A DNA stretch of 64,000 bases from Terriglobia bacterium (GTDB lineage Bacteria > Acidobacteriota > Terriglobia > 20CM-2-55-15): assembly GCA_965218585.1 (NCBI GenBank), contig CBDCLE010000019.1, forward strand, positions 133,603-197,602, written 5' to 3'. The notes below the pieces were generated by a model. The model worked only from the letters and a program-made list of their open reading frames with translations, searched no databases and was not told where the DNA came from. Below are positions 1 to 64,000 of this stretch, piece by piece (position 1 is the first letter of the stretch; each line of letters starts with the position of its first letter). A program made the position numbers and the translations under genes.

Positions 1-510
1 GTCACAGCGACTTCCATGGGAAAGACAGTGCCATCGGCGCGACGTCCGGGAACCTCCATCGGCCCGTCGCGCCACGACCGCGGAAAAACAGAATCGATCG
101 CGGTCGCTGGCGACTTTTTGTGCTCCGGCAGATCGAGAAGCACCGACACCGGCTGATCCAGTAACTGCTCGCGACCGTAGCCGAACATCGTCACGGCCGT
201 CGGATTCACGGACGTGATCGAGAGGGCGTCGTTCGTAAACGTGATGATCGTGTCGGTGGCCGTTCGAACGATCGCTTCGGCCTTGGCGGCAGCTTGCTGA
301 AGCCGATCCATCACGTAGTTGTATCGCTGGGCGATTTGGCCGACGTCCGTGAACGGCTCGACGGGCACTCGCATGTCCATGTCGCCGGCCTTTGCCTGTC
401 GGTCCATCGCATGAAACAGATCCAACAGTTCGGTCGTCGCACCGTGTTCTGAAACGTTCAAGCCGATGTGTTCGTCCGCTATCGCCACACGCATCGGAAC
501 GAAGCGGTTG
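1..510 (-). CDS. 5'-truncated sensor fusion: ammonium-transporter (Amt) C-terminal tail, HAMP-like linker and PAS domain; runs off the left edge
   Basis: Manual translation, absent from the ORF track: [24 protein letters not shown] (Amt C-tail motif RV..E..GL..SEHG), [24 protein letters not shown] (HAMP-like), [12 protein letters not shown]...[15 protein letters not shown] (PAS/PAC). The frame is open to position 1. No Amt transmembrane helices are visible upstream of ~520. Confidence 0.75.
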
Positions 511-3500
511 ACCGAAAGGACGACGTTCCGGATCGGTGAGGGCCTTCCAGGAAGAGTCCTGGAATCGGGAGAGCCCGCATGGATTGCCGATGTGCAAGCG
601 GATCGGAACTTTCTCCGTAACAGGCTGGCGTTAGATATCGCTGTTCGAAGCGCCTTCGCTTTCCCCGTCAAGGTTCGCGGGAAGACACTGGCGATTCTGG
701 CATTCTTCACAAATCACCCTCAACCTGAAGACGAGAAGTTTCTCGGTATCGTGAGCAATCTGGGCAAACAACTCGGACGCGTAGTCGAACGTAAGCGAAT
801 CGAGGAGGCTCTTGGTGCAGAAGAAGAACGATTTCGCACTGTGACCACGGCGGCACAGAACGCAATCGTAATGATTGACCAGATGGGGCAGGTCACGCTC
901 TGGAATCCGGCAGCTGAGCGGATTTTCGGGTGGTCCGAGTCGGAGACTCTGGGGCGATCGGTGGAAAGCTTTCTTATCCCTCAAGATTACCGGGACGCTC
1001 ATCTCCAAGGTTTTGGAAATTACCTGCAGACCGGACGAGAAAAGACCATCGGCAGGACGATGGAACTGGAAGCCTTGACGAAGGAAGGCAAGATCATCCC
1101 GGTAGATCTGTCGTTATCCGGAATTCAACTCAAAGGTGAACGGTGCGCGATCGGAATCTTGAACGACATCACCGAACGAGTCGCGGCCCGCCGTGGCCTG
1201 GAACAGGCCAAGAATGAAGCGACACTCCTCCACCGTGGCAGCGAGATGGCCGCACAGGCCGATTCCGTGGATGATGCCCTGGAACAAGTTATTGATATGG
1301 TCTGCGAATTGACGGGATGGCTCGGCGGCCACGTTTATCGAGCCTCACCCTCCGACGAGAACGAGCTTGTTTCTACCGGAATCATTCACATTCTTGATCC
1401 GGAAATACAGGGTTCGCTCGACGAAATAACCCGGCGCACAACCTACAAGGTCGGTGAGGGCCTACCTGGACGAATCTTGGAATCCGGGGAACCCCTCTGG
1501 ATTGCCGACTTCAAGAACTTTCCGGAGGGTCCGCGTACCAGAGCTGCACTTGCTGCCGGTATGCGGAGCGCGTTCGGTTTTCCCGTAAAAGTGCGTGGCC
1601 GAACCGTGGCAGTGCTCGAGTTCATCTCCGATCAGCCGCGGCCAGCCGACGAGAGTTTGCTGCGAACTGTGGGACATCTCGGCAAGCAGCTTGGCCGGGT
1701 TCTGGAACGCAAACGCATGCAGGAAGAGTTGCGCGAGGCTAGGGACGAAGCGGAAGCCAACAGGGCAAAAAGCGATTTTCTGGCGCGAATGAGCCACGAA
1801 ATCCGGACACCGATGAACGCAATAATCGGTATGGGACACCTGGCGCTTCGGACCGAGCTGACGCCGAAACAACACGATTACGTCAGCAAGATCCAGATCT
1901 CGTCGCGTTCACTGCTCGGCATCATCAACGACATACTCGAATTTTCAAAGATCGAAGCCGGCAAGCTGGAACTCGAGTCCGTCGAATTCAGCCTCGAAGA
2001 AGTTTTGGACAACGTTTCCAATCTGGTGAGCTTGCAGGCAGAAGAGAAAGGCTTGGAGGTGCTGTTCCAGACCGAAGCGGATGTTCCGATGTCGCTGGTT
2101 GGGGACCCGTTGCGAGTGGGGCAGGTTTTGACGAATCTCTGCAGCAATGCGGTGAAGTTTACAGAACAGGGCGAGATCGTCATAGCGACAAAGGTTGTCG
2201 GAAAGACTGTGGGGAAAACCACACTGCAGTTTTCAGTAAAAGACACCGGGATCGGTTTGACCGCCGAACAGCAATCGCGGTTGTTCGAATCATTCAGTCA
2301 GGCCGACACCACGACGACGCGGCGTTACGATGGGACAGGTCTGGGACTGGCAATCTGCAAGCGGTTGTCGGAGATGATGGGTGGCGAGATCTGGGTGGAA
2401 AGCAAGCCCGGCGCGGGTTCCACCTTTGCCTTCACGGCTTGGTTCGGACGGTCCCAACAGGATGTCCGAGGCGATTTGGTGGCCGGGCCAAGAATGCGTG
2501 ATTTGAAGGCCCTTGTCGTCGACGATAACGCGAGTGCGCGTCAAATCCTGAGTGAAACGCTCGAATCCTTTACGCTCAAAGTAACGGCGGTTGAGTCCGG
2601 AGAACGGGCGATCGAGGCACTTGAAGGCGCCACGACTGAAAAACCGTACGACCTGGTTCTCATGGACTGGCGTATGCCTGGAATGGACGGGATTGAAGCG
2701 ACCCGCCGGATTAAGCGATCGGAGACATTGAGGGAGATTCCCCACGTACTGATGGTCACAGCTTACGGACGAGAAGAAGTGAGGGCGCAAGCCAGCGCCG
2801 CTGGCGTGGATGCCTTCCTGATAAAGCCTGTCGGTCGGTCTGTTCTTTTCGACACGGTCATGCAACTGTTTGGGCACGAGGTAATGCGGACCCGCCGTAA
2901 GGTTAGAAGGCGCGTTGATATCGAAGGGCTCCGGCATCTGGGTGGGGCAAGGATACTTCTTGTGGAAGACAACGAAATCAATCAGCAGGCGGCTAAGGAG
3001 ATCCTCGAGCAAGCGGGTCTGGTCGTCGAGATCGCAGAGAACGGTCGGTTGGGTGTCGAGTCGGTGACTTCAGGTGAATACGATCTAGTCTTGATGGATG
3101 TCCGGATGCCGAAGATGGATGGGCTTGAGGCGACACGCCGAATCCGAGCGTTGGCTGATGAACTGGAAGAGCCCCGATTCCGCGACCTGCCGATCGTCGC
3201 GATGACCGCAAACGCGATGGCCGGCGATCGAGAAAAGAGTATCGCTGCAGGGATGAACGATCACATCAACAAGCCGATCGATCCCAATGAACTGTTTGCT
3301 GCTCTGACGATATTTATCCAGGCACCCGCGCGGGAAACAGCGACAGGTGAACGCCAACTGGTAGAAGAAGAAACCCACGACTTTCTTGATGTTGCGGCAA
3401 TCGATGCCGTCCAGGCCCTGGCACGTATCGGGGGGAACAGGGCTCTCTATACGTCGTTAGTGGAGAAGTTTTCTTTCGATCAGTCGCGTTCGGTTGACGA

Positions 3501-4170
3501 TATTCGATCGGCACTCGAAGGTCAGGATCGTGAATTGGCGGTTCGACTTGCCCACACCCTGAAGGGTGTGGCTGGAAATATCGGGGCGATGGGGTTGTAT
3601 TCGATTGCCGGTTCACTGGAGACCGCGATCCGAGGTCCTTCCCCCGACGCCGTGTCCTCGCATCTGGAAGCCTTACAGGCAGAACTGACGAAGGTGATCG
3701 ATTCCGCCGATCTGCTGATGCAAGAATTACACGAGACGTTGGCAACTGCCGATCCCACGTCTTCGGTAAAAATCAACACTACAGCCAAGATCCTCGTTGT
3801 AGAGGACCACATGATCAACCGGGAAGTTCTTCTTGCTCTGTTGGAAGAACTGGGACTCTCTGCGGATGTCGCCGAAAACGGCAAAGAAGCCTTAGAGAAG
3901 TGCGAAAGCCAGAACTATGACCTGATCCTGAGCGATATCCATATGCCCGAAATGGATGGCATTCAGTTTGTTCATGAGCTTCGGCGTAGAGAAAGAGATG
4001 GGCTGAGGAGAACGACGGTGATCGCAGTCACGGCGCACGTGACCAAGGATGATGCAGAAAAGACGCTCGCGGAGGGATTCGACGAATGTGTAGCGAAGCC
4101 GGTGGATCCGGAGGTGCTCGAAAAGGTCCTTCGGTCGAACGTTGGTGTGGTTAAGGGAGAGGCTTCATGA
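466..4170 (+). CDS. Hybrid sensor histidine kinase (partial GAF-PAS-GAF-HisKA-HATPase-REC-REC-Hpt-REC); true N-terminus missing, homology starts ~508
   Basis: H-box [15 protein letters not shown]-box [11 protein letters not shown]-boxes DTGIG and GTGLGL, three receiver motifs (LMDWRMP, LMDVRMP, LSDIHMP), Hpt AHTLKGVAG, two GEGLPGR GAF repeats. Confidence 0.9.
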
Positions 4171-5366
4171 CCGATCAGCCAGAACCTTCTGGCAATAGCA
4201 ACGCGATTGACTTCACACAGTTGGAGCGGACGGTCAAGGATCCGGATCGCCGCAAGAAGATCTTGGAGCAATACGTGACGGGGAATCGATCGGATGTGCG
4301 TGCGCTCAAGGAAGTTGTCGAATCCCGGGATCCGGGCCGGATCCAGCGGGCCGCGCATCGTATCAAGGGTGCGGCAAGAGTCGTGGGAGCCAAGGCGCTA
4401 GCAGACGCAAGTTACACACTCGAACTGGCGGGCCGGAACGGAAATCTCGACGACGTTGAGGAAAAGCTCGATCGTGTCATGGAAGAAATTGCCCGTGTCG
4501 AACGTGAGGTGGGCCGTTCGACTGGATTTCATCTTGCAGATTCCACCTCCACGACCTCGGAGCCTGCTGGCGCACCGGCACAGGACGACACCAGCGCGCT
4601 GATCGTGGAACCGCAGCAGATGCTGGTCGACCTTCTCGTACGGACCCTGAAGAACGCAAAGCTGAACGTAGAGGGCGCGACATCGATAAGGGAAGCAACC
4701 CGTCTGTTTGAAAAACTCAGGCCCGACCTCGTCGTGGTCGACCCCGAGCTGGAAGGTGCAGCTTCATTTGTTCAGATGATCCGTGGTGGGCTGAAACCTC
4801 CAACCCTGGTGGCCCTGGTGGAATCCGAAGACGCGCGGCAGCCTGCACAGGAATTGGGCATCGAGATTACGGCGGATCGAAGCGCGGGATTGGAATCGTT
4901 GACCACCGCTATCCGCTCTTCTGTGGATCTGGATCTTGCCGTTGAAAGCGGTGAGGAGGGTAGGGAGCGCATCCTTGTCGTGGATGACGATGACACAATA
5001 CGGAAAATCGTAACCGAAAATCTTCGAAGTATGGGCTACGTCGTATCGGGCGCGAGAAGCGGGATAGAAGCATTAGCGACCCTCGCAAACAATAGCGCGA
5101 TCAAAGTTGTCCTTATGGACGTGTCGATGCCGGAAATGGGAGGGATGGAGGCGCTCGGTGAGATCGTCAGGAAGCAGCCACACCCGGAAGTGATCATGTT
5201 GACAGGTATCGAAGACAAGGAGATTGCGCAGCAAGCCATTCAGCACGGAGCGTTCGACTACGTCCTGAAATCCTCAGATCTCGCAACTCTCGAATCTAGT
5301 ATCACGGCGGCATGCATTCATCACGCAGAGTATCAGAAACGACCGTGGTGGAAGAGGATCCTCTAG
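4167..5366 (+). CDS. Hpt-REC-REC phosphorelay protein
   Basis: [13 protein letters not shown] Hpt motif; receiver motifs VVVDP and ILVVDDD...LMDVSMP; ATGA overlap with the kinase gene. Confidence 0.85.
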
Positions 5367-5460
5367 AGAGCCTAGAGAGCCGATTACATTTTGCTCCGTT
5401 GAAGATCAGTGCGCGGATTCATCTCGACTGCCAATACGATGGATCGGAAATAGTAAGCCA

Positions 5461-6483
5461 ATGAACCAAAACCACCCGAAAGCGAGAATCCTTCTCGTGG
5501 ACGATGTCATGGAAAACATTCAGATCGCCGGCACCATTCTCAAAGAGAAGGGCTATCGGTTAAACACCGCGCGCAACGGCAAGCAGGCTCTGGAGGTCGT
5601 CGAGATGACGATTCCGGATCTCATCCTTTTGGACATCATGATGCCGGAAATGGATGGGTATGAATGCTGCGACCAACTAAAGAAGAATGAGAGAACCAAG
5701 GACATTCCGATCATCTTCCTAACCGCAATTACAGAGGCTGCAAAGATCGTGCACGGCCTTGAACATGGGGCTGTCGATTACATCATCAAGCCCTTCAATG
5801 CGTCAGAACTAGTCTCACGGATCAAAACACACCTCGACCTCCGCCAAGCCCGTCTGGACCTAGAGAGCCTGACTCAAAAAGCTTCTCGATACATTTCTCC
5901 GCATGTCTTTGACGCGATTTTCAAGGGCGAAAAAGATGCCGTGCTTGAAACTGAGCAGAAACGGTTGACAATTCTCTTCTCAGACATTGTTGGGTTCACC
6001 GAGCGAACGGAGACAATGGGAGACAAAGAGTTGACCCGGTGGTTGAACGACTACTGCGACGAAATGGCCAAACTCGTGCTGCAACATGGTGGCACGCTTG
6101 ACAAGTTCATTGGCGACAGTGTCATGGCGTTCTTTGGCGACCCGGTATCCGCTGGTGTGAAGGAAGACGCAGTTTCGTGCATCCGAATGGCCATCGAAAT
6201 GAATCAGGTTGTCGAAGCTATGGGCATCCAGGTTCGAATCGGAGTGAATAGTGGCTCGGCCTACGTGGGAAACTTCGGAACCGAACAGCAAATGAACTAC
6301 ACCATAATTGGCAAAGCTGTAAATGCCGCGTCACGTCTTCAAACCTCCTGCGAACCGGGAAAGATTTTGATTTCGCAGACCACTTACGATTTCGTGAAAG
6401 ACGATTTCTGGTGCAACGAGCGAGGCCTTATCAAGGTCAAGGGTTTCGCGGACGAAATCATGACTTACTGGGTCAATGGCTGA
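5461..6483 (+). CDS. Response regulator fused to class III adenylate cyclase
   Basis: REC (ILLVDD, LLDIMMP) plus ILFSDIVGFT, LDKFIGDSVM (Lys indicates ATP specificity), YTIIGKAVNAASRL. Confidence 0.9.
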   Translation: MNQNHPKARILLVDDVMENIQIAGTILKEKGYRLNTARNGKQALEVVEMTIPDLILLDIMMPEMDGYECCDQLKKNERTKDIPIIFLTAITEAAKIVHGLEHGAVDYIIKPFNASELVSRIKTHLDLRQARLDLESLTQKASRYISPHVFDAIFKGEKDAVLETEQKRLTILFSDIVGFTERTETMGDKELTRWLNDYCDEMAKLVLQHGGTLDKFIGDSVMAFFGDPVSAGVKEDAVSCIRMAIEMNQVVEAMGIQVRIGVNSGSAYVGNFGTEQQMNYTIIGKAVNAASRLQTSCEPGKILISQTTYDFVKDDFWCNERGLIKVKGFADEIMTYWVNG

Positions 6484-6615
6484 CCCAATGAACTGAACAT
6501 CATCAATGAGCTCCGAGAGGAACGCAACGTAGGCCAGAGGTTGTCACACGTCTGAGGGTTCGAGAGGCTCTTCCAGTCTAGGCCTGCGCCGCGCTGTTTG
6601 TTAGGATTTGAGTCT

Positions 6616-7977
6616 ATGCCTCCAACAACCAAACGCTTTGCCTCGGTCCTGTGCGTGATCGGTGTTGTCCTGACACCTGCATTGGCGCAAAACGTCGACA
6701 GCGAGACTGCGCTCTCTCTACCCTCCCCGCTCGTCTACGAAGAACATCAATTAGACAACGGTCTGAAGGTGATCACACACGAAGATCACTCCACTCCGGT
6801 CGTGAACGTCCAGCTCTGGTATCACGTGGGAGCCAAGAACGAAGTGGAGGGACGGACCGGTTTCGCGCATCTGTTTGAGCACCTCATGTTCCAGGGTTCG
6901 GGGAGCGTGGCTCCCGGCCAACACGACGCCTTGATCAACGGTGTTGGCTGCGTAATGAACGCCTATACCACCGACGACGTCACCGTTTATTGGGAGACCG
7001 TGCCTTCGAACTATCTGGAGCGTGTTCTCTGGCTCGAGGCCGACCGAATGCGGTCGCTCGACGTTTCGGATGAGAAATTCACCTCCGAGCGGGAGGTGGT
7101 CAAGGAAGAACGCCGTGTACGAGTCGAAAGTCCTCCTTACGGCGATCTCTTCGAAACGCTTTACGCAACCGCTTTCGACGTCCATCCCTACCGCCACACT
7201 CCAATCGGCAGCATGGAGGACCTGGACAACTCGACAGTCGAAGAGGTCCGCGATTTCTTCGAAACGTATTACGCGCCTTCGAATGCTTACCTCGTCATTG
7301 CGGGGGATTTTGGCACCGAGCAGGCTATGGCGTGGATTGAAGAATACTTTGGGGATATTCCGTCCGGCCAGGGCACAGTCCCACGCGTTGACGTAAGGGA
7401 ACCCGCACATGAAGAGGAACGCCGGATCGTTCGGGAGAAGGCAGTGCCCCTGTCGGCATACGTTGCAGGCTACTACATCCCGGAAGACGGTCATCCAGAC
7501 TCGTATCCTCTCGTGATCGCCTCGAGCATTCTCGCAGAGGGACGCAGTTCACGGATCTACACGTCCCTGGTATACGAAACCCAACTCGCTCTCCAGGCTG
7601 ACTCCGGCGCGAGTTTTCGCGAACATCCAAATCTCTTCTTCGCGATCCTGATTATGAACCAGGGGGCCTCGATCGAAGAAGGTGAGTCTGTGATGAACGC
7701 CGAGTTCGAACGAATGATGGAAGAACCGGTCACCGACGCGGAGCTGGACAAGGCCAAGAATCAAATGCGGGCGTCCTACATTATGGGCCGGCAGTCCGTC
7801 GAGGATAAGGCAGGCGCACTGGGACATGCCGCCGTGATCCACCAGGATACAGCCTCGGCGAACGATGAACTTTCACTCTTCCTGAACGTGACGGCCGAAG
7901 ACATCATGCGCGTCGTTCGCCAGTACCTGGATCCCAATAACCGAACCGTTCTCAGCGTGGTACCTCCCGGAGCATAA
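6616..7977 (+). CDS. M16 (pitrilysin-like) zinc peptidase, catalytic subunit, exported
   Basis: GFAHLFEHLMF (HxxEH), EREVVKEERR, signal peptide. Confidence 0.9.
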   Translation: MPPTTKRFASVLCVIGVVLTPALAQNVDSETALSLPSPLVYEEHQLDNGLKVITHEDHSTPVVNVQLWYHVGAKNEVEGRTGFAHLFEHLMFQGSGSVAPGQHDALINGVGCVMNAYTTDDVTVYWETVPSNYLERVLWLEADRMRSLDVSDEKFTSEREVVKEERRVRVESPPYGDLFETLYATAFDVHPYRHTPIGSMEDLDNSTVEEVRDFFETYYAPSNAYLVIAGDFGTEQAMAWIEEYFGDIPSGQGTVPRVDVREPAHEEERRIVREKAVPLSAYVAGYYIPEDGHPDSYPLVIASSILAEGRSSRIYTSLVYETQLALQADSGASFREHPNLFFAILIMNQGASIEEGESVMNAEFERMMEEPVTDAELDKAKNQMRASYIMGRQSVEDKAGALGHAAVIHQDTASANDELSLFLNVTAEDIMRVVRQYLDPNNRTVLSVVPPGA

Positions 7978-7985
7978 GATCGACG

Positions 7986-9434
7986 ATGCGAAGCCTTCTC
8001 GGTTTGACGATTATCTGCGGCTTCCTTGGTGCCGGTCTCGCCACAGATGCCCAGACGCAGGAACCACCCCCAGCCCAGCCGCTCGGCCGTGTGGACTTTC
8101 CACCGTACGAAGAACGGACACTGGAGAACGGTCTGCGCGTGTTTGCTCTCGAACATGACGAGCAACCGGTTGTCTCGATCCAACTGATCATCGCCGCCGG
8201 GGGCGGCAACGATCCGGAGGAGCTTCCGGGACTCGCAACATTCGCCACAGATCTCCTTATGAGTGGAACAACCACTCGAACAGCGCAGGAAATCGCCGAA
8301 GTGATCGATTCGGCAGGCGGCGACATATCGACGCGTGCGGCTCGAGAGGCCATCATCGTCTCCGCTTCGGTTCTGACAGACAGCACAGACCTGGCATTCG
8401 AATTGTTGCAGGACATCGTGCTCGACCCCGCGTATGCGCCAGAGGAAATCGAACGCCTCCGCCAGCAAACCGCTTCCTCCATGGCCTCAAACCTTCAAGA
8501 CCCGAACTTCATCGCCGACACCGTCTTCAACATGGCGCTCTATGGAAACCATCCCTATGGCCATCCGGCTGGTGGGACGCCGGCATCCATCCAAAGCATC
8601 CAGAGAGACGACATTGTCCGGTACCACGAGACTCACTTTGTGCCCAACAACACGGTCATCGTCGTCGCGGGGGCCTTGGAATCTTCCGAAGCATTCCGAC
8701 TCGTAGAAGAGTGGTTCGGTGCCTGGGAACAACGGGAAACCGAGTCGCTGGACCTCGGGCTGGCCAACACGCTGGACGTCCGACGCATCATCGTTATCGA
8801 CAATCCTGAAAGCGTCCAGACTGAGATTCGGGTGGGCCAGACCATGGTCTCGCGAACGGACCCGGAATACTTTCCGATTCTCGTTGCGAGCGATGTCCTG
8901 GGAGGACCACAGGGTCGCATCGGGGATTCCCTGAGAGAGGAACGCGGACTGACCTACGGCGCGTACGAGACGATCATTCCCCGGATCGGACCCGGGAGCC
9001 TCTATGCGGGAACCGAGACCCGGACCGAGGCCACGGTCAAGGCAATCGAACTGATCCTGGCCGAAATAGAAAGACTACAGACCGAGCGAGTCTCCGAAGA
9101 CGAATTGGAAGAAGTGAAGGCTTTCCTGATCGGCAGCTTTCCCCTCACGATCGAGACTCCCGACAATCTGGCCGCCCGGCTGGCAAACCTTTCGGTGTAT
9201 GACCTTGGAGCAGACTACCTCGCTACGTATAGAGACGAACTGGCGGCCATCGGCTCAGACGACGTCGCACGGGTCGCGCGTGAACAGATCCGCGACGACG
9301 CTGTCCTCATCGTGCTCTTCGGAAACGCGGCTGCTTTCCTTGAAGAACTCCAGTCTCTGGGACCGGTTGAAGTGATTCCCCTGTCCGGATTAGATCTGGA
9401 TTCGCCCACCCTCGGACTCACCGAGGTGCCCTAA
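7986..9434 (+). CDS. M16 peptidase, non-catalytic partner subunit
   Basis: LENGLRV start, LREERGLTYG motif, no HxxEH; directly follows the catalytic subunit. Confidence 0.85.
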   Translation: MRSLLGLTIICGFLGAGLATDAQTQEPPPAQPLGRVDFPPYEERTLENGLRVFALEHDEQPVVSIQLIIAAGGGNDPEELPGLATFATDLLMSGTTTRTAQEIAEVIDSAGGDISTRAAREAIIVSASVLTDSTDLAFELLQDIVLDPAYAPEEIERLRQQTASSMASNLQDPNFIADTVFNMALYGNHPYGHPAGGTPASIQSIQRDDIVRYHETHFVPNNTVIVVAGALESSEAFRLVEEWFGAWEQRETESLDLGLANTLDVRRIIVIDNPESVQTEIRVGQTMVSRTDPEYFPILVASDVLGGPQGRIGDSLREERGLTYGAYETIIPRIGPGSLYAGTETRTEATVKAIELILAEIERLQTERVSEDELEEVKAFLIGSFPLTIETPDNLAARLANLSVYDLGADYLATYRDELAAIGSDDVARVAREQIRDDAVLIVLFGNAAAFLEELQSLGPVEVIPLSGLDLDSPTLGLTEVP

Positions 9435-9441
9435 CCCCTCG

Positions 9442-10776
9442 ATGGGAAGCTCTCCGACCCCGAAAGGCGATCCCGACAATATCTTCGGGTGGTGCATGTA
9501 CGACTGGGCCAACTCGGCGTACGTCACGACCGTTTCGGTAGGTTTGCTCGGCGCCTACATGCTCAACGTTGTGGTTCCCGAATCCGGAGTCCGCCTCTTC
9601 GGGATCGACTTCGGCGCAGCGAGTCTGTTTCCGTTTGCGGTTGGCGTTTCCGCAGCCGTCACCTTTCTGATCGCTCCGGTGCTGGGCGCGATCGCCGATT
9701 TTTCGGGTTCCAAGAAACGCTTCCTGCTGTTCTTCGCTTATATGGGAGCACTGGCAACGATTCCCCTGTACTTCTCAGGAACCGGAGACGTTGTATTCAC
9801 CCTGCTCCTCTTCGTCATAGCCCAGACTGCCTTCGTCGCCGCAAACGTTTTCTACGACGCTTTTCTCCCAAATATCGCATCCGAAGAAAACATGGATCGC
9901 GTCTCGGCAAAGGGATATGCCTATGGCTACGTGGGAGGCGGAATCCAGTTTGCGATGAGTTTGCTGCTGGTTGTTGGATATGAGCAGGTCGGAATAACAC
10001 AGGAAAGGGCCGTTCAGATCGGTATGGCGACCGCCGGCATCTGGTGGGCCGGTTTCACGCTATTCACCGTCCGCTACCTCAAGGAAGCCCGCACTGAAAC
10101 TCCGTTGCCGAAGGCGTACCTCCAGAGGGGAAGCGTACTCGGATATCTGTCCCTCGGAATCGCACGGACGATTCGAACGACGCGTAAGGTGGGGCAGTTC
10201 CGCCATCTGGTTCTGTTTCTCGTCTCCTTCATGCTCTACAACGACGGAATCCAGACGGTGCTCTTTGTGGCTAACCTGTACGGAGCCGACGAACTTGGAT
10301 TGGGTTATGGCGCGCTGATGGGTACTCTATTAATGATCCAGTTCGTCGCCATAGGCGGGGCTTTTCTCTTCAGCTGGCTGGCCGGCCGCGTCGGCACCAA
10401 GCGCTCGGTCATGCTGACGCTGGTCGTCTGGTCCGTGGCCGTCAGCTATGCCTACTTCATCGAAACAGCGACGGAGTTTTTCATACTGGGCGGCGTCATC
10501 GGTGTCGTGCTTGGAGGTTCCCAGGCACTGAGCCGGTCTTTCTACGGTTCCATGATTCCGGCCGAGGCAAGTGCGGAATTTTTCGGCTTCTACTCCGTCT
10601 TTTCCAAGTTCTCCGCCATCTGGGGACCGTTCGTTTTTTCTATCATCAATCAGATCACGGGTTCCTCCCGTAACGCGATCGTCTCACTGATCGTATTCTT
10701 CGTTCTCGGGCTCGTACTGCTCTACTTCGTTGATGAAGACAAGGCGCGGCTCCGGGAAGGAGAAACGGCTTTCTGA
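9442..10776 (+). CDS. MFS transporter (UMF1/Atg22-like)
   Basis: WCMYDWANSAY, NVFYDAFLP, GGSQALSRS, EFFGFY motifs; ~12 hydrophobic segments. Confidence 0.85.
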   Translation: MGSSPTPKGDPDNIFGWCMYDWANSAYVTTVSVGLLGAYMLNVVVPESGVRLFGIDFGAASLFPFAVGVSAAVTFLIAPVLGAIADFSGSKKRFLLFFAYMGALATIPLYFSGTGDVVFTLLLFVIAQTAFVAANVFYDAFLPNIASEENMDRVSAKGYAYGYVGGGIQFAMSLLLVVGYEQVGITQERAVQIGMATAGIWWAGFTLFTVRYLKEARTETPLPKAYLQRGSVLGYLSLGIARTIRTTRKVGQFRHLVLFLVSFMLYNDGIQTVLFVANLYGADELGLGYGALMGTLLMIQFVAIGGAFLFSWLAGRVGTKRSVMLTLVVWSVAVSYAYFIETATEFFILGGVIGVVLGGSQALSRSFYGSMIPAEASAEFFGFYSVFSKFSAIWGPFVFSIINQITGSSRNAIVSLIVFFVLGLVLLYFVDEDKARLREGETAF

Positions 10777-10849
10777 GGCAAACAGTAAGAAAGACGTCTA
10801 CAACCGTCGTCCGTAACGAGAGACAAATGTAGTCGGCGATGATCGGAAG

Positions 10850-11260
10850 CTATGGCTCGACCACCGAGAGCCAATCCATCCGTTCGAAGTGCTTCGTGTC
10901 GTATGTCAGAACTTGCTTGATACTTGCGTCTCTCAGCATCACGCCGTGAAAGGCATCGATGAAATCGACGTTCTTGATAACGTACAGGTCCAACGCCTCC
11001 AGGACCATGTCGGCCGAAGGACAATCGAGGTTGGGCGTATTGAGGATCTTGCTGACCTTCTCGCTGATATCGGGCTTGGCCAACCGGTAGAACGACTCAA
11101 GGGTCCAGATGATCTCCGCGATAACGAGCAGGCTCGTCTCCAGTCGCACCCTGCCCGCGATTGCCTTCTTAAAGAGGGCCTGAGCTCGCCGGGCTTTTGA
11201 AGGATCGTCGTTAGTCAAGAAACGAAGGAAGACATTGGTATCGACGAAAAAATCAGCCAT
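10850..11260 (-). CDS. vapC: PIN-domain (VapC) toxin
   Basis: FVDTNVFLRFL, IAEIIWTL, DFIDA, LTYDTKHF: PIN acidic residues; 136 aa. Confidence 0.85.
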   Translation of the reverse strand: MADFFVDTNVFLRFLTNDDPSKARRAQALFKKAIAGRVRLETSLLVIAEIIWTLESFYRLAKPDISEKVSKILNTPNLDCPSADMVLEALDLYVIKNVDFIDAFHGVMLRDASIKQVLTYDTKHFERMDWLSVVEP

Positions 11261-11261
11261 C

Positions 11262-11504
11262 CTACGCCGTCCTGCCGGCAACATCCTCGCTGGTTGCCTC
11301 GCGCACTTTTTGAAAGTCCTCGGGTCGGTTTGTTGGTTTGACCGAACCTCTGAGTTCCAGTATGTTCCCGCGGAGCACCTTGAGGACGATTTCCTGATCG
11401 CGCTGGACGAAGAAGACCCGCTGACCTTCCGTTAGGCTGAGCGCGTCACGAATGTCCTTGGGGATCGTCACCTGCCCCTTGCGAGTAACCGTAGATGTCG
11501 ACAT
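11262..11504 (-). CDS. AbrB/MazE/SpoVT-family antitoxin
   Basis: STVTRKGQVTIPKDIRDAL swapped-hairpin motif, immediately upstream of the PIN gene. Confidence 0.88.
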   Translation of the reverse strand: MSTSTVTRKGQVTIPKDIRDALSLTEGQRVFFVQRDQEIVLKVLRGNILELRGSVKPTNRPEDFQKVREATSEDVAGRTA

Positions 11505-11526
11505 GTATTACCTCATTACCTTCTGC

Positions 11527-11557
11527 ATTACATAGTAATTCTAGTCCTACCAAGTAG
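11527..11557. promoter_or_regulatory. Putative TA autoregulatory operators
   Basis: Two palindromes with a TAC-N3-GTA core (ATTACataGTAAT and CTACcaaGTAG) just upstream of the antitoxin start. Confidence 0.55.
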
Positions 11558-11639
11558 ATCCAGTCAAACAGGAGTCCACAAGAGAGGCCGCAACTCCGAG
11601 AAGGCGAAACGGCTTTCTGATAGCGAATCCCCCGCTTTG

Positions 11640-12149
11640 CTATAATCGTGGGCCGGCGCTGGGTGGCGGCGCAAAGACGCTTATCGTTGACGTATCCTGA
11701 ACGGCCTCAAGGAGTTGGCGTACTGTCTGCTTTCGAGCCGGGTCCATCTGTTCCGGTGCGATTTCAGACAGTGGCTCCAGAACGAATCGACGCTCGGCGT
11801 ATCGTGGATGTGGAATCGTGAGGTGCGGATTCCCGATGATGCGATCCTCGAAAAGAATAATGTCGATGTCGAGCGTTCGGGGTCCATTGGGCAGGTCCCG
11901 GCGACGCTGGGCCGAGCTTTCAACCTCGAGGCAGATTTGCATCAGCTCTTCGGGTTCGAACTCGGTTTCAGCTTCAACCGCTGTGTTGAGAAACCAGGGC
12001 TGAGCGAGAATCTCCATGGGCTGAGTCGAGTAAATCGAGGCGGTTCGAAGGACACGGACGCCGTGGGCTTCAAGGCCGGACAGGCCGGACCTTAAATTTT
12101 CCATGCGATCACCGAGATTGGAACCCAAGGCCAGATAACATCGATCCAT
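11640..12149 (-). CDS. folK: 2-amino-4-hydroxy-6-hydroxymethyldihydropteridine diphosphokinase
   Basis: YLALGSNLGDR, FLNTAVE, GPRTLDIDII, IPHPRYAERRFVL. Confidence 0.95.
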   Translation of the reverse strand: MDRCYLALGSNLGDRMENLRSGLSGLEAHGVRVLRTASIYSTQPMEILAQPWFLNTAVEAETEFEPEELMQICLEVESSAQRRRDLPNGPRTLDIDIILFEDRIIGNPHLTIPHPRYAERRFVLEPLSEIAPEQMDPARKQTVRQLLEAVQDTSTISVFAPPPSAGPRL

Positions 12150-12978
12150 GAAACCATTAGAACATGCCGGCCGATTCAGCCTGACACTGGCCCTGGCTAC
12201 CGTCCTTATGGGATGCCAGGGGGACCCACCGACGCTATCCCAACCGACTTCAGGAGTTCTGGAAGGACTGTCTGATGGCTGGACCGAGATCATAGACCTG
12301 ACACACCCCCTCAGTCCTTCGAACCCCCATTGGCCCGGACCGGGCTACGAACCGTTCTTCTATGAAACCTTCGCGACACTCGAAGACGATGGCGTACTCT
12401 CCGGGCGGTTCGCCGTGGCCGAGCACACGGGGACGCACCTGGATGCACCGAACCATTTTGTGGAAGGCCAGATCCCCGTCGACGAGATCCCTCTGGATCA
12501 ACTCATCGTTCCAGCCGTGGTCATCGATGTTCGCGAAGTCGTAGCCGCCAACCCGGACTACCAGCTGATACCAGAGGACGTCGCGGCCTGGGAGATGGGG
12601 AACGGAGAGATCGACGAAGACACGCTCGTTTTCCTTTACACAGGCTGGGACGAGCGGTGGAACGACTTTGAGAGTTATCAAAACGCCGACGCCGACGGCC
12701 TCATGCATTTCCCTGGCTTCTCCCCGGCGGCTGCCGAGTTTCTTGTCTCAGAACGCAACGTTTCCGGGCTGGGCATCGACACGCTCAGCGTTGACTACGG
12801 TGGCTCAGCTGATTTCGGTGTCCACCACATCAGTCATGGAAGCGCCAAATACCATATAGAAAACGCGGCGAACCTTGGGCAGCTACCTGCGACGGGAGCC
12901 TGGGTCGTCGTCGCGCCGATCAAGATCGAAGGTGGAACCGGAGGTCCTGCTCGGATCTATGCCCTTGTGGGGCAATGA
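12148..12978 (+). CDS. Cyclase-family (kynurenine formamidase-like) metallohydrolase, lipoprotein
   Basis: EHTGTHLDAPNHF motif, GIDTLSVD, GGTGGPAR; lipobox VLMGC. Confidence 0.85.
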   Translation: MKPLEHAGRFSLTLALATVLMGCQGDPPTLSQPTSGVLEGLSDGWTEIIDLTHPLSPSNPHWPGPGYEPFFYETFATLEDDGVLSGRFAVAEHTGTHLDAPNHFVEGQIPVDEIPLDQLIVPAVVIDVREVVAANPDYQLIPEDVAAWEMGNGEIDEDTLVFLYTGWDERWNDFESYQNADADGLMHFPGFSPAAAEFLVSERNVSGLGIDTLSVDYGGSADFGVHHISHGSAKYHIENAANLGQLPATGAWVVVAPIKIEGGTGGPARIYALVGQ

Positions 12979-13008
12979 CGCACATCCCATAGCTCACCGC
13001 TCAAACAC

Positions 13009-13563
13009 ATGAAGACAATCCTTACAAAGACACCTCTGGCGGACCTCGTCGTCATCGACATCGACTATTTTGAAGACGAGCGTGGGTTTTTTATCGAGTC
13101 CTGGAACCAAAGGGATTTCGCGTCTGCGGGACTGGACCTCCAGTTTGTGCAAGACAGTCACTCCCGTTCGAAGAAAGGCGTTCTGCGAGGCCTGCACTAT
13201 CAGGATATGACCGTACCCATGGGAAAACTGGTCCGGTGCACGCTGGGCACGGTATTTGACGTTGCCGTCGACCTCCGCCTGGCTTCGCCCACGTTCGGAA
13301 AATGGTTCGGCGTGGAGCTCGGTGAGGAAAATAAACGACTTATGTACGTTCCCGTCGGCTTTGCCCACGGGTTTGCGACGCTCTCCGAGGTCGCCGAGAT
13401 TCAGTACAAACAAACCGGTTTCTATGCCCCACTCGCTGAGGGCTCCCTCCGCTGGGACGATCCGGACATTGGGATCGACTGGCCGATATCCGACCCAGTC
13501 CTCTCGGCACGCGATCAGAGTGGAATGACCCTGGCCGAGTACAGACAGAATCCTGCCTTCTGA
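13009..13563 (+). CDS. rfbC: dTDP-4-dehydrorhamnose 3,5-epimerase
   Basis: DERGFFIESW, GVLRGLHYQ, DVAVDLR, VPVGFAHGF. Confidence 0.95.
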   Translation: MKTILTKTPLADLVVIDIDYFEDERGFFIESWNQRDFASAGLDLQFVQDSHSRSKKGVLRGLHYQDMTVPMGKLVRCTLGTVFDVAVDLRLASPTFGKWFGVELGEENKRLMYVPVGFAHGFATLSEVAEIQYKQTGFYAPLAEGSLRWDDPDIGIDWPISDPVLSARDQSGMTLAEYRQNPAF

Positions 13564-13813
13564 CAGTCCAGACAAGTAATCACGGCCTGGCACGACAACA
13601 CGGAGACAACCCCAACGACCCAGATCCCCTGCAGTGGGTCGGATGGTGTGACCGCACTGTTGATGAGATTCTCGGACCAATGTTCCTTACAATAAATTCA
13701 TCAATTTTTCAGTAACCGCTAGGTGCCCGGATTGCATAGACTTAGAAGTTCGACTTCTCGGCCACGGACTCTTTTACCGGTATACAACACCGTCGCCGAA
13801 ACTGGAGAAAGGT

Positions 13814-14137
13814 ATGGACCCTACAAAGTTGACCCTTGGCGGACTGTTGATCGCCGCCTTGTTCGTTGGGGCTCTTCCAGCCTTCGCCCACACTCCGATA
13901 TGCAACTGCTATGACAACGGTGATGAAACAGTGACGTGCGAGGGTGGATTCTCCGACGGGGCGTCGGCCGAAGGTGTTCCGATTCGAATCCTTGATCTCC
14001 GCGAGCGTGTCCTGATAGACGGCAAGATGGAGGCAGACAGCACCTTCTCCTTCGAGAAGCCGGACGATGAATTTCACGTTGTTTTTGATGCGGGCGACAG
14101 CCACATCGTCACGATCTACGAAGAGGACATCGAGTAA
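13814..14137 (+). CDS. Small exported protein, FpvJ-like
   Basis: Signal peptide, then HTPICNC...CEGGFSDG...VVFDAGDSH; resembles Pseudomonas FpvJ (recalled similarity); operon context. Confidence 0.65.
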   Translation: MDPTKLTLGGLLIAALFVGALPAFAHTPICNCYDNGDETVTCEGGFSDGASAEGVPIRILDLRERVLIDGKMEADSTFSFEKPDDEFHVVFDAGDSHIVTIYEEDIE

Positions 14138-14959
14138 TTGAAATCGACTACGGCTATTCTCGTTCTGTCGTTCTTGCTTGTAATGCCGGCCCAGGGGCAC
14201 TTCCAGTTGCTCTACACCGAAGAGGCTGCGCTGAACGGCGGACAGGCAACCGACCTGCTGATGCTGTTCACCCATCCCGCCCACGGCGGCCCCAATATGG
14301 ATATGGGCATGCCGGAAGCCTTTTACGTCGTCAGTCAACGTGGCGAAGAAGCCGCGCCCGTGACTACGGACCTGACCGAGTATCTGGAACCCATCGTCTG
14401 GAACAGCGAACAGGGGGAGAACCAGGCCTATCGGGCCAGCATGCCACGCGCCGTCACCCGTTCACTGGGAGATTATGTATTCGTCCTCGAGCCGGCGCCT
14501 TACTACGAAGGCGGTGAGGACAAGTACATTCAGCAGTTCACAAAGATGATGATGAATATCGGTGGCGTACCCGGCAACTGGGCAGAACCCGTCGGTCTAC
14601 CCACAGAGATATTGCCGCTGGACAAACCCTACGCGAACTGGACGGGCGGAGTATTTCGTGGAATCGTATTGTCGGAAGGACGTCCGGTACCTAACGCCGA
14701 ACTCGAAGTCGAATACATTAATCATGCGCCCGATCTGGAAGGGCACAGTTTCGCGGCCGAACCGGATGTTGTCTTGCCCCAGGGATCATTCGGCACGATG
14801 TCGATTCGCACTAATGCCCTGGGGGAGTTTACAATCGGTTTACCAAGGGCAGGATGGTGGGGTATCTGTGCGCTGGCAGTCGGCCCGGATACCGAACACG
14901 AAGGCAAGACTTTGTCGCAGGATGCCGTCCTCTGGGTAAACGTCAAGGATATGCAATGA
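14138..14959 (+). CDS. DUF4198 metal-uptake-associated periplasmic protein
   Basis: Mature N-terminus HFQLLY, FTHP, EILPLDKPY, GWWG motifs. Confidence 0.75.
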   Translation: MKSTTAILVLSFLLVMPAQGHFQLLYTEEAALNGGQATDLLMLFTHPAHGGPNMDMGMPEAFYVVSQRGEEAAPVTTDLTEYLEPIVWNSEQGENQAYRASMPRAVTRSLGDYVFVLEPAPYYEGGEDKYIQQFTKMMMNIGGVPGNWAEPVGLPTEILPLDKPYANWTGGVFRGIVLSEGRPVPNAELEVEYINHAPDLEGHSFAAEPDVVLPQGSFGTMSIRTNALGEFTIGLPRAGWWGICALAVGPDTEHEGKTLSQDAVLWVNVKDMQ

Positions 14960-15594
14960 ATAAGAAAACCGAAATCATCAGACCCTCCAGCAGCCGGGCC
15001 GAAACCGGGCTAATCTGCGGCGCCGTTGCTTTAATCCTGTTAGCAAGCGGGGTCGGAGTCAGTCAGCGGCAGTTCGTGGACTACTTCCCGCGTCTTTACG
15101 ACTGGCAGGTCAGTTCGTTCTACGATTTAGAGTCTACGGATCAGGCGGTTTACAACGCATTGTTGCCTGCATCGGACGAACTCTGGTGGATCCACGGCGA
15201 CCTGTTGTACTTCGGCACGGAGGAAGAGCAGGCCGACCCCTGGCCTACTGTAGAAGAACTGAATGAATATCTGATGCCCCCGTTTGCCAAAGACGCCGCC
15301 TGGTCCCAGCAGGGGGAAGTGAACTGGCAGCGTGTCGCTTCGTTCTCTTTCGAAGGATCCACCGTATATTTTGGGTCGGGAGGCAAGATCCCCGGTCAGA
15401 GCGCATATCTGGTCATGCTCTCCCACGTGCACAAGGGAGCGAGCTATACCAATGGCGCGACGATCTGGCTCCATTCGGATCCTGACGTTCCCACACCCGA
15501 AACGGTCACGCGAGATTCATTGATTGTCAACGGCTGGAAAGAAGTGGTGCCCTACAACGGCGCCATGGAAGTGGACCGCCTCCAAGGAGAATGA
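14956..15594 (+). CDS. Single-TM protein, FpvK/DUF6162-like
   Basis: IIRPSSSRAET followed by a TM helix; DQAVYNAL..DE, PPF, GWK motifs; sits directly before the SBP gene. Confidence 0.6.
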   Translation: MNKKTEIIRPSSSRAETGLICGAVALILLASGVGVSQRQFVDYFPRLYDWQVSSFYDLESTDQAVYNALLPASDELWWIHGDLLYFGTEEEQADPWPTVEELNEYLMPPFAKDAAWSQQGEVNWQRVASFSFEGSTVYFGSGGKIPGQSAYLVMLSHVHKGASYTNGATIWLHSDPDVPTPETVTRDSLIVNGWKEVVPYNGAMEVDRLQGE

Positions 15595-15595
15595 G

Positions 15596-16516
15596 ATGCC
15601 GAGTCTGAGGGTAACTATTGTTCGAGCTACGCTCGCATTACTGATGACTGCGGTGGCGGGGCCCGGGACTGGGCAGGCCCAGGGACTGCAGATAGGTGTC
15701 ACGCTGCATCCCTATTACAGCTTCGCCGCAAACGTGGTCGGCGATCGCGCCCAGGTCGTGCCGTTGATCGAATCCGGAAGCAACCCGCACAACTACACGC
15801 CTCGAGCGGACGATATGAGGCGTGTGCTCGAGATGGACGTCTTGATCGTCAATGGAATCGGTCACGACGAGTGGGCATTCGAAATCATAGAAGCAGCCGG
15901 GGTCGACGAAACCCTGCCCTTGATTTACGCAAACGATGACGTCGCACTGATTCCCATCGCCGCCGATGACGGTGAGGCCAAGGTTGTCAACCCCCACACG
16001 TTTGTCTCGACGACGGCCGCCACTCAGCAGATCTATACGATTGCCAGAGAACTCGGCGATCTCGACCCGGACAATGCGGACTACTATCGCGACAATGCGC
16101 GTGCATACGCGCTCGAAATCAGGCGGTTAAAGGCCGAATTCATGGGCGAACTCGTCGATCTGGACGCGTCGACCTTTCGTTCGGCCACAATGCACGGAGC
16201 TTACGGCTATCTGATGCAGGAATTCGGCTTGCAGGTGACTGCAGTGATCGAACCGCGGCACGGGGTCGAGCCGACGGCGCGCCAGTTGGCGGATACGATC
16301 GATAAGATCCAGGCAGCCGATGTGAACGTGCTCTTCGCAGAGAAGTTCTTCGCGAGCGCGCTGTCGGAAACGATCCAGGAAGCCACCGGCGTCGAGATGT
16401 ACTCATTCTCGCATATGTCCGACGGTGTCTATACGCCGGAACTCTTCGAAGAGGAAACCCGGTCCAACCTGGAAACTCTGCTAGCGGCCATGAAATCGGT
16501 TGCCAAAGGCAACTGA
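15596..16516 (+). CDS. Cluster A-I metal ABC substrate-binding protein (FpvC-like)
   Basis: IGVTLHPYYS, NPHNYTP, NPHTF, HGAYGYL. Confidence 0.88.
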   Translation: MPSLRVTIVRATLALLMTAVAGPGTGQAQGLQIGVTLHPYYSFAANVVGDRAQVVPLIESGSNPHNYTPRADDMRRVLEMDVLIVNGIGHDEWAFEIIEAAGVDETLPLIYANDDVALIPIAADDGEAKVVNPHTFVSTTAATQQIYTIARELGDLDPDNADYYRDNARAYALEIRRLKAEFMGELVDLDASTFRSATMHGAYGYLMQEFGLQVTAVIEPRHGVEPTARQLADTIDKIQAADVNVLFAEKFFASALSETIQEATGVEMYSFSHMSDGVYTPELFEEETRSNLETLLAAMKSVAKGN

Positions 16517-16522
16517 CGGCGC

Positions 16523-17233
16523 ATGCGTGGTCCTCAGATCAGTTTTGAACAGGTCGGTCTGTACCTCTCCGGGAACGAAATACTTCGAGACATAAACCTT
16601 ATTGTTGAAGCTGGCACGATCCATTCCGTGATCGGACCGAACGGCGGAGGAAAGACATCGCTGATTCGGTGTCTTCTCGGGCAGATGCCGCATACCGGAA
16701 CAATATCGGCGGCCTGGAACGAGGACAGGACGACCGGCTATATCCCTCAGATTCTCGATTTCGACAAGACCCTCCCCGTCACCGTGACTGATTTCATGGC
16801 GATGATCTGCCAACAGCATCGACCCGCCTTCACCGGCCTTGGGCGCCGCCATCGCGCCCGTGCCGCCGCCGCCCTGGATCGCGTAGGCTTGAGCGGCAAG
16901 GGCAAATCCAGGCTCGGCAGTCTTTCAGGTGGCGAACGTCAGAGGGTGCTGTTTGCTCAGGCTCTGATTCCTGAACCTTCGCTGCTCGTACTCGACGAAC
17001 CGATGACGAGCATGGACGAGATCGGCTCGGAAGTCTTCGTCAAAGTAATCAAGGAGCTCAGGGACCAGGGAGTCACGATCGTGTGGATCGCACACGATCT
17101 TTCCCAGGTGAGGGCCACCGCCGATACAGTGACCTGCGTGAACCGGACGATATTGTTCAGCGGGCCGCCGGCGGAAGTGTTGGCCGATCGGAATGCCGAT
17201 GCCTTGTTCGGGAAGGTAGGAAGTCTGGCGTGA
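16523..17233 (+). CDS. Metal ABC transporter ATPase (FpvD-like)
   Basis: GPNGGGKT, LSGGERQRV, LVLDEP. Confidence 0.92.
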   Translation: MRGPQISFEQVGLYLSGNEILRDINLIVEAGTIHSVIGPNGGGKTSLIRCLLGQMPHTGTISAAWNEDRTTGYIPQILDFDKTLPVTVTDFMAMICQQHRPAFTGLGRRHRARAAAALDRVGLSGKGKSRLGSLSGGERQRVLFAQALIPEPSLLVLDEPMTSMDEIGSEVFVKVIKELRDQGVTIVWIAHDLSQVRATADTVTCVNRTILFSGPPAEVLADRNADALFGKVGSLA

Positions 17234-18135
17234 CCGAATTCTACGAGTACATACGAGTGACGCTGCAGGATCTGGCCTTCGCGGGCACCCTTCCGCTGGC
17301 CTTTCAATACGAGTTCGTAATCAATGCACTGATGTGTGCGGTGCTGATCGGACCGCTCCTCGGAGCCGTCGGTACGATGGTTGTGACCAAGCGAATGGCG
17401 TTTTTTTCCCAGGCCGTCGGCAACGCTGCAATGACCGGGGTCGCGATCGGCGTATTGCTCGGCGAGTCCTACACGGAACCGTATATTTCGATGTTCGCCT
17501 TCTGCATCCTGTTCGGACTGGTGCTGAACTACACAAAGGGAAGAACGAACATTTCAGCGGATGCGTTGATCGGCGTGTTCCTGTCGATTTCTCTGGCGAT
17601 CGGTGCTTCCCTGCTGCTGTTCGTCTCCGCAAGGGTTAACACCCACATTCTCGAGGCTGTCCTGTTCGGTTCGGTGCTGACCGTGAGCGATACCGACATG
17701 AACGTATTGCTGGTTGTCACGATCGTCGTACTGGGCGTTGGCATACCGCTGTTCAACCACATGCTGCTGGGTAGCCTTAACCCGAGCCTGGCGAGTGTGC
17801 GCGGAGTTCGAGTCCAGCTGTTGGAATATGTATTTGTTCTTATGATCACGATCCTTACCGTCGCGTGTCTGAAGATCGTAGGCGCCGTGCTCGTTGAAGC
17901 GCTCTTGCTGATCCCGGCAGCGGCAGCGCGAAACCTCATCACATCGATGAAGGGTTTCGTCTTCTGGAGCATGGTCATTTCGACCCTGAGCTGCATCGCA
18001 GGCATCATGATACCCATGCAGTATGATCTTCCACTACCGTCGGGCGGCGCGATTATCATGGTTGCGGCAAGCATCTTTTTCCTGACGACTCTGATCCGGA
18101 TGACGCTGGGCCGATTTCGCGAGGCGCAAGTGTGA
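17230..18135 (+). CDS. Metal ABC transporter permease (FpvE-like)
   Basis: ABC-3 type permease: VVTKRMAFFSQAVGNAA, VGAVLVEALLLIPAAAARN; GTG start overlapping the ATPase stop. Confidence 0.88.
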   Translation: MTEFYEYIRVTLQDLAFAGTLPLAFQYEFVINALMCAVLIGPLLGAVGTMVVTKRMAFFSQAVGNAAMTGVAIGVLLGESYTEPYISMFAFCILFGLVLNYTKGRTNISADALIGVFLSISLAIGASLLLFVSARVNTHILEAVLFGSVLTVSDTDMNVLLVVTIVVLGVGIPLFNHMLLGSLNPSLASVRGVRVQLLEYVFVLMITILTVACLKIVGAVLVEALLLIPAAAARNLITSMKGFVFWSMVISTLSCIAGIMIPMQYDLPLPSGGAIIMVAASIFFLTTLIRMTLGRFREAQV

Positions 18136-19115
18136 TGAAGACCTGGAAACGTTATCTGGCGACCTTGGTTCTCGCCTTGGGGATGGGACAGTCCTCACCG
18201 GCACAGGACACCGCCGGGGTCCAGAACAGCGACATCCAAGTCCTGACCGCCATGCCGGTAACCTATTCGATCAGTTCAGCACTGGCCCGGGATACGTCGA
18301 TCACCGTAGGAAATCTTCCCGCCCGGCCCCGGCCCATGAGTGCCCTGGGCGCCTATTTCACTTCACGCGGGGAGCAGCTCGCCGAGCAGTTCCAAACCAC
18401 TCAGGCGGTGGTCACGATTGGCAAGCTCTGGCCTGATGATCCGCTGTTCACAGCCGTAAGGGCCGGGAATATTCGCGTCGTGGACATCGACGCGAGCAAA
18501 CCCTGGTCGACCACGCTGGAAGGAATTTCCGTAGCGTTCGAGCCGCGTGAAGACGTCCCATGGACCGAGGCCGAGCAGAGGGACCGGAACCCTTCAGTAT
18601 ATTTCTGGTTGAGCCTGGCCAACGGCGTGCGGGCCGCAGAAATCATCGCCACAGACTTCATGCGTCTGTCTCCAGAAGACAGCGTGCAGATCAAACGCAA
18701 CCTGGATAACTACCGCCGGCAACTGCTCGACCTCAAGAGAGAATACGAGGTCAAATTCGCCACGCTCCTGGACATCACCGTGTTCGCATTGACACCCGAG
18801 TTCGTCTACCTGACGTCTGACATGAGTCTTTATGTCGATGGGAATTTCTTTAGGCAGGACATCAATTGGACCGAACAGGACCTCGGGAACTTCGAGTCGT
18901 ACTTGACAGACAACGAAATTCAGGTCGCGATCCACAAATGGGAACCGGCCGACCCGATCCAGGCCGCTATCGATAACGCCCGAGCACAGCTCGTCGTTCT
19001 GGATATGATCGATCTGGGTATTGTTGAAGAAGGACAACTCAGGGAAGACAGCTACATCGAACTGATGAGAGCTAATCTCGAATCTCTTTATACCGCCCTC
19101 AGCGCAGCGAATTAA
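18132..19115 (+). CDS. Second substrate-binding protein (FpvF-like)
   Basis: Signal peptide; WPDDPLF..RAGNIRVVDIDA; lacks the His ligands of the first SBP. Confidence 0.75.
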   Translation: MMKTWKRYLATLVLALGMGQSSPAQDTAGVQNSDIQVLTAMPVTYSISSALARDTSITVGNLPARPRPMSALGAYFTSRGEQLAEQFQTTQAVVTIGKLWPDDPLFTAVRAGNIRVVDIDASKPWSTTLEGISVAFEPREDVPWTEAEQRDRNPSVYFWLSLANGVRAAEIIATDFMRLSPEDSVQIKRNLDNYRRQLLDLKREYEVKFATLLDITVFALTPEFVYLTSDMSLYVDGNFFRQDINWTEQDLGNFESYLTDNEIQVAIHKWEPADPIQAAIDNARAQLVVLDMIDLGIVEEGQLREDSYIELMRANLESLYTALSAAN

Positions 19116-19143
19116 CCGCTGCCAGCCACAGATAATCCCCGAC

Positions 19144-20154
19144 CTACTGCAAGCGACGGTAAGCCGCAACAGCCCGGTTATGTTCAGCAATCGTTGCCGA
19201 AAAGGTGTGTCGACCACCCTCGGTCCGAACGAAGAAAATGAAATCGGTTTCGGCCGGCTCGAGGGCCGCCAGCATCGACAGGTATCCCGGGTTGGCGATC
19301 GGACCAGGTGGAAGGTCTCCATAGACGTACGTATTGTAGGGAGAGTCATAGGCAAGGTCTTCCCGCAGGAGACGGCCCTGGTAATTGCCGTCCAGGATCA
19401 TCCCATACACAACGGTCGGGTCGCATTCCAACCGCATCCCTCGGTCCAGACGATTCATGAAGACCGAAGATACCAGAACCCGTTCGTCAGCTACGGCGGC
19501 TTCGCTCTCTATCATTGAAGCCATGATCAGCATCCTGTTCAGATCCAGAGGCCACAGATCAGGGTCAACCTGGTCTTCAAGCCGTGCGATCGCGTCAGAA
19601 AGCCCGTCTATCATCGCCCGAACCGCGTCTTCGGCCCCTGCCGCACGTGGGAAGGAATAGGTTTCAGGAAACAGATAACCTTCTACTGAGACGGCCGCTG
19701 GATCGATTGCCCTGATGGCGGGCAACGCCGCTTCGGCTGCTTCCAGAAACCCTGCACGATCCCCGAAACCTGACTCTTCCCATCGGTCGGCGATCTCGTC
19801 GACCCTCAGGCCTTCCGGCACTGTGAACGTATAGAGCCGGACATCTCCGCGCACAAGCTTTTCGAACACACCGGGAGTGGAAAGGGATTCATCAAACAGG
19901 TACTCGCCAGCCTGGAGCCGTCCACGGTAATCGCTGACGTAAAGATAGGCGAGGGAAGGATAGCGATACCGAACGACGCCCCGGGCGATCAGAAGATCGA
20001 CGATTTCGACCGAACCCAGGCCGGAGGGAATGTCGACAATGGTTTCGCCTGAGTACCCCTGGTACGGTTCATGTACCAGATACCAGGCGTAGCCGACGGC
20101 ACCTGCTCCCAGGACAACCAGCCCGAGGCCCACCCATGCCAACTTCTTCTTCAT
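19144..20154 (-). CDS. mltG: Endolytic transglycosylase
   Basis: N-terminal TM, LQAGEY, TVPEG, EGYLFPETY, ASMIESE, DSPYNTY, GPIANPG. Confidence 0.93.
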   Translation of the reverse strand: MKKKLAWVGLGLVVLGAGAVGYAWYLVHEPYQGYSGETIVDIPSGLGSVEIVDLLIARGVVRYRYPSLAYLYVSDYRGRLQAGEYLFDESLSTPGVFEKLVRGDVRLYTFTVPEGLRVDEIADRWEESGFGDRAGFLEAAEAALPAIRAIDPAAVSVEGYLFPETYSFPRAAGAEDAVRAMIDGLSDAIARLEDQVDPDLWPLDLNRMLIMASMIESEAAVADERVLVSSVFMNRLDRGMRLECDPTVVYGMILDGNYQGRLLREDLAYDSPYNTYVYGDLPPGPIANPGYLSMLAALEPAETDFIFFVRTEGGRHTFSATIAEHNRAVAAYRRLQ

Positions 20155-20552
20155 ACCCGCTGCCTCAGGTACTCTTCCAATATCAAAGTCGCGGCCAGCT
20201 CGTCCACGTGACGGCGCCGTTTTCTCCAATCCAGGCCCATTTCCTCGAGTTGCTGCTCGGCGTCGAAGCTTGTCAGCCGCTCGTCCCACAAGACCACGGG
20301 TACAGCAAGCGCCGTCTTGAGGCGTTCGGCAAAGGCTTCCGTCTTTTCGGTCTGGAGCGTCCGGGCTCCGTCCATATGCCTCGGATGGCCGACGACGACC
20401 TCATCGACACCATCCTCCTCGACCAAAGCGCGGATGTGTTCCACATCCGCAGACACGCTGGTCCGTCCATGAGTCGGACGGCCCTGGACGGTCACTCCCA
20501 AACTGTCGGTCACGGCAATCCCGATCCGCTTGTCGCCAACGTCCAAAGCCAT
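20151..20552 (-). CDS. ruvX: YqgF/RuvX nuclease
   Basis: MALDVGDKRIGIA, VVGHP, WDERLTS, VDELAA. Confidence 0.93.
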   Translation of the reverse strand: MALDVGDKRIGIAVTDSLGVTVQGRPTHGRTSVSADVEHIRALVEEDGVDEVVVGHPRHMDGARTLQTEKTEAFAERLKTALAVPVVLWDERLTSFDAEQQLEEMGLDWRKRRRHVDELAATLILEEYLRQRV

Positions 20553-20646
20553 GGTTCTTAAGGGAGTGTCGGATTTCACGTCCTCATGATACCCCAGCCG
20601 GGGACCACTTGATTCCGTACCTGAATGGGTGGCTACCGTTCCCAAT

Positions 20647-20674
20647 TTGTGAAGTATTCGTCCCTTGCTATACT
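20647..20674 (+). promoter_or_regulatory. Putative sigma70 promoter of the S41 gene
   Basis: TTGTGA-16 nt-TATACT with an extended-10 TG, 32 nt upstream of the start. Confidence 0.55.
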
Positions 20675-20706
20675 AATGTCGTTCCATCTTCCACCGGAGG
20701 TCAGGT

Positions 20707-21900
20707 TTGAATTCAAAAACCAAGTACTCGATTTTGCTGGTTTCCTCGATCATAGTCGTCTACGCGATTATCGGTGGCATGATGGGACGCGTCAGCGCTC
20801 AGGACGGTTCCTACCCCCAACTTTCCATATTCATGGAAGTGATTAACCGAATCCAGAACGACTATGTGGATGATCCAGGCCTGACTGAGGCACTGGACGG
20901 TGCTATCCGGGGCATGGTCGAGCGGGTTGACCCTCGCGGTGGCTATCTGAGTCCAGAGACCGTCGAGTTTTACAGAGGTTACGATCCCTTAACCTCAGCT
21001 GGCATCGGGGTGAGCCTATCGAAGAAATTCGATTACCCGATCATTGTAGCGGCTGTTCCGGGTGGTCCCGCCGACCGAGCCGGCCTCGGATCGGGCGACA
21101 CGATCGAGGGGATCGGCGGAGAATCTCTGCGGGAACACAACTTGATAGAAGTTCAACAGTTGTTGTCAGGAGAGGCAGGCACGACCGTCGATCTGACCGT
21201 TATCCGCCGAAGCCGGCCCGAGCCAGGCGAACTCCGCCTGACCCGGGAAATCGTAGATCTACCTCCTGTTCAGGCCCGAATGATTGAAGGAGACATTGGT
21301 TATGTGAAAATCCCGATTCTGGCTCCGGGAAAAACAGCCGAAGCCCGGGACGAGATCGAACGACTGTCCGATGAAGGCGCCACGCAGTTCGTACTGGATC
21401 TGCGAAACTCCGCCGGTGGAAACCGAGACGAAGCCCTCCAGCTGGCCGACCTGTTCATAGCGTCGGGAAGCCTCGGCTATGTCGAAGGTCAGACGACCGA
21501 GCGCGAAACGTTCTCGGCCGAGGCCGCGCCCACCATCTGGGACTTGCCACTGGTAGTTTTGATTAACGCCGGCACTGCTGAAGCAGCCGAGATCGCGGCA
21601 GCAGCCTTGCGGGACAACGGAAGGGCGGAACTGGTTGGCGTCCGCACGTTCGGGCTGGGTTCTGTTCAAGAATTGCTGCCGCTCGAAGACGGTTCAGCCT
21701 TACTCCTCTCGGTGGCCAAGTATTACAGTCCCTCGGGCTCTGAAATACAGCAGACCGGTGTCATTCCCACAGTCGAGGTGACGGCAGCGGCCGCGCTGGA
21801 TCCGCTCGCCCTCCCCGAAGAGTCGTCGCGGACCATGGACCGACAACTCGAACGGGCTATCGAAATCCTGCTTGGCGAGGCCGGAGAACAGGCCGCCTAG
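20707..21900 (+). CDS. S41A (CtpA-like) PDZ peptidase homologue, catalytic residues substituted
   Basis: PDZ GIGV..GPADRAGL, VLDLRN..GG, PLVVLIN; TAEAAE and TFGLGSVQ where SASASE and TFGKGSVQ are canonical. Confidence 0.85.
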   Translation: MNSKTKYSILLVSSIIVVYAIIGGMMGRVSAQDGSYPQLSIFMEVINRIQNDYVDDPGLTEALDGAIRGMVERVDPRGGYLSPETVEFYRGYDPLTSAGIGVSLSKKFDYPIIVAAVPGGPADRAGLGSGDTIEGIGGESLREHNLIEVQQLLSGEAGTTVDLTVIRRSRPEPGELRLTREIVDLPPVQARMIEGDIGYVKIPILAPGKTAEARDEIERLSDEGATQFVLDLRNSAGGNRDEALQLADLFIASGSLGYVEGQTTERETFSAEAAPTIWDLPLVVLINAGTAEAAEIAAAALRDNGRAELVGVRTFGLGSVQELLPLEDGSALLLSVAKYYSPSGSEIQQTGVIPTVEVTAAAALDPLALPEESSRTMDRQLERAIEILLGEAGEQAA

Positions 21901-21931
21901 AGCAGTCTGTGGCTGCTCGCAGTTCCGAAAA

Positions 21932-23830
21932 ATGCTGGTCCGCTTCCACGACGTCTCGAAGTCGTTCGGGTCGTTCGACGTCCTTCAAAACGTATCCTTC
22001 GAAATACATCCAGGAAACAAAGTCGGCCTAATCGGCGCCAATGGTGCCGGAAAGACCACTCTGCTTGAGCTCGTTCAGAAACCCGACAGCACAGACAGCG
22101 GCACCGTCACGGCCGGCTCCGGCATTCGAATAGGACGACTGGATCAGCTTCCCGACTTCGGCGAAACCAAGGTCATGGAAGTCGCGTTGGATTCTTTCAA
22201 GGATCTCCAGAGGACCGAACGGCGTCTTCGGGAAATGGAGGAAGCCATGGCTGCGGACGGGAATCGGGAGCTGTTGGACCGGTATTCCCAACTCCAGCAG
22301 GAATTCGAATTTCACGGAGGCTACAGCTACCGGGCACGGACCGAAGGCGCTCTGTTTGGGATGGGCTTCTCCCCGAATCAGTTCGACCAGCCCGCCGGGT
22401 CGCTTTCCGGAGGTGAACGAAACCGCCTGGCCCTCGCGCGGTTGCTCCTGGACGAGGCCGATCTACTGCTGCTGGATGAGCCGACCAACCATCTGGACAT
22501 CCGATCCATCGAGTGGCTGGAACGTTATCTCAGAGAAACCGATAAGTCGCTCCTGATCGTGTCACACGACCGGTTTTTCCTGGACCGTGTCGTCAGCCGT
22601 GTCCTGGAACTAGATAGCGGGAAGATCTACAGCTACAGCGGCAATTATTCCGCGTACGTCAAACAACGCAATCAGCGCCTCGAGCTCCAGGAAAAAGAAT
22701 GGCAACGCCAGCAGGAATGGATCGAAAAGACCCAGGACTACATCAGGCGCAACCTGGCAGGCCAGAAGACAAAGCAGGCCCAGTCGCGCCGGAAGGCACT
22801 CGCCAGGATTCAACCCATCGAAAAACCGCAGTCCAGAGGAGAGAAAGTTCGTTTTCACTTCATGCCCTCTCGGGAAACCGGGCGCTATGTCCTGCACACG
22901 CGTGCGCTGGAAATCGGATACGAAAGCCGATCGATCGCGGAAAACCTCAACATGGACGTGGAAAGGGGTCAGCGTTGGGCTCTGGTCGGACCAAACGGTT
23001 CAGGCAAGACAACCTTGTTACGTTCCCTGATCGGCCGTCTCGCGCCTCTCGCCGGTGAATTGGATTGGGATGACCACCTGGAAGTGGGCTACTACGATCA
23101 ACAGCTCGAAGACCTCAACCCGACGGCAGGTGTCCTGGATGAAATTCGCTCCCTCGATTCGCGGCCAACCGATGGAGAACTGCGTTCCTTTCTGGCTCAA
23201 TTCCTCTTTCGCGGCGAAGACGTCTTTAAGACCGTGTCACAGCTCAGTGGTGGTGAGCGATCCAAATTGAGTCTGGCCAAGATCATCTACGCATCACCAC
23301 CGCTGCTGGCCCTGGACGAACCGACAAACCATCTGGACATCGCTTCCTGCGAAGCGCTGGAACCCGCCTTGGCCGCCTACCCGGGAACGATGTTGTTCAT
23401 TACGCACGACCGACGACTGATCGAACGTATCGCAACCAATATCCTTTATCTTCCAGGCGACCGAACTGAAGGAAACCAGGTTCACCTGTTCGACCGGTTT
23501 GATGCGTTCGAAGAATGGCTCGAAGAAGACATAGCCGCGGCCTCTGCGAAGTCAGCTTCTTCCGAACGTCTGCCCAGGAATCAGACCGCCCCGAAACCGT
23601 CAAAACCACATCTGAGCAAAAACCGTCGCGAACAATTGGAAACTGAGATGCGCCGTCTGGAAACCCGGATCGAGGAGAGCGAGAACGAAATACACGAGAT
23701 GGAATTACTGTTCCAGAAATCCCCGAACGAAATCGAGTGGGACAGTGCAAACCGGCGATACAGCGAACTCAAAGAGGAGGTCGAGCAGCTTTACAAGAAC
23801 CTGGCAGACAAGGCCGCGCTACTGGAGTGA
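21932..23830 (+). CDS. ABC-F family ATPase (Uup/YheS-like)
   Basis: Two NBDs (GANGAGKT, GPNGSGKT, LSGGE, LDEPTNHLD x2), no TM segments, C-terminal coiled coil. Confidence 0.92.
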   Translation: MLVRFHDVSKSFGSFDVLQNVSFEIHPGNKVGLIGANGAGKTTLLELVQKPDSTDSGTVTAGSGIRIGRLDQLPDFGETKVMEVALDSFKDLQRTERRLREMEEAMAADGNRELLDRYSQLQQEFEFHGGYSYRARTEGALFGMGFSPNQFDQPAGSLSGGERNRLALARLLLDEADLLLLDEPTNHLDIRSIEWLERYLRETDKSLLIVSHDRFFLDRVVSRVLELDSGKIYSYSGNYSAYVKQRNQRLELQEKEWQRQQEWIEKTQDYIRRNLAGQKTKQAQSRRKALARIQPIEKPQSRGEKVRFHFMPSRETGRYVLHTRALEIGYESRSIAENLNMDVERGQRWALVGPNGSGKTTLLRSLIGRLAPLAGELDWDDHLEVGYYDQQLEDLNPTAGVLDEIRSLDSRPTDGELRSFLAQFLFRGEDVFKTVSQLSGGERSKLSLAKIIYASPPLLALDEPTNHLDIASCEALEPALAAYPGTMLFITHDRRLIERIATNILYLPGDRTEGNQVHLFDRFDAFEEWLEEDIAAASAKSASSERLPRNQTAPKPSKPHLSKNRREQLETEMRRLETRIEESENEIHEMELLFQKSPNEIEWDSANRRYSELKEEVEQLYKNLADKAALLE

Positions 23831-23878
23831 AAAGCTAGCCGACGAGATGCCTCTCACAGTCCACCAGCCACAAGCTCT

Positions 23879-25264
23879 GAGTTATAACCGAATCTGGTGT
23901 TTGAGGGATTGAGGAAGAGCGGCGTATCTGGTTGATTTGTTGTTTACCAGACTTCAAAGCAACCAAGGGAGATACGCCACTATGAGCAAGAGTAACGTGA
24001 CTGGACCGGAGGGTCGAGAGACGATTGAGGATCCGATAACAGAGCTACTACGAGTTGGAGCTCAGCAACTGATCCAACGCGCGGTGGAAACCGAATTGGC
24101 GGAACTGCTATCCCACCACGGCGATCGGAGAACCGAGACGGGCAACGCCGGGGTGGTGCGCAACGGTTATCTGCCTGAACGTGAACTGCAGACCGGTTTG
24201 GGGCCGGTAACGGTCCAGATCCCGAAAGTCCGAGCGAAGACTGGCGACCCGGTAACGTTCCGGTCGGCCCTGGTACCTCCCTACATTCGGAAAACGAAAT
24301 CGCTGGAAGCAGCGGTGCCGTGGTTGTATTTGAAAGGCATCTCCAGCGGCGAGATGGGTGACGCTCTAAAAGTTCTTGTCGGACCCCAGGCGCAGGGCCT
24401 GTCGGCGAGCACGGTATCGCGGTTGAAACAGGTCTGGGCCGAGCAGTACCGCCGGGGATGCGAGGAGCGATTGGATGCCGATCGCTGGGTCTATGTCTGG
24501 GCCGACGGTATCTACAGCGGACTGCGGGCCGAAGAAACCAAGTTGTGCGCACTGGTGGTGATCGGCGCGAATCAACGCGGAGAGAAACGTTTTCTGGCAA
24601 TCGAAGACGGTGTCCGGGAATCGACACAAAGTTGGCGCGAGGTCTTGTTAAAGCTGAAGTCGCGTGGGATGAATATCCCGAAGTTGGCCATCGGAGACGG
24701 TGCGATGGGATTCTGGGCCGCACTGGAGGAAATCTATCCCGAGACACGTCACCAACGTTGCTGGATGCACAAGACCATGAACGTACTGAACGGGCTCCCG
24801 AAGTCGGCCCAGGCGAAGGCGAAACAGGCTTTGCACGCGATCTGGCGGGCTCAGACACAGGCAGACGCCGAGAAGGCATTCGATCTGTTCATTGAAACCT
24901 ATGAGCCGAAGTATCCGAAAGCCACTCGCTGCCTCCAGAAAGACAAAGAAGAACTGCTGGCCTTCTTCAACTTCCCGGCCAAGCATTGGCAGAGCATCCG
25001 AACGACCAATCCCATTGAGTCGACCTTTGCTACCATTCGCCACCGAACCAAGCGATCCAGGGGTTGCCTGACGCGGGTTGGCATGCTGCACATGATGTTC
25101 AAACTGGGACAGTGCGCTCAGAAGAACTGGCGACGATTACGAGGATTCGATGATCTGCCCAAGGTGATTACTGGAGTGAAATTCAACGATGGAATCGAAG
25201 TGACCCACGTCGATCAGGCCGCCGCTTGAGTCAATCGGCAAAACACCACTTTTGACAATAACTC
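23879..25264 (+). mobile_element. Complete IS256-family element with 9-bp target duplication
   Basis: IRs GAGTTATAACCGAATCTGGTGTTT and (rc) GAGTTATTGTCAAAAGTGGTGTTT; ACAAGCTCT at 23870-23878 and 25265-25273. Confidence 0.92.
23982..25229 (+). CDS. IS256-family transposase
   Basis: RNGY, WADGIY, IGDGAMGF, QRCWMH, RTTNPIES. Confidence 0.93.
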   Translation: MSKSNVTGPEGRETIEDPITELLRVGAQQLIQRAVETELAELLSHHGDRRTETGNAGVVRNGYLPERELQTGLGPVTVQIPKVRAKTGDPVTFRSALVPPYIRKTKSLEAAVPWLYLKGISSGEMGDALKVLVGPQAQGLSASTVSRLKQVWAEQYRRGCEERLDADRWVYVWADGIYSGLRAEETKLCALVVIGANQRGEKRFLAIEDGVRESTQSWREVLLKLKSRGMNIPKLAIGDGAMGFWAALEEIYPETRHQRCWMHKTMNVLNGLPKSAQAKAKQALHAIWRAQTQADAEKAFDLFIETYEPKYPKATRCLQKDKEELLAFFNFPAKHWQSIRTTNPIESTFATIRHRTKRSRGCLTRVGMLHMMFKLGQCAQKNWRRLRGFDDLPKVITGVKFNDGIEVTHVDQAAA

Positions 25265-25360
25265 ACAAGCTCTTGAATCATGAGGTTGTCCCTTTGATCG
25301 ATTCCATGACTATGGGCTAGAATGTAGGATTCTAAACCCTCTCAGATCACTGTCTGAGGA

Positions 25361-28158
25361 GTGTCCGACTCCAGAATGTCAATTGAGTCCATTCGTATCC
25401 GCGGTGCCCGGCAACATAACCTGAAGAACATCAACGTTGAGATTCCACGCAACTCTTTGACTGTTGTTACGGGTCTGAGCGGCTCAGGCAAATCCAGTCT
25501 GGCTTTCGACACCGTCTACGCCGAAGGTCAGCGACGTTATGTGGAGTCGCTGTCTGCATACGCACGCCAGTTCCTGGACCGTCTGGAGCCCCCGGACGTG
25601 GACTCGATCGAAGGCCTCTCACCGGCGATTTCCATTGAACAGAAGAGCTCGGCCCGCAGTCCCCGTTCTACAGTCGGGACCGTAACCGAAATCTATGACT
25701 ACCTCCGGCTCCTTTTCGCTTCGATCGGCACGCCGCATTGTCCGGAGTGCGGGAAGCCGATTTCCAGACAGAGCCCCGATCAGATCGTTCGCAGCCTTAA
25801 GGACCTGCCGGAGGGTGAACGAGTAATGGTTCTCGCGCCGATCGTTCGGGGCCGAAAGGGAGAGTTCAAGGTTCAGTTGGCATCCATGGCAAACGCCGGT
25901 TACGTCCGTGCCCGAATCGACGGCACCTTGTATAACCTGGATGAACCTATCGAACTCAACCGCCGCAAGAACCACACGATTGAAGTCGTCGTAGATCGCT
26001 TGATGGTCAAACCGGGCATCGAAAAGAGGCTTCAGGCTTCAATCGAACGGGCCGTCAAGCTCGCAGGGGGCATCGTCCAGATCGCGGTCGTAGAAGGGGA
26101 CGAACAGCTCTATTCGGAGAAGATGGCGTGCGTGGACTGCGGGGTCAACATGCCCACGATTGAGCCTCGGACGTTCTCCTTTAACAGCGTTTACGGCGCG
26201 TGTTCAAAGTGCAACGGACTCGGCGTGCGTTTTGACTTCGATCCCGGGCGTATCCTGCCCGATTCTTCTCAGTCGATTCTGAACGGTGGACTCAGCCTGA
26301 ACGGGTGGTTTGAGGACGAAATCGAAGGCAGTCTGAAGAAGATCGCGAAGCATTTCCGCACAGATCTCGACGTTCCTTTCGACGACCTTCCTGCCAAAAT
26401 ACGCCAAGCGGTTTTCCATGGTGTTCACGGCCGCGGCAAGAAACTCGAAGGAATAATCGACATCCTGAACCGCCTCTTTGACGATTCCGACGATGAGGAA
26501 CTCAGCGAGTACATGGCGACAAACGTCTGCAACGAGTGCGGCGGGACTCGCCTCAAGCCCGAAAGTCTGGCGGTGACGGTTACAGGTGAAACGATCGCAG
26601 CGGTGACGGCCTTGCCTGTGGCCGACGCCCTACGCTTTTTCGAGAGCCTCGAGCTGGGTCCCCGTGAAACGCAGATTGCCGGTCGCATCATTCGGGAAAT
26701 ACTTGAGCGATTGGAGTTCTTGAGCGCCGTGGGACTGGACTACCTCAGCCTGGAACGATCCGCCAACACACTTTCCGGAGGAGAGAGCCAGCGGATACGG
26801 CTCGCTACGCAGATCGGATCCCGACTCCGGGGCGTGCTCTATGTGCTGGATGAGCCCTCGATCGGCCTCCACCACCGTGACAACGAGCGACTCCTGGAAA
26901 CGCTGGAGCGGTTGCGGGATCTGGGTAATACCGTAGTGGTTGTAGAACATGATGAAGACACCATACGCCGCGCGGATTACGTGGTCGATTTGGGTCCCGG
27001 GGCGGGAACGCATGGCGGTGAGGTCGTAGCGTTAGGCACGCCGGAAGCGATTGCCGACTCTTCTGAAAGCCGGACCGGACAGTACCTGTCACACCGCAAG
27101 AGGATCCCTGTTCCCAACACACGACGCAAGGCTTCGCGGAAGACCTTAAGGGTTCGTGGCGGATCCGAGCACAACCTCCAAAACATCAACGTGGCGTTTC
27201 CGATCGGTTTGATGACTGTTGTCACGGGCGTGTCGGGATCGGGCAAATCGACGCTGGTGAACGACATCGTATACAAGGCACTCGCCCGCAAGCTCTATCG
27301 GGCTCTGGACGAACCCGGTGTTCACCGTGAGATTCGGGAATTGATCATATCGACAAGGTGATCGAGATCGATCAATCTCCGATCGGGCGGACACCACGAT
27401 CCAATCCTGCAACTTACACGGGTTTGTTCACACCTATCCGCGATCTCTATGCCATGATGCCCGAATCGCGGGCGCGCGGGTATAAGGCTGGACGCTTCAG
27501 TTTCAACGTCAAGGGAGGACGGTGCGAAGCATGCCGGGGAGACGGTCTGCGTAAGATCGAAATGAGTTTTTTGCCTGATGTATATGTTCCGTGCGACGTC
27601 TGTCGGGGAAAACGCTACAACTCGGAAACCCTGGCCATCCGTTACCGCGGAATGTCGATCTCCGATCTCCTAAACGCCACCGTTGAGCAAGCGTTGGGCG
27701 TTCTGGAAAACATCCCGCAGGTAAGAACAAAACTTCAGACGCTCGTCGACGTCGGTCTCGATTACATCCACCTGGGTCAACCGGCAACCACTCTTTCTGG
27801 AGGCGAAGCTCAACGCATCAAGCTGGCCAAGGAACTCAGCAAACGCGCGACGGGAAAGACACTCTATATCCTCGACGAACCCACCACAGGACTTCATTTC
27901 GACGACGTACGCAAGCTTCTCGACGTGCTGAAGCGGTTGACAGACCTCGGGAACACGGTGATCATAATCGAGCATCACCTCGATGTGATTAAGACTGCAG
28001 ATTGGATCATCGACCTGGGACCGGAAGGCGGAGAACGAGGAGGTCGTGTCGTGGCAGAAGGGACTCCGGAGCAGGTGGCCAAATCCAAAGGATCCTATAC
28101 GGGCGACGCTCTGTCCCAGATTCTCTCGAATTCACGCACTCCTAGGAAGAACCGATGA
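25361..28158 (+). CDS. uvrA: Excinuclease ABC subunit A, split by a 1-nt frameshift near 27335
   Basis: [23 protein letters not shown], zinc fingers, [14 protein letters not shown]; the second ORF continues [17 protein letters not shown]. Confidence 0.95.
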
Positions 28159-28748
28159 AAGACGCCTCCCAGGCTCTCGATCGGTTCGTCACCGACAGTC
28201 ACGATGTCCAGTCGAAATTTTTTGAAGAAAACCGAACGGAAATCGTAAAAGTTGCAGATCTTATCGCGGAGAGATTACGCGATGGCGGAAAAATTCTTTT
28301 TTTCGGCAACGGAGGGAGTGCCGCCGATGCTCAACACATGGCAGCCGAATTCGTCGGTCGATTCATACCCGACCGGCCGGCCCTTCCCGCACTGTCCCTG
28401 GCCACAGATACATCGGTACTGACTGCGCTCGGTAACGACTACGGTTACGACCGTGTCTTCGCACGCCAGATCGAAGCGCTCGGAAACGACGGCGACACAG
28501 CTGTCGCAATCTCCACGAGCGGGAACTCGCCAAACGTGATGGAGGGTATTGATGCCGCACGGGCTCGGGGACTCTACACGCTCGGCTTCACCGGTGAGTC
28601 CGGAGGGAAGATGTCTGGCCGTGTCGACGCTCTGTTTCGCGTCCCGTCAAGGATCACGCCACGGATCCAGGAAGCACATATTCTTCTGGGCCACGTACTG
28701 TGTGAACTCGTAGACCGGAGCCTCTTTCCCGAGGCCTACGATGACTGA
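28155..28748 (+). CDS. gmhA: D-sedoheptulose 7-phosphate isomerase
   Basis: [28 protein letters not shown]. Confidence 0.95.
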
Positions 28749-29716
28749 GTCCCGGTATCCGATCCGGCCCCCTGGAATTCGATGAAATCTCGACGTACCC
28801 TCTGGGCGACCGCAAGAGCAAGGTCAATACCGAACTCTTTGGAACCCCCTCCACAGAAACCGACACGGTCGGGGAATTCATCGGGAAGCTGCCTAAGATT
28901 CTCGCCGGCAACGAGCTCCAGCTTCTTGTCCAGGCGATATCCAAGGCACGCGCGAGGGGAAAAAGCATGATCTGGGGAATGGGTGGTCACGTCGTCAAAT
29001 GCGGACTTGGCCCAATTTTCATCGATATGATGCACGATGGATTGGTGACTGGAATCGCCATGAACGGAGCAGCTGTAATTCACGACTTTGAAGTCGCTCT
29101 CCATGGATCGACTTCTGAAGAAGTCGAAAACGAAATCGGGAGCGGCCGATTTGGAATGGCAAGGGAAACCGGCGAGTATCTCAACCGCGCGATCAATGAT
29201 GGCGCCGCGGACGACACTGGAATCGGCGAAAGCGTCGGACGTTATCTTTCTACGAAGGATCACGGCATCACGTTTCAGCATCGCGACGCGAGCATACTGT
29301 CGGCGGCCTACTCCGAGCGGATCCCGGTCACTGTTCACCTGGCTATCGGAACCGACATCACACACGTCCATCCTTCCGCCTCAGGCGCGAGCATGGGAAA
29401 AGCGACCATGCACGATTTCAAGCTTCTTTGCGCGCTGGTCGAAAAGCTCGAGGGTGGCGTCTACGTCAACCTCGGTTCTGCAGTAATTCTTCCTGAGGTG
29501 TTCCTGAAAGCGGTCTCCGTTGTTCGGAATCTGGGAACGTCTTTGAGTAACTTCACAACGGCAAATCTGGATTTCATCCAGCATTACCGGCCAACGCAGA
29601 ACGTGCTGAAACGACCGACGCAAAACGGCGGACAATCCATCGTGTTGACAGGACATCATGAGATCATGCTGCCGTTGATTGCCGCAGCTTTGAAACAGTC
29701 GACCCAGAAACCATGA
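28741..29716 (+). CDS. Deoxyhypusine-synthase-like-fold conserved protein; frameshift in the C5 run at 28768-28772
   Basis: Removing one C gives [28 protein letters not shown] in frame with GMGGHVVKCG, NGAAVIHDFE, HLAIGTDI, GSAVILPEVFLKA, GHHEIM. Confidence 0.65.
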
Positions 29717-30453
29717 ACGACGATCCTCCGACACAACGAACGATACGCTTCGACGACGAAGAGCGCGTCGGAGGGTGGCGCGGCCGGGACATGGTCTACT
29801 TTGGATGTGCCTTCGTCGCGTTAAACATGTTCGCGCCCGGCCTCGTCGATCTCATCCCGTTCGAAGGCGAAAGTGCAGCCGCATTTCGTGCTCTGGTGGG
29901 AACGATAATCGTCGAACTGACTCTGATCGGCCTGATCTATGCGCTCACGCGCTACGCTCACGGTCTGTCGTTTCTGGAAGAAATGCGCTGGTCGCGTGAT
30001 TACAAGGTCCATAACGGCACACTCCTGACCCTTGGCATGGGCCTCGCGTTTTCAGTGATGATTGTCTCGTCGGTCTTTCCACCGAGCAGTCCACCGATCG
30101 AACAACTGCTCAGCACACCCGAAGCAATCGCCATATTCGCGGTATTCGGTATCGCCATCGCACCCTTCCTTGAAGAGGTGCTATTCAGAGGCTTCCTGTT
30201 CCGAGTACTCGAGCAGACTGCAGGAGTATCGTCTGCTGTTCGCGTGACAGCCCTTCTGTTCGCGCTGCTTCATGTGCCACAGCTATGGGGAAGCTGGGCC
30301 GGCATGCTGCTGATTTTTGCAGTCGGATTCATCCTCTCGACCTTGCGTGCACGCACGGGTTCATTGATTCCAACCGTCATCGTTCACACAGCTTATAACG
30401 GCATGTTGTTCTTTGCCTTCGCCGTCGGGTCGCTCTTTCAGGGATCGGTCTGA
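29713..30453 (+). CDS. CPBP (CAAX-like) intramembrane glutamic endopeptidase
   Basis: EEVLFRG, FALLH, HTAYN. Confidence 0.88.
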   Translation: MNDDPPTQRTIRFDDEERVGGWRGRDMVYFGCAFVALNMFAPGLVDLIPFEGESAAAFRALVGTIIVELTLIGLIYALTRYAHGLSFLEEMRWSRDYKVHNGTLLTLGMGLAFSVMIVSSVFPPSSPPIEQLLSTPEAIAIFAVFGIAIAPFLEEVLFRGFLFRVLEQTAGVSSAVRVTALLFALLHVPQLWGSWAGMLLIFAVGFILSTLRARTGSLIPTVIVHTAYNGMLFFAFAVGSLFQGSV

Positions 30454-31585
30454 TGGAATCGCAATCCAATGACGCCTCCAAACTGGCCGAGCTGCGAGCT
30501 CAACTGGCCGAACTCGATGCCGAAATCCTGACCCTTGTCTCGCGTCGGCAGGCTATGGTTACCGAAATCGGTCGCTCGAAAGTATCCCTCGGTAAGCCGA
30601 CACGTGATTACGCTCAAGAAAAGGACGTCATCCAAAGGGCCAGATCGAATGCCGAAGGCCTGGGGCTGGCTCCCAACGTAGCCGAGGAGTTGATGCTTCT
30701 GTTGATCCGGGCGTCGCTGGCGGCTCAGGAAAAGGACCGGGTTCATGAGTGGGGCCGGGGCAGCGGACGAAAAGTCCTGGTCATCGGTGGCGGCGGCAAG
30801 ATGGGAAACTGGCTCGCGCGTTTTCTCGCCTCACAGAACTTCGCGGTCGAGATTGCGGATCCCACCGAAGCAGCAGGTGATTTCGTTCAAATTCGCGATT
30901 GGAAAGAGTCGTCCCTGGACCAGGACATCATCATCGTGGCCACCCCGCTGCGCACTTCCAATCAGATCCTGGAGGAACTGGCCCAACGTAAGCCGAGGGC
31001 GTCGTGTTCGATGTGGGCTCCCTCAAGACGCCGGTCCGGCCCGGGCTCAAAGCTCTAAGCGAAGCGGGCGTCCGAGTGACCTCAATCCATCCAATGTTCG
31101 GACCCGACACCGACATGCTGTCGGGACGCCACGTGATCTTTGTCGATGTCGGGCATCCGGAGGCGACCGAGCGGGCTCAGGAGTTGTTCGCTTCGACGAT
31201 GGTTGTACAGGTCGAAATGGATCTGGAATCCCACGATCGGCTCATCGCATACATTCTCGGGCTGTCGCACGCCCTGAACATCGCGTTCTTTACAGCCCTG
31301 GCTGAAAGTGGAGAGGCGGCGCCGCGCCTGGCGAAGCTATCGAGCACGACCTTCAACGCCCAACTGGAGGTGGCGCGCCTCGTTGCGGGAGATAACCCAC
31401 ACCTGTATTACGAGATACAGTCGCTCAACGATTACGGAAGCGAAGCTCTTTCGGCGTTGCTCTATGCCGTTGAGCGGATCCGCTCGATCGTCCGCGAAGG
31501 GGACGCCGAGGCATTCGTCTCAATAATGCAGCGCGGAAAAGATTACCTGGGCGGCATCGGGCATCCGCCTGAGCCTAAAGACTAG
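30453..31585 (+). CDS. tyrA: Chorismate mutase/prephenate dehydrogenase, frameshift near 30996
   Basis: AroQ-type N-terminus, IGGGGKMG, then [27 protein letters not shown]. Confidence 0.88.
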
Positions 31586-31610
31586 CGGACTGTCGCTGGC
31601 TAGGCGTATC

Positions 31611-32003
31611 TTACCGCTGCGCCCCCGCCATATAGACGTCGTGACACCCTGAGCACGGAGCCAGGATGTCCTCGCTCAGGTCGAAGAAAACCTCCGGGTC
31701 CCGTCCTCGCGCAGCCTCAAGCGATTTTTCTCCAGCCTCAATCAAAGCTCTGGACGTATCTTCCCAGACCTCGCGCCCGTCGGCTCGCAAGAGAAGCAGG
31801 TTTCCCGATTCGGCTAGTAGTATGGCGTTGTTCTCGACTGCGGCCCAGGCCGCATCGTCTTCGGGAACATCGAAAGGAACGTTAAACAAAACATCGGACG
31901 CGGGGATGACCATGGCGTCCATGAGTTGCTGTGCAGTGGCAACGAGTTTGAAGTCGTCACCCTGCGCGATGAACATGCTCGCGAGAAGAATCCAGGTCAG
32001 CAT
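31611..32003 (-). CDS. Small exported c-type cytochrome (class II/c'-like)
   Basis: Signal peptide, helical body, single C-terminal CSGCH. Confidence 0.7.
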   Translation of the reverse strand: MLTWILLASMFIAQGDDFKLVATAQQLMDAMVIPASDVLFNVPFDVPEDDAAWAAVENNAILLAESGNLLLLRADGREVWEDTSRALIEAGEKSLEAARGRDPEVFFDLSEDILAPCSGCHDVYMAGAQR

Positions 32004-32104
32004 TACAATTCCTTAATACGAAGGACAGTTAGTATAAAAAGATTCCGTCACTATCCATTCTGCCAGACACGCTGACATACAGAGAAGCAAATATGTGCGA
32101 GGGT

Positions 32105-34513
32105 TCAATAGCTGAAGCGCAACCCTCCAATCGCCCAGGTGCCTGGCGTCAAGTAACCGTTCTGAAGGTATTGGTTGTTGAAAACGTTCTCGATCTTTGT
32201 GTAGATCTGGACATTCCTGTCCGAGGCCATCGGCAACTCGTAACGAAGCACGATATCCCCTTTTACAGGTCCGTCGTAGATAATGCGTCGACCTGATGCC
32301 CCGCTCAAACTATCTGAGTATTCACCTGTCGCGAACAGATCGAACGTTACGTTGAATCGATTTGCGATCCACTGCGTCGCCGTCAACGTGAACATGTGAT
32401 CCGGGATCCTGCGGGATTCATAGAAATCGCTGCCGATCGTCGGTGAGTTCGAATCGGAGTTCGTATACGTATACGAGACCTGAACGTTGGTACTCCGCGT
32501 GGGCGAAACTTGGCTGCTCAATTCAACACCCCGGGCAATACCACCACCGAGGTTGCGATATCCTCCAAAACGTCCAAATGGATCGTTCGGTGGAAAGCCG
32601 GCAAAATCAAATACGATTGTCTCCTGCAGGTTCGTGTAGAAAACCGTTCCGCTCAGACGAAGTTTCGAATCGAACAACCATTGATCGATTCCGCCATCAA
32701 CGGCGACGGCACGTTCGGGACTTAGAGTCGGATCGCCCCAGTAACTGAAGAAACCATCAAAGAACGACGTCCCCACACGTTCGTACGCAGACGGGGCACG
32801 GTAGCTCGTTCCAACATGCGCACGCAGCTTCGTCTCGCTGTCCCGAAAGAAGTAGGCCAGGCTTCCATCGCCCGTATAAGCGTTTCGCGGTGACTCGAAA
32901 GGTACGGTTTCATACGGGCTCAGAGTGCCGGAAAACGTCGGCTGATTCAGGTTGAAACTCTGGATCCGTCCGGAGATTCCGATCTGCAGTTGGCCATCGA
33001 TGAGCCGGATCTGATCCTGTGCAAACACGGCGTTGCTTCTCTGTACAAGGTCGCTGGTACCGGCCTTGTCGAAGCTGACGCTCAAACTGCCGAAATTCTC
33101 TCTTTCGAATTCGTAGCCCGCAGTCAGGAAGTTGTAGTCTCCGATCCTGTTGTCGGTCCGGACCTGCAGGGTATCGATCCGTCCGCTGTTGGTCAGATCG
33201 AGAGCGGACTCGGAAAACGGAGTCAGCGGCGCAGCTGTGGGTCCGAAACGGAAGGAACGATCCGTATCGACTCCCTGGTAGGCAATCCGATAGGAACTGT
33301 CGACAGAAAGCTGGTGTTCAAACGTGACACCGGCGGTCACCATTGTCGAATCCTTGGTATCGTCGGGATCACCTCGATCCGGAATGATCGTCGCATTGCC
33401 TATAGCAAAGGGCTGCCCTGCGGCAGCCAGTGCCAATTGGTCCTCGGGCAGAGCGATGGCGCGGACGGCCCCGCTCGCTGGAAAATTGGGCCGTAGCGCA
33501 CTGATTGAACGCGGACCATCACTGAGCGCGACAAAACTGTCAGCCCACCAGATCCTGCCACTCAATGAAATTTCTGGAGTGAAGTTGTAGGTAGCTTTGC
33601 CCTGGAGCGACGTATTGCGATAGGGACTCCGGTCCTGGATACCGTCGGTGACATTCAAGTATGAAAGTGTGCCGCTGTATGTAAACCGGTCTCGGTCGAC
33701 ACCGCCGCTCACGCTTGCCTGACCTCGAAACATCCCGAGTCCGCCACCCTCGACAACGACCTCACCGTGGGGCCGGCCGCTACCCTCGCGGGAAATCAGA
33801 TTGACCGTACCTGCGACAGCGCTGGAGCCGTAAAGAGACGATCCGGAACCGCGAAGAAACTCAACCCGCTCCGAACCCACGGTCGTGAGGTCCTGCAGGA
33901 ACGATGTCGCGTCCCCCTGCGTCGTTGAGGCATCCCGGAAACGCATACCGTCAACCAATACTGCAGTATCAGAAGACCGCAAGCCACGCGTCTTGATCGA
34001 CGTCGTGCTTCCGGGTCCCCTTAGCTGCTGGACGCTGACTCCGGGAACGTTCCGGATGGTTTCGGCGAGCGAATACTCTCCGCGCAGCGCAATCTCTTCC
34101 GAATCGACGACGTCAACAGCCTTGGCGATTTCCTGGAGGGACAGAGGTGTGCTCGACGCGGTGACCAGGACCTCCACACTTGCAGCGGCGATCGCCAGCG
34201 TGACGTCGAAGGTTTCATCACCGTCGATTGAGACATCCTCGGATGCTCCCAGCGTCGCCAGAGAGGCATCGGCCTCGAGCAGATAATCTCCGGCAGGAAT
34301 AGCCTCGAACGTGTACGCCCCGTCCGCGCCGCTCACCGCCTGATGAAGCTCGCCGGTGTTTCGGCTGAACAACCGAAGGTTTGCATTCGGAACCACGCGC
34401 CCGTCGGGGTCCAAAACCGTGCCCGTCAGGCTGTCGGCCCAGACCAGGCCCGGCAACGCCAGAACCAGCGCGAGGATCGTCAGGACTTTCAATGTCTTAA
34501 ATCGCTCGGTCAT
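32105..34513 (-). CDS. TonB-dependent receptor, probably for cobalamin/corrinoids
   Basis: Signal peptide, carboxypeptidase-like N domain, plug (VLVDG, ERVEFLRGSGSSLYGS), terminal aromatic residue; downstream of the riboswitch and cobQ. Confidence 0.85.
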   Translation of the reverse strand: MTERFKTLKVLTILALVLALPGLVWADSLTGTVLDPDGRVVPNANLRLFSRNTGELHQAVSGADGAYTFEAIPAGDYLLEADASLATLGASEDVSIDGDETFDVTLAIAAASVEVLVTASSTPLSLQEIAKAVDVVDSEEIALRGEYSLAETIRNVPGVSVQQLRGPGSTTSIKTRGLRSSDTAVLVDGMRFRDASTTQGDATSFLQDLTTVGSERVEFLRGSGSSLYGSSAVAGTVNLISREGSGRPHGEVVVEGGGLGMFRGQASVSGGVDRDRFTYSGTLSYLNVTDGIQDRSPYRNTSLQGKATYNFTPEISLSGRIWWADSFVALSDGPRSISALRPNFPASGAVRAIALPEDQLALAAAGQPFAIGNATIIPDRGDPDDTKDSTMVTAGVTFEHQLSVDSSYRIAYQGVDTDRSFRFGPTAAPLTPFSESALDLTNSGRIDTLQVRTDNRIGDYNFLTAGYEFERENFGSLSVSFDKAGTSDLVQRSNAVFAQDQIRLIDGQLQIGISGRIQSFNLNQPTFSGTLSPYETVPFESPRNAYTGDGSLAYFFRDSETKLRAHVGTSYRAPSAYERVGTSFFDGFFSYWGDPTLSPERAVAVDGGIDQWLFDSKLRLSGTVFYTNLQETIVFDFAGFPPNDPFGRFGGYRNLGGGIARGVELSSQVSPTRSTNVQVSYTYTNSDSNSPTIGSDFYESRRIPDHMFTLTATQWIANRFNVTFDLFATGEYSDSLSGASGRRIIYDGPVKGDIVLRYELPMASDRNVQIYTKIENVFNNQYLQNGYLTPGTWAIGGLRFSY

Positions 34514-34661
34514 AGTCTCCTCTTCCTGCCTGCCTGATGCCTGCATCAGAAAAATCCAATCCCACTCGTCGAAAACCCCTGCAAACATTGAGCATAGTTG
34601 AACCTCCTGGCCCCCAGAACTGAAGAGTTTCTGAACTCTTCGTAAGAATCCAAACCATCGA

Positions 34662-36110
34662 TTACTTTCCTTTTCGGACGTACTCGGTAAAAAACACGTC
34701 ATGTTCCACATACTCTGCAAACCAATCCGCGAGGCGGTCGTAGTGGGTGGCTTTCTCGCCCGCCACCCCATCGACAAGTGCGTGTCCTAGAAGCTCTTCG
34801 ATCACTTCCATGTTCTCGAATGCACCGTGGAGGTATGTGCCTATCGCCTGTGGGCGTCGGATTCCATCGCGCGTGCCGTCCTCGAGTACTGCGAACGGTT
34901 CGCTACCGTCCTCGTCGATTGAAGTCACACCCATGTGTATCTCGTAAGCATCGAAAGAAAGCCCGGAGGGTGTTCGGGCTCGAACCGTACGCGTTGTCTT
35001 GTCTGGGGCCAGTTCTGTCGTCACCGGGAGAAATCCGAGGCCGCGCACCGACGCTGTGTCCGATTCCAAACCTTCCGGATCGTGGATCGCGTCGCCCATC
35101 ATCTGAAATCCCCCGCACACTCCGACGATTCGACTTCCCCGCTCCATCTGGTCGGACAACCATCGATCCAGCCCGCGGGCACGCAACCAGGCCATATCTT
35201 CGATCGGAGATTTCATACCCGGGAGAAAGACGACTTCAAAGAACTGCTCCACAGGATCGGAGAGGAACACCGCATCGGGCATTCGTCGGAAATCAGTGAA
35301 ATTGGAGATATGGGGAAGTCGCAGAACGGCCACATCCGGGCCGGGGCCATTGCCTGAAACGTCCAAGGTTCGAGCAGAATTCTCTTCAAGGCTGACACTA
35401 TCTTCATCATCCAGATAAACGTCCTCGAGGAACGGGAATACACCGAGGCACGGCCGGCCGGCACGCTCCTCGAGAATCCGGACACCGTCTCCAAAGAAAG
35501 CACGGTCCCCACGAAAACGATTTATGAGGAACGAGCGAACGAGCGAGGATTCGCTCTCGTCGAGAAGATCCAGAGTCCCGATCACAGATGCAAAGACCCC
35601 GCCACGGTCGATATCTGCGACCAGAATGCTCGACGCATCGAGACGCCGAGCCAGGCCCAGATTTACCAGGTCGTTGTGCTTGAGGTTCAGCTCCGCCACG
35701 CTCCCGGCACCCTCGATCACGACGTAGTCGTAACCGGTAGCCAGGCGGGAATAGCTCTCCAGAACCTTTTCGAGGAGGTAATCGAAGTGATTCCCGTACT
35801 CTTGCGCCTTCAGATTCCGCCACGGGCGTCCATTCACAACAACCTGACTACCCAGTGTTCCCGTGGGCTTGAGTAGAATGGGATTCATGTCCGGATGCGG
35901 TTCCAGACCGCACGCCTCGGCCTGTGCAGCCTGAGCGCGGCCGATCTCCCCTCCCCCGGAACAGGCCATGGAATTGTTCGACATGTTCTGGGCCTTGAAG
36001 GGAGCGACACGAAATCCCATCCGGTACAGATACCTGCACAGCGCGGTCACGACCCAGCTCTTGCCGACATGTGAAGCGGTCCCGCCGACGAAAATGGGTT
36101 TCGCACTCAC
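34662..36110 (-). CDS. cobQ: Cobyric acid synthase
   Basis: GTASHVGKS, PFKAQNMSNNS, MNPILLKP, EGAGS, ADIDRGG, GVCGGFQM, GTYLHG. Confidence 0.95.
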   Translation of the reverse strand: MSAKPIFVGGTASHVGKSWVVTALCRYLYRMGFRVAPFKAQNMSNNSMACSGGGEIGRAQAAQAEACGLEPHPDMNPILLKPTGTLGSQVVVNGRPWRNLKAQEYGNHFDYLLEKVLESYSRLATGYDYVVIEGAGSVAELNLKHNDLVNLGLARRLDASSILVADIDRGGVFASVIGTLDLLDESESSLVRSFLINRFRGDRAFFGDGVRILEERAGRPCLGVFPFLEDVYLDDEDSVSLEENSARTLDVSGNGPGPDVAVLRLPHISNFTDFRRMPDAVFLSDPVEQFFEVVFLPGMKSPIEDMAWLRARGLDRWLSDQMERGSRIVGVCGGFQMMGDAIHDPEGLESDTASVRGLGFLPVTTELAPDKTTRTVRARTPSGLSFDAYEIHMGVTSIDEDGSEPFAVLEDGTRDGIRRPQAIGTYLHGAFENMEVIEELLGHALVDGVAGEKATHYDRLADWFAEYVEHDVFFTEYVRKGK

Positions 36111-36248
36111 CAGGACAAACCTCTGGTGAAAAGCGGATCGCGGGTCCCTAACCCGTCAGGTTCGGTTTTCGGTTGGAAACTTTGAAGTGTGTTTACCATC
36201 CAGCCCCTCGCTCGAAGGCTCGACTAGAATCCGGCGGTGTGAACGCCG

Positions 36249-36427
36249 GTTACCGACAGGTCTTCGGACTTGCAGGCGAAGAGAAAACTTCCTACTGGCC
36301 GTTGCTTCCCGGCTCACTCGGTGTGAGCCAGTGCTTCAAAACGGCGTTCGTTCCTGCTTACCGCTGCGGGACAGTTCCGGATTCACACCGGATTCCCTAG
36401 GTGGCCTCACATCAGGCCATCGGTAAC
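36249..36427 (-). ncRNA. Cobalamin riboswitch
   Basis: Minus strand: AGGGAATCCGGTGTGAATCCGGAACTGTCCCGCAGCGGT...CACTG...GGGAAG...AAGTCCGAAGACCTG; P1 GTTACCGAT/GTCGGTAAC; upstream of cobQ. Confidence 0.93.
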
Positions 36428-36482
36428 GTCTGGGAGATTAGCACAGGATTCGGGCGGGCTGCAACGCATGAGGCCGGGCGAC

Positions 36483-37994
36483 TCAGGCGAGCTGACTCGG
36501 ACGGGTTCTCTTCCTGATGCCCCGCCCGACTCGCTTGAACCCCAGAAACAGGCCGATCGCGCTCGTTCCGATCCCTCCGAGGGAAAGGACGATGACGCCG
36601 ACATCCCAGAGGGGGCGGCTGTTGTACCAGAAAGCGAAGTCGAGGCTGTGAAATCCTCTGTAGATCCACCGCTCGAGTCTCTCCCGCCATTGGTAGCGGC
36701 CCACGAGCTGGCTCAGTTCGGGATCGATATAAAACCATGTCCTGTCGGGATCATCGAACTTCATTCGAAGTACAGGTAAGGACGGTGACGATCCACCGCG
36801 AGGGTAGTAGTAGGAATCGTACTCGGAGAGTAACTGAGATTCCAGGATAGGAACATCGGGATAAACACCCTTCACCCGTTCAACCAGAGACTCCGTACTG
36901 AAGGCGTGCTCTGAAACTTCCAGTGGATCTGCCTGGACCAGTGTCCGTTGGGCCGCTCCATCGATAACCAGGAAATACGGGTCTCCCTGAATGCGTCGGA
37001 AATCGATCTCCTTGATAGTTGTCCCAGCCAGTGTCTGCTCCCACTCATCAGCATCCAACTCGGAAAAGAGCGACATGTCCAACCCCCCACCGGTGAACGC
37101 CTGGCGAACACCCGCACCCAGGCCACCCCGAGAGGACCAGAACCACGGTTCCATCGACAACATTCCACTGAAGACCCAGGTCAACGTGAAAACGCCGAAA
37201 ACGACGCCGGTGATGTAATGCCACCGCATCCATCCAGAGTACGGAATGTAGGAAAGAATCCGGCGGAGCCGAAACGGGCGCATGGGTGAAAGCTGGAGGA
37301 TTCCCAGGATGATGCCGACCAATGCCAGGATCGAACCCAGACCCGAAGTCCAGATTACGATCTGCCTCCAGAGACTGTCGTTCAAACGAAGAGGTGCAAA
37401 GTAGAACCAGTGTGGAATCGCAGCAACCCAGGCCAGGATTCGGCCGCCGCGTGTCGTCAACAACGCGACTTCGCCGGAATACTCGGGAATATAGAGCCGG
37501 GTTCGGTCAGCATCGGCCACTTCAATCTTGTGAAGCGGCATCTGGTTACGAAAACTGATCGTCCATTGGTCAGCTTCAGTGAGAAGACCGGCGTAGCGCA
37601 ACTGATCGACAGGAAGCCTCGTGAAACTACTGGCTATCTGAAGGGCCTCGGCCTCTCCGATCTCGACTAAGATCTCGCCATCGTCTGCAAAGACAGTGAC
37701 CGATTCCCCGCGGCTTCCGATACGGTACGCGGGACGATCCATGACCGTAAGCAAGGTCATCTGTCCCGGGTCCCCGTCCCACAGCGCATACTCCAAGGCC
37801 TCGGTGGGAGCGATGCGAACGCTCGGGAGATCCAGCTCGGGCAGGCGTTCAAGGCGCATTTCTGCAGTCAGGCTGGGCAGATTGCCCGCATACATCATCG
37901 CAATGCCCGAGACGAACCACACAACGAACAGCAAGCTGAGCGCGATGCCCAGATAGCGGTGCGAGAAGATCAACCACTTGCGAAACCAGGTCAT
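36483..37994 (-). CDS. PepSY-associated TM domain protein
   Basis: HRYLGI..WFVSG, IPHWFYF, RWHY..G, GFHSLDF: conserved membrane histidines. Confidence 0.82.
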   Translation of the reverse strand: MTWFRKWLIFSHRYLGIALSLLFVVWFVSGIAMMYAGNLPSLTAEMRLERLPELDLPSVRIAPTEALEYALWDGDPGQMTLLTVMDRPAYRIGSRGESVTVFADDGEILVEIGEAEALQIASSFTRLPVDQLRYAGLLTEADQWTISFRNQMPLHKIEVADADRTRLYIPEYSGEVALLTTRGGRILAWVAAIPHWFYFAPLRLNDSLWRQIVIWTSGLGSILALVGIILGILQLSPMRPFRLRRILSYIPYSGWMRWHYITGVVFGVFTLTWVFSGMLSMEPWFWSSRGGLGAGVRQAFTGGGLDMSLFSELDADEWEQTLAGTTIKEIDFRRIQGDPYFLVIDGAAQRTLVQADPLEVSEHAFSTESLVERVKGVYPDVPILESQLLSEYDSYYYPRGGSSPSLPVLRMKFDDPDRTWFYIDPELSQLVGRYQWRERLERWIYRGFHSLDFAFWYNSRPLWDVGVIVLSLGGIGTSAIGLFLGFKRVGRGIRKRTRPSQLA

Positions 37995-38004
37995 CTTGTC
38001 TGGG

Positions 38005-39429
38005 TTAGCCTGCGCGTGATGAAGGCACAGATGGCGCTTTGTGCGCACGCTTGGGTAAAGAGATTCGGAACGTGCTGCCTTCGCCGCCAGACTCTTCCAG
38101 CGTGAGGTGGCCGCCGTTGATTTCTACAGCCCATCTGGCGATCGAGAGCCCCAATCCAGTGCCCTCGCCGTTGCTCGACGGTAGCCGGTCAACTCTATAA
38201 AACCGTTCGAAGATTCTTTCCTGCAGATCTTCGGGTATGCCGGGACCCGTGTCGCTGACATCGAGCGTCACGCCCGACGAGGTCTGCGCCACTCGAACCG
38301 TGAGTCGGCCGCCGTCAGGCGTGTACTTGATCGCGTTGTCGACAAGGTTCAGCAGGGCCTGTTTCAAGACCATCCTGTCGCCAGTCCATTCGGGCGTGCC
38401 CATACGCTCGACCACTATCGACTGGCGTTTCTCTTCCGCCAGGACGTCCAATTGCGTCGCCACCTCCTCGGCCAGAGCAAACAGATCGACAGTGTCACGA
38501 GCAAGCTTCGCCGGTTCGGTTTCAGCGCGAGAAAGAGTCAGCAGGCGATCGACGAGCCCGGCCAACCGGTCGGCCTCTTCGAGCATGCTTCCGATGATTT
38601 CCCTGTACGCCGATTCCTGCCGCTTTCCCCTCAATCCCACTTCTCCAACGCTGCGTATCGCTGTCAGGGGAGTGCGCAGATCGTGAGACACATGTGCAGT
38701 AAAGCGCCTCATCTGTTCAAACGAAGACTCCAGCCGGGTGAGCGTGTCATTGAACACTGAAGCCAGCCTGCCCAACTCATCGTTCGGGTTGTCGACCGGC
38801 AACCGGTCTTCGAGCCGCTCAGCCGTGATCGATTGCGCCCGGTCGGCCATGCGCTCGATGGGTTTGAGAGCGCGCCGAGCGAGAGTGTAACCACCCAGAC
38901 CAGCTGCAGCCACACCGAGGGGCAAGCCCAACAGCAGCACGAGCAGCAACTGGTAGAGGTCTCGCCGCATAACAAACTCGGAACGCGCTACTTGAATGAC
39001 GACGGGTTCTGTGCCGATCCGGCTCTCGACGCTGAAGACACGGTACGGCGGACCCACTACCTCCACCGACACGATCTCATCGTTAGCTTCCATGGCCAAC
39101 CGATCCGTTTCGGGCAGGGGATTCTGTTGCGCAATCAACGTGCGGTACAGAAGATCGCCATTCGGGCTCCACACCTGAAGCCACGGGCCATCAACCAGAC
39201 TACCCGTATCGTTGGATTCGGGCCACGTGATGTTACCGTCCGGACCCTGGTCGAGCATCTCTGTGGCCCACAGGTAGTCGTCCTGCAGTATCTGGTCGAG
39301 ACCGCCTGACTCCATGCGGCTCACGAACACAAACACGCTTGCGGCATATACGCCAAGAACGACGAGCATCACACCAACATTCCATAGCGTCAGCCGGACA
39401 CGAACACTCAAAGGGTACGAGCGGCTCAT
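38005..39429 (-). CDS. Heavy-metal-type (CusS-like) sensor histidine kinase
   Basis: Two TMs, HAMP, FTAHVSHDLRTP, NLVDNAIKY, GTGLGL. Confidence 0.88.
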   Translation of the reverse strand: MSRSYPLSVRVRLTLWNVGVMLVVLGVYAASVFVFVSRMESGGLDQILQDDYLWATEMLDQGPDGNITWPESNDTGSLVDGPWLQVWSPNGDLLYRTLIAQQNPLPETDRLAMEANDEIVSVEVVGPPYRVFSVESRIGTEPVVIQVARSEFVMRRDLYQLLLVLLLGLPLGVAAAGLGGYTLARRALKPIERMADRAQSITAERLEDRLPVDNPNDELGRLASVFNDTLTRLESSFEQMRRFTAHVSHDLRTPLTAIRSVGEVGLRGKRQESAYREIIGSMLEEADRLAGLVDRLLTLSRAETEPAKLARDTVDLFALAEEVATQLDVLAEEKRQSIVVERMGTPEWTGDRMVLKQALLNLVDNAIKYTPDGGRLTVRVAQTSSGVTLDVSDTGPGIPEDLQERIFERFYRVDRLPSSNGEGTGLGLSIARWAVEINGGHLTLEESGGEGSTFRISLPKRAHKAPSVPSSRAG

Positions 39430-40109
39430 GGTTGTTCCTCACTCAGCATGAAGCCCACGCCCCGAACGGTGTGGACCAGCTTGGTTGAATGTTCCACGTC
39501 GATCTTCCTTCTCAGACGGGCGATATGAACATCAATCACGTTGTTCAGCGGTGTTCCCCGGTCCGTCTCCTTCCATACATCCCGCGCCAGGGTCTCACGG
39601 GGAACAGGCTGGCCTTCGTGGCGTAACAAATATTCCAACAGTTCATACTCCCGCGCCGTGAGTTCAACTGTTTCTCCGCCTCGACTGACTTTACGCGTCA
39701 CCAGATCCATCTCAAGATCGGCCACGCTCATTCGTAGGGTCTCGGTCGGGCGTCCCCGCCGTACCAATGCCCGAATTCGCGCTACGACCTCGGCAAAGGC
39801 GTATGGCTTCACAAGATAGTCATCCGCGCCACTGTCGAGGCCCGCGATCCGGTCTTCCACCGTGTCCCGGGCCGTGAGGACCAGCACCGGGGTCGTGGTC
39901 CCCTGCTCTCGAATCTTTGTCAGAATCTCGATTCCATCACGCCCCGGGAGCATCAGGTCCAGCAGAATGACGTCGAAGCTCTCGGTCGTAATCCGGAAGA
40001 ACGCGTCTTCCCCGGTCTCGGCGACAACCACCTCATAGTGTTCGCCTTCGAGGCCTTCCTTCAGCGCCTGAGAGACCTTGGGTTCGTCTTCTACGACAAG
40101 GATACGCAA
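39426..40109 (-). CDS. OmpR-family (CusR-like) response regulator
   Basis: ILVVEDE, LDLMLP, GADDYLVKP, NVIDVHIARLRRK, HTVRGVGF. Confidence 0.92.
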   Translation of the reverse strand: MRILVVEDEPKVSQALKEGLEGEHYEVVVAETGEDAFFRITTESFDVILLDLMLPGRDGIEILTKIREQGTTTPVLVLTARDTVEDRIAGLDSGADDYLVKPYAFAEVVARIRALVRRGRPTETLRMSVADLEMDLVTRKVSRGGETVELTAREYELLEYLLRHEGQPVPRETLARDVWKETDRGTPLNNVIDVHIARLRRKIDVEHSTKLVHTVRGVGFMLSEEQP

Positions 40110-40388
40110 TTATGAGTTCTCTCCCATAGTATTAGTGCCTTGCATCGTAACGTTAATGCCTCGCATCATAGCGCGGCTACGGCAGCGGTTTTTCTAAATA
40201 GTTCCTTAATAATCTGTCAGAACCCAGGTCTTAACTGCAACATAGACAACACTATTTGTGGAATAGACCCTTCGAATTGGGGCATGATATCCATCCTGTT
40301 TCCGACAGGACCAGACGGCGGTCACGGGTATCCGGATAGATTCAGGGTACACGTGGACCCAGGCGAACTCTCGTTCCGGAGCGAACTC

Positions 40389-41348
40389 ATGAAAATTTGT
40401 ATGGTGGGTCAGGGGGCATTTGGCAAGAAGCATTTGGCGGGACTGGCTAAAATTGAAGCTGCCGAGGTCGTCACTCTGTTCGGAAGGACGGCGGAGACGA
40501 CCGAGGCCACCGCCAGGCAATTCAACGTGCCCCATTGGACAACCGACTTTGACGAGGCGCTCGCCCAGCCAGGCGTCGAGGCTGTCATCCTGACCTCACC
40601 CACACAGGTGCATGCCGACCAGGCAGAGAAGGTCATGCGGGCAGGCAAACATGTGGAGATCGAAATTCCGATTTCGGATTCCCTGGCCGACGCCGAGCGA
40701 ATCGACGCCGTGCAGAAGGAAACCCGACAGGTCGCTATGGCCGGACACACGCGCCGGTTCAACCCAAGCCACCAGTGGATCCACAACAAGATTAAGGCCG
40801 GCGAACTCAAGCTTCAGCATCTGGTCGTCCAGACCTTCTTCTTCCGAAGAACGAACATGAATGCGGAAGGCAAACCCCGAAGCTGGACTGATCACCTGCT
40901 CTGGCACCACGCCTGCCATACGGTGGACCTGTTTCACTATCAAACGGGAGAGATATCCGCTGCGGTTCAGGCATTGGAGGGGCCAATGCATCCAGAACTG
41001 GGCATCGCGATGGACATGAGCATCGGCCTGAAAGTTTCTTCAGGAGCTGTCTGCACGCTGGCTTTGTCGTTCAACAACGATGGCCCCCTGGGTACGTTCT
41101 TCCGGTACGTCTGCGACAACGGAACCTATATCGCAAGCTACGACGACCTCGTGGATGGCAATCAGAACCCTGTCGATGTCTCCGGCGTCGCGGTGTCGAT
41201 GAACGGCATCGAGTTGCAGGACCGAGAATTCATTTCCGCTATTCAAGAGGGCCGGGAACCGAACTCAAGCGTGGGGCAGGTTCTCCCTGCGATGGAAACT
41301 CTGGATCGTCTGGAAAAGGCGCTCCGTCTCAACGAAGAATACAGGTAA
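40389..41348 (+). CDS. ligC: 4-carboxy-2-hydroxymuconate-6-semialdehyde dehydrogenase-like (Gfo/Idh/MocA family)
   Basis: GAFGKKHL, GKHVEIEIP, GHTRRFNPSHQ, RSWTDHLLWHH: signature of LigC/PmdC. Confidence 0.8.
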   Translation: MKICMVGQGAFGKKHLAGLAKIEAAEVVTLFGRTAETTEATARQFNVPHWTTDFDEALAQPGVEAVILTSPTQVHADQAEKVMRAGKHVEIEIPISDSLADAERIDAVQKETRQVAMAGHTRRFNPSHQWIHNKIKAGELKLQHLVVQTFFFRRTNMNAEGKPRSWTDHLLWHHACHTVDLFHYQTGEISAAVQALEGPMHPELGIAMDMSIGLKVSSGAVCTLALSFNNDGPLGTFFRYVCDNGTYIASYDDLVDGNQNPVDVSGVAVSMNGIELQDREFISAIQEGREPNSSVGQVLPAMETLDRLEKALRLNEEYR

Positions 41349-41424
41349 GGGAATTACGTCACCGTTGAACCCCGGGAGTACAATTCAGGCGGGCACGTTG
41401 CCCACAATCCTCAGGGAGTGATCG

Positions 41425-42301
41425 ATGCACATCAGAAAACGAACCGTATCTATCGCGGCCGGGCTGCTTGCACTGGCTACAATGAGCCATCCCGCTCTCG
41501 CTCAGACTGTGTTTCCAACAGGGACTACGATCTACAATCCTGCCGAGGCCCACAGTAGCTATATCCTGATATCAGACCACAGTGCGGTTGGCAATCATCC
41601 GAGTGCAAGGGTCAGGGCAGAGGAGGGAGGCGCAAGTCCCGGCGACGTTCGCCTCGTCGACATGAATGGCAACGTCGTACATCGATGGGAGGTAATTCCC
41701 TACTTCAACAAGCGTAGCCGACTGCTCCCCAGTGGAAACCTGGTTTACGTTGGCCCCAACAGGACGATCTATGAATACGATTGGGATGGAAACGTCGTGT
41801 GGACCCATGAAGGCATAGGTTCTGTCAACGATTTGCGCATCCTGCCCAATAACAACCGACTGCTGATTGCCCACGAACCGATACCTGAAGAATTTCAACA
41901 ACAGGTGAGAGATGTTGAGATAGCACCTTGGTGGGGACCTAGATACAGAGGCAGTCAAGAAACACAATTGGGCGCCGATCTGTACGAAGTGAACCTGGAA
42001 GGAGAAGTTGTCTGGGAGTGGCACGCGCATAACCATATTGATCTGAACCTGTTTTCACCAGCCACTCCAGAAGGCGATTGGCTGCATGTCAACTCGGTTG
42101 CCTCTCTGCCGGAGAACAAATGGTACGACGCGGGTGACGAGCGGTTCAGGCCCGGCAACATTTTGCTGAACGCGAGAAACATCAACACCGTATACATCAT
42201 CGACAAAGAGACCAAGGAGATCGTCTGGGAAGGTACGCATAACTATAAGGGTGGAATGGCGCATGCCCACGAGGCGGAAATGATTGAGAAGGGACTTCCC
42301 G
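41425..42301 (+). pseudogene. Arylsulfotransferase (ASST)-like protein truncated by IS21
   Basis: TVFPTGTTIY, VWEW, DWLHVNS, HAHEAEMIEKGLP, then the frame reads into the IS21 end; no C-terminal remainder follows the IS. Confidence 0.75.
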
Positions 42302-42401
42302 CCTCGGCGGTCACCCAAAACCGGCCAATGGTGGTCACCTGAAAACCGGCCAACGATAGAGGCCCGGGACATTGACAGCAGGCGGAGTAATCTCCGTCGG
42401 C

Positions 42402-44018
42402 ATGAGCAATGTCTTGAGCACAGAAAAGAGAGAACAAGTTGTTGCATTGGGGCGGCTTGGATGGCCGCTGCGTCGGATTGAACAGACCACTGGCGTTCGC
42501 CGTGAGACGGCCAGTGGGTATCTGAGAGCGGCCGGAATCCCCGTACGGCCGCCCGGTAGCTGGGGCCGGCGACCGGCAAAACCGGCCAACGAGGTGACCA
42601 CCGACCCGGACGGCGTAAGTGGTGTCGTTGAAAGGGTTGGCGATTCCGATATTTCAAAACCGGCCAACGAAGTGACCACCGACTCGGAGGCCGAGAATCC
42701 GGTCCCGGCAGAGTCGTCGAGCCCACCGTCGAGCAGTTCCTGCGAGCCGTACCGGGAGACGATCGAACAGGCGCTGGAGCGTGGCCGCAACGCGATGGCG
42801 ATCTGGCAGGACCTGGTTACGGATCATGGCTTTGCCAGCAGCTACGAAGCGGTCAAGCGGTTCGTTCGCAAACTCCGGGGCGTGCGGTCTCCCGTAGCGG
42901 TCGGCATCATCCAAACCGACCCTGGAGAAGAAGCCCAGGTCGACTACGGAACCGGACCCATGGTTCGGGATCCGAAGACCGGCAAGTACCGGCGGACCCG
43001 GCTGTTCGTGATGACGCTGGGCTACAGCCGCAAATCCGTGCGGTTGCTGAGCTTCAAATCCAGTTCCCTTATCTGGGCCCAGCTGCACGAGACCGCGTTC
43101 CGGCGCCTGGGTGGCAGTCCCCGTCTCATGATCCTGGACAACCTGCGCGAGGGTGTGATCGACCCGGAGTATTACGACCCCACGCTGAATCCGCTGTTCC
43201 GGGATGTGCTGGCTCACTACGGCGTGGTGGCCCTGCCATGCCGGGTGCGCGACCCAGACCGCAAAGGGAAAGTGGAGTCCGGGGTGGGACACGCCCAGAA
43301 GACCCCACTGAAGGGACAGCGCTTCGAGAGCCTCGAGGAGGCTCAGGCGTATCTGGACCGGTGGGCCGACACCCGCATCCACGGCACGACCAAGCGGCAG
43401 GTGGGGGCCATGTTCGCTGAAGAGAAGCCGTCGCTAAAGCGGCTGCCGATCGAACCCTTCCGCTACTACAAGTACGGGCAGCGTGTCGTCCATCTCGACG
43501 GTTGTGTGGAAGTCGAAGCGGCCTATTACGGTTTACCGCCCGGTTGGATCGGACGAACGGTCAAAGTGCAGTGGGACACTCTCCACGTCCGGATCCTCGA
43601 CCCGAACACCTATCAACTCCTGCGGGAGCATGTCCGTCAAAAACGCGGTGGATATCGTGTCCGCCCCGAAGACAATCCCAAAAAGACGCCCCTAACTACC
43701 GTGCAACTGCTCGCCCGCGCCCGCCGCGCCGGAACCCATATCGGCACGCTATGTGAGGGGATTCATCGCCGACAGGGGAAGGCTGCGGTCCGCCGCATCC
43801 TGGGTGTACTCTCCCTGGCCAAGAGGTACGGTGTGTCCGCCGTCGAGGATGCTTCGGCTGTGGCACTGGAACTCCACGTCTACGAGTATCGTTTCCTCCG
43901 CCGCTATCTGGAGCGGCGACCTCCACTCGCACTCCGTCAGGTCGATCCTCTCATTCGTGAACTGACCCAGTATCGCGATCTCATCAACCTCAAGATCCAG
44001 GAGCAGGAACAATCATGA
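42402..44018 (+). CDS. istA: IS21 transposase
   Basis: PGEEAQVDY, ILDNLREG, DRKGKVES (DDE), RIHGTT. Confidence 0.93.
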   Translation: MSNVLSTEKREQVVALGRLGWPLRRIEQTTGVRRETASGYLRAAGIPVRPPGSWGRRPAKPANEVTTDPDGVSGVVERVGDSDISKPANEVTTDSEAENPVPAESSSPPSSSSCEPYRETIEQALERGRNAMAIWQDLVTDHGFASSYEAVKRFVRKLRGVRSPVAVGIIQTDPGEEAQVDYGTGPMVRDPKTGKYRRTRLFVMTLGYSRKSVRLLSFKSSSLIWAQLHETAFRRLGGSPRLMILDNLREGVIDPEYYDPTLNPLFRDVLAHYGVVALPCRVRDPDRKGKVESGVGHAQKTPLKGQRFESLEEAQAYLDRWADTRIHGTTKRQVGAMFAEEKPSLKRLPIEPFRYYKYGQRVVHLDGCVEVEAAYYGLPPGWIGRTVKVQWDTLHVRILDPNTYQLLREHVRQKRGGYRVRPEDNPKKTPLTTVQLLARARRAGTHIGTLCEGIHRRQGKAAVRRILGVLSLAKRYGVSAVEDASAVALELHVYEYRFLRRYLERRPPLALRQVDPLIRELTQYRDLINLKIQEQEQS

Positions 44019-44770
44019 ATCTCATTGAACTCCAGCGGGCTCTCCGACAACTCCGTCTCGGCGGCATCGCCGAGGTCCTGGAAACACGACTCCACCAGGC
44101 CCAGACCGAACCCATGGCGCCGATCGATCTGGTCTCCCGCCTAGTCTCCGACGAACTGGACCGTCGCAGCATCCGACTGCTGGAACGCCGGCGGAAGCAA
44201 GCCCGGTTCCGCGATCCCCACAAGACGCTGGACAGCTTCGACTTCACTTTCAACAAGAAGATGAATCGCAGTCTGGTCTTCGATCTGGCCACGGCCGCAT
44301 TCATCTCCAGACACGAAGACGCCTTGTTTCTCGGTCCACCCGGCACCGGCAAGAGTCATCTGGCTCAGGCCATCGGTCTGGCCGCCATCGAGCAAGGCTA
44401 TCGGGTCGTCTACCGTGAAACCCATGCCCTTCTCGACGACATCGCCGAAGCCACCATCGACGGGACCCGTAAGGAGTTTATGGAGGCTCTGGCCACGGTC
44501 CCGTTGCTGATCATCGACGACCTGGGGATGCGGAAGCTCCCCCCGACTGCAGCAGAGGAACTTCTCGAGATCGTTATGCGACGGTATGAACGAACCAGCA
44601 CGTTACTGACATCGAATCGGCCCGTCGAAGACTGGGGCAAACTACTCGGCGACAGCGCGGCTGTGACTGCGATGCTGGATCGGTTGCTCCATCACGGCCA
44701 CATCCTCAAGTGCGGGCCTCGGAGTTGGCGCACCAAAACGGGCTTGCCGACTCCCCCACGAAAGGGGTAG
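44015..44770 (+). CDS. istB: IS21 helper ATPase
   Basis: GPPGTGKSHLA, LIIDDLG, TSNR, LDRLLHH. Confidence 0.95.
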   Translation: MNLIELQRALRQLRLGGIAEVLETRLHQAQTEPMAPIDLVSRLVSDELDRRSIRLLERRRKQARFRDPHKTLDSFDFTFNKKMNRSLVFDLATAAFISRHEDALFLGPPGTGKSHLAQAIGLAAIEQGYRVVYRETHALLDDIAEATIDGTRKEFMEALATVPLLIIDDLGMRKLPPTAAEELLEIVMRRYERTSTLLTSNRPVEDWGKLLGDSAAVTAMLDRLLHHGHILKCGPRSWRTKTGLPTPPRKG

Positions 44771-44896
44771 AACTACACCGTCCCGGGCCATGCCCGTTGG
44801 CCGGTTTTGAAGTGACCATCGTTGGCCGGTTTTCAAGTGACCACTGAGGTGGTTTTGTATGGCTAACTGGACGCTCAAAATGAGAAGGGATCCTAG

Positions 44897-45018
44897 CAGC
44901 CTGTCGGACTTTCGGCGTAAGTCCTTTGTTTTCAACGACGGCCCTTTTCAGCTCGAAACTGTAAACACAATCATATCAATGGCTTAGATTTTCGATTTGG
45001 TGTTAGTCCGACAGGCTG
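44897..45018. mobile_element. MITE 1 (122 bp), flanked by CTAG
   Basis: Perfect 14-bp IR CAGCCTGTCGGACT/AGTCCGACAGGCTG; CTAG at 44893 and 45019; IHF-consensus TATCAAtggcTTA at 44974-44986. Confidence 0.8.
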
Positions 45019-45022
45019 CTAG

Positions 45023-45130
45023 GAGTCTGCGCGGCAGAAGAAACCCGGCACTACATATCGACGCTAAGCGCTGTATACCAACAACATACAGTGGTCATAA
45101 TGGCCCAAAAACGTTCTGCCGCGCAGACTC
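45023..45130. mobile_element. MITE 2 (108 bp), flanked by CTAG
   Basis: Perfect 17-bp IR GAGTCTGCGCGGCAGAA/TTCTGCCGCGCAGACTC; CTAG at 45019 and 45131. Confidence 0.8.
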
Positions 45131-45532
45131 CTAGGAATCCTCTTTCAGGCCATAGAATTTCTTCGCGGCCTCTTCGGACACAAACTCACTCTCCTCGAAC
45201 TTCACAACCCGAGCGCCTGCCACCAAACCCTTAATACAAATTTCAATATGTCCGTTATCGTACTGAATGCCTAGACAGCGGGTCGGAAGAAACTTAGATG
45301 CTACCTTTGGCAAGAATGTACAGAACACGAATCCGCCAATTACCAAGTGAGAGTAAAACGAATCACCATTTGGCCTTCGCATTTTCATCACAAGACTCGT
45401 GGTTCGACGGTACACAACCATCTTTCCTATGAACTTCAGGAGTCGAAAGATGATCTTGACCAGACGCCAATCAGGATCGACATCCAAAACTTCAGTCCAA
45501 TCAAATTCCCGGCGAGTCCAGTCAAGATTCAT
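45131..45532 (-). CDS. Hypothetical protein (133 aa), visibly lower GC
   Basis: ATG ORF with a GGAAGG-like RBS in an AT-richer patch; no family recognised. Confidence 0.45.
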   Translation of the reverse strand: MNLDWTRREFDWTEVLDVDPDWRLVKIIFRLLKFIGKMVVYRRTTSLVMKMRRPNGDSFYSHLVIGGFVFCTFLPKVASKFLPTRCLGIQYDNGHIEICIKGLVAGARVVKFEESEFVSEEAAKKFYGLKEDS

Positions 45533-45664
45533 ATAACGAGTCTACCTTCCACTCACGGTTTGGTTGGGTTTGTATATAAGTGTCTAATCTTGCGATTGTG
45601 CAACCTGACGTATGGAAAGTGGAATTTTCGTTGATCAGTCATCCTGGCATTGCCATGTGATGTG

Positions 45665-45991
45665 ATCCGGTACACGTAGCGATTAGCCGAGGCTAGCATC
45701 GAGCCATTGCCTGGTAGCATCGGAGACTCGCATGACAACGCTCTGGCCGAATCGCTGATCGAGTTGTCCAGGACGGAATTTATTTGAGGAGCGGGCCCTT
45801 GGAAGGGGCTCGACAACGTGGTGTTCGCAATGCTGGATTGTGTTTGCGGTTACAACGGGAAACGATTGCTGGAGCCGATCGAACACATCCGTCCAGCGGA
45901 GTTTGAGCCACTGTATTATCAGAATCAGCCATCCGGCCTCATTGAGGCCGGACTCAACTAAAACCATCTCCGGAAAACCCGGGGCGGTTCA
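45665..45991 (+). mobile_element. Decayed IS3-family 3' end
   Basis: Degenerate GSIGDSHDNALAESL...GPWKGLDNV..., internal stops, terminal CCGGAAAACCCGGGGCGGTTCA. Confidence 0.8.
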
Positions 45992-46276
45992 GTCGTCCTC
46001 CTTGCCGTTGAGCCGTGAGACGCCCAACGAGCCTTTCGGGCGCCCGAGCTTCCTGCCCGAGGACCTGGCCTTGGCGAGGGCGTCGAGGACGGCAACGATC
46101 TAACCCAGCGACCGACCGAGTCGGCGGCGCTTTTCGGAAGCCTGTCCAGAGGCGGTCGCCTCGATGAAATCGTCGATGCGGAAGTCGTGTTTGCGTGCGT
46201 ACTCGAGGATGGCGAGGCGCTGGCTGTGGAGGTCCTGCTGCGCGGTCGAGACCCTCAAATAGGCAACGGTTTTCAC
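45992..46276 (-). pseudogene. Serine resolvase pseudogene with two internal deletions and a stop
   Basis: VKTVAYLRVSTAQQD...ASGQASEKRRR/LGRSLG*IVAVLDALA/KARSSGRKLGRPKG; 3' end cut by the IS3 end. Confidence 0.8.
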
Positions 46277-46619
46277 GGCCTGACCATGGAATACCGCTTC
46301 TCGTTTTTTTCTGACAGATACGAAACATGGAATGCGTCGCGTTCCATGCTACTGAACTGTTCGGTCAGAACGAGCGTTTGATGAGACGCCCTTCCGCCCC
46401 GGAGCCGACCGTGTGTTTTCTCGATTTTCCGGGTCTCAATAGACCGTCTCACAATTCATAGTCTCAGAAACTCAATTCCCGGACGCACCGATGAGCCAAG
46501 GCGAGCCAGACGAGGGAGGGACCTTGAATATGACATTTTTAAGTATAATCCTCGGGCCCTCGCCGCCCGAGGACGCGCCCAATGCGCAAGACAGCGGATC
46601 CTGGAACACTGTCATGATC

Positions 46620-47618
46620 ATGAAACATCAACTGCCTTATCTCCTGATTCCATTAACGCTGCTGGTCGTCGCGCCGGCTTCCGCTAGCCCGGTGGGCACC
46701 GAACCCCTGTCTTGCGCGGATCACTCCATCGTGGCCAGCGCCGTGCGCACAACGGAGGACGTTCAGGCGTTTGTTCAGTGCGCCTATGAGTATGTCCAGG
46801 AAATGGGGTTTGAAGAGGCCCGGCGGGCCTTCCACGAGGATGCGCGTTGGAAGGGCGGGGCCATCTATATCTTCGTCTCCGAAGCGACCCCGATGAGCGA
46901 TCAGGCGCGACTGTTCGTTTGGCCGCCCGCCCCGCCAAGGGTAGGATCCTCGCTAGGACTCCTTATCGACACCTTCGGCAACGACTACTACAAGGAACAG
47001 CATCGTATAGTCAGCCGCTTTGGTGAGGGCTGGCTCTATTACTCGTTCACAAACTTCGCGACGGGCCGGGATGAGCCGAAGGCTACCTACATCAAGGGCA
47101 TCGAGTGGGAGGGAAACCTGGCCGCGATCGGAGCGGGGGTCTACCGCCGCGACCTTCCCGGCACCTGCGAGCGCGAAGAGGTCCATGCCATGGGGCTTGA
47201 GGCCGCGCCTTCCGTTGAAAGGCTCGAGGTGTTTGTCCGCTGCGCGGCGATGGAGCTGGAATCGCAGGGGTACTTCGCGACCCGGTCCCTGTCCACCGAT
47301 CCGCGCTGGAATAGTGGTTCGATCTATGTGTTCGGCCTGGATACGTACGGCCACACACTGTTCAGCGGCGATCCCTACAGCCGGACGTATGGCGTCTTTT
47401 CCCGACCTTCCGAGTTGAACGCCCATCTGGACGGTCCCTTTGGCGGGCGGGATGTCGTGAGTGTCGGCGACGCCTTCGGTGAAACCTTCCTGTACTACAC
47501 GACACTCAATCCGGCCACCGGGATGCAGCAGCGCAAGGCGGCTTTCGTCAAGCGGGTCGTGGCCTATGGCGTGCCGATCCTGGTCGGCGCCGGCTATTAT
47601 CTGGCCGCGGGTCCGTAG
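46620..47618 (+). CDS. Exported protein with two tandem single-Cache domains and no signalling domain
   Basis: Signal peptide; twice-repeated FVxCA...RW..G.IY.F...G...LYY...N.ATG....K.......GAG.Y. Confidence 0.75.
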   Translation: MKHQLPYLLIPLTLLVVAPASASPVGTEPLSCADHSIVASAVRTTEDVQAFVQCAYEYVQEMGFEEARRAFHEDARWKGGAIYIFVSEATPMSDQARLFVWPPAPPRVGSSLGLLIDTFGNDYYKEQHRIVSRFGEGWLYYSFTNFATGRDEPKATYIKGIEWEGNLAAIGAGVYRRDLPGTCEREEVHAMGLEAAPSVERLEVFVRCAAMELESQGYFATRSLSTDPRWNSGSIYVFGLDTYGHTLFSGDPYSRTYGVFSRPSELNAHLDGPFGGRDVVSVGDAFGETFLYYTTLNPATGMQQRKAAFVKRVVAYGVPILVGAGYYLAAGP

Positions 47619-47639
47619 GCCGGCCGGGGAAAAGCGGCC

Positions 47640-47778
47640 CCTACATGGAAGGGGCTCAACGGCGTGGAGCTCGCCACGCTGGATTGGGTTTGCTGGTACA
47701 ACGAGAAACGATTGCTCGAGCCGATCGGCCTCGTTGCGTTCGGAGTCAGCTAAAACAGTCTCTGGAAAACCCGGTTCA
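47640..47778 (+). mobile_element. Second, shorter IS3-family 3'-end relic
   Basis: Homologous to ~45797-45991 (TGGAAGGGGCTC...GAGCCGATCG...GGAAAACCCGGTTCA). Confidence 0.72.
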
Positions 47779-47947
47779 CTCAAAGCCCTGGTCGTCAGCG
47801 ACGACACATCAAAGGTGGCTTCACTGATGACGCGAACCGCCATCCGGAGTTCCAACTAGGGGTCACCTCACGAAACGGAAAAAATCGTACGCTGATATGG
47901 ATTGACCCTGTCAAGCTTCCGTTACGTTTCTCGAATGCGCCTCCTTC

Positions 47948-48149
47948 AATGTGCTGGATTCAGGGCGCGGCCGGCATGATTCGCGACGGTGGATCACTCT
48001 GATATTCGTGGGTTGGCTACCACCTGACATCACTTCGTCGCGGAGCTGCCTCGGTCTAAGGACGTGGGTCGGTCTGGCTGAGCCAAGCCTCTCATAGCGT
48101 GCACGAGGATTCTCCTCACCGGCCTGCCACGCCCTGAATCCAACACATT
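47948..48149 (-). ncRNA. Predicted bridge/seek RNA of the IS110 element
   Basis: A 20-bp closing stem encloses two loops closed by CCUCG/CGAGG and CGCGACG/CGUCGCG, carrying segments that match target and donor sequences. Confidence 0.75.
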
Positions 48150-48301
48150 ACGTTTTTTGGGTCCAGCCTTGCTCCGGAAGCGCATGATGGCATTGCGCCC
48201 GGGGAGGCGTCGGAGGAGTTCTCCACACCTTGTCCATGGCACCGCGTGCTTCGAATACACGGCGGAGCAGTGGCAAGGTGTGGAGAACTCCGGCCCATCT
48301 C

Positions 48302-49432
48302 TCAGCTCCGCGCCCGCGTTGCATGGGCTCGGCCCATCACCTCGCAAGCAATCGCCCAGATGAACCCCACCAGCTCGCGGGCCACCGCGGTGGTGACCAC
48401 GCACTTCGCCTTGCCCGCGCTATACAGATGCCGGTACCGCGCACACAGCCGCTTCTGGGCTGCCCAGGCGATGGCCTGCACTGCTGGCGGCGCCGCACTC
48501 GCCTTGCATCTCAAGTGCCTGGTTTTGCGCGCAGGGAACCGGTAGCTCCAGGCCGATTCAACCAGCACGCGGCGCACGTGTCCATTGCCTGTTTTCGTGA
48601 TGGCTCCTTGGCGCCGCCGCGGCCCCGAGGAGTGCTCGCTCGGCACCAGCCCCAGAAAGCTCATCAACTCGCGCGGCGAATCAAAACGCGTCAGGTCCCC
48701 GAGTTCGGCCAGCACCGTCATGGCCGTGACCACATCCACCCCGCGCAACGCGATCAGCGCCTCGACCATCGGACGCAGCGACCACTGCTCCAACACCTCG
48801 CGCATCTGCCCTTCCAGGCCCGCCACGCGGCGGCGCGCCTCCATCACCGTATCGACGTATTCCTGAAACACCACCTGCTGTACCGGATGCTCGAACCGCT
48901 GCTCCTCCAGCCACCGAAAGTGCCGTTGCGTCCACCGGCTCTTGCCTTCCCGATACACTCGATCATGACGCAGCAGAAACGCCCCCAGTCGCTGCCGAGC
49001 CTTGGCCTCGATCGCCTTCATGTCCTCGCGCGCCCGCGTCAGGTCGCGCATCGCCTCCTGCTCCTCGTCGGGCACCCACACCGCCGTCAGCTCCCCCGAC
49101 CGATGCAGCCGCGCCAGCTTCACCGCGTCGCGCCGATCCGTCTTCACTCGCTCCCCCGCGCGCCGCGGGATCAGGCTCGGCGCGACCACCTCGCAATAGT
49201 GGCCGGTGTCGATGATCTCTCGATACACCCCATACCCGCACGGTCCCGCCTCGTAGCAGAAGCTCAACACCTCTGCGTGCGGACTCAGGCTGCGAATGAG
49301 TCGCAGCAGCGATTTGCGTTGATTCTTGATCTCGCCCCGGTACACCGGCGCCTCACGTCCGGGCAGCGCTACCGCCACCGCGATCGTGTCCTTGTGAACG
49401 TCCAGTCCAACGTATGCACTACACTTGTTCAT
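48302..49432 (-). CDS. IS110 DEDD recombinase (376 aa)
   Basis: VGLDVHK, CYEAGP, KTDRRDA (DEDD), GLVPSEHSSG (Tnp-domain Ser), ITKTGN, AVAREL. Confidence 0.95.
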   Translation of the reverse strand: MNKCSAYVGLDVHKDTIAVAVALPGREAPVYRGEIKNQRKSLLRLIRSLSPHAEVLSFCYEAGPCGYGVYREIIDTGHYCEVVAPSLIPRRAGERVKTDRRDAVKLARLHRSGELTAVWVPDEEQEAMRDLTRAREDMKAIEAKARQRLGAFLLRHDRVYREGKSRWTQRHFRWLEEQRFEHPVQQVVFQEYVDTVMEARRRVAGLEGQMREVLEQWSLRPMVEALIALRGVDVVTAMTVLAELGDLTRFDSPRELMSFLGLVPSEHSSGPRRRQGAITKTGNGHVRRVLVESAWSYRFPARKTRHLRCKASAAPPAVQAIAWAAQKRLCARYRHLYSAGKAKCVVTTAVARELVGFIWAIACEVMGRAHATRARS

Positions 49433-49589
49433 GACCTGCCCTCCTCGTTGTGGCTCTGTGTCGAAGGTTCCTCGCCCCGCAACATAACCCACGCGTACGA
49501 GGCCAGGGCAGGTCAATCCATGGTGTCTAAGAGCCATCCGAATGGCCGCTCGTGGCCGACAACAGCCCTTTTCCCCGCATTATCTTGCT

Positions 49590-49712
49590 CTGTCCAGTTG
49601 AGGCATACCCTAGCTTAACGTCAGGGACGGTGCGCTGAAGCGTCAGAATAGAGTTCTAATTTGGATTGATGGACACATCCCGTCCAGGGTTATAGAGTTC
49701 TTCCTGACAGAC
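49590..49712 (+). promoter_or_regulatory. res site of the Tn3-family transposon
   Basis: GTTGAGGCATACCCTA and CGTCAGAATAGAGT resemble Tn21-type res subsites; directly upstream of tnpR. Confidence 0.7.
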
Positions 49713-49730
49713 TGGATTCAGGAGAACACC

Positions 49731-50291
49731 ATGCACGGTCACCGTATCGGCTACGTCCGGGTGAGCAGTTTCGACCAGAACCCGGAACGCCAACTCGAGC
49801 ATGTCCCGGTCGATCGGCTCTTTACCGACAAGGCTTCGGGTAAAGACACGCAGCGTCCGGAACTGGAAAGGTTGCTCGCCTTTGCGCGCGAGGGCGACAC
49901 AGTGGTGGTGCATAGCATGGACCGGCTGGCGCGCAACCTGGACAACCTGCGGCTCATCGTGCAGAAGCTTACCAAGCGCGGCGTGCGCATCGAGTTCGTC
50001 AATGAAAGTCTGACCTTCACCGGTGAGGACTCGCCGCTGGCGAACTTGATGCTGTCGGTCATGGGGGCCTTCGCCGAATTCGAGCGGGCCTTGATCCGCG
50101 AACGTCAACGCGAGGGCATCGCCCTTGCCAAGCAGCGTGGGGCCTATCGGGGCCACAAGAAATCGCTATCGCTGGAGCAGGCGGCCCAGCTACGCCAGCG
50201 GGTGCAGGCTGGAGAGCGGAAGGCCCCCCTGGCCCGCGAGTTTGGCATCAGTCGAGAAACCCTCTATCAATACCTGCGCACAGAAGACTGA
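49731..50291 (+). CDS. tnpR: Tn21-like resolvase
   Basis: [41 protein letters not shown]-terminal HTH; 186 aa. Confidence 0.95.
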
Positions 50292-52838
50292 CGATGCCTC
50301 GCCGCAGTGTGCTGACGCCCGCCGAGCGCACCTCGCTTCTTGCCTTTCCGACCACCAACGATGAGCTGATCCGTCACTATACTTTCTCCGAATTCGACTT
50401 GGCGTCGATCCGGCAACGACGCGGCAATCACAACCGGCTCGGCTTCGCCGTGCAGTTGTGCTACCTGCGCTACCCGGGCTTCGCCCTACCGACTCAAGGC
50501 GAGCCGCCCGCGGCCTTGCTGGCCTTTATCGGACGGCAATTGCACATCGAGTCGGACAGCTGGCCGCAGTACGCAAAGCGTCCGGAAACCCGCCGGGAGC
50601 ACCTAGCAGAATTGCAGGCGTGGCTGAACCTGACGACATTCAGCGCAGCCGATCACCGACGCTTCGTTGAGCCGCTTGTCGGACCGGCTCAACAGACCGA
50701 CCGCGGCATCGTCCTCGCTGAAGCTTTAGTCGAGAGGCTGCGGCGGCAGCGCATCATCCTACCGACACTCGACGTCATCGAGCGCGTTTTGAGCGAAGCG
50801 CTGACGCGCGGGACGCGTGTGGTGTATGAGGCGCTGACCGCCCCTCTCAGCGATCCTCATCGTCGGGCCCTCGATGCGCTGCTGAGCGTGCGAGAAGGCG
50901 GCATGGGAAGTGGACTGGTTTGGCTTCGCCAGCCGCCCGGTCCGCCAAGACCGAAGCACATCCTGGTCCACCTAGAGCGACTAAAGGCTATCCGCGAGCT
51001 TGGATTGCCGGAGGGCTTGGAGCACACCGTCCACCAGAACCGCCTAATGAAACTGGCTCGCGAAGGCGGCCAGATGACCGCCCAGCATCTACGCGACCTA
51101 GAGAGCAAGCGGCGCTACGCCACCCTGACGGCGCTCCTGCTCGACACTCGCGCCACATTGATCGACGAGGTCATCGATCTGCACGACCGCCTCATCGGCA
51201 CGCTGTTCAACCGCGCCAAGCGCCGCCACGCCGATCGCTTCCAACAGTCCGGCAAGGCAATCAATGACAAGGTCCGCCTGTATTCACGCATCGGCCGGGC
51301 CTTGCTGGAGGCCAAGCAAACGGGCGGTGACCCGTTCGCCGCCATCGAGACGATTCTGCCGTGGGAGGTGTTCAGCGAGAGCGTCACCGAAGCGGAGAAG
51401 CTGGCGCAGCCGGAGGACTTCGACTACTTACCGTTGGTCGGCGACAGCTTCAACCAGATCCGGCGCTACACGCCGGCACTGCTGGAGGCGCTCAGCATGA
51501 AGGCTGCGCCGGCGGCAGGCGACGTGATGAGAGCGGTGGAGGTGCTCAAAGACATGAACAAGCGACAAGTGCGCAAAGTACCAGACGACGCGCCGACGTC
51601 CTTCGTTCGCAAGCGCTGGAGAAGTCAGGTGCATACGCTGGACGGTTTGGATCGCCGGTTCTACGAGCTATGCGTGCTCTCGGAACTCAAGAATTCGCTG
51701 CGCTCCGGCGATGTTTGGGTGCAGGGCTCGCGCCAGTTCAAGGACTTCGAGGAGTACCTGTTGCCGCCGTCGCGTTTCTCGGCACAGCGTGAACAGCAAG
51801 CCCTGGGCCTGGCGGTGGAGACCGACTGTGAGCGGTTCTTGGAGGCGCGGCTGGCCGTGCTGGAGCGCGAGCTGCAAACGGTGGAAAGGCTCGCGGCGCA
51901 GGACGAGTTGCCGGATGCGTCCATCATCGGTACGGACCTCAAGCTCACCCCGCTCGACAGCGCTGTGCCGCCGGAAGCCGACGCGCTGACGCGCCGAGCG
52001 TACGGGATGTTGCCCCATTTGAAAATCACCGAGCTGCTCCTGGAAGTGGACGACTGGACCGGCTTTACCCGTCATTTCACGCACCTCAAAAGCGGCAGGA
52101 CGACCGAAGACAAGAGCTTATTGCTGACGGCTGTGCTCGCCGATGCGATCAACCTGGGGTTGACAAAAATGGCGGAATCCTGCCCCGGCTATACCTACGC
52201 CAAACTCTCGTGGTTGCAGTCCTGGCACATCCGAGATGAAACCTATTCGTCCGCGCTGGCCGAGTTGGTCAACGCGCAGTACCGCCAGCCCTTCGCCTTG
52301 TGGTGGGGCGAAGGCGCAACCTCCTCGTCGGACGGCCAAAACTTCAAAGCTGGGGGCCGCGGTCAGTTCGCCGGCCAAATGAATCCAAAGTACGGCTTGG
52401 AACCGGGCGTGCAGTTCTACACCCACGTCTCCGACCAGTACGCGCCCTTCCACACCAAAGTCATCAACGCCACGGTGCGCGACGCGACTCATGTGCTGGA
52501 CGGCCTGCTCTACCACGAGTCCGATCTACGCATCGAAGAGCACTACACTGACACGACCGGCTTCACCAATCATGTGTTCGCACTGATGCATCTGCTGGGC
52601 TTCCGCTTCGCGCCGCGCATCCGTGACCTTGGCGACAAGCGCTTGTATATCCACGGCAACCCGACGCGCTACCCGACGCTCGCTGGGCTGATTGGTGGCA
52701 GCGTCAACGTCAAACGGATCCGCACCCACTGGGATGACATCTTGCGACTCGCAGCGTCGATCCAGCAAGGGACGGTAACGGCCTCGTTGATGCTGCGCAA
52801 GCTCGGCAGTTACCCGCGTCAGAACGGCTTGGCACTAG

Positions 52839-54575
52839 CCCGCATGTTTCACCAGTCCGGCGATCAGGGGGATTTGGGCAGTAAGAATCGGATTCGGGAG
52901 GATCTGGGTTCGAATTGGGCATGTGTGGCGTGACTCGGCGGTGTCGACAAGCGGGAGTTGCTGCGTTTTCGGGTTCAGAAGAGGGTGACGAAACGCACTG
53001 AGACAAACCTCGGCGGAGCCGAAAAGAGCGAGTCGATTTTGGCGCAGGGGATCGGGTCGGTTCTCAGCAGCGCAGAGGAAGCGCCTGCAGGTTTCGATGG
53101 ACGAGGGCAAAGACCTCGGCGTAGGGATAGGCTTCCGACATGGAGATCCAGATGTTGCGAACCGTCAGACGGACTTGAGCTCCGATCTTGAGGAGCTTCA
53201 AGCGGATCGTCTGGCACTGAGCGCGGGCCAGATCGGTATTCTTCAGTCCCAGACGGCGTAACGCGTGCAGGAGCATGTAGGCGGCCGAGGACAGATAGAG
53301 CCGGAGTTGATTGGCGCGCATGGTTGCCGCGCTGGTCCGGTCGGCGAATAGATCCAACTGCTGTTCCTTGATGCGATTTTCCATGTCGCCCCGCGCACAG
53401 TAAAAGTCTTCATAGAGGGCGCGGGCGTCCAGGCGTTCCGGCGACAGTGAGGTCACAACGAATCGAGGATTGGCGCCTTTCTCCAGGAACTCGGCCTTGC
53501 CGATGACGCGTCGGGTGCAGGTCCAGCTCTTCCGAGTGCGATACCGGAAATCGTTAAACACCCGCGCCGGTTTCCCGGTGTCGTTAAACTCGGCTTCGGC
53601 CTGACTCATCGATTCAGCGATCTCGCGCTTGAGCCGATCGTTCTTGGCCAGACCCACCACGTAATCGACCTGGTGGGCCTCGCACCAACTCAGCAATTCA
53701 TCCCGGCAAAAGCCCGAGTCGGCCCGGATGATAATCGACACCTCCGGCCAGCTCTGCCGGATCTGGCCGATGATGCGGTTCAATTCCTCGACGGCGCCGT
53801 CCGCACCGTCGACATTGGAGCACCGCAACCGGGCGCATAGCAGATGCTCTCCCGAAAAGATGTAGAGCGGCAGATAACAGTAGTTGCCGTAGTAGCCGTG
53901 AAAGAACCGTCCTTCCTGATGGCCATGGATCGGATCATCGGTCGCATCCAGGTCCAGAACAATCTCCTCGGGCGCCGATCCGTGAGCCGCCACAAATGCA
54001 TCCACCATCCAGCGGTCGATCTTGTCCGGGTCCATGGCAATCTTCTTGTACCGCTCCTTCCCATCGACTTGCTCCCCGGTCAGTTCCAACCGGTTCAGCG
54101 TACACTTGCCCGCCAACGCTTTTCCCCGGTCTCGGGCCTGCCGCCGCTTCTCCCCCAGTGGATCGGCCTTATCCACCGCCACGGCCAGCATCGGATCGGT
54201 CCGCAGTTGGTCATGATCGTTCAGATCCTCGTAGCCCAGACAGAGTCCGTAGACGCGCTGCCCCAATAACTCGCTCACCGTGTGTTCGATCAACCTCGCG
54301 TCCCGGTAATCCCTGAAACACTCGGCCAGTCCGGCGATCAGACCCGTTCGCTTTTCCACTTCCCTCAACAGCAGAACCCCAGCGTCGGAGGTGATCTTTC
54401 CGCCGTCAAAACGCGCCTTCACTTTTCGTTGAAGAAGTCCGTGAAATTCGAACGTCGTTTGGTTACACTCTGTTCTCATAAGGGCCGTCTCCGTTTGGCT
54501 TGTTAAACGTTTATTTCAAAACGCTTTATGCCAGACAGGGCGGCCTTTTCTGGTCCTATCGGTGAAATATGCGGG
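52839..54575 (-). mobile_element. Complete IS1380-family element with CTAG duplication
   Basis: IRs CCCGCATGTTTCACC and (rc) CCCGCATATTTCACC; CTAG at 52835 and 54576. Confidence 0.92.
53064..54479 (-). CDS. IS1380-family transposase
   Basis: FDGGKITSDAG, GYEDLNDH, LDLDATDD, RADSGF, YCARGDMENRIKE. Confidence 0.95.
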   Translation of the reverse strand: MRTECNQTTFEFHGLLQRKVKARFDGGKITSDAGVLLLREVEKRTGLIAGLAECFRDYRDARLIEHTVSELLGQRVYGLCLGYEDLNDHDQLRTDPMLAVAVDKADPLGEKRRQARDRGKALAGKCTLNRLELTGEQVDGKERYKKIAMDPDKIDRWMVDAFVAAHGSAPEEIVLDLDATDDPIHGHQEGRFFHGYYGNYCYLPLYIFSGEHLLCARLRCSNVDGADGAVEELNRIIGQIRQSWPEVSIIIRADSGFCRDELLSWCEAHQVDYVVGLAKNDRLKREIAESMSQAEAEFNDTGKPARVFNDFRYRTRKSWTCTRRVIGKAEFLEKGANPRFVVTSLSPERLDARALYEDFYCARGDMENRIKEQQLDLFADRTSAATMRANQLRLYLSSAAYMLLHALRRLGLKNTDLARAQCQTIRLKLLKIGAQVRLTVRNIWISMSEAYPYAEVFALVHRNLQALPLRC

Positions 54576-54998
54576 CTAGCGCTGCGCGAACTCGGCCGCA
54601 TCGAGCGCACCCTGTTCACGCTCGACTGGCTGCAAAACATCGAGTTGCACCGCCGGGTACAGATCGGTTTGAACAAGGGCGAGGCCAAGAATGCGCTGGC
54701 CCGCGCCGTGTTCTTCAACCAGTTGGGTGAACTGCGCGACCGCAACTTCGAGAACCAGCGCTACCGTGCCAGCGGACTCAACCTGGTGGTCGCCGCCATC
54801 GTGCTCTGGAACACGGCTTACCTGGAACGGGTGGTGCAAGCGTTGCGGGACGCCGGAAACGCGGACGACAGCCTGCTGCCTCATCTGTCGCCACTGGGCT
54901 GGGAGCACATCAACCTGACGGGAAACTACAGCTGGCAGCAGAACAAGCAAGTCGAACAGGGTAACTTCCGGCCCTTACCGTCGCTCAATCAGCCTTAG

Positions 54999-55355
54999 AC
55001 ACCATGGATTGACCTGCCCTGGCCTCGTACGCGTGGGTTATGTTGCGGGGCGAGGAACCTTCGACACAGAGCCACAACGAGGAGGGCAGGTCATGAACAA
55101 GTGTAGTGCATACGTTGGACTGGACGTTCACAAGGACACGATCGCGGTGGCGGTAGCGCTGCCCGGACGTGAGGCGCCGGTGTACCGGGGCGAGATCAAG
55201 AATCAACGCAAATCGCTGCTGCGACTCATTCGCAGCCTGAGTCCGCACGCAGAGGTGTTGAGCTTCTGCTACGAGGCGGGACCGTGCGGGTATGGGGTGT
55301 ATCGAGAGATCATCGACACCGGCCACTATTGCGAGGTGGTCGCGCCGAGCCTGAT
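54999..55355 (+). mobile_element. Second IS110 copy (left end plus 5' of the recombinase gene), truncated by IS256
   Basis: Appears identical to the reverse complement of ~49170-49526; begins right after CTTAG at the tnpA stop. Confidence 0.9.
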
Positions 55356-55390
55356 GGCTCTTGTCAAGAAAGTTGTGTTTGAGGAGGGGA

Positions 55391-56632
55391 TCATAAGTCC
55401 TCCTCAAAGCGGGATTGGAACATGGCGTTGAGCTGATGAAGAGCGGAATGGATGGAAGTGGCCGGAGATTTCCAACGGCCGTTGTGGAGGTGAGAGACGG
55501 CCAAGCCGAGTTTGAACTTGAGGGTGTCTTCGGAGTGAAAGTAGCCGCCCGAATTGCGGCGCATAATTTCCAGTTGTCCGTTGACGGCCTCGACGAGGTT
55601 GGTGGTGGAAAACGATTTGCGCATGAGGTCGGGATACTTGAGGAAGGCGAGATAGTGAGTCCGTTTCTTGCGGAGCCCCGCGATCCAGGAGGGATAGTGC
55701 TGGGCGAAGCGGTCACAGAGTTCCTCGAACCCTTGGTTGCCGACATCCTCACACCAGGAGGACTTGATGGCACGGAAGCGTTGCTGAAACTCGGCGGCGT
55801 CGGATTTGGAGAGATGGCTCTTAGCATTGCGCTGCATGTGGACGGTACAGAGCTGGATATCAGCATTGGGAAAGAAGCCTTCGCTGACCTTGAGAAGGCC
55901 GGAGAAATCGTCCTGGACGAAGATCATGACGCGTCGGAGACCGCGCTCGATCAGAGAGCGGAGAACCCCCTTCCAGTCTTCGAGATTCTCGCGGCCGGGT
56001 TTGGCAATGCAGGCCAGGACACGCTTCTTGCCGTCGCGGCCTAGACCCACCACCAGGTAGATACAGGCCGGACGCAGCCGGTCGCCGTCGCGGAGTTCGA
56101 CGTACTTGCCATCCACGAATAGGGCCAGCAGATCCGTGTCCAGTGGCCGGCTGTTGCCAAGATCGAGTTCTTCGATCAGGCCCGACGCCACCCGTTCCAG
56201 ATCCTGTTGGGACCCGGACAGGCCCATCTTCTGAAGCGCCTCCCGGGCCGCATTGACCGAACGGGATGAGGCCAGCAGTCCCAGCAAGATGGACTCGACT
56301 TCTTCAGGGTAGCCGCGCTGATACGGGGATGGTAGGTTCGCGGGACGGAAATCCCCGTTACGGGTTCGAGGGACACGGATATCGATCGGAACGCTGCCCA
56401 CTTGGAGGGAGCGATCGTAAAAACCATTGGGACGGTCGTCGGGGCGGTGTTCAAGATGCAGGTCCCGTTCGGCCACACTGAGGCCCGACAACAGGGTCCC
56501 CAGTACCTCGCGCAGGCTCAGATCGGCCAGCCCGGAGGCCAGCAGGGTCTGGATCTGTGTTTTTGTGGATTCAGAAATCTGTTCTGATGGTACGCTTTCA
56601 TTCGGATCTGTAGACATTGGGTTCAACTCCAT
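55391..56632 (-). CDS. IS256-family transposase
   Basis: NGFYDR, VPRTR, FVDG, VQDD, QLCTVH, STTNLVE. Confidence 0.9.
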   Translation of the reverse strand: MELNPMSTDPNESVPSEQISESTKTQIQTLLASGLADLSLREVLGTLLSGLSVAERDLHLEHRPDDRPNGFYDRSLQVGSVPIDIRVPRTRNGDFRPANLPSPYQRGYPEEVESILLGLLASSRSVNAAREALQKMGLSGSQQDLERVASGLIEELDLGNSRPLDTDLLALFVDGKYVELRDGDRLRPACIYLVVGLGRDGKKRVLACIAKPGRENLEDWKGVLRSLIERGLRRVMIFVQDDFSGLLKVSEGFFPNADIQLCTVHMQRNAKSHLSKSDAAEFQQRFRAIKSSWCEDVGNQGFEELCDRFAQHYPSWIAGLRKKRTHYLAFLKYPDLMRKSFSTTNLVEAVNGQLEIMRRNSGGYFHSEDTLKFKLGLAVSHLHNGRWKSPATSIHSALHQLNAMFQSRFEEDL

Positions 56633-56706
56633 AACTGAATAACTGATGACTCAGGTCTAGGGCTCCAGCGTGAACTGGAGCCCGCTTCAATTTCAGCGGG
56701 CGACGG

Positions 56707-56827
56707 GGGCTGTGGAAACTGCCGGGCCTATGGAAATCGGGGGAATCGGTCGCCTTCGGCGGCTTCTTCTTGATGATTTCCACAGGCCCTTGGAACACCT
56801 CCGGCGTCCGCACAGTTCCCACAGCCC
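56707..56827. repeat. Nested hairpin inside the IS256 upstream non-coding end
   Basis: GGGCTGTGGAAACTG/CAGTTCCCACAGCCC encloses GGGCCTATGGAAATC/GATTTCCACAGGCCC. Confidence 0.7.
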
Positions 56828-56891
56828 GGACGACGAATCTATCATTCTCTCTCAACTGGAAATCACGAAACACAACTTTTACGTTACTCCC

Positions 56892-58269
56892 ACCAACTGC
56901 GGACCGATCCGATGCTGGCCGTGGCGGTGGATAAGGCCGATCCACTGGGGGAGAAGCGGCGGCAGGCCCGAGACCGGGGAAAAGCGTTGGCGGGCAAGTG
57001 TACGCTGAACCGGTTGGAACTGACCGGGGAGCAAGTCGATGGGAAGGAGCGGTACAAGAAGATTGCCATGGACCCGGACAAGATCGACCGCTGGATGGTG
57101 GATTGCATTTGTGGCGGCTCACGGATCGGCGCCCGAGGAGATTGGTTCTGGACCTGGATGCGGACCGATGATCCGATCCATGGCCATCAGGAAGGACGGT
57201 TCTTTCACGGCTACTACGGCAACTACTGTTATCTGCCGCTCTACATCTTTTCGGGAGAGCATCTGCTATGCGCCCGGTTGCGGTGCTCCAATGTCGACGG
57301 TGCGGACGGCGCCGTCGAGGAATTGAACCGCATCATCGGCCAGATCCGGCAGAGCTGGCCGGAGGTGTCGATTATCATCCGGGCCGACTCGGGCTTTTGC
57401 CGGGATGAATTGCTGAGTTGGTGCGAGGCCCACCAGGTCGATTACGTGGGTGGGTCTGGCCAAGAACGATCGGCTCAAGCGCGAGATCGCTGAATCGATG
57501 AGTCAGGCCGAAGCCGAGTTTAACGACACCGGGAAACCGGCGCGGGTGTTTAACGATTTCCGGTATCGCACTCGGAAGAGCTGGACCTGCACCCCGACGC
57601 GTCATCGGCAAGGCCGAGTTCCTGGAGAAAGGCGCCAATCCTCGATTCGTTGTGACCTCACTGTCGCCGGAACGCCTGGACGCCCGCGCCCTCTATGAAG
57701 ACTTTTACTGTGCGCGGGGCGACATGGAAAATCGCATCAAGGAACAGCAGTTGGATCTATTCGCCGACCGGACCAGCGCGGCAACCATGCGCGCCAATCA
57801 ACTCCGGCTCTATCTGTCCTCGGCCGCCTACATGCTCCTGCACGCGTTACGCCGTCTGGGACTGAAGAATACCGATCTGGCCCGCGCTCAGTGCCAGACG
57901 ATCCGCTTGAAGCTCCTCAAGATCGGAGCTCAAGTCCGTCTGACGGTTCGCAACATCTGGATCTCCATGTCGGAAGCCTATCCCTACGCCGAGGTCTTTG
58001 CCCTCGTCCATCGAAACCTGCAGGCGCTTCCTCTGCGCTGCTGAGAACCGACCCGATCCCCTGCGCCAAAATCGACTCGCTCTTTTCGGCTCCGCCGAGG
58101 TTTGTCTCAGTGCGTTTCGTCACCCTCTTCTGAACCCGAAAACGCAGCAACTCCCGCTTGTCGACACCGGCGAGTCACGCCACACATGCCCAATTCGAAC
58201 CCAGATCCTCCCGAATCCGATTCTTACTGCCCAAATCCCCCTGATTGCCGGACTGGTGAAACATGCGGG
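56892..58269 (+). mobile_element. 5'-truncated, frameshifted second IS1380 copy, inverted relative to the first
   Basis: Near-identical to the reverse complement of 52839-~54211; ends GGTGAAACATGCGGG then CTAG. Confidence 0.9.
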
Positions 58270-58330
58270 CTAGTTAATCAAGGGACCGGAATTCGAAATT
58301 CTCTGTCGGGAACTTTCTAACGAGGCATTC

Positions 58331-59546
58331 ATGAAGCAGTCCGTAGACGTCACAGCCCGCCGAAAGTTCCTTCGGTTTCTGGCAGCAAGTCCGCTGCTTG
58401 CGCTGGGGACTCCCGGCTTTCCCGGGCCCCTGGCGAGGGCCTTTCAGGCGACGGCCCTGATCTCCGATCCTGGAGACGCGCTGAACGTTTTCGATTTCGA
58501 AGCGATCGTTCGCGAGACCATGCCACCGGCCCATTACGGGTATATGGTATCGGGATCCGATGATGACTTTTCGCTGGAAGCCAACCGGGATGGATTCACG
58601 AGGTTTGCGATCCGCCCGCGCAGGCTCATCAACGTGAGTCAGATCGACACTTCTCTACAGCTTTTCGGACAGCGTTTCCCGAGTCCGATCTTTCTGGACC
58701 CGCTGGGCGGTCAACGCATGTTCCACCCCGATGGCGAGCTGGCAGCCGCGCGTGCGGCCCGGGTCAACGGCCACCTTCAGATCCTTTCGACGATGAGCGG
58801 ACACTCCGTGGAGGACGTGACCGAGGCGCGCGGAGGTCCGGTCTGGTTCCAGCTGTATCCCCAAGGGAGTATTCGCGTCGCGCGTGCACTGGTTGAACGT
58901 GCCGAAGCCGCGGGCAGTGACGTCATTGTCCTGACGATCGACCTGCTCGCCGGCCGCAACATGGAAACCAGCGAGCGTTTCGCACGGCTGGACACGCGTG
59001 ACTGCAACAGTTGTCACGATCCAGAAAACCCTTTCTCCATGAAACCTATGATTACGGGTTTGCCAGCCGATGTTGCTGCCACGATGGGTCCCAATACCGG
59101 AGTGGATTGGGATTTCGTTCGCCAGCTGCGAGACTTCGTCCGGGGGCGTCTGTTGATCAAGGGTGTGGAGTCTGCCCAAGACGCCGCGCTTGCGATTGAG
59201 AACGGATTCGACGGAGTGATCGTGTCGAACCATGGAGGGCGTGGGGCTCAGACCGGCAGGGGAACGATCGAATCTCTTCCTGAAGTCGTGGATGCTGTGG
59301 ACGGGCCGCGTCCCCGTGTTGATCGATGGCGGTTTCCGGCGTGGGACCGACGTGTTCAAGGCTCTGGCGCTGGGCGCGAGGGCGGTTGGCATCGGAAGAC
59401 CCTACGTCTGGGGAATGGGCGCCTTCGGTCAACCAGGCGTCGAACGTGTTCTGGAGATAATGGACAGGGAACTGGTACGAACGATGCGTCAGGCCGGCGT
59501 GACGTCCCTCGGCCAGATCGATTCCGACTACGTGACCCTTCGGTGA
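58331..59546 (+). CDS. FMN-dependent alpha-hydroxy acid oxidase/dehydrogenase with Tat-like leader; frameshift near 59305
   Basis: RRKFL leader, WFQLY, LTID, IKG, VSNHGGR, then IDGGFRRGTDVFKALALGA. Confidence 0.88.
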
Positions 59547-59559
59547 TCCTCGTCGCCTC

Positions 59560-59931
59560 TTATTCCGAGGGACGGAATGGCTGGCCCTGGGTGGCGAGTT
59601 TCGCCTCAAGCTCGGCAGTGCAGTCGCACGAGCCGCAAGACCAGGGATCGTCGCCGTTTAGGTCGTGGCACTTGCTGCGTGCGTGAGCGTCCTGGACCTT
59701 CAGGAGTTCGAAGTATTCTTCCCAGTAAGGGCGTTCTTCGTCGAGTGGTGTCGGGCAGTAACAGACCTCGACCCATTGCACGCGTCCATCGTCGTGTTCG
59801 CGGGCGTCGCCCATGTTCCGCAGATACTCACGGCCGGCAATCGACCCCCTGCCGAGAGTTCCTTGATCGATAGCTCTGGCCAGCGCCTTCGGCTTCCCCG
59901 GCTTGACCTTGGCTGTAACGAGGTATCGCAC
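59560..59931 (-). CDS. Hypothetical Cys-rich protein (123 aa)
   Basis: Clean ORF with EVCYC, C and CxxCxC; no family recognised with confidence. Confidence 0.65.
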   Translation of the reverse strand: MRYLVTAKVKPGKPKALARAIDQGTLGRGSIAGREYLRNMGDAREHDDGRVQWVEVCYCPTPLDEERPYWEEYFELLKVQDAHARSKCHDLNGDDPWSCGSCDCTAELEAKLATQGQPFRPSE

Positions 59932-60091
59932 GAGAACATTTTACGACGGAACTCAAGGTAAACGGTAAACCACTTGTTCTAAACCGGGAAGCGAGGGAAA
60001 GTCGGGCCTCCGAGTCGTGAAGAGATCGAGAGCGGCCGCCTGATGACTTTTACAGACCTTTTGTGACGGGTTCGTTAGTCTTCACTCAGGT

Positions 60092-61610
60092 TCAACGCGA
60101 AGAAATATCGATCAATCTGTTCAGTTCCGTATTCATTTCCCGAACAATAGCATCGGATCCGTCTTCGGCAATGATATTGCTTAACTCATACGGATCCGCC
60201 TGGATGTCGTAGAGTTCATCAACACCTTCCAGATCTTCATAGCGAATGTATTTATAACGATCCGTACGAACCGCTTTATAGCCCATCTGATACATACGCT
60301 CGAAAACCGTATCGGTGTAGTACTCAACCATGAAGGAATCCCGCCAGTTATCCACTTCTCCTTCGGTAAGAAGCGGAACTAATGAACGGCCATGGCGAAC
60401 TTTTTCAATGTCCAATCCTGCAAATTCAATCAATGTCGGCGCAAGGTCCAGTGTCAACGCCATCTGATCGACCCGGCTCCCTGGGGCAATCCTTCCGGGA
60501 TATCGCATCAACATCGGAATTCTGATGCCTTCTTCATAAGCCATTCTTCTTTCCGCACCCAGTGCATGTTCGCCGTACCAGTAACCATGATCACTGGTCA
60601 CAACAACAAGCGTATCGTCGAGCTGACCCAGCTCTTCCAATCTGGAAAGCATCGTGCCGAGCCCCTCATCAATCGCCATCAACATTTCCTGGCGGTCACG
60701 AATGATATTGTCCGCGGTAACTGTTGCCGCACTTAAGGTCGGAACATTCTCAATATCTCGCATCAGGGCAGGTTTGTCTGTAGGCACAATACCGAAATTG
60801 GGTCTACGAGGAGGGGCCGCATCTGCATACATGCCGACGTTGGCGATCGGCAGCTATGAAACCACTGCTGGCTTGACCTTCAGGTGCACCCGCTGCACTG
60901 CCATCAAGTCCTATCGCAGTGCCATCATCGGCCTGAAAGATATTCGGATGAAGACCTTTATGAGAAAGATAAAGCAAAAAGGGCGCGTCTCGATCTTCAT
61001 TGATGAAATCAATAGCCTCATCATGCAGAATGTCGGTCACATACCCGATGATTTGCCGTCTTTTTCCGTCAAAGTTAAGCATTGGATCGAGAGCTTCGCC
61101 TTGTCCTCTCATGCCTACCCATCTGGTGAACCCTGGTCGGGCAGTGTCATCGTTGCCCATATGCCATTTACCGATGAAAGCAGTCTCATAACCGCTTTCC
61201 TCTAAACGTTGAGGAAAGGTTTCAAGTTCATGGCTCCGTTCGTTGCGGGCAAGGTTATCGGTGATCCCATGATAATGAGCATGTTGACCGGTGAGAAGAG
61301 TCGCCCGGCTGGGTGAACACAGTGGGTTCACTGTAAATGAATTCGTAAATTGCGCACCCTCCCGTGCAAGCCTGTCAATGTTCGGGGTCTGGACATAGGG
61401 ATGGCCCGCCGCGCCAATTTCGTCCCAGCGCATGTCATCAACCAGCACAACAATCATGTTGGGTCTTTCGTCGTCTGACACGGATGATGGTTCTGCCGTC
61501 TCCGCATTGTCGTTGCCTGGTCCACACGCACTCATCGTAAAAAAACACAGGATCAAAAACGGCGACAATGCCCATTTGAGACAGTGGGTCTTTGAATGGT
61601 CTGCTTTCAA
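60092..61610 (-). CDS. Formylglycine-dependent sulfatase, lipoprotein; frameshift near 60840
   Basis: PNMIVVLVDD, LCSPSRATLLTG, GKWH, TSDHG, ELYDIQADPYE; lipobox MSAC. Confidence 0.9.
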
Positions 61611-61633
61611 TTCTCTTCCCCTTATATGGTCAA

Positions 61634-63240
61634 CTACCTTCTCAGAGTGAGGTATTCGTTCGTCGCTGGGTCCAGTGCAGCGGCTGTGACTATCGCGCCG
61701 CCACCACGTGTAATGTTGTAACCCATCTCAGTAAAGTCTCTTACATCTGCTTCGGGAAAACTATCTTCCAGGCGTAGATCCAGGCTGCCCGTAGTGTTCA
61801 TTCTGGGTGCCGCGACAGAATCTTCAAACGACTTACGACTCAACAGGCCCGCCACGACGTCAAAACAGGCGTTGGGAATACGCCGCCCACCCCGTGCACC
61901 CAGCGCCACCCAGGGATTGCCGTCTCTTACCATGACAGTGGGGCACATGTTGTGCAGAGGCAGTTTGCCAGGCCCGGGTGAATTCGGATGTCCCGGGCTC
62001 GGGTCGAAGCGGGATACACCATGCCCCAGGATCAAGCCCAGCCCGGGGACAGTGACTTTGGAGCCAAACCGAGCGCCGTGGGTCAGGGTCAGGGCGGCGA
62101 AATTGCCATCTTTATCGGCGGCGCTGAGATGGATCGTGCCGGTCTGATCCGGCACATAGGTCGAGACGTCTACAGGTTTCTTGTCGGCGACTGCCTTGGC
62201 AACAAGTGCCGCCTTCTCCTCGGCATAAGATTCCGAAAGCAGTCGATCAAGGGGTATGTCGCTATGCTCCGGGTCACCCAGATGTCTCAGCCTGTCATCC
62301 CAGGCAATTCTCAGAGCTTCGAGCCGGGCATGGGCTGAATTCAGCCCTCTGCCACTGGGGTCGAGGGCTCTAAGAATAGACAAGGTTTCCATCATGGTTG
62401 CACCGCCAGCTGTCAAAGGTGCTGTATGGATGGTCTCTCCTAACCATTCCATGCTGAGGGGTCTTACTTCCTGAGCATGATAGGCCGCCATATCGTCTGC
62501 TGTAACCAAGCCTCCATTGCTCTCGAAGGCATCTGCAATGTGCCGGCCGATACTGCCCCGATAGAAACCCTCGACTGAATTATCATCTGCAAGAGTCTGC
62601 AATAGGTCGGCAAGGTCCGGGTTGCGATAGGTCGAATTGACCGCAGGGGGCTGGCCGTCAACGAGTAATAATCTGGCGGATCCAGGATACTGACGGAGCG
62701 CATCCGCGGAGAGTGTAATGCCTCCAACAGTCGCCTCATTGAGGGTGAAACCTTTCCTGGCGAGATCAATGGATGGTCTGACAACATCGCGGAAAGACAT
62801 CGTGCCATATCGATCCAGGGCTAATTGCATCCCGCCCAGGGTTCCCGGTACTCCTGCCGACAACCAACCTGTCATGTGGGCATCCAGGTCGTTCACGAAC
62901 ATATCGTGGCGTGCCCCAGCAGGCGCTGTGGAGTTGAAATCGATAGAGGTGACAGGTCGGCCGCGCATCGCGATAGTCATGTGACCGCCATAGCCACCGA
63001 TGCCGCAGGCGGTGATCTCGGTAACGCCGGAACTGAGCGCCGCGGCTACTATCCCGTCGACTGCGTTACCCCCCCGTTGGCGATCGTAGCTTGACCGATA
63101 TCTGCGGTCACCGAACCGATGACGGCTCCCTCTCGTGCCCGCACTGTTTGTTGGTATCCGAAAGTGGAGAGCAACACGCCCGCAGCAGCCGTTTTCGACA
63201 TGAGCACGAGCATTTCACGGCGCCTGATCTTGGTCGTCAT
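61634..63240 (-). CDS. ggt: Gamma-glutamyltransferase-family protein with Tat-like leader; frameshift in the C7 run at 63069-63075
   Basis: GGNAVD across the shift, CGIGGYGG, GVPGTLGG, FYRG, TIHLSAAD nucleophile Thr, GARGGRRI. Confidence 0.85.
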
Positions 63241-63603
63241 AAGACTGACTCCTACTAGTGTCTTCGGGACAGAATTGTTTGGGAAGCATAGCAGAAGTTG
63301 GAATTGTCAGGCTTTCTATTGGAGGGCCCGACCGTCGCTCGCGCCCGCCTCCACCGAGTCCGGGAAGGGGCATTCGGTGACCGATTCCCAACTACTGATA
63401 ACGAGACCTTTCGTCGGGATTCGAGAGAGAGTTTGATTGCGTCTAACTTCCTTCCCTAGTATTATTTGCCGAGTTTGCTGGCGTTCGTTTCGACAAATAC
63501 TGTTAAAGATGGAATCCGGCACCACATCAGGCCTGCTTCCTTGTTTTGGGACTCGCCACTGCTCGATAGAAACCAGGATAAAACCCGACAAGGAGAGATA
63601 GAA

Positions 63604-64000
63604 ATGTCCGATATCAGCGATCTGGAGATCCGCGGAAACCTCAGGGAGTCTTACTCCGACGTCTATACGCCGGCAGCAATAGACGCCCTGTCGGCGCTGG
63701 CTGACGTGAACAGGCCGCGTATGGAAGCTATGGCCGCACGAATCGAGCGCCGGGCGAGAAGGGCTCGCGATCACGAGCGAATAGGCTTCCTGGACCCCCA
63801 CTCGATGGTCCCGGGCACTAATCTGACAGTACAGGACGCACGCGACGGAAACTTTGAAGGGTCCGAGATTCCCGGCGACCTCCAGCGACAGTGGATCCAG
63901 GGCACCGGCCCGGCGTCAAAGCCGCGCGCCGCGGTGGAAAGCAGTATTCGCAACGTCGCCCATGCTCTCCTGTCGGGTGCGGACGGATGGATGTTTGACG
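63604..64000 (+). CDS. Malate synthase-family protein, partial (runs off the right edge)
   Basis: AGGAG RBS; manual translation MSDISDLEIRG...IPGDLQRQWIQGTGP...ALLSGADGWMFD. Confidence 0.75.
   Translation, partial: MSDISDLEIRGNLRESYSDVYTPAAIDALSALADVNRPRMEAMAARIERRARRARDHERIGFLDPHSMVPGTNLTVQDARDGNFEGSEIPGDLQRQWIQGTGPASKPRAAVESSIRNVAHALLSGADGWMFD

Follow-up and report, generated by a model that had tools for sequence, protein, structure and literature searches.

In the 64,000-nt stretch of DNA analysed here (the window), a Tn3-family transposon is found whose two terminal inverted repeats (IRs) are both interrupted by an insertion sequence (IS). This raises the question of how one element came to lie in both ends of a single transposon, and of what selects the base at which it enters.

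Both inverted repeats are split by the same element

The target was assigned to the Tn3 family on the basis of a large DDE transposase (TnpA), a resolvase and 38-bp IRs starting with GGGG and ending with TAAG. Its TnpA (DUF4158 and DDE_Tnp_Tn3) is 76-80% identical to plasmid Tn3-family transposases, a resolvase gene is present, and 34 of 35 nt of the left IR are shared with uninterrupted IRs of E. coli and Marinobacter plasmids (Table 1).

Table 1. Features of the interrupted transposon and of the inserted element (window coordinates).
Feature	Position	Strand	Remarks
Outer 35 bp of the left 38-bp IR, type A, Tn3-family transposon	47859-47893	+	GGGGTCACCTCACGAAACGGAAAAAATCGTACGCT
IS copy 1, complete	47894-49526	-	1633 bp between two CT cores; IS110 family, IS1111 group
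Predicted seek/bridge RNA	47981-48127	-	Two stem-bounded internal loops; from covariation and consensus fold
Donor guide, AUAUCAGAG	47997-48005	-	Predicted
Target guide B, UCCU-UAG-AC	48054-48062	-	Predicted
Target guide A, UGCACG-CUA	48095-48103	-	Predicted
DEDD transposase, 376 aa	48302-49432	-	Motif GLVPSEHSSG; PF01548, PF02371
CTAAG	49527-49531	+	Second CT core copy and inner 3 bp (AAG) of the left IR
tnpR, serine resolvase, 186 aa	49731-50291	+	PF00239, PF02796
tnpA, N-terminal 848-849 codons	50294-52838	+	DUF4158 and first part of DDE_Tnp_Tn3
IS1380-family element within tnpA	52839-54575	-	Boundaries approximate (within a few bases)
tnpA, C-terminal part	54576-54998	+	Stop TAG (54996-54998) inside CTTAG
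IS copy 2, first 357 bp only	54999-55355	+	Left end and transposase start; 100% identical to copy 1
IS256-family element, cuts IS copy 2	55356-56892	-	1537 bp

The left IR consists of 35 bp, the last two bases of which (CT) are one copy of the recombination core, followed by the IS and then by (CT)AAG. The uninterrupted plasmid IRs read ...ATCGTACGCTAAG and continue as ...ACGCTAAG past the 35 nt, with a single CT in the empty IR. Thus, the IS sits at ACG-CT-AAG with CT on both sides. No empty copy of the window transposon's own IR was seen in this organism. At the right end, CTTAG (54994-54998), which comprises the inner end of the right IR and the core, is followed from 54999 by ACACCATGGATTGACC. 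The two copies are 100% complementary over 362 nt (49170-49531 against 54994-55355), that is, 357 nt of the IS plus the CTAAG common to both. Their orientation is alike at both IRs: AAG, on the inner side, is adjoined by the IS left end and the start of the transposase, whose gene points outward.

Copy 2 is incomplete and ends at 55355, where the IS256-family element starts. The outer half of the right IR is absent from the window and was found on contig C10 (133836-135157), where IS positions 1-1287 are joined to a 35-bp outer IR part of the same type; 8 bp at the point where IS256 entered are present in both fragments. The IS256-family element is flanked by AGCCTGAT on the left and ACCAACTG on the right, and its copy on C10 has the same two 8-bp flanks in reversed order, a reciprocal swap between contigs.

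An earlier, sequence-only reading had placed the same IS110 element at the identical base in both IRs of one Tn3 transposon. The two junctions, together with the outer half on C10, confirmed that both type-A IRs are split as 35/3 at the same base by the same IS. The second copy announced at the tnpA end does begin with the same left end directly after CTTAG, but it is not whole, being interrupted by IS256. The tnpA stop is left intact, as had also been stated, since TAG lies within CTTAG and the IS begins behind it. tnpA itself is broken by the IS1380-family insertion (transposase at 53064-54479, CTAG repeated on either side of the element; 3' open reading frame 54528-54998), and the transposon is therefore dead whatever the IR insertions.

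The inserted element belongs to the IS1111 group

The transposase was recognized by Pfam (PF01548, 4.9e-16; PF02371, 2.2e-20) and by the NCBIfam model NF033542, 'IS110 family RNA-guided transposase', with 266 bits against a cut-off of 140. In its translation, the GL-P----S(t)G motif of the IS1111 group is present in the C-terminal domain. A further mark of this group is a pair of subterminal inverted repeats, 7-17 bp long and lying a few bases in from the termini; here they measure 11 bp, ATGGATTGACC starting 5 nt inside the left end and GGTCAATCCAT ending 3 nt inside the right end, and they are conserved across the 53 elements described below. The left end is short (94 nt before the ATG), while the right non-coding end extends over 408 nt after the stop codon. 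Every copy is bordered on either side by the dinucleotide CT (AG in the IS orientation) without target duplication, CT/AG being the core at which members of the IS110 family typically recombine. The element is thus a member of the IS110 family, IS1111 group.

A predicted RNA that would read the target

A covariation set of 81 elements (80 relatives and the window copy) was assembled, and the ends could be parsed in 53 of them (52 relatives and the window copy). The AG core was present on both sides in all 53. A 7-mer complementary to the right flank was found in the element's own non-coding region in 26/53 cases, against 52/2696 mismatched pairs; for a 6-mer of the left flank, the corresponding figures were 14/53 and 153/2718. 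Guides were parsed in 37 elements, the remaining 16 of the 53 not being parsable. Among these 37, guide A matched its flank at frequencies of 0.35, 0.62, 0.84, 0.92, 0.97 and 0.92 by position (control 0.24-0.38), and guide B at 0.38, 0.43, 0.49 and 0.86 (control 0.26-0.30).

The donor side followed the IS end. A right end ATACC was associated with the donor loop AUACCAGA in 7/7 elements and ATATC with AUAUCAG in 45/46, so that the donor loop tracked the right end in 52/53 elements; the 5' strand of this loop showed no visible covariation with the IS left end over the same set. A consensus fold of 33 sequences contained 26 pairs, 9 of them with compensatory changes, and placed the guides in internal loops closed by stems. 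An Rfam search with the predicted RNA gave no match. In this comparison, changes in two loops of the fold predicted for the 3' non-coding region went together with changes in the target flanks and in the IS end.

Very probably, then, the element is an RNA-guided member of the IS1111 group whose loop guides pair with the inner end of the IR, and which was inserted twice, independently, into the two IRs. The 408-nt 3' non-coding end would encode a structured seek/bridge RNA. In one internal loop, two short guides, UGCACG-CUA for one target strand and UCCU-UAG for the other, would overlap at the CT/AG core and jointly specify 5'-TGCACG-CT-AAGGA-3', which corresponds to the conserved inner end of Tn21/Tn501-like 38-bp IRs and one or two bases further. 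The second loop (AUAUCAGA) is predicted to pair with the junction of the IS ends joined through the same core. By the published mechanism of the family, the IS would be excised as a circle and recombine core-to-core with its target, which would leave a core copy on either side without target duplication; a circle junction was not observed. Since each IR is an inverted copy of the other, two independent insertions would have landed at the same base, each reading outward.

Occupied and empty sites in the genome

The genome holds nine copies or fragments of the IS (five full, four partial), which are 99.5-100% identical. Flanks of the form ...ACGCT / IS / CTAA(G) were present at every surviving junction. 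The occupied sites are IRs of type A (two), type B (three) and type C (one), in addition to two chromosomal look-alike sites. IR-type ACGCTAA sites were occupied in 6/6 cases, against 2/136 of the other ACGCTAA sites, the copies not being fully independent. With the same flanks at every copy and all six IR-type sites occupied, chance is excluded. A table of all flanks, which the sequence-only reading had called for in this genome and its relatives, returned the same flanks for every copy here, beside the AG core of the parsed elements.

Of the 13 nt of the predicted target, 12 are matched at the type C IR, 11 at site C16, 10 and 9 at the type A IRs, 9 at type B and 8 at site C4a. One empty site scores 12/13 and 21 score 11/13; 13 empty sites with ACGCTAAGG equal IR type B in contiguous match, and GCACGCTAA is present at four empty ones. 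The guide by itself does not account for occupancy, since equally matched sites are empty.

This result bears on a competing explanation, in which RNA pairing is only part of the specificity and a preference for the IR context, beyond the 9-13 or so bases read by the guides, is added by the element itself or by the condition of the DNA at a Tn3 end, with bound TnpA or replication during transposition as candidates. We consider it rather unlikely. It is favoured by the occupancy counts above, none of the 35 non-IR ACGCTAAG sites being hit, and by types A and B, which received five insertions although they agree with guide A at no more than 3-4 of its 6 positions, whereas the thirteen equally good non-IR sites are empty. 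Furthermore, a same-genus genome carries a 40-nt remnant of the IS right end beside a fourth GGGG...ACGCT 35-mer. However, survivorship would give the same bias, because insertions in the IRs of dead transposons are costless and many of the other sites lie in genes. The copies, moreover, are not independent events, the IR types share only the GGG start and the ACGCTAAG end, and upstream A/T richness fails to separate occupied from empty sites. Finally, two non-IR sites were also hit, both with the best guide A match.

One insertion or two

Two independent insertions are also the point at issue in a second alternative, namely that the IS inserted once and that the other IR::IS junction was copied by gene conversion or recombination between IS-loaded ends or loaded transposon copies. 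The identity of copy 2 with copy 1 over its whole 357 nt would fit such copying. No 5-bp direct duplication was found outside the two IRs (AACTA on the left in the window, TACAA on the right on C10). These differing flanks indicate that the transposon was rearranged or does not lie in a simple primary insertion site; rearrangement has thus occurred at this locus, and in principle the transposon ends might stem from separate copies. Against copying, the junctions are mirror images, one per transposon end, as two hits on an inverted repeat predict. Over its 1287 positions, the C10 half shows about 2 differences from copy 1, much like the other copies (99.7-99.8% identical), and contig C9 carries a second pair of IR halves, of type B, with the IS likewise at both ends. 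Since at least three other IR types and two non-IR sites were also hit by the same IS, it is established that independent targeting occurred repeatedly, and copying is improbable at this locus. The two separate, sequence-specific insertions first proposed are borne out: the flanks are distinct, the copies lie in opposite orientation, and each junction has the same CT core.

It is more improbable still that copy 2 is an assembly artefact, a repeat duplicated or wrongly joined. The region does nest 100%-identical repeats (six copies of IS256, two of IS1380), the window ends at a contig end, and a wrong path through the assembly graph could produce the reciprocal IS256 flanks. However, copy 2 is bordered on the left by the 3' end of tnpA, a flank unique to it, and is inverted with respect to copy 1. 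IS256 entered it at a defined 8-bp target, the other half of which is on C10, and the tnpA-CTTAG-IS junction persists even if the IS256 joins are swapped. Short contigs from four public runs, all of DNA type, neither bridged nor contradicted this junction.

Comparison with known elements

The precedent invoked at the outset, IS4321/IS5075, is real: these IS1111-group elements target the 38-bp IRs of the Tn21 subgroup of the Tn3 family (Partridge and Hall 2003, as cited in PMC11187229 and PMC8269217). In Tn6404, IS5075 in both IRs of one transposon has already been published, and the IR is divided there as 16 bp + 22 bp (PMC5725488). For IS5075, a 'safe harbour' argument is in print, as are occasional look-alike sites outside IRs, such as ureC (PMC8269217). 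The present element resembles them in its DEDD transposase, subterminal IRs and long 3' non-coding end, in its fixed position and single orientation in Tn3-family IRs, with the transposase directed outward from tnpA, and, as for IS5075, in the occupation of both IRs of one transposon and of look-alike sites besides.

These shared family features, target class and orientation would suit a plain member of the IS4321/IS5075 group, but such membership was rejected as extremely unlikely, given a transposase identity of 24-26%, a different IR cut position and an element length of 1633 bp. When the comparison of identity and cut position suggested by the sequence-only reading was carried out, the transposase was 24% identical to that of IS5075 over 356 aligned residues (E = 9e-18), and tblastn against annotated IS4321 and IS5075 genes gave 25-26%, where the seekRNA paper groups elements at >70% (PMC11187229). 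In pRIO-5, IS5075 leaves CTTAGCGTGCTTTATTT (17 nt) as inner IR, whereas the window IS leaves 3 nt and the core (CTTAG). The IR is thus cut at about 22/16 by IS5075 and at 35/3 here, 14-15 bp further inward. Because it reads the inner end ACG-CT-AAG, the window IS, unlike IS4321/IS5075, hits at least three or four divergent IR types; its host is a soil acidobacterium, theirs are Enterobacterales plasmids.

The habit of targeting IRs is known from IS4321/IS5075; what is new here is an unrelated element (24% identity) with a different cut position. It offers a second, independent case of an RNA-guided IS landing on the ends of other transposons, with a guide-target match legible from sequence, and indicates that a conserved repeat on mobile DNA can become the target of unrelated members of a recombinase family. 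A natural target-guide pair and the set of 53 elements are provided for the bridge/seek RNAs of the IS1111 type, which are of current interest as programmable recombinases. For annotation, the insertions account for Tn3-type IRs that appear truncated at 35 bp in this genome. The insertions may affect Tn3 transposition, and IRs may have been favoured by selection as places where an IS can land without harm; a reversible block of TnpA mobility, or an IS riding along as a parasite, is plausible. A bolder proposal, which we offer tentatively, is that transposon-end targeting arose at least twice in the IS1111 group by retuning of the guide, and that this IS is a dedicated hyperparasite of Tn3-family transposons with a true end preference, capping and uncapping them by precise excision. 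It would then load onto many unrelated Tn3-family transposons, IS4321/IS5075 only onto Tn21-family IRs, and the occupation of every IR in the genome beside 13-35 equally matched empty chromosomal sites would reflect a preference beyond base pairing.

In ISEc11, ISPa11, ISKpn4 and ISPst6, for which a seekRNA was demonstrated experimentally (Siddiquee et al. 2024, PMC11187229), tnp is followed by the non-coding region and the segment complementary to the top strand is 5' of the other segment, as here, where the RNA is predicted only. The GL-P----S(t)G motif is common to the IS1111-group transposases of that study and to the window transposase, which at 376 aa exceeds the 330-350 aa range given there; the targets reported are REP sequences and attC sites, in place of a transposon IR. 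As in the bridge RNA of IS621 (Durrant et al. 2024, PMC11208160), the predicted architecture has two loops, one for the target and one for the donor, with a dinucleotide core common to target and donor. The RNA of IS621, however, is a product of the left end, upstream of the recombinase, whereas that of the window IS lies in the right end; the long subterminal IRs may here, unlike in IS621, take over part of end recognition.

The nearest sequence relatives, elements of the IS110 family, were found in a Terriglobia metagenome-assembled genome (MAG; 98%, truncated), a Gammaproteobacteria MAG (88%) and a Marinobacter plasmid (66%). A Paracoccaceae element (70% identical) was alone in having a similar guide, AUCACG-CU. 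Of the five copies of this element, one is located in a sequence ending CCCC 34 nt out, which is Tn3-IR-like. The nearest relatives share with the window IS the ends ACA..ATGGATTGACC and GGTCAATCCATATC, the AG core and the RNA architecture, and differ in guides and targets, many lying in a GGAGCCTGTCGG-type repeat.

Insertion point within the inverted repeats

The sequence-only reading had placed the same IS, a 1633-bp IS110-family element of the IS1111 group, at the identical nucleotide in both 38-bp inverted repeats (IRs) of one Tn3-family transposon. This was confirmed by alignment and by the flanking sequences, and its interpretation as two sequence-specific insertions at the inner end of the IRs proved essentially right. 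Plasmids often carry intact IRs that agree with the 35 bp of the left IR at 34/35 positions. Because two uninterrupted plasmid IRs, aligned to the window, continue as ...AAAAAATCGTACGCTAAG, the insertion point of the IS was defined as ACG-CT-AAG. CT is present at both sides of the IS, a pattern that marks core-to-core recombination and not target duplication. The IS cuts the two IRs at one and the same base and has one orientation relative to them, its transposase being read outward; the tnpA stop codon is intact.

Among short contigs of public sequencing runs, none reaches far enough into both tnpA and the IS to bridge their junction (54998/54999), so that they speak neither for nor against it. 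One public contig of 124 nt (run X15, record 13) is identical to the final 61 nt of tnpA (54938-54998) and continues with 63 nt unlike the IS. It could be the unoccupied IR of a related population.

Anatomy of the locus and fate of copy 2

Contig C19, whose last 64 kb are the window, belongs to a genome of 4.55 Mb (26 contigs) with only one full Tn3 tnpA gene. Complementarity between the two IS copies is 100% over 362 nt, made up of 357 nt of IS and the CTAAG. Immediately beyond the left IR, the stretch 47620-47760 resembles by eye an IS3-type transposase gene at its 3' end and may be another remnant of a mobile element; ORF 47461-47859 is without a Pfam match.

Features of the transposon in the window, and sites occupied by the IS in the whole genome (C4, C9, C10 and C16, other contigs)
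Feature	Position	Strand	Remark
Outer 35 bp of Tn3-type IR	47859-47893		GGGGTCACC...CGTACGCT
IS copy 1, 1633 bp	47894-49526	minus	
CTAAG	49527-49531		
Resolvase gene	49731-50291		
tnpA, Tn3 family	50294-54998		interrupted by IS1380-family element
IS1380-family element inside tnpA	~52839-54575		CTAG at both sides
CTTAG	54994-54998		its TAG is the tnpA stop
IS copy 2, first 357 bp	54999-55355	plus	
IS256-family element, 1537 bp	55356-56892		
Second IS1380-family copy	56893-58274		inverted; cut by the IS256 element
IR type A	window, C10		2 occupied
IR type B, GGGGTCGAGTCC...CCTACGCT	C4, C9		3 occupied: one on C4 (adjoins resolvase remnant), two partial on C9
IR type C, AGGGTATCAGG...TTGCACGCT	C10		1 occupied
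Non-IR site 1	C16		intergenic, among housekeeping genes
Non-IR site 2	C4		beside IS701-like transposase

On C10, a partial IS (C10:133836-135122; positions 1-1287, window plus-strand numbering) adjoins a second type-A outer 35 bp. This partial IS and the window fragment (positions 1277-1633) overlap by 8 bp at the border of each with an IS256 copy; these two IS256 copies (in the window and at C10:132303-133839) are identical. Their 8-bp flanks are reciprocal, AGCCTGAT-IS256-ACCAACTG in the window and ACCAACTG-IS256-AGCCTGAT on C10; the other four IS256 copies of the genome have matching flanks of 7-8 bp. From the reciprocal flanks and the overlap, it was therefore concluded that copy 2 was once complete in the right IR. 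IS256 would have inserted into copy 2 and later been exchanged with another IS256 sited in an IS1380 copy. The swapped flanks result either from a real inversion, with inverted IS256 copies at its ends, or from an assembly path wrongly taken through them; the tnpA-CTTAG-IS junction stands under both readings. Outside the two type-A IR halves, the 5-bp flanks are unlike (AACTA vs TACAA); the transposon is therefore not in a simple primary site.

Identity of the element and its relatives

The IS transposase has DEDD and PF02371 domains, contains the motif GLVPSEHSSG and matches the NCBIfam model 'IS110 family RNA-guided transposase'. The element ends carry 11-bp subterminal IRs, with a left end of 94 nt and a right end of 408 nt. 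Such features are those given for the IS1111 group in the passages of PMC11187229 and PMC11208160 that deal with it. A close relationship with IS4321/IS5075 was ruled out, the identity to the IS5075 transposase being 24% (25-26% in a separate search). The best plasmid match reached 66% (Marinobacter), and the best genome matches 98% (a partial copy in a Terriglobia MAG) and 88%.

A relative from a Paracoccaceae MAG (70% transposase identity) has a similar guide, AUCACG-CU, and five copies. One of these reads CTTAG-IS-AGCGTCGC...GATGCCCC, with a spacing similar to that of a Tn3-type IR; the remaining four occupy CTTAG-YGT sites without such spacing. In a Halomonas chromosome (loci L045/L046), the arrangement suggests an IS inserted into or next to its own remnant.

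Copies in the genome and in near relatives

Five full and four partial copies of the IS (99.5-100% identity) were found in the genome by BLAST. When the flanks of all copies were tabulated, as the earlier reading had proposed, each surviving flank was ...ACGCT-IS-CTAA(G). At C9:158691-160412, two partial copies meet head-to-head; in window plus-strand numbering they comprise positions 1-564 and 1-1159, and their junction is at C9:159254. Each has an outer 35-bp type-B IR joined to it, and nothing is left of the transposon interior. In this second element, too, both ends hold the IS; the head-to-head structure stems from an odd deletion or else is a palindromic artefact of the assembly.

A search of 301 genomes of the class with the IS DNA gave near-identical sequence only in this genome and in two others, one of the same family (partial copy) and one of the same genus (40-nt remnant), too few sites for a logo. 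The 40-nt remnant, from the IS right end, adjoins a fourth GGGG...ACGCT 35-mer. A metagenome scan with a 21-nt right-end word of the IS yielded one match, a different relative at a non-IR site.

Guide RNA and its covariation with the target

Eighty relatives (59-98% identity) were fetched; both ends could be defined in 52 of them, which with the window copy gave a set of 53 elements. AG was present on each side in 53/53. The right ends share a common layout: GGAGAAyCCUCG - 6 nt - CUA - UGAGG - variable hairpin - GACCCUCG - 4 nt - UAG - A.. - GAGGCAGCUCC - CGACGAAG ... AUAUCAGAG ... CGUCG. In the 37/53 elements that could be parsed, the 6-nt block (guide A) was the reverse complement of the right flank, with per-position agreement of 0.35, 0.62, 0.84, 0.92, 0.97 and 0.92 (0.24-0.38 for mismatched pairs), and the 4-nt block (guide B) corresponded to the left flank, with 0.38, 0.43, 0.49 and 0.86 (0.26-0.30 for mismatched pairs). 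Exact 7-mers occurred in the element's own non-coding region in 26/53 cases, against 52/2696 mismatched pairs. The AUAUCAGA block tracked the IS right end: elements ending in ATACC carried AUACCAGA (7/7) and those ending in ATATC carried AUAUCAG (45/46). Between the 5' strand of this donor loop and the IS left end, the 53 elements gave no clear covariation.

RNAalifold on 33 sequences predicted two stem-bounded internal loops and 26 pairs, of which 9 show compensatory changes. Folding of the single non-coding region paired the guides with each other, and the alignment fold was more informative. In a scan of 47500-56000 against Rfam (E <= 1), no family matched. Of the two guide segments, the one complementary to the top strand is located 5' of the other, an order also reported for IS1111 seekRNAs in the part of PMC11187229 concerned with them.

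The blocks of the window IS are UGCACG-CUA and UCCU-UAG, and the predicted target that they specify is TGCACG-CT-AAGGA. Occupied sites agreed with this 13-nt target at 12 (IR-C), 11 (C16), 10 and 9 (IR-A), 9 (IR-B) and 8 (C4a) positions.

Occupancy beyond the guide

Empty sites, none of them IR-like, numbered 134 for ACGCTAA, 35 for ACGCTAAG, 13 for ACGCTAAGG and 4 for GCACGCTAA. IR-type sites were occupied in 6/6 cases, and no empty Tn3-type IR was found in this genome. Fisher's test of IR against non-IR occupancy gave p ~1e-5 to 3e-9, though the copies lack independence. Survivorship is the simplest reading, the IRs of dead transposons being harmless landing places, an argument published for IS5075 in the text of PMC8269217 on its targets. 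A true preference for the IR context is possible. An A/T-rich tract upstream of ACGCT as second determinant was rejected, IR type B (0.44) being close to the empty-site mean (0.45).

Two repeat families spread over many contigs hold unoccupied ACGCTAA, ...GGGGGACGGTGGGCCCGACGCTAAT (~15 copies) and ...GAAGGAACTGGCCTCTCCCACGCTAACGGACGACATCGT (~18 copies); the latter is probably part of another IS.

Possible consequences for the transposon

In each IR, IS sequence should now follow the 35 bp, so that GAT stands where AAG was; tnpA is broken anyway in this transposon. Since family members excise precisely as circles, as stated in portions of PMC12288879 and PMC11187229, any block by the IS could be reversible. 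Precise excision would restore an IR reading ...ACGCTAAG..., and the predicted circle junction is ...CCATATC-AG-ACACCATGG... In this junction, TTGACA in the IS right end lies 17 nt upstream of CACCAT and could, as a weak candidate, be part of a junction promoter like the one that has been described in relatives.

Comparison with IS5075

The cut site of IS5075 was taken from the pRIO-5 plasmid record and PMC5725488. In pRIO-5, IS5075 sits after CTTAGCGTGCTTTATTT and leaves 17 nt of the inner IR, whereas the present IS leaves 3 nt and the core; the account of IS5075 in PMC5725488 gives a split of 16 + 22 bp. For Tn6404, that paper describes a single transposon with IS5075 in its two IRs, and look-alike targets outside IRs are described in PMC8269217, in the passages on IS5075; the behaviour therefore has full precedent. 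In full-text searches of the literature, we found no report of an IS1111 element cutting the inner end of a Tn3 IR; the supplementary target tables of PMC11187229 and PMC11208160, with hundreds of IS, may hold one. What is new is that the lineage is unrelated and comes from another phylum, that it cuts elsewhere in the IR, and that it has hit no fewer than three or four types of IR.

Follow-up and report, generated by a model that had tools for sequence, protein, structure and literature searches.

How does an insertion sequence come to lie in both terminal inverted repeats of one transposon, at the same nucleotide of each? This question is raised by a Tn3 family transposon in the 64,000-nt stretch of DNA analysed here (the window). 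Both IS1111 and IS110 elements were shown in 2024 to choose their sites by RNA guidance (PMC11187229, PMC11208160), and the published name for the guide RNAs of IS1111-type elements is seekRNA (PMC11187229). A first-pass annotation of the window proposed that an RNA of this kind directs the element to the inner end of Tn3 family inverted repeats. The results described below indicate that positions 47894–49526 are very probably an autonomous IS1111-type insertion sequence whose 3′ non-coding end encodes, on the minus strand, a bispecific guide RNA addressed to transposon ends.

The insertion sequence and the transposon it invaded

The ends of the insertion sequence were fixed by five full copies in the host genome, which are 99.6–100% identical and have different flanks, and by four partial pieces. 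Its features are as follows.

47894..49526, minus strand: complete IS1111-type insertion sequence, 1633 bp, the core dinucleotide being counted with the flanks (ends from genome copies)
49526-49522, minus strand: left terminal extension ACACC, 5 nt (plus the 2-nt core), preceding ATGGATTGACC
49511..49521, minus strand: left subterminal inverted repeat ATGGATTGACC, 11 bp (sequence)
48302..49432, minus strand: transposase gene, 376 aa plus stop (Pfam, NCBIfam)
47914-47909, minus strand: TTGACA facing outward near the right end, kept in most relatives (alignment tail)
47897..47907, minus strand: right subterminal inverted repeat GGTCAATCCAT, 11 bp (sequence)
47896-47894, minus strand: right terminal extension ATC, 3 nt, after GGTCAATCCAT

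The transposase matches the Pfam models DEDD_Tnp_IS110 (3.9e-16) and Transposase_20 (1.9e-20; the PF02371 C-terminal domain), and scores 266 bits against NCBIfam NF033542, "IS110 family RNA-guided transposase", where the cut-off is 140. Its matches in the PDB are weak and are to the ISCro4 and IS621 transposases, that to IS621 (E 4.7e-07) covering the C-terminal region only. Alignment to ISCro4 places candidate DEDD residues at D11, E61, D99 and D102. Residues 261–270, GLVPSEHSSG, form the GLxPxxxxS/T-G motif described for IS1111 elements (PMC11187229). The proteins of relatives align to the transposase from residue 1, and the subfamily aligns over 362–376 residues.

IS1111 elements are described as having subterminal repeats of about 11–13 bp, extensions of 7 nt on the left and 3 nt on the right, and a long downstream non-coding region (PMC11187229). 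The window element combines the DEDD domain and C-terminal motif with subterminal repeats, asymmetric extensions and a long downstream non-coding region, 411 nt lying downstream of the transposase gene and 94 nt upstream. The 376-aa protein falls outside the 330–350 aa given for IS1111 family transposases, which is a descriptive range and not a strict one (PMC11187229). These results support assignment of the element to the IS1111 type within the IS110 family, with a guide RNA in its 3′ non-coding end.

Two further features of the element were observed. A 411-aa open reading frame (49537–48302, minus strand) begins outside the insertion sequence, in transposon DNA, and enters the transposase gene in frame, so that read-through could give a fusion protein. 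Between the transposase stop codon and the guide RNA lies a near-perfect 79-nt hairpin (48214–48292, minus strand). Among relatives it is found only in the closest full-length one, and a 57-nt piece of it also occurs elsewhere in the host genome (G000 C1:48163–48219).

The invaded transposon consists of the following parts.

47859..47893, plus strand: left 38-nt inverted repeat, outer 35 nt, GGGG...ACGCT (sequence)
49529-49531, plus strand: left inverted repeat, inner AAG, following the duplicated CT core at 49527-49528
49731-50291, plus strand: tnpR (Pfam)
50294 to 54998, plus strand: tnpA, interrupted (Pfam)
54999..55355, plus strand: second copy of the insertion sequence, first 357 nt only, at the same position of the right inverted repeat (genome copies)

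On the plus strand the junctions of the window copy read ...GTACG-CT, insertion sequence, CT-AAGAG..., and the joined ends of the element would read TGGTGT-CT-GATAT. When checked on the sequence, both the target junction (GTACG-CT-AAG) and the circle junction were as first annotated. Insertion falls at repeat nucleotide 35|36, so that the outer 35 nt of the repeat remain in one piece at the tip of the transposon. At the other end, the left flank of the second copy is CCTTAG (54993–54998). The tnpA stop codon, TAG (54996–54998), lies inside the right repeat and supplies the recombination core with its AG, so that neither the tnpA frame nor the stop is disrupted by insertion. The second copy is cut off by an IS256 family (Mutator) element (55391–56632). 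Its missing part, together with the outer repeat, is found on contig C10:133836–135126 with an 11-nt overlap, and this split across contigs points to a later rearrangement. The tnpA gene is itself split by an IS1380-like element (about 52835–54575) that encodes a 471-aa transposase (54479–53064, minus strand; Pfam DDE_Tnp_1_4, 8.4e-158). A 32-aa stretch read through the end of the IS1380-like element is found repeatedly, at more than 30 locations across the genome.

Structure and covariation of the predicted guide RNA

The predicted guide RNA lies in the 411-nt non-coding region and is organized as follows.

47948..48149, minus strand: structured guide RNA (seekRNA / bridge RNA), 202 nt (fold and covariation)
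48149-48126 with 47971-47948, minus strand: closing stem, 24 bp (helix 1)
48042..48115, minus strand: target-binding module, in which stems GGAG/CUCC and CCUC/GAGG enclose guides 1 and 2 (covariation)
48102-48095, minus strand: guide 1, GCACGCUA, complementary to the right flank plus core
48061-48056, minus strand: guide 2, CCUUAG, identical to the left flank plus core
47983..48041, minus strand: putative donor-binding module with stem GCGACG/CGUCGC (fold, covariation)
48032-48026, minus strand: donor segment UGAUGUC, 6/7 to the left end
48005-47999, minus strand: donor segment AUAUCAG, 7/7 to the right end plus core

The minimum free energy fold of the 411-nt region contains the closing stem (−187.1 kcal/mol, z = −6.25), and 0/100 shuffles were as good. 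The core of this stem is 20 bp long (48149–48130 with 47967–47948) and has one U-G pair; extension to 24 bp adds a second. On the plus strand these two U-G pairs would turn into C-A mismatches, an argument for the minus strand. The first-pass annotation had described the 20-bp stem with a G-U pair possible on the minus strand only, which holds for the longer stem as well, and all of its segment coordinates are correct on minus-strand read-out. Compared with the window copy's own junctions, guide 1 matches at 7/8 positions, guide 2 at 5/6, UGAUGUC at 6/7 and AUAUCAG at 7/7. The second loop was thus correctly annotated at both segments and the first loop at guide 1, but guide 2 had been matched to CTAAGG; the actual flank is CTAAGA, hence 5/6. 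The segment complementary to the top strand is 5′ of the other guide segment, which is also the order in published IS1111 seekRNAs (PMC11187229).

Four short matches could arise by chance. When the 154 nt between the stem arms were shuffled, 0/200,000 shuffles kept all four segment matches in order. Among the other 154-nt windows of the 64 kb (5,108 scanned, both strands), only two that overlap the real site passed. A search of Rfam with a threshold of E ≤ 1 returned no family for the guide RNA, only four chance-level microRNA or sRNA matches (E 0.4–0.98).

Covariation was examined among relatives of the element. Genome contigs yielded 525 confirmed relatives; the analysis used the best 80 of these, with 59–98% protein identity. 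Both ends of the insertion sequence were recognized by pattern in 58/81 sources (80 loci plus the window copy), the other 23 having no recognizable end. The layout of these 58 is constant: flank...TAG, ACATN, ATG-repeat, body, repeat-CAT, ATC, AG...flank. The core is AG in gene orientation, corresponding to CT on the plus strand of the window. The non-coding regions, 51 of them unique, align well across 47948–48149. The structure alignment comprised 50 of the 51, L083 being excluded on account of a long insertion.

In the structure predicted by RNAalifold for the 50 RNAs, the long stem closes the RNA, the first loop is framed by two short stems and the second by one, and 27 of the 43 pairs show compensatory changes. 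Paired cells amounted to 92.7%, compared with 78.0% in shuffled alignments (0/500) and 38–48% when partners were slid by 1–3 columns, and the covariation score was 0.441 compared with 0.180 for shuffled. In the closing stem, both sides vary across the 50 relatives in 23/24 pairs.

Nine columns aligned with UGCACGCUA and seven aligned with UCCUUAG were then compared with each element's own flanks in 48 elements (38 unique guide pairs; five other elements were left out for short flanks and another five because there were two candidates for the right end). Guide 1 and the reverse-complemented right flank agree at 163/228 non-core positions (permuted mean 69.0, sd 7.4, max 97; 0/20,000). Guide 2 agrees with the left flank at 124/190 positions (permuted mean 74.2, sd 5.3, max 98; 0/20,000). 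These statistics use one flank pair per relative, and relatives are not independent of one another. Match rates drop about five nt to the right and three nt to the left of the core, suggesting that about 9–11 bp are read. Both segments of loop 1 change in step with each element's insertion site. The comparison of orthologous ends with their flanks, which the first-pass annotation had named as a check, thus gave stems that co-vary and loop-1 segments that follow the flanks.

No other part of the RNA is as conserved as the donor module, which has many invariant columns. AUAUCAG is replaced by AUACCAG exactly in the clade whose right end reads ...ATACC, which amounts to one evolutionary event. 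The UGAUGUC segment differs from the left end at one position, as it does in nearly all relatives, and the two co-vary inconsistently. UGAUGUC fits the family consensus left end perfectly; it is the window element's own left end that has changed, to ACACC from ACATC.

Small parts of the element are present in four metatranscriptome runs from one study; the lack of coverage elsewhere is uninformative. Two contigs lie wholly inside the RNA region, one of 183 nt (47940–48121) and one of 161 nt (47972–48132), with 1–2 differences. Further contigs fall in the transposase gene, on repeat copies that are not interrupted, and on one more occupied site that resembles an inverted repeat. These are assembled contigs at a depth of 2.5–4 that carry neither strand nor end information and may include DNA carry-over, so they are a weak hint of RNA only. 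A promoter scan of 47800–49650 gave 0 sigma-70-like promoters. If the right end were joined to the left end, the outward-facing TTGACA would face CACCAT, a poor −10, at a spacing of 18 nt.

By homology with ISEc11, ISPa11, ISKpn4 and IS621, the transposase would excise the element as a circle in which the right end, core and left end are joined. AUAUCAG and UGAUGUC, in the second module, would hold the circle junction, and the target would be held by the first module. Strand exchange at the CT core by a tetramer would follow, and insertion would occur with no duplication beyond the shared core.

Two other schemes were weighed against this reading. The protein alone might choose the site, with the four matches being coincidence or relics of end duplication. 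This can hardly be reconciled with the covariation between guides and flanks (0/20,000), the covariation of the structure and the chance test (0/200,000), and in related elements the RNA is required (PMC11187229); we regard it as extremely improbable. Alternatively, only the first module may work, as a short seekRNA of about 75–100 nt, with the protein recognizing the element's ends through the subterminal repeats. The predominant RNAs of ISEc11, ISPa11 and ISKpn4 are indeed 82–96 nt (PMC11187229), the UGAUGUC segment is always imperfect with inconsistent covariation at the left end, and donor covariation rests on one clade since the ends are so conserved. However, conservation within the RNA is highest in the donor module, with its many invariant columns, AUAUCAG matches the right end plus core at 7/7 and becomes AUACCAG exactly in the ATACC clade, and longer RNAs of about 150 nt also co-purify with the ISEc11 transposase (PMC11187229). 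A single working module is quite unlikely.

Insertion sites in the host genome

Eight copies of the RNA in the host genome are identical over 47948–48149 and represent eight insertion events. The genomic copies of the non-coding region differ only in the 48214–48292 hairpin or at 47915, never within the guide RNA. All eight events are at ACGCT|AA(G). The sites read GTACGCT|AAGA, GTACGCT|AAGG, CTACGCT|AAGG, GCACGCT|AAGG, GCACGCT|AAAT, ACACGCT|AATC and, in two cases whose left flank is lost, CTACGCT|. The guides spell GCACG-CT-AAGG as the ideal target, a sequence that forms the inner tip of the terminal inverted repeats of Tn3/Tn21-type transposons. In Tn3 family repeats the conserved ends are GGGG and the final TAAG (PMC5736529).

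Five of the eight events are in canonical 38-nt inverted repeats, GGGG...ACGCTAAG, of at least two sequence types. Two of these are the left and right repeats of the Tn3 family transposon in the window, and the other three, one on contig C4 and two on C9, are in a second repeat type. A sixth event (C10a) matches the guides at 11/11 and lies in a repeated sequence that resembles an inverted repeat and is not a canonical GGGG repeat. The flanking sequence of the remaining two (C16 and C4a) has no other copy in the genome. A search of 34 further genomes from the host's family, not all of them complete, found the guide-RNA non-coding region in none.

Two partial copies of the insertion sequence lie head to head on contig C9 (G000 C9:158687–160416, meeting at 159254), each ending in an outward-facing 35-nt repeat end. 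The arrangement suggests that a small element had both of its repeats invaded and then lost its interior; otherwise it is an assembly artefact. IS110 family genes are abundant in the host genome, which has 30 matches to NF033542; one element with at least 17 near-identical copies lies just under the cut-off, and there are at least two further types.

Only two copies of the invaded repeat types are unoccupied, and both are mutated in the core. The copy at G000 C1:43511–43540 reads ACTTT in place of ACGCT, with core TT plus an adjacent G-to-T change, and that at C4:153976–154015 reads ACGAT, with core AT. Free ACGCTAAG sites number 35 in the genome, compared with 128 expected from base composition. 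Free sites with an intact CT core number 0 at 11/11, 22 at 10/11 and 341 at 9/11. Among the sites actually used, three match the guides at only 9/11 and one at 8/11. The earlier proposal that the RNA directs the element to the inner end of Tn3 family repeats is supported by the covariation and by the eight events, five of them in canonical repeats. Since two events (C16 and C4a) lie in sequence without a second genomic copy and 35 free ACGCTAAG sites remain, the guides alone do not account for the preference for repeats. Either insertions elsewhere have been lost or something besides the guides favours repeats.

The first of these possibilities can be spelled out. The guides would pick a short motif, ACGCTAA plus a few bases, wherever it occurs, insertions in genes would be purged, and the enrichment in repeats would be survivorship in safe harbours that are neutral, multi-copy and mobile. 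Nothing beyond base pairing would recognize the repeat. This refines the best explanation and keeps RNA guidance. It is in keeping with C16 and C4a, which have no second genomic copy, with C10a, which is in a repeated, non-canonical sequence, and with the per-position match rates, by which only about 9–11 bp are read; the same argument has been made for IS5075 (PMC8269217). Against it, every intact site of the repeat type that was found is occupied, whereas the 35 free ACGCTAAG sites and three free ACGCTAAGG sites with one distal mismatch remain. Taken together, survivorship has close to an even chance of being correct, though somewhat less than that.

A different reading is that the element is not merely a user of safe harbours but a dedicated rider of Tn3 family transposons, with an insertion point that keeps the invaded transposon mobile. 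With the outer 35 nt contiguous and the tnpA stop intact, the doubly invaded transposon could still be mobilized by its transposase and carry the insertion sequence with it. If this were true, repeats would escape only through mutation of the CT core, as in the two unoccupied copies. We consider dedicated riding rather doubtful.

Relation to known elements and meaning of the address

The founding paper on IS4321 and IS5075 is reportedly that of Partridge and Hall (2003). Both elements target the repeats of the Tn21 family (PMC8269217), and they are the closest known parallel in target. Like the window element they are of the IS1111 type, with a DEDD transposase, subterminal repeats and a downstream non-coding region (PMC8269217, PMC11187229). 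They also insert in one orientation into 38-nt Tn3/Tn21-type repeats, with occasional look-alike sites elsewhere (PMC8269217, PMC11187229). In contrast, their transposases have about 25% identity to the window transposase over about 61% of its length. The IS5075 gene in the plasmid locus L016 is 1005 nt long, whereas the window element is 1633 bp with a 376-aa protein. In L016 the IS5075 insertion lies some 22 nt into the repeat, counted from the outer end (about 22|23), and that of the window element at nucleotide 35|36. With neither a close transposase nor the same insertion point, the window element falls outside the IS4321/IS5075 group.

The L016 repeat, which is occupied by IS5075, contains GCACGCTAAG. 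Guide 1 matches it fully and guide 2 at 5/6, which bears out the match to the Tn21 inverted repeat that the first-pass annotation had stated. Given that guide 1 matches the Tn21-type repeat exactly, the element may also be able to insert into that widespread class of transposons.

The elements with characterized guide RNAs resemble the window element in other respects. In ISEc11, ISPa11, ISKpn4 and ISPst6 (Siddiquee et al. 2024, PMC11187229) the seekRNA likewise derives from the 3′ non-coding region, and terminal extensions of 7 nt on the left, the core counted, and 3 nt on the right are common to the elements of that paper and the window element (PMC11187229). Their targets differ, and the window protein is longer than the 330–350 aa given for IS1111 family transposases; the likeness is drawn from their published description (PMC11187229). 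The IS621 bridge RNA likewise has a target loop and a donor loop, with left and right guides that include the core, and a CT core (Durrant et al. 2024, PMC11208160). Unlike the window RNA, it has its place in the left end, upstream of the gene, and the subterminal repeats of IS621 are only 2–3 bp (PMC11208160). Right-end bridge RNAs have been predicted for 93.0% of IS1111 elements, including ISAzs32 of Azospirillum (PMC11208160).

The best plasmid relative of the transposase has 66% identity (Marinobacter), and the nearest named families are ISSfr2 (54%) and ISSso6 (47%). Megablast of the whole insertion sequence against the plasmid collection gave no match at about 85% identity or more. No insertion sequence that cuts at ACGCT|AAG is reported in the literature covered by a limited search; the subfamily or its predicted RNA may already be listed in the supplementary tables and figures of PMC11187229 and PMC11208160.

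One relative appears to share the address. Five loci in one Paracoccaceae MAG (L030, L033, L035, L038 and L041; 70% identity) have the guides AUCACGCU(C/A) and AUCUUAG. In two of the five (L033 and L038) the flanks resemble GGGG...ACGCTAAG transposon ends, about 38 nt long in one case and about 46 nt in the other. In a FastTree phylogeny of 45 transposases, computed without support values and without L081 and L088, which have internal stops, this relative is not sister to the window element. There is a hint that the guide with a CACGCU core arose in two non-sister lineages, the window element and L030–L041, and this in turn hints at repeated selection for the address.

The seekRNA/bridge-RNA mechanism, RNA-guided IS1111 elements and insertion sequences aimed at Tn21 family repeats were all known. 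The novelty lies in where the RNA is addressed, in the independence of the lineage and in a clean natural record, not in the mechanism. The window element adds a second, unrelated natural RNA-guided insertion sequence aimed at Tn3/Tn21-type end repeats, at a different nucleotide. Its record within the genome is unusually complete, comprising one RNA, eight events, both ends of a transposon, and escape-like core mutations in the free copies. Together with about 50 relatives, whose 38 guide pairs have matching flanks, it provides a natural reprogramming series for the guide RNAs of IS1111-type elements.
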